Assembly: GCA_963842525.1 (NCBI GenBank)
Contig: CAWJGT010000016.1
Location: forward strand, 1 to 11,773
Source of the DNA: an uncultured Holophagales bacterium
GTDB lineage: Bacteria; Acidobacteriota; Thermoanaerobaculia; Multivoradales; UBA5704
Direction of reading: 5' to 3'
Length of the DNA: 11,773 nt
In this document: piece after piece, positions 1-11,773 of the stretch
Layout: each line of letters begins with the position of its first letter
Position numbering within the stretch: the first letter of the stretch is position 1
Translations under genes and position numbers: made by a program
The notes under the pieces: model-generated
Databases searched by the model: none
What the model was told of the DNA's origin: nothing
What the model saw: only the letters and a program-made list of their open reading frames with translations

Positions 1-25
1 ATGCGGCTTGCTCCTCCAAAAGGTC

Positions 26-696
26 ATGACGAACGAATCTCCCTACCGCGGCGTCCTCCTCGATCTCGACGGCACCCTGGTCGACAGCAACGACGCGCAC
101 GCCCGCGCCTGGCACGAGGCCCTGGCCGGGAACGGCTACGACCTCCCCTACGAAGAGATCCGGCGGCTGATCGGCATGGGCGGCGACAACCTCCTCCCGG
201 CGGCGATCGGAGTCGACAAGGAGTCCGAGATCGGCCAGAGGGTCAGCGAGCGCCGCGGCCAGATCTTCAAGGAGCGCTACCTGCCGCACCTCCGCCCCTT
301 CCCCGGAGCCCGCGACCTCGTCAAGCGGATGCGGGACGACGAGCTCCGCCTCGCCGTGGCTACCTCGGCACCCGAGGACGAAGCCCACGCGCTGATCGAG
401 ATCGCCGGCATCGCGGACCTGCTGGACGAGCGCACCTCGGCAGACGACGCCGAGAAGCTCGAAGCCCGATCCGGACATCATCCACGCCGCCCTCGACGAG
501 CTCGGGCTCCCCAAGGAGGAAGCCCTCCTCCTCGGCGATACGCCGTACGACATCGGCGCGGCCGGCAAGGCCGGGATCGGCACCATCGCCTTCCGCTGCG
601 GCGGCTTCTCCGACCAGGACCTCGCCGGGGCCATCGCCATCTACGACGGCCCGGCCGACCTGCTGGCGCGGTACGAGGAGTCGCCGCTGGCCGTGA
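26..696 (+). CDS. HAD-superfamily hydrolase (class IA, phosphoglycolate phosphatase-like), frameshifted at ~458
   Basis: ATG at 26 gives motif I ([11 protein letters not shown]) and motif II (AVATS) in frame +2. After one extra base at ~458, frame +3 continues [39 protein letters not shown], which holds motifs III (KPxP) and IV (GDTxxD), then ...[16 protein letters not shown]. The nearest plausible stop, TGA 694-696, is out of frame, so the end is approximate. Confidence 0.88.
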
Positions 697-733
697 AGGT
701 CAGGGCTACCTGGCTCGAGATAGTCTCTCTGCC

Positions 734-1207
734 ATGGAATCGCCGACCGCCACCTTCACCCTGCGCTCCATCGGCATCATCCATTCTCCCTTTACGGCGA
801 CTCACGAGATCCCCAAGGGGCTGGGGGTGGAGCACCGCGAGGAAGGGACGATCGAGATCTTCCCGGAGTACGAGGACGGTCTCCAGGATATCGAGGGGTT
901 CTCGCACCTCTATGTGCTCTGGGTCTTCGATCGCGCCGGTGCTCTCCCGCAGACCTGGGTGGGTACACCGCCGGCGGATAACCGGCCGCACGGCGTCTTC
1001 GCCACCCGCTCGCCACGCCGGCCGAATCCGCTGGCGCTCACGGTCGTCGAGCTTCTCCGCCGCGAAGGCCGCGTCCTCTCCGTCCGCGGCGTCGACATGC
1101 TGGACGGCACGCCGGTGCTCGATCTCAAACCCTACCTCTCAAGCATCCCCGAGGAACAGCTCCGCCGCGGCTGGCTGGCGGAAGCCGAGGCGCGCAGGAA
1201 GCCCTGA
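734..1207 (+). CDS. trmO: tRNA (N6-threonylcarbamoyladenosine(37)-N6)-methyltransferase TrmO (TsaA/YaeB family)
   Basis: ATG at 734 ([20 protein letters not shown]). Family motifs [33 protein letters not shown] and [16 protein letters not shown] are present. It is the C-terminal part of the 8..1207 ORF. Confidence 0.93.
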
Positions 1208-1227
1208 AGACGGGAACTCGCCTGGGC

Positions 1228-1248
1228 GCCGTGTCCTGTAGGCATGCT
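1228..1248. repeat. Solitary degenerate piece of the 42-bp array unit
   Basis: gccgtgtcctgtaggca-tgct aligns with gccgtttcctgtagtcaatgct of array unit 1 at 19 of 22 columns. The G variant (tcctgtaggca) occurs in unit 4. Confidence 0.55.
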
Positions 1249-1278
1249 GGTCAACGCCTGCCGCTGGCGCCCCCAAGG

Positions 1279-1284
1279 TATAAT
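1279..1284 (+). promoter_or_regulatory. Candidate sigma70 -10 element (TATAAT) upstream of the small ORF at 1378
   Basis: Perfect TATAAT in a GC-rich intergenic stretch; no clear -35 element seen. Confidence 0.35.
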
Positions 1285-1377
1285 TCTGCCGGGCTGGCCG
1301 GGCTAGGGGGGCACCGGATTCCTCCGGACGTCTGTCAGAGGCCCGCCCATCTCAGGAATGAGGAGGAGGACTCAGAC

Positions 1378-1632
1378 ATGTCTGGCCAGCCTGCGGTCGA
1401 GATTACTGTCCCTAACGTGAAGATGAGCTTCGACCAATTACTGGCGGTCATCCGACAGCTCGACGAGCCGGGTCGCGCGTTGATCGCCCGGGTCCTTCTC
1501 GAGTCGAAGATGGACGACGAGTTGCGCCACCTCTTGCTGGAGCTCTCCAGAAACGCCACCGGCTCGACGACATCACCGACGCCGAGATCCAGGCCCAGGT
1601 GCGAGCGGTGCGCAAGTCGAGAGCCTCGATGA
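1378..1632 (+). CDS. Small hypothetical, antitoxin-like protein; frameshifted at ~1552-1563
   Basis: Strong RBS (gaggaggagga) precedes ATG 1378: MSGQPAVEITVPNVKMSFDQLLAVIRQLDEPGRALIARVLLESKMDDEL. Frame +3 from 1566 reads DDITDAEIQAQVRAVRKSRA, resembling the 'D.EI.AEV.AVR' tail of small proteins found next to PIN toxins (recalled pattern, not searched). Confidence 0.55.
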   Translation: MSGQPAVEITVPNVKMSFDQLLAVIRQLDEPGRALIARVLLESKMDDELRHLLLELSRNATGSTTSPTPRSRPRCERCASREPR

Positions 1633-1677
1633 AGATGGCCGAGCACGGCGTGGAAATATGGGGCGTAGAAGGTTTTC

Positions 1678-2406
1678 TCAGCCGCCTGTAGCGCCGTCGT
1701 TGTGAGGCCCGGGGTTCGGCTGGCACCCGCCGCGGCTGGCTAGCGGAAGCCGAGACGGGCAGGAACGCGGAGAGTTCAGGCTCGACCTTTCCGGCGCGAT
1801 CGGCACCCTCCGGTACTCGATGTACCGCGCTGTCTCGTCCGCCACCTCTTTGCCGAAGAGCGACTCGACGAGGTAGAAGGCCATGTCGATCCCCGAGGCC
1901 ACGCCGGCCGAGCTGATGACGTCGTCGTCCACCACCCGCAGCTCGCGCTCCACGGTGACGCCCGCGTCGAGCGAGCCGAGGAGGTCGAGCGCGCCCCAGT
2001 GGGTGGTGGCCCGCCGGCCGCGGAGGAGACCGGCCGTTCCCAGGAGGAGGGAGCCAGTGCAGACCGAGGTGACGTAGCGGGCGGTACCGGCCGTGCGGCG
2101 GATCCAGTCCAGGGTCTCTTCGTCGTGAAGGAGGGCACGGGTGCCGAAGCCGCCGGGGACGAGCAGGAGATCGATCTCCGGGGCGTCGGCGAAGCCATAG
2201 CGGGGGACGACCACAAGGCCGCCCGTGGCCGCGATCGGATCACGGGTCCGGGCCACAGTGAAGACGTCGAAGGGCGCCGTCTCCTCCGAGCGCCGGGAGT
2301 CGAGCCCGTGCGCCAGGCGGGTGCGCGAGAACACCTCGAAGGGCCCGGCGAAGTCGAGCACCTCCACATTGTCGAAAATCAGGATTCCGGTCTGGATTCG
2401 CTCCAT
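1678..2406 (-). CDS. DJ-1/PfpI family protein (isonitrile hydratase InhA-like)
   Basis: GILIFDNVEVLDFAGPFEVF, LLVPGG, nucleophile elbow SVCTGS, ATTHW and SSAGVASGIDMA are present; RBS gagaggag. The family-like sequence ends at ...TARYIEY (~1813), so the true stop is probably near 1776-1785 and the tail to 1678 looks like read-through. Confidence 0.93.
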   Translation of the reverse strand: MERIQTGILIFDNVEVLDFAGPFEVFSRTRLAHGLDSRRSEETAPFDVFTVARTRDPIAATGGLVVVPRYGFADAPEIDLLLVPGGFGTRALLHDEETLDWIRRTAGTARYVTSVCTGSLLLGTAGLLRGRRATTHWGALDLLGSLDAGVTVERELRVVDDDVISSAGVASGIDMAFYLVESLFGKEVADETARYIEYRRVPIAPERSSLNSPRSCPSRLPLASRGGCQPNPGPHNDGATGG

Positions 2407-2465
2407 GGGCTCCTCTCCCTGTCTCGGGGGTTACAATATCGTAGGAGGCTTCAGGAGGAAATTCT
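2407..2465. promoter_or_regulatory. Short divergent promoter region between the DJ-1/PfpI and nitrilase genes
   Basis: TACAAT on the + strand (2432-2437) and TACGAT on the - strand (~2438-2443). RBS aggagg precedes GTG 2466. Confidence 0.4.
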
Positions 2466-3200
2466 GTGAGGGTTGCCGCCTACCAGGCTCCTCTTCTTCC
2501 CTGCGGTTCCATGGAGGCAGTCGAGCTGATTCGTAAAAGGGTCGATTGGTGTGAAGCAGAGGGAGTGGAAATCCTCTGTTGCCCGGAGGCCATCCTTGGA
2601 GGTCTCGCGGACTACGCGGCATGCCCGACCGATCTTGCAATTGATGTGGAAAACGGTCAGCTCAGCGCCGTACTGGCACCGCTTGCAAGCGACACGGTTA
2701 CAACAATTGTTGGGTTTACGGAGATTTGCGGGGCAGGCCAGCTCTACAACTCGGCTGCGGTCTTTCACAAAGGAGCCGTCGTCGGCTTGTATCGCAAGCT
2801 GTATCCGGCGATCAGGAAGTCGATCTATCAGGCAGGGGACCAAATCCCCGTTTTCAGAATCGGCGGTCTGACCTTCGGGATCGTCATCTGCAACGACTCC
2901 AACTATCCCGAGCCAGCGAGAATCATGGCCGCCCAAGGAGCGACGGCGCTGTTCGTGCCCACGAACAACGGCCTCCCTCCGGAGAAGGCAGACGTCGTCA
3001 TTCACGCCAGAAATGCCGACATCGCGCGGGCGATAGAAAACCGCGTATCGGTCATCCGTGCCGATGTCGCAGGCCGCACTGCGGATCTGGTGTCCTACGG
3101 ATCGTCCGGCATCGTCGATCCCGGTGGAACGGTCCTTCAGTCGGCGCAGCGACTCACTGAGGATCTCCTGGTGGCAGACCTTGAAACCGCAGCCTGTTAG
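2466..3200 (+). CDS. Carbon-nitrogen hydrolase (nitrilase superfamily) protein
   Basis: Glu-Lys-Cys triad motifs CCPEA, YRKLY and ICNDSNYPE; also YNSAAVF, RAIEN and GSSGIVDPGG. GTG start with RBS. Visibly more AT-rich than its neighbours. Confidence 0.93.
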   Translation: MRVAAYQAPLLPCGSMEAVELIRKRVDWCEAEGVEILCCPEAILGGLADYAACPTDLAIDVENGQLSAVLAPLASDTVTTIVGFTEICGAGQLYNSAAVFHKGAVVGLYRKLYPAIRKSIYQAGDQIPVFRIGGLTFGIVICNDSNYPEPARIMAAQGATALFVPTNNGLPPEKADVVIHARNADIARAIENRVSVIRADVAGRTADLVSYGSSGIVDPGGTVLQSAQRLTEDLLVADLETAAC

Positions 3201-3260
3201 CCAATCTCCTCACGACCCCCGAATGAAGTGCCAGGGAATTCGGCTGGTACCCGGTCCGGC

Positions 3261-3755
3261 TCAGTCCGGGCCGATGTAGCCAAGGGCGCCGACCAGCTCC
3301 CTCAGAGTCTCCCTCGCTTCCGGAGAGAGAGGACGCGGCTTCTCGGCGGCGGGGGCGGCAGCCGGGGGAGTCTTCCGCTTTACTCGAGGAGGCTCGGGCT
3401 TCTCCCGGCCAGCGACGGTGAGAAGGAAGACGTCCATGGCCAGGACGAGCGTGCCCACCAGGGCCGCGGCCGTGGCCGTGATGCGACGGACGGCGCGCCG
3501 GAACTTGGCGCGCAAGCCGACCGGGCAGTCACGGGTCAGGATGGTCCCATCGGACCTTTGAAAAAATTTCGCGCAGAGGCGGCCCTCTTTTTCGGCGATG
3601 AGCCGCTCGGCCTCCTGCCGAGTCAGGGCGCTCAGATTGTAAACGCTCCTCTCGCAAAGGCGGCAGAAGCGGGCGCGGTCATCCCCCGCCATCTCCTCCC
3701 ACTTCGCGGGACAGGGAGACGCGATCCGGATGTAGTCCAGAGTGGTGGTTGCCAT
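3261..3755 (-). CDS. Hypothetical protein with an N-terminal Cys-rich domain and one hydrophobic (TM-like) segment
   Basis: ATG at 3755: MATTTLDYIRIASPCPAKWEEMAGDDRARFCRLCERSVYNLS...LCAKFFQRSDGTILTRDCPVG, followed by hydrophobic ITATAAALVGTLVLAMDVFLLTVA. An extended -10-like TGCTAGAAT lies at 3772-3780 on the - strand. Confidence 0.75.
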   Translation of the reverse strand: MATTTLDYIRIASPCPAKWEEMAGDDRARFCRLCERSVYNLSALTRQEAERLIAEKEGRLCAKFFQRSDGTILTRDCPVGLRAKFRRAVRRITATAAALVGTLVLAMDVFLLTVAGREKPEPPRVKRKTPPAAAPAAEKPRPLSPEARETLRELVGALGYIGPD

Positions 3756-3774
3756 GCCTATAGCCCTCGTCATT

Positions 3775-5736
3775 CTAGCACCTGGGAGACTGTTGCGCCC
3801 CTCGACCGCTCCGCCCGGAACGACCAATCCGATTCCCTTCTTCCGCCTTCACAATAGGGAGATTTGAGAGATCTATTTCGACCCGGTCGTTAATCCTGAG
3901 CAATCCTAGGTCACAGAGGAGCCTGTTGACCGGATCCCTCCAGACGAGACCTTGAGACCAACCCTCCTCGTGGACGAAATAGAAGGGCACAGGAATCAGC
4001 TCAAGGATCTCAGCTCGGGATAAATAAAAGTTAACCGCAAACTTATCCAGCGTCTGCCACACATCAACGGCAGCCCCCGGCCGAAAGTGCACCGTAACCC
4101 GCGTACCGGTCCTCTTCGGTGGACCGGCTTCCTCGTCCGAAGCAGGCTTTTGATAGAGAACGCTTGGCTCCGGCCTGGCCAGCCGTCGTGCTACGAAATA
4201 CTTCGACGGTCCCTCGATCTGAATGTGGAGAGGATCGTATCCTTCCTGATGTGTCTCGATCTCGAAGCGATCTCCGACCAGGAAACAAGACAAGATGCCA
4301 ATGCCGAACTGTGAGCAGGCGTCGAGTTCTTTGCCGTGCTCCTGCAGACGCTGGCGCTCAGCATCGAACTCCGGCGAGCGGTAGTAGCTCCGACCGATGC
4401 GCAGGAAATACTGTTCGACGATGCGCTGCGACATGCCGACACCATTGTCCTGGAAAATGACCCGGGGATCATTTAGATCATCGGTGCGGTCCCAGACGAC
4501 AATCCTCGGCATGTAGGCGATGCCATTCACCTGCGTGTCCGCTTCTTTTCTTCGGCAGGCATCCAGAGCGTTCTGGAGGAGCTCGCGGAGGAAGAGACTC
4601 GGGTCGGGATAGAGGCTCTTGTCCATCAGGAGCGTGAGGATGTTCTCGTACTCGAGCTGGAACCGGAAGGCTCCCGCCACATAGCTCGGGTCCGCCATCC
4701 GGACCTTGTGGCGGTCCACCACTTGCTGCAGGAATAGCTTGTAACGCTCGGCCGTCGTCTGCGGCTTGTTCTCGACCAGATAACGACTCTGCCGGAGCTC
4801 GACGTCGATCCAGTCGAGGAATTCATGGACGGCGACATAGAAGACTGGGTACGTGCAGGGGATGTCGAAGGCCACCTGCGTGGGCGTGATCACATAGCCT
4901 TTCACCTGAAGATGCTTGTTCCACTCCTCCCAGGACTTCGGCTCGGAGAAGTCGAGGTGCTGGAAGACGGCTAGGGGAGTCCTGGACCGGTCGAAGTCGA
5001 GAATGTCCGCAAGCCGGAGGATGCAGGCAAGATATTGGAGGTTTACCCGCACGACATAGAGCCGGGTGTCGTCGTCGAGCCAAGCCACGGCCTTCCCGGG
5101 ATGATGGGCGTCGTTGCTCTCTTCAACACCCCACGCGTGGCTTTCGCAGAGGCGGGCGAGGTCGTCCGCGAAGTCGATCTCCCGGTACTGGAACCGGCCG
5201 GCCAGGTGTCTTTCCATGAACTGCCGGACCCGCTCCGGATGGAGACGGCGGTAGTACTCGGCGAGCAGGGCGTCCTCGATCGCCCGGGCGCGGGGCTCGT
5301 TGCCGGCCGAGCGAGCCTCGTCGATCGCCTTGTTCCGGTCGGCGTGGCCTTCTACCTGAAAGCGCCGGAAGCCCTGGGAGAGGAAGGTCTCCGCCTTCTC
5401 GTGATCGGTCACCACCATGCCGATGTCGTGGAGGAGCGCCGAAAGGAGAAGGAAGGTGATCTCAAGCGCGTTCAGCTTCGCGAGGGTCTCAGGCGGGAGG
5501 ATCTCCCCCATCCGGGTAATCACGTTCTTGCAGTGGCGGATGTCGTGGACGGTGTACTGCCGGAAGGTCACCGGGATCAGGGCCATGGCCGGCCCGACGG
5601 CGTCGGCGACTTCGTTCACCAGCCCTTTCAGGCGGACAACGTCCGTGGCCGCTATCGAATCCCGGCCGGCGGCGTTATCCAGCTCCTGATAGAGCGGCAA
5701 GTCGGAGATCAGGTCCGCGAATTCGGCCAAGGGCAC
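3775..5736 (-). CDS. HD-domain (HD-CE type) + HSP90-like GHKL ATPase fusion protein, probably C-terminally truncated
   Basis: HD motifs: YTVHDIRH, ALLHDIGM, RRLHPER, ESHAW, LRLADILD, WNKH. GHKL motifs: LYPDPSLFLRELLQNALDA, DNGVGMS, SQFGIGILSCF, GTRVTV. The start may be TTG 5730, which is better spaced from the GGAGG RBS than GTG 5736. Confidence 0.88.
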   Translation of the reverse strand: MPLAEFADLISDLPLYQELDNAAGRDSIAATDVVRLKGLVNEVADAVGPAMALIPVTFRQYTVHDIRHCKNVITRMGEILPPETLAKLNALEITFLLLSALLHDIGMVVTDHEKAETFLSQGFRRFQVEGHADRNKAIDEARSAGNEPRARAIEDALLAEYYRRLHPERVRQFMERHLAGRFQYREIDFADDLARLCESHAWGVEESNDAHHPGKAVAWLDDDTRLYVVRVNLQYLACILRLADILDFDRSRTPLAVFQHLDFSEPKSWEEWNKHLQVKGYVITPTQVAFDIPCTYPVFYVAVHEFLDWIDVELRQSRYLVENKPQTTAERYKLFLQQVVDRHKVRMADPSYVAGAFRFQLEYENILTLLMDKSLYPDPSLFLRELLQNALDACRRKEADTQVNGIAYMPRIVVWDRTDDLNDPRVIFQDNGVGMSQRIVEQYFLRIGRSYYRSPEFDAERQRLQEHGKELDACSQFGIGILSCFLVGDRFEIETHQEGYDPLHIQIEGPSKYFVARRLARPEPSVLYQKPASDEEAGPPKRTGTRVTVHFRPGAAVDVWQTLDKFAVNFYLSRAEILELIPVPFYFVHEEGWSQGLVWRDPVNRLLCDLGLLRINDRVEIDLSNLPIVKAEEGNRIGRSGRSGRGAQQSPRC

Positions 5737-5853
5737 CTCCTAACAAGGGTAGGGCGCCCTGTGATTTTATGACAAGCGGTTCACTTCGGCAGTGGCCCAC
5801 GCTGATTCTCGACCTGCCGCCGGATTCTGGCGGAGCCCCTCAGGGCTCAAACC

Positions 5854-5871
5854 TCAGGTGACCCACTGGAG
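5854..5871. repeat. 18-bp direct repeat of the 3' end of the AhpD-like gene (8062-8079)
   Basis: tcaggtgacccactggag versus tcaggtgacccgctggag, 17/18 identical. Confidence 0.7.
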
Positions 5872-5872
5872 T

Positions 5873-5943
5873 GGTGCTCTCCCGTAGACCTGGGTGGAAA
5901 CACCGCCAATGGATGACCGGCCGCACGGCGTCTTCGCCACCCG
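5873..5943 (+). pseudogene. trmO: Degenerate internal fragment of trmO (copy of 938-1008)
   Basis: Ungapped 64/71 nt identity to 938-1008. Reads [23 protein letters not shown], with a CAG>TAG stop. Confidence 0.92.
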
Positions 5944-6188
5944 AGGCCCGGGCTCTTCTCCTTGCCTCTCCTCCTGAAAGTCCTCGCTCGTCGTGGCTCA
6001 CACTGGCGTGGAGATCTCGCGGAGCGTGCGGCGGCTCACAGGCACCGGGCCCTTTTTGACGCAGGCCAGACTGCGGCTGCCGGCGACCGGAGTGCCTGCC
6101 TCTCCATCCAGAGTGTGGGCGCCAGGTACCGGACTCGGTGGAGCCGCAACCCCCTTGAGGACGACATCGAGCCGGCTGCAGGTCTCGC

Positions 6189-6498
6189 GGACCCGGGTCC
6201 GCGGGCCGTTTCCTGTAGTCAATGCTTGAGGAACCCGGGTCCGCGAGCCGTTTCCTACAGTCAATGCTTGAAGGCCCCGGGTCAGTGGCCCGTTTCCTTT
6301 AGCCCTTGCTACAGGGACCCGGGTCCGCGGGCCATTTCCTGTAGGCAATGCTAAAGGGACCGCGGTCCGCGGGGCGTTTCCTGTAGTCAATGCTACAAGG
6401 CCCCGGGTCCGCGAGACGTTTCCTGTAGTCAATGCTTGAAGGCCCCGGGTCCGCGGGACGTTTCCTACAGTCAATGCTTGAAGGACCGCGGTCCGTGG
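6189..6498. repeat. 42-bp tandem repeat array, 7 full units plus 1 partial
   Basis: Units start at 6189, 6231, 6273, 6315, 6357, 6399, 6441 and 6483. Consensus is about GG(A/C)CCCGGGTCCGCGGGCCGTTTCCTGTAGTCAATGCTTGAA. There are no unique spacers. Confidence 0.96.
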
Positions 6499-6521
6499 CA
6501 TGTGGACTCGAGACAACGTGA

Positions 6522-7812
6522 TCAGACCGCCACACCCTGGAATACGAGAGGGATACTTCGGTCCAGCCCCGGTCCCACTTCTGCCACCTCTGCCAAAGGC
6601 GTTCGATCGCTGCCGCCCCGGGGGATCGCAAACTCATCGAGGCCCTGGTCCAGGACGGCTGCGAAGCGATCCAACTGCTCCTTGCGGTGGCCTGCCGTGA
6701 TCGATACACGCAGGCGCGCCGAGCCTTTGGGGACGACCGGATGCGGAATCCCCTGCACGAAAAAGCCGCGCTGCTGGCAGTAGTGCGCGAGCCGGAATGC
6801 CGCCCAGTCCTCGCCACAGATCACAGGGAAGATTGCGGTCGTGCTGTCGATGTACGAAAGACCGATCGTCCGGAGAGCCGCCGCGAAATGACGAATGTTG
6901 TCGTGCAGACGTGTGAGACGCTCGGGCTCGTCCTGGATCACGCGCAGAGCTTCGAGCGCCGCGGCGGCAGCGGGTGGAGGCAGCGCGGCGGAATAGATGA
7001 AGCCGCGTCCCTGCACTGCGAGGAAGTCGCAGAGGCGGCGACTGCCCGCGATATACCCGCCAGCGCTGGGAATCGCTTTGCTCAGGGTGCCCATCTTGAT
7101 GTCGATGGTGTCCGCCGGGAGGCCAAAATGCTCCTCGATGCCACGGCCGCTCGCTCCGAGCATCCCGAGCGAGTGCGCCTCGTCCACCATGAGGAGGGCG
7201 CCGTGCCGCCGGCAGAGCCGGCTCGATCTCCGGCAGGTTGGCAATGTCGCCGTCCATGCTAAAAACGGCATCCACGACCACTAGCTTGCGCCCTGGATGG
7301 GCACGGTCGGCCAGGATGGCGGCGAGGTGCTCCATGTCGTTGTGCCGGAACCTGACGAGCCTGGCGCGGGAAAGGCCGCAGCCGTCCACGATGGATGCAT
7401 GATCGAGCTTGTCGCAGATGACGGTGTCGTGGCGTCCGACGACGCTGGTGATGGCGGAGACGTTGGCCGCGTAGCCGCTGGTGAAGGTGATGGCGGACTC
7501 AGTGCCCTTGAAGCGCGCCAGCTCCGCCTCGAGCTCCCGATGGATGGCCAACGTGCCCGCGAGGAGCCGCGCGCCATGAGCACCGGTGCCGTAGTGGGAG
7601 ATGGCGTCCTGCGTGGCCCGATTGATCCGCGGATGACCGTTGAGCGCGAGATATGAGTAGCTGCCGAACAGGATCATGTCGCCATGCTCGGCGACCTCGA
7701 CGTGCTCGTCTTCTTGGTAGGTCTCAATGGCCTGCTGATAGAAAAAAAGGCCTTCCTCGCGAAGCCTCGCGATAGGCCAGAACGGCTCGAATGGGTGAGT
7801 GTGGGTGTGCAT
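6522..7812 (-). CDS. PLP-dependent alpha-oxoamine synthase (BioF/Kbl/serine palmitoyltransferase family), frameshifted at ~7224
   Basis: First frame: FGSYSYLAL, GARLLAGT, FTSGYAAN, DKLDHASIVDG, FRHND, VFSMDGD. After one extra base at 7224: VDEAHSLG, PLP-lysine motif GTLSKA, IYSAALPP, ARLRVSITAGH. RBS ggagg precedes ATG 7812. Confidence 0.92.
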
Positions 7813-7881
7813 TGTCTATCCTCCAGAGTCGGCAACGACGTTCAAGAGAAGGCAGTCCCCTCACCTCGGGGAGGGAAGGCT

Positions 7882-7951
7882 GACTCACGAGATCCCCAAG
7901 GATTGGGGGCGGAGCACTATGAGGAAGGGACGCTCGAATCCTGCCGGAGTA
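7882..7951 (+). pseudogene. trmO: Second degenerate trmO fragment (copy of 799-870)
   Basis: 61 of 72 aligned columns are identical with two 1-nt gaps; the first 20 nt (gactcacgagatccccaagg) are exact. Weaker similarity may extend to ~7968. Confidence 0.88.
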
Positions 7952-7958
7952 TTAGACC

Positions 7959-8069
7959 GGCCTTCCAGCTCCAACTCCGGTCACCGTCTTGGAGCAGGAC
8001 CGCCAGCGCCCGCAACGCCTGTACGCCACGCCCATGACAGGAGGGCTGTGGCAGGTCGACTTCAGGTGA
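7959..8069 (+). pseudogene. C-terminal remnant of a BNR/WD40-like beta-propeller repeat protein
   Basis: Frame +3 reads GLPAPTPVTVLEQDRQRPQRLYATPMTGGLWQVDFR*, fitting the GLP..V..L..D...P..LYA....GGLW blade pattern. There is no start or upstream gene body. Confidence 0.55.
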
Positions 8070-8664
8070 CCCGCTGGAGAGGAGTGCCGGTTGCGGCGGC
8101 TTCGCGCAGCTTGGGATCGGGCTTCAGGCCGAAGCCGTCGGCCATGCGCGGGAAGTAGTTGAAGATGGCCACGATGTGGGCGACTTCGAGGAGGCCCTGC
8201 TCGTCGAGCCCGGCATCGCGTAGCGGCTGCCAGTCCTCGGCGGTCATCTCCGTCGGGGTCAGGGTCATCTTCTCGGCGAGCGTGCAGAGTGCCCGCTGCC
8301 GCGGAGTGAGGTGGGCCAGCTCGCGCCAGCGGCGCCGCTTGATCGCCTCGACCAGCTCCCGATCGTTGTGCTCGACACGCAGAAACTCTGCGTGAGATTC
8401 CGTTCAGTACTCGCAGTCCTGGGCCGCCGAGGCGACCGCGGCGAGCATCTCCCGTTCAGCACGGTCGAGCGCTCCGGGCGCGAACATCATCTCGTAGAAC
8501 GCCGTCTGCAGGGCCTTGCCGATCCGCTCGTGCGCAGCGAGCAGGCGGGACATCCCGCCGATGAAACCGAAGTTGTAGGTCGGCTTCATACCGGACCCCT
8601 CCCTCCGGACGCGCATCTCCTCATCCGTGGGCAGGGTGATGAAGGGCTTCTGGTCGTCTGCCAT
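8062..8664 (-). CDS. AhpD/carboxymuconolactone decarboxylase-family peroxidase-related protein with an in-frame UGA (probable selenoprotein, CxxU)
   Basis: RBS aaggagg and ATG 8664. Reads ...LDRAEREMLAAVASAAQDCEY-[TGA 8406-8404, codon 87]-TESHAEFLRVEHNDRELVEAIKRRRWRELAHLTPRQRALCTLAEKMTLTP...VAHIVAIFNYFPRMADGFG. One frame of 200 aa joins the 8404..8697 and 8062..8268 ORFs. Confidence 0.9.
8371..8403 (-). promoter_or_regulatory. Candidate bacterial SECIS hairpin
   Basis: mRNA after the UGA: ACGGAAUCU-CACGCAGA-GUU-UCUGCGUG-UCGAG. Perfect 8-bp stem (8376-8394); the apical loop begins with G, 18 nt after the UGA. Confidence 0.65.
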
Positions 8665-8722
8665 CCCGGCCTCCTTCGCTGCGAAAGCTCGCCGCATTGT
8701 ACCCCGGCCGGACAGCCCCCCC

Positions 8723-8778
8723 GGGCTTCAAGCCCCCTTCAGGGGCGCTGTTCCTAGCCCGGCGATTCATCGCCGGGC
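8723..8778. repeat. Intergenic REP-like palindromes or terminator-like hairpins
   Basis: gcccggcgat-tc-atcgccgggc (8757-8778, 10-bp arms), cccc-ttca-gggg (8734-8745) and gggctt-c-aagccc (8723-8735). Confidence 0.55.
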
Positions 8779-8800
8779 GTTCCGCAGGCCCCCGCCCCCC

Positions 8801-9545
8801 TCACTTCCTTCGCAGGAACCGCCGCACGACCTGGTGGATCAGGTGGGCGTCGCCGGCGGTGTCGGGTCCGAAGGCGATGCCCGCGTAGGTGCCTTCCAGC
8901 CAGGTGATGGTCCCGATCACCCGCAGGAGGGGGGGCTCGCCCGGGAGCCCCAGGGTGAAGCGGACCGGCTGCTGCGTTTCCCAGGCGTCCGGCGCTCCGG
9001 AGATGCCGATGCCCCCGAGCGAGACGTTCTCCAGTTGGACCGGGAGCACGGTGCCGTCGTCAAGCGTGATCTCGGCGTCGGCTCCCAGGTGGATGCGCAC
9101 GTCCCGCTGCCCGGCGAGCCCCAGGAGGGCGGAAACGCTCATCCCGTGCCGGCGGATCACCTCGGCGCGGAACTTGAGCTCCACCATGGGGTTGTCCGCC
9201 AAAAGGGTGATCAGGTCGCCCCGGTCGATGCGCAGCAGGACCGTGGGCAGGGCGGTGCGCGCCGAGGCGATCCGCCGCGCCTTGTCGTTGAGCAGCCCCA
9301 TCTCACCGAAGAAGCCGCCGGCCTCCAGGCGCGCCAGCACCTCCATCGGCTTGCCCTTCTCCTCCCGGAAGACGGTCACCAGCCCCTCCCGGACCAGATA
9401 GAAGGCATCGACCGGGTCACCCTCCCGGTAGACGATCTGCTTCGGCGGGAGCGACTCCTCGCGAGCCATCGCCTCCAGCCGCTGGAGCTGGTCTTCCGGG
9501 AAGCTCCTGGAAGAGCGCCACCTTCCGCAGAAACTCTCTCAGCAA
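8801..9545 (-). CDS. Cyclic nucleotide-binding (cNMP/CAP_ED) domain + PilZ domain protein, frameshifted at ~9497
   Basis: TTG 9545 after ggagg gives (M)LREFLRKVALFQELP; after one extra base, EDQLQRLEAMAREES...IVYREGDPVDAFYLVREG...GGFFGEMGLL...RIASARTA (cNMP). The C-terminus QRDVRIH...LENVSLGGIGI...VIGTITW...AGIAF is PilZ-like. The start is uncertain (TTG 9564 is an alternative). Confidence 0.85.
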
Positions 9546-9665
9546 AACGGCCCTCCGTCTCCAAGCCGCCCCCTCTGGCCCGTGCGGGCGGAGTCAAGGG
9601 ATGAGCTTTTCAAAAAAGACGCCCCGTATTGTGTTGCGTCTCGGCCGTTCCGGCAAGCCCGGCCC

Positions 9666-11773
9666 CTACTCCAGCTCGCGGATGAGGTCCGCGAGCTGGT
9701 CCCGCTCGCGCGGATCGATCTCCAGGGTGAGGGCACGGCGGAAGCAGCGCAGGGCGTTGGGACGGTCGTCCAGCGTCTCGTAATAGATCGCGCCCGCCGT
9801 CTTCCAGGCGTCCAGGCGGTTCGGCTGGAGGCGCAGGAGCTGCTCGTAGAGCTGCACGGCCTCCTGGTGCCGGCCGAGCTGGAAGGCGGCCTGGGCCGCG
9901 CTCTCCAGGGGTGAGGGGTCGAGGGGGCTCCGCCGCGCGGCCTCGCGGAAGTCGCGCAGCGCCTCGGCCGGCCGGCCGCTCTCGGCCTGGACTCCCCCGC
10001 GCGTCAGATAAACCTCGGCGGTGTGGCTCCCGGCCTCGACCGAAGCGTCGAGGAACCGCAAGGCACCCGCCCGGTCCCCCCGCCCGCGCAGCAGGCGTGC
10101 CAGGCTCACCGCCGCCTCTCCCAGGGTGGGATCAAGCTCCAGGGCGCGGCGGTACTCCGCCTCCGCCTCCTGCCGCCGTCCCAGGGCCAGCAGGCAGTCC
10201 GCGGCGCCGGCCACCGGGGTGGCCGACCTCCCGTTCTCCCGCTCCGCCCGCTGGTACAGGGCGAGCGCCGATTCGTGCCGCCCGGCCTGCTTCAGGCAGA
10301 AACCCGCCAGGTTGAGGGCAGGAACGTTGCGCGGGTCGCGGCGGACGACGTCCTGGAGCGCCGGCAGGGCCGCGGAGCACTTCCCCTGCTGCACGGTCGC
10401 CACGGCCGCGTCGAGGGCCCGCTTGACGTCCATCATCCGCCGCGGGTCCGGGAGCCCCTTCCCCACGGCGCCGCCGGACGATCCGCCGAGATAGCCGAGG
10501 CTCGCCAGCCGCTCCCGTTCCCCGGCGCTGAGGTCGGCGCCGGCGCGCACCTCGGCATCAAGGTCCTCGCCGGACTTCTTCAGGAGATCGCGCAGCCGCC
10601 GCTCCCAGAGCCGTAGCGCAGCCGGCTGCTGCGGCGCCAGGTCCTCGTCCTCCTCGGGATCGGAAGGAAGCTGGTAGAGGCTCCCCGTCGGCCCGTGAAC
10701 ATAGAGGAAGCGGTCGGTCGAGAGCGCCCGCAGTGGGTACCACTTGTAGGAGAAGAACGGCAGGAAGGCCTCGCTATAGCTCATCCGGTAGCAGCCTCCT
10801 CTGCCATGGAGGAGGGGGAGCAGATCCTCGCCGTCGAGCCCCGCGGGGGCCGGTCCGCCGGCGAGGGTGAGCAGCGTGGGCGCGACGTCGGCGGTCCGCA
10901 CCAGGCAGTCCACGCTGCGGCCGCCCGGGATGCCGGGGCCGGCGAGGAGCAGCGGCACCCGCCGCGCCCCGCCATAGGGTAACAGCCCGTGCTCCTCCTC
11001 GCCATGCTCGCCGAGCATCTCGCCATGGTCTGCGACCACCACGACGGCGGCGTCCTTGGGCAGGCCCGCCAGGAGGCGGCCGATCTGCTCGTCCATGAAG
11101 GCGATCTCGCCGTCGTAGAGGCGGTGCGGCCCGGTCGCGGCATCGGCGAAACGGCTGGGCGGCCGGTACTCCCGGTGCGGATCGAAATAGTGCACCCAGA
11201 GGAAGAAGGGGGCGCGCAGCTTCCCGGCGGCGGCCAGGGCGGTATCGGTCGCCGCCTCGGCGGTGCGCTCGCTGACCTCGGTGCCCTGGGCATAGCCCGC
11301 TCCCAGGTCGTCGTCGTAGAGGCGGAAGCCCTGGGCGAGGCCGTGCCGGCGCGCCAGGACCACGGCCGAGACCACGGCGGCAGTGTCCCAGCCGCGGGCC
11401 GCCAGCCGCTCGGCCACGGTCTCGAAGCGGCCGGCGAGCGTGAAGGTGCCGTTGTCCCGCACTCCATGCCGGGGCGGATAGAGGCCGGTCAGCAGCGTGG
11501 CATGGCTCGGCAGGGTCAAGGGCGCCGCCGTGTCGCAGCGCGAGAAGCGGGCGCCGCGCGCGGCCAGGGCGTCCAGGACGGGCGTCCGCGCGTGGGGCCA
11601 GCCCCAGGCCCCGAGGTGGTCGGCGCGGGTCGTGTCGAGGGTGATCAGGACCACGCTGCGGGCGGCCGGCGGCGGTGCGTGTCTGGCCTGCCGGACCGGA
11701 GCGGCCTCCGCCAGGAACGCGGCGCAGGCTGCGGCAAAAAAAACCCACGCGGCCGCGGCTCGTTTTGGCCTCC
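9666..11773 (-). CDS. Secreted sulfatase-like (alkaline phosphatase superfamily) hydrolase with C-terminal TPR repeats; 5' partial
   Basis: VLITLDTTRADHLG, APLTLPSHATLLTGLYP, FFLWVHYFDPH, YDGEIAFMD and ADHGE, followed by TPR-like repeats (YRRALELDP, YEQLLRLQP, FRRALTLE). The frame stays open upstream of 11654 to the window edge through signal-peptide-like RPKRAAAAWVFFAAACAAFLAEA. Confidence 0.92.
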   Translation of the reverse strand, partial: RPKRAAAAWVFFAAACAAFLAEAAPVRQARHAPPPAARSVVLITLDTTRADHLGAWGWPHARTPVLDALAARGARFSRCDTAAPLTLPSHATLLTGLYPPRHGVRDNGTFTLAGRFETVAERLAARGWDTAAVVSAVVLARRHGLAQGFRLYDDDLGAGYAQGTEVSERTAEAATDTALAAAGKLRAPFFLWVHYFDPHREYRPPSRFADAATGPHRLYDGEIAFMDEQIGRLLAGLPKDAAVVVVADHGEMLGEHGEEEHGLLPYGGARRVPLLLAGPGIPGGRSVDCLVRTADVAPTLLTLAGGPAPAGLDGEDLLPLLHGRGGCYRMSYSEAFLPFFSYKWYPLRALSTDRFLYVHGPTGSLYQLPSDPEEDEDLAPQQPAALRLWERRLRDLLKKSGEDLDAEVRAGADLSAGERERLASLGYLGGSSGGAVGKGLPDPRRMMDVKRALDAAVATVQQGKCSAALPALQDVVRRDPRNVPALNLAGFCLKQAGRHESALALYQRAERENGRSATPVAGAADCLLALGRRQEAEAEYRRALELDPTLGEAAVSLARLLRGRGDRAGALRFLDASVEAGSHTAEVYLTRGGVQAESGRPAEALRDFREAARRSPLDPSPLESAAQAAFQLGRHQEAVQLYEQLLRLQPNRLDAWKTAGAIYYETLDDRPNALRCFRRALTLEIDPRERDQLADLIRELE

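Follow-up and report, generated by a model that had tools for sequence, protein, structure and literature searches.

The AhpD-type motif is defined as E-x11-C-x-x-[C/U]-x3-H, and the latter of the two cysteines acts as the nucleophile in M. tuberculosis AhpD, which is the canonical reductase of AhpC. In the AhpD-like selenoprotein family (COG2128/TIGR01926, CxxU), this second position is selenocysteine (Sec), a bSECIS lies directly downstream, and Cys homologues exist as well. Such AhpD-like CXXU proteins were first reported in 2005 with 27 sequences from the Sargasso Sea selenoproteome (PMC1088965), and were described as abundant in GOS under the name 'AhpD-like 1', with 299 sequences (PMC2398784). 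A 2026 review enters 'AhpD-like protein, TIGR01926, CxxU' among the selenoprotein families (PMC13188914), so that the statement in the preliminary description of the present locus that such proteins had already been reported is borne out in print. Acidobacteria have also been reported with selenoproteins (PMC1794560), and our literature search returned no publication joining 'Thermoanaerobaculia' with 'selenoprotein'.

The gene considered here lies in a stretch of DNA of 11,773 nucleotides, called the window throughout. As the family is listed in the 2026 review and was first reported in 2005, the gene represents another copy of a known selenoprotein family. It shares with that family the HMM family, the predicted Sec as second residue of CxxU and the adjoining hairpin, and no difference in kind was found; the window copy differs by its host, a Thermoanaerobaculia-like acidobacterium. 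The best matches in both sequence and fold were D. radiodurans DR_1765 (6K40) and the D. geothermalis structure 2OYO, which have the same E...CxxCxxxH site. DR_1765 was 33% identical to the window protein and equal to it in length, with a TM of 0.78/0.84 in a Foldseek search with the AF2 model, the best fold match. Both Deinococcus proteins have Cys at the second position, whereas the window protein would have Sec, and because of this Cys they need no UGA or SECIS. The DR_1765 mutant is reported to be sensitive to H2O2, and the cysteines of the CxxC to matter (PMC8945050). M. tuberculosis AhpD shares the CMD/AhpD fold and the set of Glu, two redox residues and His, but it is distant in sequence and has Cys rather than Sec.

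A further related entry is NF041238, AhpD_rel_CFYUT, an 'alkylhydroperoxidase-related (seleno)protein', which corresponds to the Sargasso Sea 'hypothetical protein 1' according to the 2026 review (PMC13188914). Its motif is C-F-Y-U-T, compared with C-E-Y-U-T here, and its C-terminal domain is related. Against this profile of 357 positions, the window protein scored 66.4 bits at 215-343 with a cut-off of 175; it was placed outside NF041238 since only the C-terminal third was matched and the score was far below the cut-off.

Reading frame, fold and predicted active site

For the comparative analysis, the best 80 of 280 confirmed loci, obtained from 301 candidate stretches, were used, giving 81 copies together with the window. 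The features of the gene are as follows.

8062..8664, minus strand: complete predicted CDS of the AhpD-like (TIGR01926) selenoprotein, with 200 codons, Sec87 among them, closed by the TGA stop at 8064..8062
8676..8670, minus strand: Shine-Dalgarno-like AAGGAGG found by sequence inspection, with a 5-nt spacer to ATG 8664
8449..8451, minus strand: Glu72 codon GAG, acidic residue of E-x11-CxxC-x3-H, 11 residues ahead of Cys84
8413..8415, minus strand: Cys84 codon TGC, position one of CxxU, presumed resolving residue
8406..8404, minus strand: in-frame TGA, residue 87 counted from ATG 8664, predicted to be read as selenocysteine

Translation of 8697..8062 on the minus strand gave a single reading frame with one internal stop, the TGA at 8406..8404, lying in the motif C84-E-Y-*87-T-E-S-H91. 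The two table-11 ORFs found here, 8404..8697 and 8062..8268 on the minus strand (the latter counted from its first ATG), were in the same frame, as the preliminary description had claimed, with one TGA between them. All features named in that description were present in the sequence, with the correction that the strand is minus. The proposed product of 200 aa agreed with the present analysis, since ATG 8664 has AAGGAGG upstream with a spacer of 5 nt. In the neighbouring aminotransferase gene, a frameshift was observed near 7215-7230, indicating that the assembly has flaws.

The read-through protein scored 124.3 bits against NCBIfam TIGR01926 "peroxidase-related enzyme", for which the curated cut-off is 81.8, and its residues 9-185 were aligned with profile positions 3-178 of 178. 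It also matched Pfam CMD PF02627 (1.2e-13) and, among PDB sequences, 6K40 'AhpD' (9.3e-28) and 2OYO (3.8e-24), where CEY[U]TESH was aligned with CVYCAVSH and CLYCAVSH, respectively. The AF2 model was all-helical with ten helices (pLDDT 91.1, pTM 0.88), and the top Foldseek matches were 6K40, 2PFX, 2OYO, 3C1L and 2PRR, with TM values of 0.73-0.86 and a probability of 1.00. Neither half by itself makes the AhpD fold. The active-site motif was complete, and E72, C84, U87 and H91 were each invariant in 81/81 copies. Judged from its sequence, the predicted product is an AhpD-like thiol/selenol oxidoreductase of the TIGR01926, COG2128 type.

By homology, E72-x11-C84-x-x-U87-x3-H91 would form the active site at a helix N-terminus. 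Sec87, in place of the second Cys, would attack peroxide or an oxidised partner protein, and Cys84 would resolve the intermediate with formation of a selenenylsulfide. Protons would be relayed by His91 and Glu72, and some thiol reductant would recycle the enzyme. The acidic-residue role of Glu72 is one that we take over from M. tuberculosis AhpD, and the word peroxidase is a function assigned by analogy with DR_1765.

The assignment leaves some room for a selenoprotein that is neither a peroxidase nor an AhpC reductase and carries out other reductive chemistry, for example dehalogenation. The Foldseek match to the debrominase Bmp8 (6OHJ/6OHI; TM 0.77/0.82, E about 1e-5) points in this direction, and TIGR01926 members are named no more specifically than 'peroxidase-related'. 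An AhpC/Prx neighbour was not conserved, neither AhpC nor lipoamide-system genes were observed nearby in the window or in the 81-locus neighbourhoods, and within +/-4 kb of the 81 loci no conserved neighbour of any kind was found, the largest cluster comprising 11/81. Thus, the context gives no partner or substrate. On the other side, the complete E-x11-CxxC-x3-H relay is retained, and the closest characterised homologue is DR_1765 (6K40, 33%), whose loss leads to a CxxC-dependent H2O2 sensitivity as reported in PMC8945050. Other chemistry is therefore considered unlikely, though not far-fetched.

The hairpin downstream of UGA-87

The RNA element proposed to direct the decoding of UGA-87 consists of the following parts.

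8376..8394, minus strand: predicted SECIS core hairpin, which also encodes His91-Ala-Glu-Phe-Leu-Arg-Val97
8394..8387, minus strand: 5' arm of the hairpin, CACGCAGA
8386..8384, minus strand: loop of the hairpin, GUU
8383..8376, minus strand: 3' arm of the hairpin, UCUGCGUG

The stem formed by CACGCAGA and UCUGCGUG is perfect over 8 bp and begins 9 nt past the UGA. As stated in the preliminary description, the loop opens with G, which is the 18th nt after the UGA; U comes next, as the bSECIS model asks. The 2026 review gives as bSECIS criteria a loop of 3-9 nt, a stem of 4-16 bp, a UGA-to-loop distance of 16-37 nt, a G as first or second loop nucleotide and an MFE <= -7.5 kcal/mol (PMC13188914). 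The hairpin lies within all four published limits, having a 3-nt loop, an 8-bp stem, a spacing of 17 nt and a folding energy of -10.8 kcal/mol for the 19-nt core.

Perfect 8-bp hairpins with loops of 3-9 nt were rare in the window, occurring at three distinct sites, with six register hits, per strand, and the chance that one starts within 22 nt after a given site was approximately 1%. Among the 131 TGA triplets of the minus strand, only two were followed by such a hairpin, and the other one is where the neighbouring gene genuinely stops, at 8803. The 81-nt stretch showed no extra stability in comparison with its shuffles (z = 0.39), 126/200 of which folded as well or better. Since folding of the single sequence was no better than that of shuffles, the case for a more-than-chance element rests on the comparative data. 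A scan of the whole window against Rfam at E <= 10 gave nothing on the hairpin. Its only notable hit was a sub-threshold Acido-Lenti-1 upstream of the gene; this element was rejected as a conserved leader, being missing at the same position in relatives.

In the comparison, the 19-nt core was identical in 63/81 copies, and changes elsewhere mostly kept the pairing, although the peptide H-A-E-F-L-R is invariant and itself imposes some of this conservation on the nucleotides. The loop nucleotides G, U and U were invariant in 81/81, and the interval from UGA to hairpin was free of insertions and deletions in the 81 sequences. At least six of the 8 pairs were kept in only 68/81 copies when MFE folds of a 51-nt segment were considered. 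In terms of individual stem positions, 98.6% of 496 cells were paired, and the changes amounted to 1 double change, 13 one-sided wobbles and 7 unpaired cells. The expectation that relatives would keep the hairpin was confirmed, as it was retained in all 80 related loci, whereas the expected compensatory changes were limited to the single double change, and covariation was not significant: with 81 sequences and a nearly invariant stem, 91/500 shuffles reached the observed score. As the stem hardly varies, covariation could not become significant, and the structural argument therefore rests on the constraint at synonymous sites.

This constraint was strong. At residues 91-97 (n=7), codon entropy averaged 0.19 bits, and the remaining conserved degenerate columns, 67 in number, averaged 1.06 bits (Mann-Whitney p = 2.2e-5); no run of seven such columns had a lower value than that of the hairpin. 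The codons kept there are infrequent over the gene as a whole: Ala92 was GCA in 69/79 copies (4.4% gene-wide), Phe94 was TTT in 78/81 (10.8%), and Arg96 was CGT in 79/81 (6.6%). Glu93, which supplies the loop G, was GAG in 81/81, while the other invariant Glu columns had 11-41 GAA. Likewise, the median pS was 0.13 in the hairpin and 0.47 in its flanks. These codon patterns argue that the RNA is under selection beyond the needs of the protein, on codons that are otherwise rare.

Conservation and decoding of the in-frame TGA

The codon aligned to the window TGA was TGA in 80/80 related loci (the best 80 of 280), so the TGA is not peculiar to the genome of the window. According to their phylum labels, these loci belong to Acidobacteriota (50), Binatota (10), Chloroflexota (8), Thermomicrobiota (4), Vulcanimicrobiota (2) and Actinomycetota (2), with one locus each for Pseudomonadota, Myxococcota and Thermodesulfobacteriota and one unlabelled; nine phylum labels were represented overall. 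The closest relative of the window among the loci kept was L001 from Thermoanaerobaculia, with 95% identity. Several MAGs had two or three paralogues, all of them with TGA (L009/L010; L015/L032/L047). The same column was Cys in the homologues P0002, P0007, P0009 and P0011 and in the structures 6K40 and 2OYO, which agrees with the earlier placement of the TGA at the second Cys of the AhpD motif. In a gene tree built with a quick method and SH-aLRT support only, the 50 Acidobacteriota copies formed one clade (99), and the remaining phyla were intermixed on poorly supported branches. As the Acidobacteriota copies fell in one clade, no sign of a recent inter-phylum transfer into this lineage was seen.

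After the TGA, the frame remained open for 106-123 codons in 81/81 copies. The median dN/dS was 0.232 at residues 98-190 downstream and 0.265 at residues 27-86 upstream, and the downstream part contains 24 invariant residues as well as the catalytic His91. The decay of the downstream half that had been named as a possible counter-indication was not observed; purifying selection acts on the downstream half as it does on the upstream half, which shows that the downstream half is translated. The database entries bear the mark of a split gene, as had been foreseen for standard gene callers: 47/67 homologues were 110-156 aa long and covered just 46-59% of the query. The 10 short homologues that were aligned all begin <=6 residues after the U column, and the three aligned N-terminal pieces all terminate in ...DCEY. 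Where NCBI entries have a name at all, which few do, it is 'hypothetical protein' or 'carboxymuconolactone decarboxylase family protein, partial'. Such half-length entries are the behaviour expected of a Sec gene.

In the case of the Sec machinery, no sel genes and no tRNAs were found within the 11.8-kb window. When SelB, SelD and the last 381 residues of SelA from E. coli K-12 were used as tblastn queries, no sel genes were detected flanking the 80 loci; a lone SelD hit (L069) was identified as ThiL and rejected as SelD. ARAGORN detected 8 tRNAs over all loci, one of which was a tRNA-Sec. The homologue in L080 has this tRNA-Sec 8.9 kb upstream, and the tRNA scored 69.8 bits with Rfam RF01852, for which the gathering score is 47; selA, selB and selD were absent from the 15 ORFs around it in an NCBIfam search.

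With the conserved TGA, the hairpin, the selection downstream and the TIGR01926 match, the Sec-containing redox enzyme of 200 aa proposed in the preliminary description is supported. We place the probability at roughly 0.9 that this is a single gene for a 200-residue AhpD-like selenoprotein in which UGA-87 is read as Sec by means of the hairpin. Following the canonical bacterial mechanism, a ribosome arriving at UGA-87 would meet the downstream hairpin bound by SelB-GTP-Sec-tRNA(Sec), the GUU loop would offer the G-U that bacterial SelB recognises, and Sec would be inserted at codon 87, with termination avoided.

There is a slim chance that the acidobacterial UGA and hairpin are served by a non-canonical decoder, or that the hairpin has a second, selenium-sensing role. 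The latter would explain why the hairpin is frozen far beyond usual bSECIS elements. If either were true, the family would be a natural reporter of a new recoding route.

Recoding of UGA-87 as Cys or another residue rather than Sec, with the hairpin recruiting either a selC* tRNA-Cys with SelB* or an allo-tRNA opal suppressor, appears very improbable. A selC* tRNA-Cys(UCA) has been described beside a second selB in delta-proteobacteria (PMC5389517), and allo-tRNA nonsense suppressors have been reported in Acidobacteria, to which the window belongs, as judged from L001. However, the hosts that the selC* report names are Firmicutes, Thermodesulfobacteria, Nitrospirae and Proteobacteria, not Acidobacteria, and it describes selC* as always present in genomes with the full Sec apparatus (PMC5389517). 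Moreover, the same UGA and hairpin occur under all nine phylum labels, the hairpin conforms to the ordinary bSECIS criteria, and the tRNA-Sec of L080 is a standard one. A Cys-inserting route would also have no advantage over a plain TGC, which some homologues use.

The TGA as a real stop, arising from a pseudogene, from a TGC/TGT called wrongly in sequencing or assembly, or from two separate small genes, has in its favour that gene callers split the gene, that many database entries are half-length, and that the assembly is flawed elsewhere, in the aminotransferase gene. This reading is refuted by the TGA in 80/80 independent assemblies, the synonymous constraint on the hairpin and the dN/dS downstream; the presence of His91 and the 24 invariant residues beyond the TGA and the failure of either half to make the AhpD fold also stand against it.

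A code in which every TGA is translated, as Trp (table 4) or Gly (table 25), is suggested by near-full-length homologues with W (P0003, P0004, P0005, P0008) or G (P0006) at the column, but its probability is negligible: TGA is the terminal stop of this very gene in 59/81 copies, the window among them, its length is conserved, the W and G are probably caller output from tables 4/25 tried on short contigs, and the hosts are high-GC members of Acidobacteriota, Chloroflexota and further phyla that are not known for such codes. The terminal stop of the remaining copies was TAG in 17 and TAA in 4, and one ran off the contig end; as the same gene stops at TGA in most copies, TGA is not reassigned genome-wide.

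Significance for the family and its host

As to annotation, the selenoprotein reading means that a single selenoprotein should be annotated at this locus and at each related one. With respect to recoding, no new question is opened; the family has been catalogued for two decades, and no new biology in kind is added. The SECIS core on rare codons offers a clean case of overlapping protein and RNA constraint, and the conserved core could be used as a pattern with which to search for the TIGR01926 CxxU family. In public MAGs, this well-known family is extended to Acidobacteriota, Binatota, Vulcanimicrobiota and other labels, and the Thermoanaerobaculia-like soil bacterium carrying the gene is a probable selenium user.

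Reading frame, motif and protein family

The candidate selenoprotein gene is carried by the minus strand, on which 8697..8062 (-) was translated as one frame with a single internal stop.

8676..8670, minus strand: AAGGAGG, then a 5-nt spacer and ATG 8664
8406..8404, minus strand: in-frame TGA, codon 87 from ATG 8664

From ATG 8664, the frame comprised 200 codons, and the motif C84-E-Y-[TGA]-T-E-S-H91 was found around the TGA, with E72 located eleven residues ahead of C84. The coordinates, the length of 200 aa and the TGA at the second Cys of C-E-Y-U-T-E-S-H, as given in the preliminary description, were all borne out by this translation. Judged from the sequence, the site is of the AhpD type, E-x11-CxxC-x3-H, with the TGA occupying the second Cys position; this motif definition is assumed from M. 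tuberculosis AhpD.

When the read-through product (P0001) was searched with C in place of U, it matched Pfam CMD PF02627 (1.2e-13) and, over the whole profile, NCBIfam TIGR01926 'peroxidase-related enzyme' (124.3 bits, cut-off 81.8). Membership of NF041238 'AhpD_rel_CFYUT (seleno)protein' was rejected, as only 66.4 of the 175 bits required were reached, and the match spanned a third of that longer profile. Among solved structures, 6K40 (D. radiodurans 'AhpD', 9.3e-28) and 2OYO (3.8e-24) were nearest in sequence; their motifs CVYCAVSH and CLYCAVSH, respectively, were aligned to CEY[U]TESH. The AlphaFold2 model, based on a 17-sequence alignment, was all helices (pLDDT 91.1, pTM 0.88) and was matched by Foldseek to 6K40, 2PFX, 2OYO, 3C1L and 2PRR (TM 0.73-0.86) and, more remotely, to the debrominase Bmp8 and sestrin.

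Immediately downstream of the candidate gene, a class I/II aminotransferase gene was split over two frames, 6522-7812 (-), with a switch near 7215-7230; ORF 6634..7812 corresponded to Pfam Aminotran_1_2 positions 2-171 and ORF 6522..7271 to positions 169-360. This gene is either a frameshifted pseudogene or the product of an assembly indel, and the assembly is therefore not error-free.

The hairpin in the single sequence

The perfect 8-bp hairpin with a G-initiated loop that had been described was located nine nucleotides past the TGA, and its loop G was indeed 18 nt downstream.

8394..8376, minus strand: SECIS-like hairpin CACGCAGA-GUU-UCUGCGUG, perfect 8-bp stem, three-base loop, G first

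The 19-nt core folded at -10.8 kcal/mol. In its available text, PMC13188914 models the bacterial SECIS (bSECIS) with a loop of 3-9 nt, a stem of 4-16 bp, G within the first two loop positions and usually G or U next, a UGA-to-loop spacing of 16-37 nt, and an MFE of at most -7.5 kcal/mol; the hairpin, with a spacing of 17 nt, agreed with all four published criteria. Since perfect 8-bp hairpins with 3-9-nt loops occurred at only three distinct sites per strand of the whole window, the chance of one starting inside the relevant 22-nt interval was about 1%. The 81-nt region had no folding advantage over its dinucleotide shuffles, 126 of 200 of which did equally well or better (z = 0.39), and no family matching the hairpin was returned by an Rfam scan at E <= 10. 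The single-sequence case for a functional hairpin is suggestive only, and the comparative data decide.

A sub-threshold Rfam match to Acido-Lenti-1 RNA was found at 8731-8777 (-) (27.4 bits, gathering score 37, E = 0.0068), 24 nt past the cNMP-binding/PilZ stop (8801) and 67 nt ahead of the selenoprotein start. This element, which includes one of the three perfect 8-bp hairpins, was not kept at the equivalent position in relatives, and similar copies were dispersed elsewhere, for example two in locus L017, ~3.2 kb downstream of its TGA; the element could represent either a terminator or a dispersed repeat. The third perfect hairpin (8-bp or longer; 9673-9697, both strands) lies just past the stop of the sulfatase-TPR gene (9666) and is probably its terminator.

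Conservation of the TGA, the downstream half and the hairpin

The protein database search with P0001 yielded 67 homologues among 747 candidates, of which 47 were 110-156 aa long and covered just 46-59% of the query. All 10 of these short homologues that were aligned start at most six residues past the TGA column, and each of three aligned N-terminal pieces terminates in ...AAQDCEY. Among ten aligned near-full-length homologues, the TGA column held C in four, W in four (P0003, P0004, P0005 and P0008), G in one (P0006) and a garbled residue in one. W or G at this column, seen in public metagenome proteins, suggests that the TGA was read under tables 4 or 25 by gene callers; the Sec codon may bias automatic genetic-code choice on short contigs.

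When 185,579 species genomes were scanned, 301 stretches matched; 280 of them passed confirmation, from which the best 80 (53-95% identity) were taken. In all of these best 80 of 280 loci, the codon aligned to residue 87 was TGA. Their record titles carried nine phylum labels, namely, Acidobacteriota (50), Binatota (10), Chloroflexota (8), Thermomicrobiota (4), Vulcanimicrobiota (2), Actinomycetota (2), Pseudomonadota (1), Myxococcota (1) and Thermodesulfobacteriota (1), with one locus unlabelled. Single MAGs held two (L009/L010) or three (L015/L032/L047) paralogues, each copy with TGA and hairpin. The frame stayed open for 106-123 codons past the TGA in all 81 copies (the window plus the best 80 of 280). 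The downstream half was not decaying, as the median dN/dS against the window was 0.232 downstream and 0.265 upstream of the TGA; therefore, the second half is translated.

Across the same 81 copies, the 19-nt core was identical in 63, ten further copies had GCA changed to GCG, by which an A-U pair became G-U, and the last eight carried one to a few changes each. The loop G-U-U was invariant, and no indel occurred between TGA and hairpin. As the hairpin encodes the invariant H-A-E-F-L-R-V, the synonymous sites were the informative ones. At columns with >=90% amino-acid conservation, mean codon entropy came to 1.06 bits outside the hairpin (67 columns) and dropped to 0.19 bits within it (residues 91-97, n=7; Mann-Whitney p = 2.2e-5), the lowest of all seven-column runs of such columns. 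The fixed codons are those otherwise avoided by these high-GC genes.

Fixed codons (residue, codon, copies, gene-wide use)
Ala92, GCA, 69/79, 4.4%
Phe94, TTT, 78/81, 10.8%
Arg96, CGT, 79/81, 6.6%
Ser90, TCT, 66/81, 5.3%

Glu93, the source of the loop G, was GAG in 81 of 81 copies, while GAA was used 11-41 times at other invariant Glu columns. The median synonymous difference was 0.13 in the hairpin and 0.47 in the flanks. Of the 496 stem cells, 98.6% were paired, with 13 one-sided (wobble) changes and 7 unpaired; when a 51-nt segment was folded to its MFE, only 68 of 81 copies retained at least 6 of 8 pairs. The direct stem covariation test was not significant (91 of 500 shuffles did as well), and the sole double change was A-U to G-C in L059. 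The hairpin is kept, and compensatory changes came down to that one double change in a stem that hardly varies.

Decoding of UGA-87 and relation to known selenoproteins

Canonical bacterial Sec insertion at UGA-87 is the most likely reading (probability about 0.9). With the ribosome at UGA-87, SelB-GTP-Sec-tRNA(Sec) would bind the hairpin and Sec would be inserted at that codon; the product would be a predicted CxxU oxidoreductase. By analogy with AhpD, from which we presume these roles, Sec87 would attack and Cys84 would resolve, with His91 and Glu72 as the proton relay. Chemistry other than that of a peroxidase, for which the remote Foldseek match to the debrominase Bmp8 speaks, is a rather unlikely but live alternative. 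Decoding of the UGA by a Sec-like tRNA-Cys/SelB* system or by an allo-tRNA suppressor of the acidobacterial kind, with insertion of Cys or some other residue, is very unlikely; in the available text of PMC5389517, such systems are described from other phyla, together with full Sec machinery, and the ordinary bSECIS model fits the element under nine phylum labels. A pseudogene or sequencing error was excluded by the TGA in all of the best 80 of 280 loci, the synonymous constraint on the hairpin and the downstream dN/dS, and global TGA reassignment by the gene's own terminator, which was TGA in 59 of 81 copies (the window among them; TAG in 17, TAA in 4, one off the contig end).

As for the machinery of Sec insertion, no tRNA and no sel gene was found in the window, whose other genes were HAD/TrmO, DJ-1/PfpI, C-N hydrolase, HD-CE/HATPase, aminotransferase, cNMP-binding PilZ and sulfatase-TPR. 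ARAGORN found 8 tRNAs in the flanks of the best 80 of 280 loci, one of them tRNA-Sec, on a Dehalococcoidia chromosome (L080), 8.9 kb upstream of the AhpD-like homologue.

L080 1226-1322, plus strand: tRNA-Sec (ARAGORN; Rfam RF01852, 69.8 bits, gathering score 47)

No selA, selB or selD was found beside it, and tblastn of three E. coli K-12 proteins (SelB, SelD and, for SelA, the C-terminal 381 residues) against the flanks of the best 80 of 280 loci returned ThiL only. According to the accessible part of PMC1794560, selenoproteins are reported from Acidobacteria, Chloroflexi and Actinobacteria. No neighbor gene was conserved, the largest cluster comprising 11 of 81 loci (the window plus the best 80 of 280).

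In L080, where the tRNA-Sec lies, a ResA-like thiol-disulfide oxidoreductase 1.2 kb away weakly matched the 'WAxxUGC' selenoprotein model NF041054. In the window, a 653-aa protein (3775-5736, minus strand) carried an HD-CE domain (PF24391, 2.5e-54) and matched HATPase_c_3 weakly. The frame 2-1207 (+), running off the 5' end, joined a HAD hydrolase domain at residues 15-151 to a TrmO N-terminal domain at residues 270-381, as either a fusion or two read-through genes, and was overlapped by two ORFs in frames other than its own (1..696 and 693..1241).

As the preliminary description stated, CxxU AhpD-like selenoproteins are on record. In the available texts, AhpD-like CXXU selenoproteins (COG2128) appear among Sargasso Sea data from 2005 (27 sequences; PMC1088965) and as one of the most abundant GOS families ('AhpD-like 1', 299 sequences; 'AhpD-like 2', 70; PMC2398784), BSepDB has a dedicated page for them (PMC13326102), and a 2026 review lists 'AhpD-like protein, TIGR01926, CxxU', the exact family into which P0001 scores (PMC13188914). 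Since this family is already published, the window gene is of a known kind and belongs to a selenoprotein family known since 2005. Its closest studied homologue, DR_1765, protects D. radiodurans against H2O2 in dependence on the CxxC cysteines, according to the accessible text of PMC8945050. The literature search returned no paper that joined 'Thermoanaerobaculia' and 'selenoprotein'. For the AhpD-like selenoproteins, this lineage may be a new one; if so, it would be an extension of the family and no surprise.
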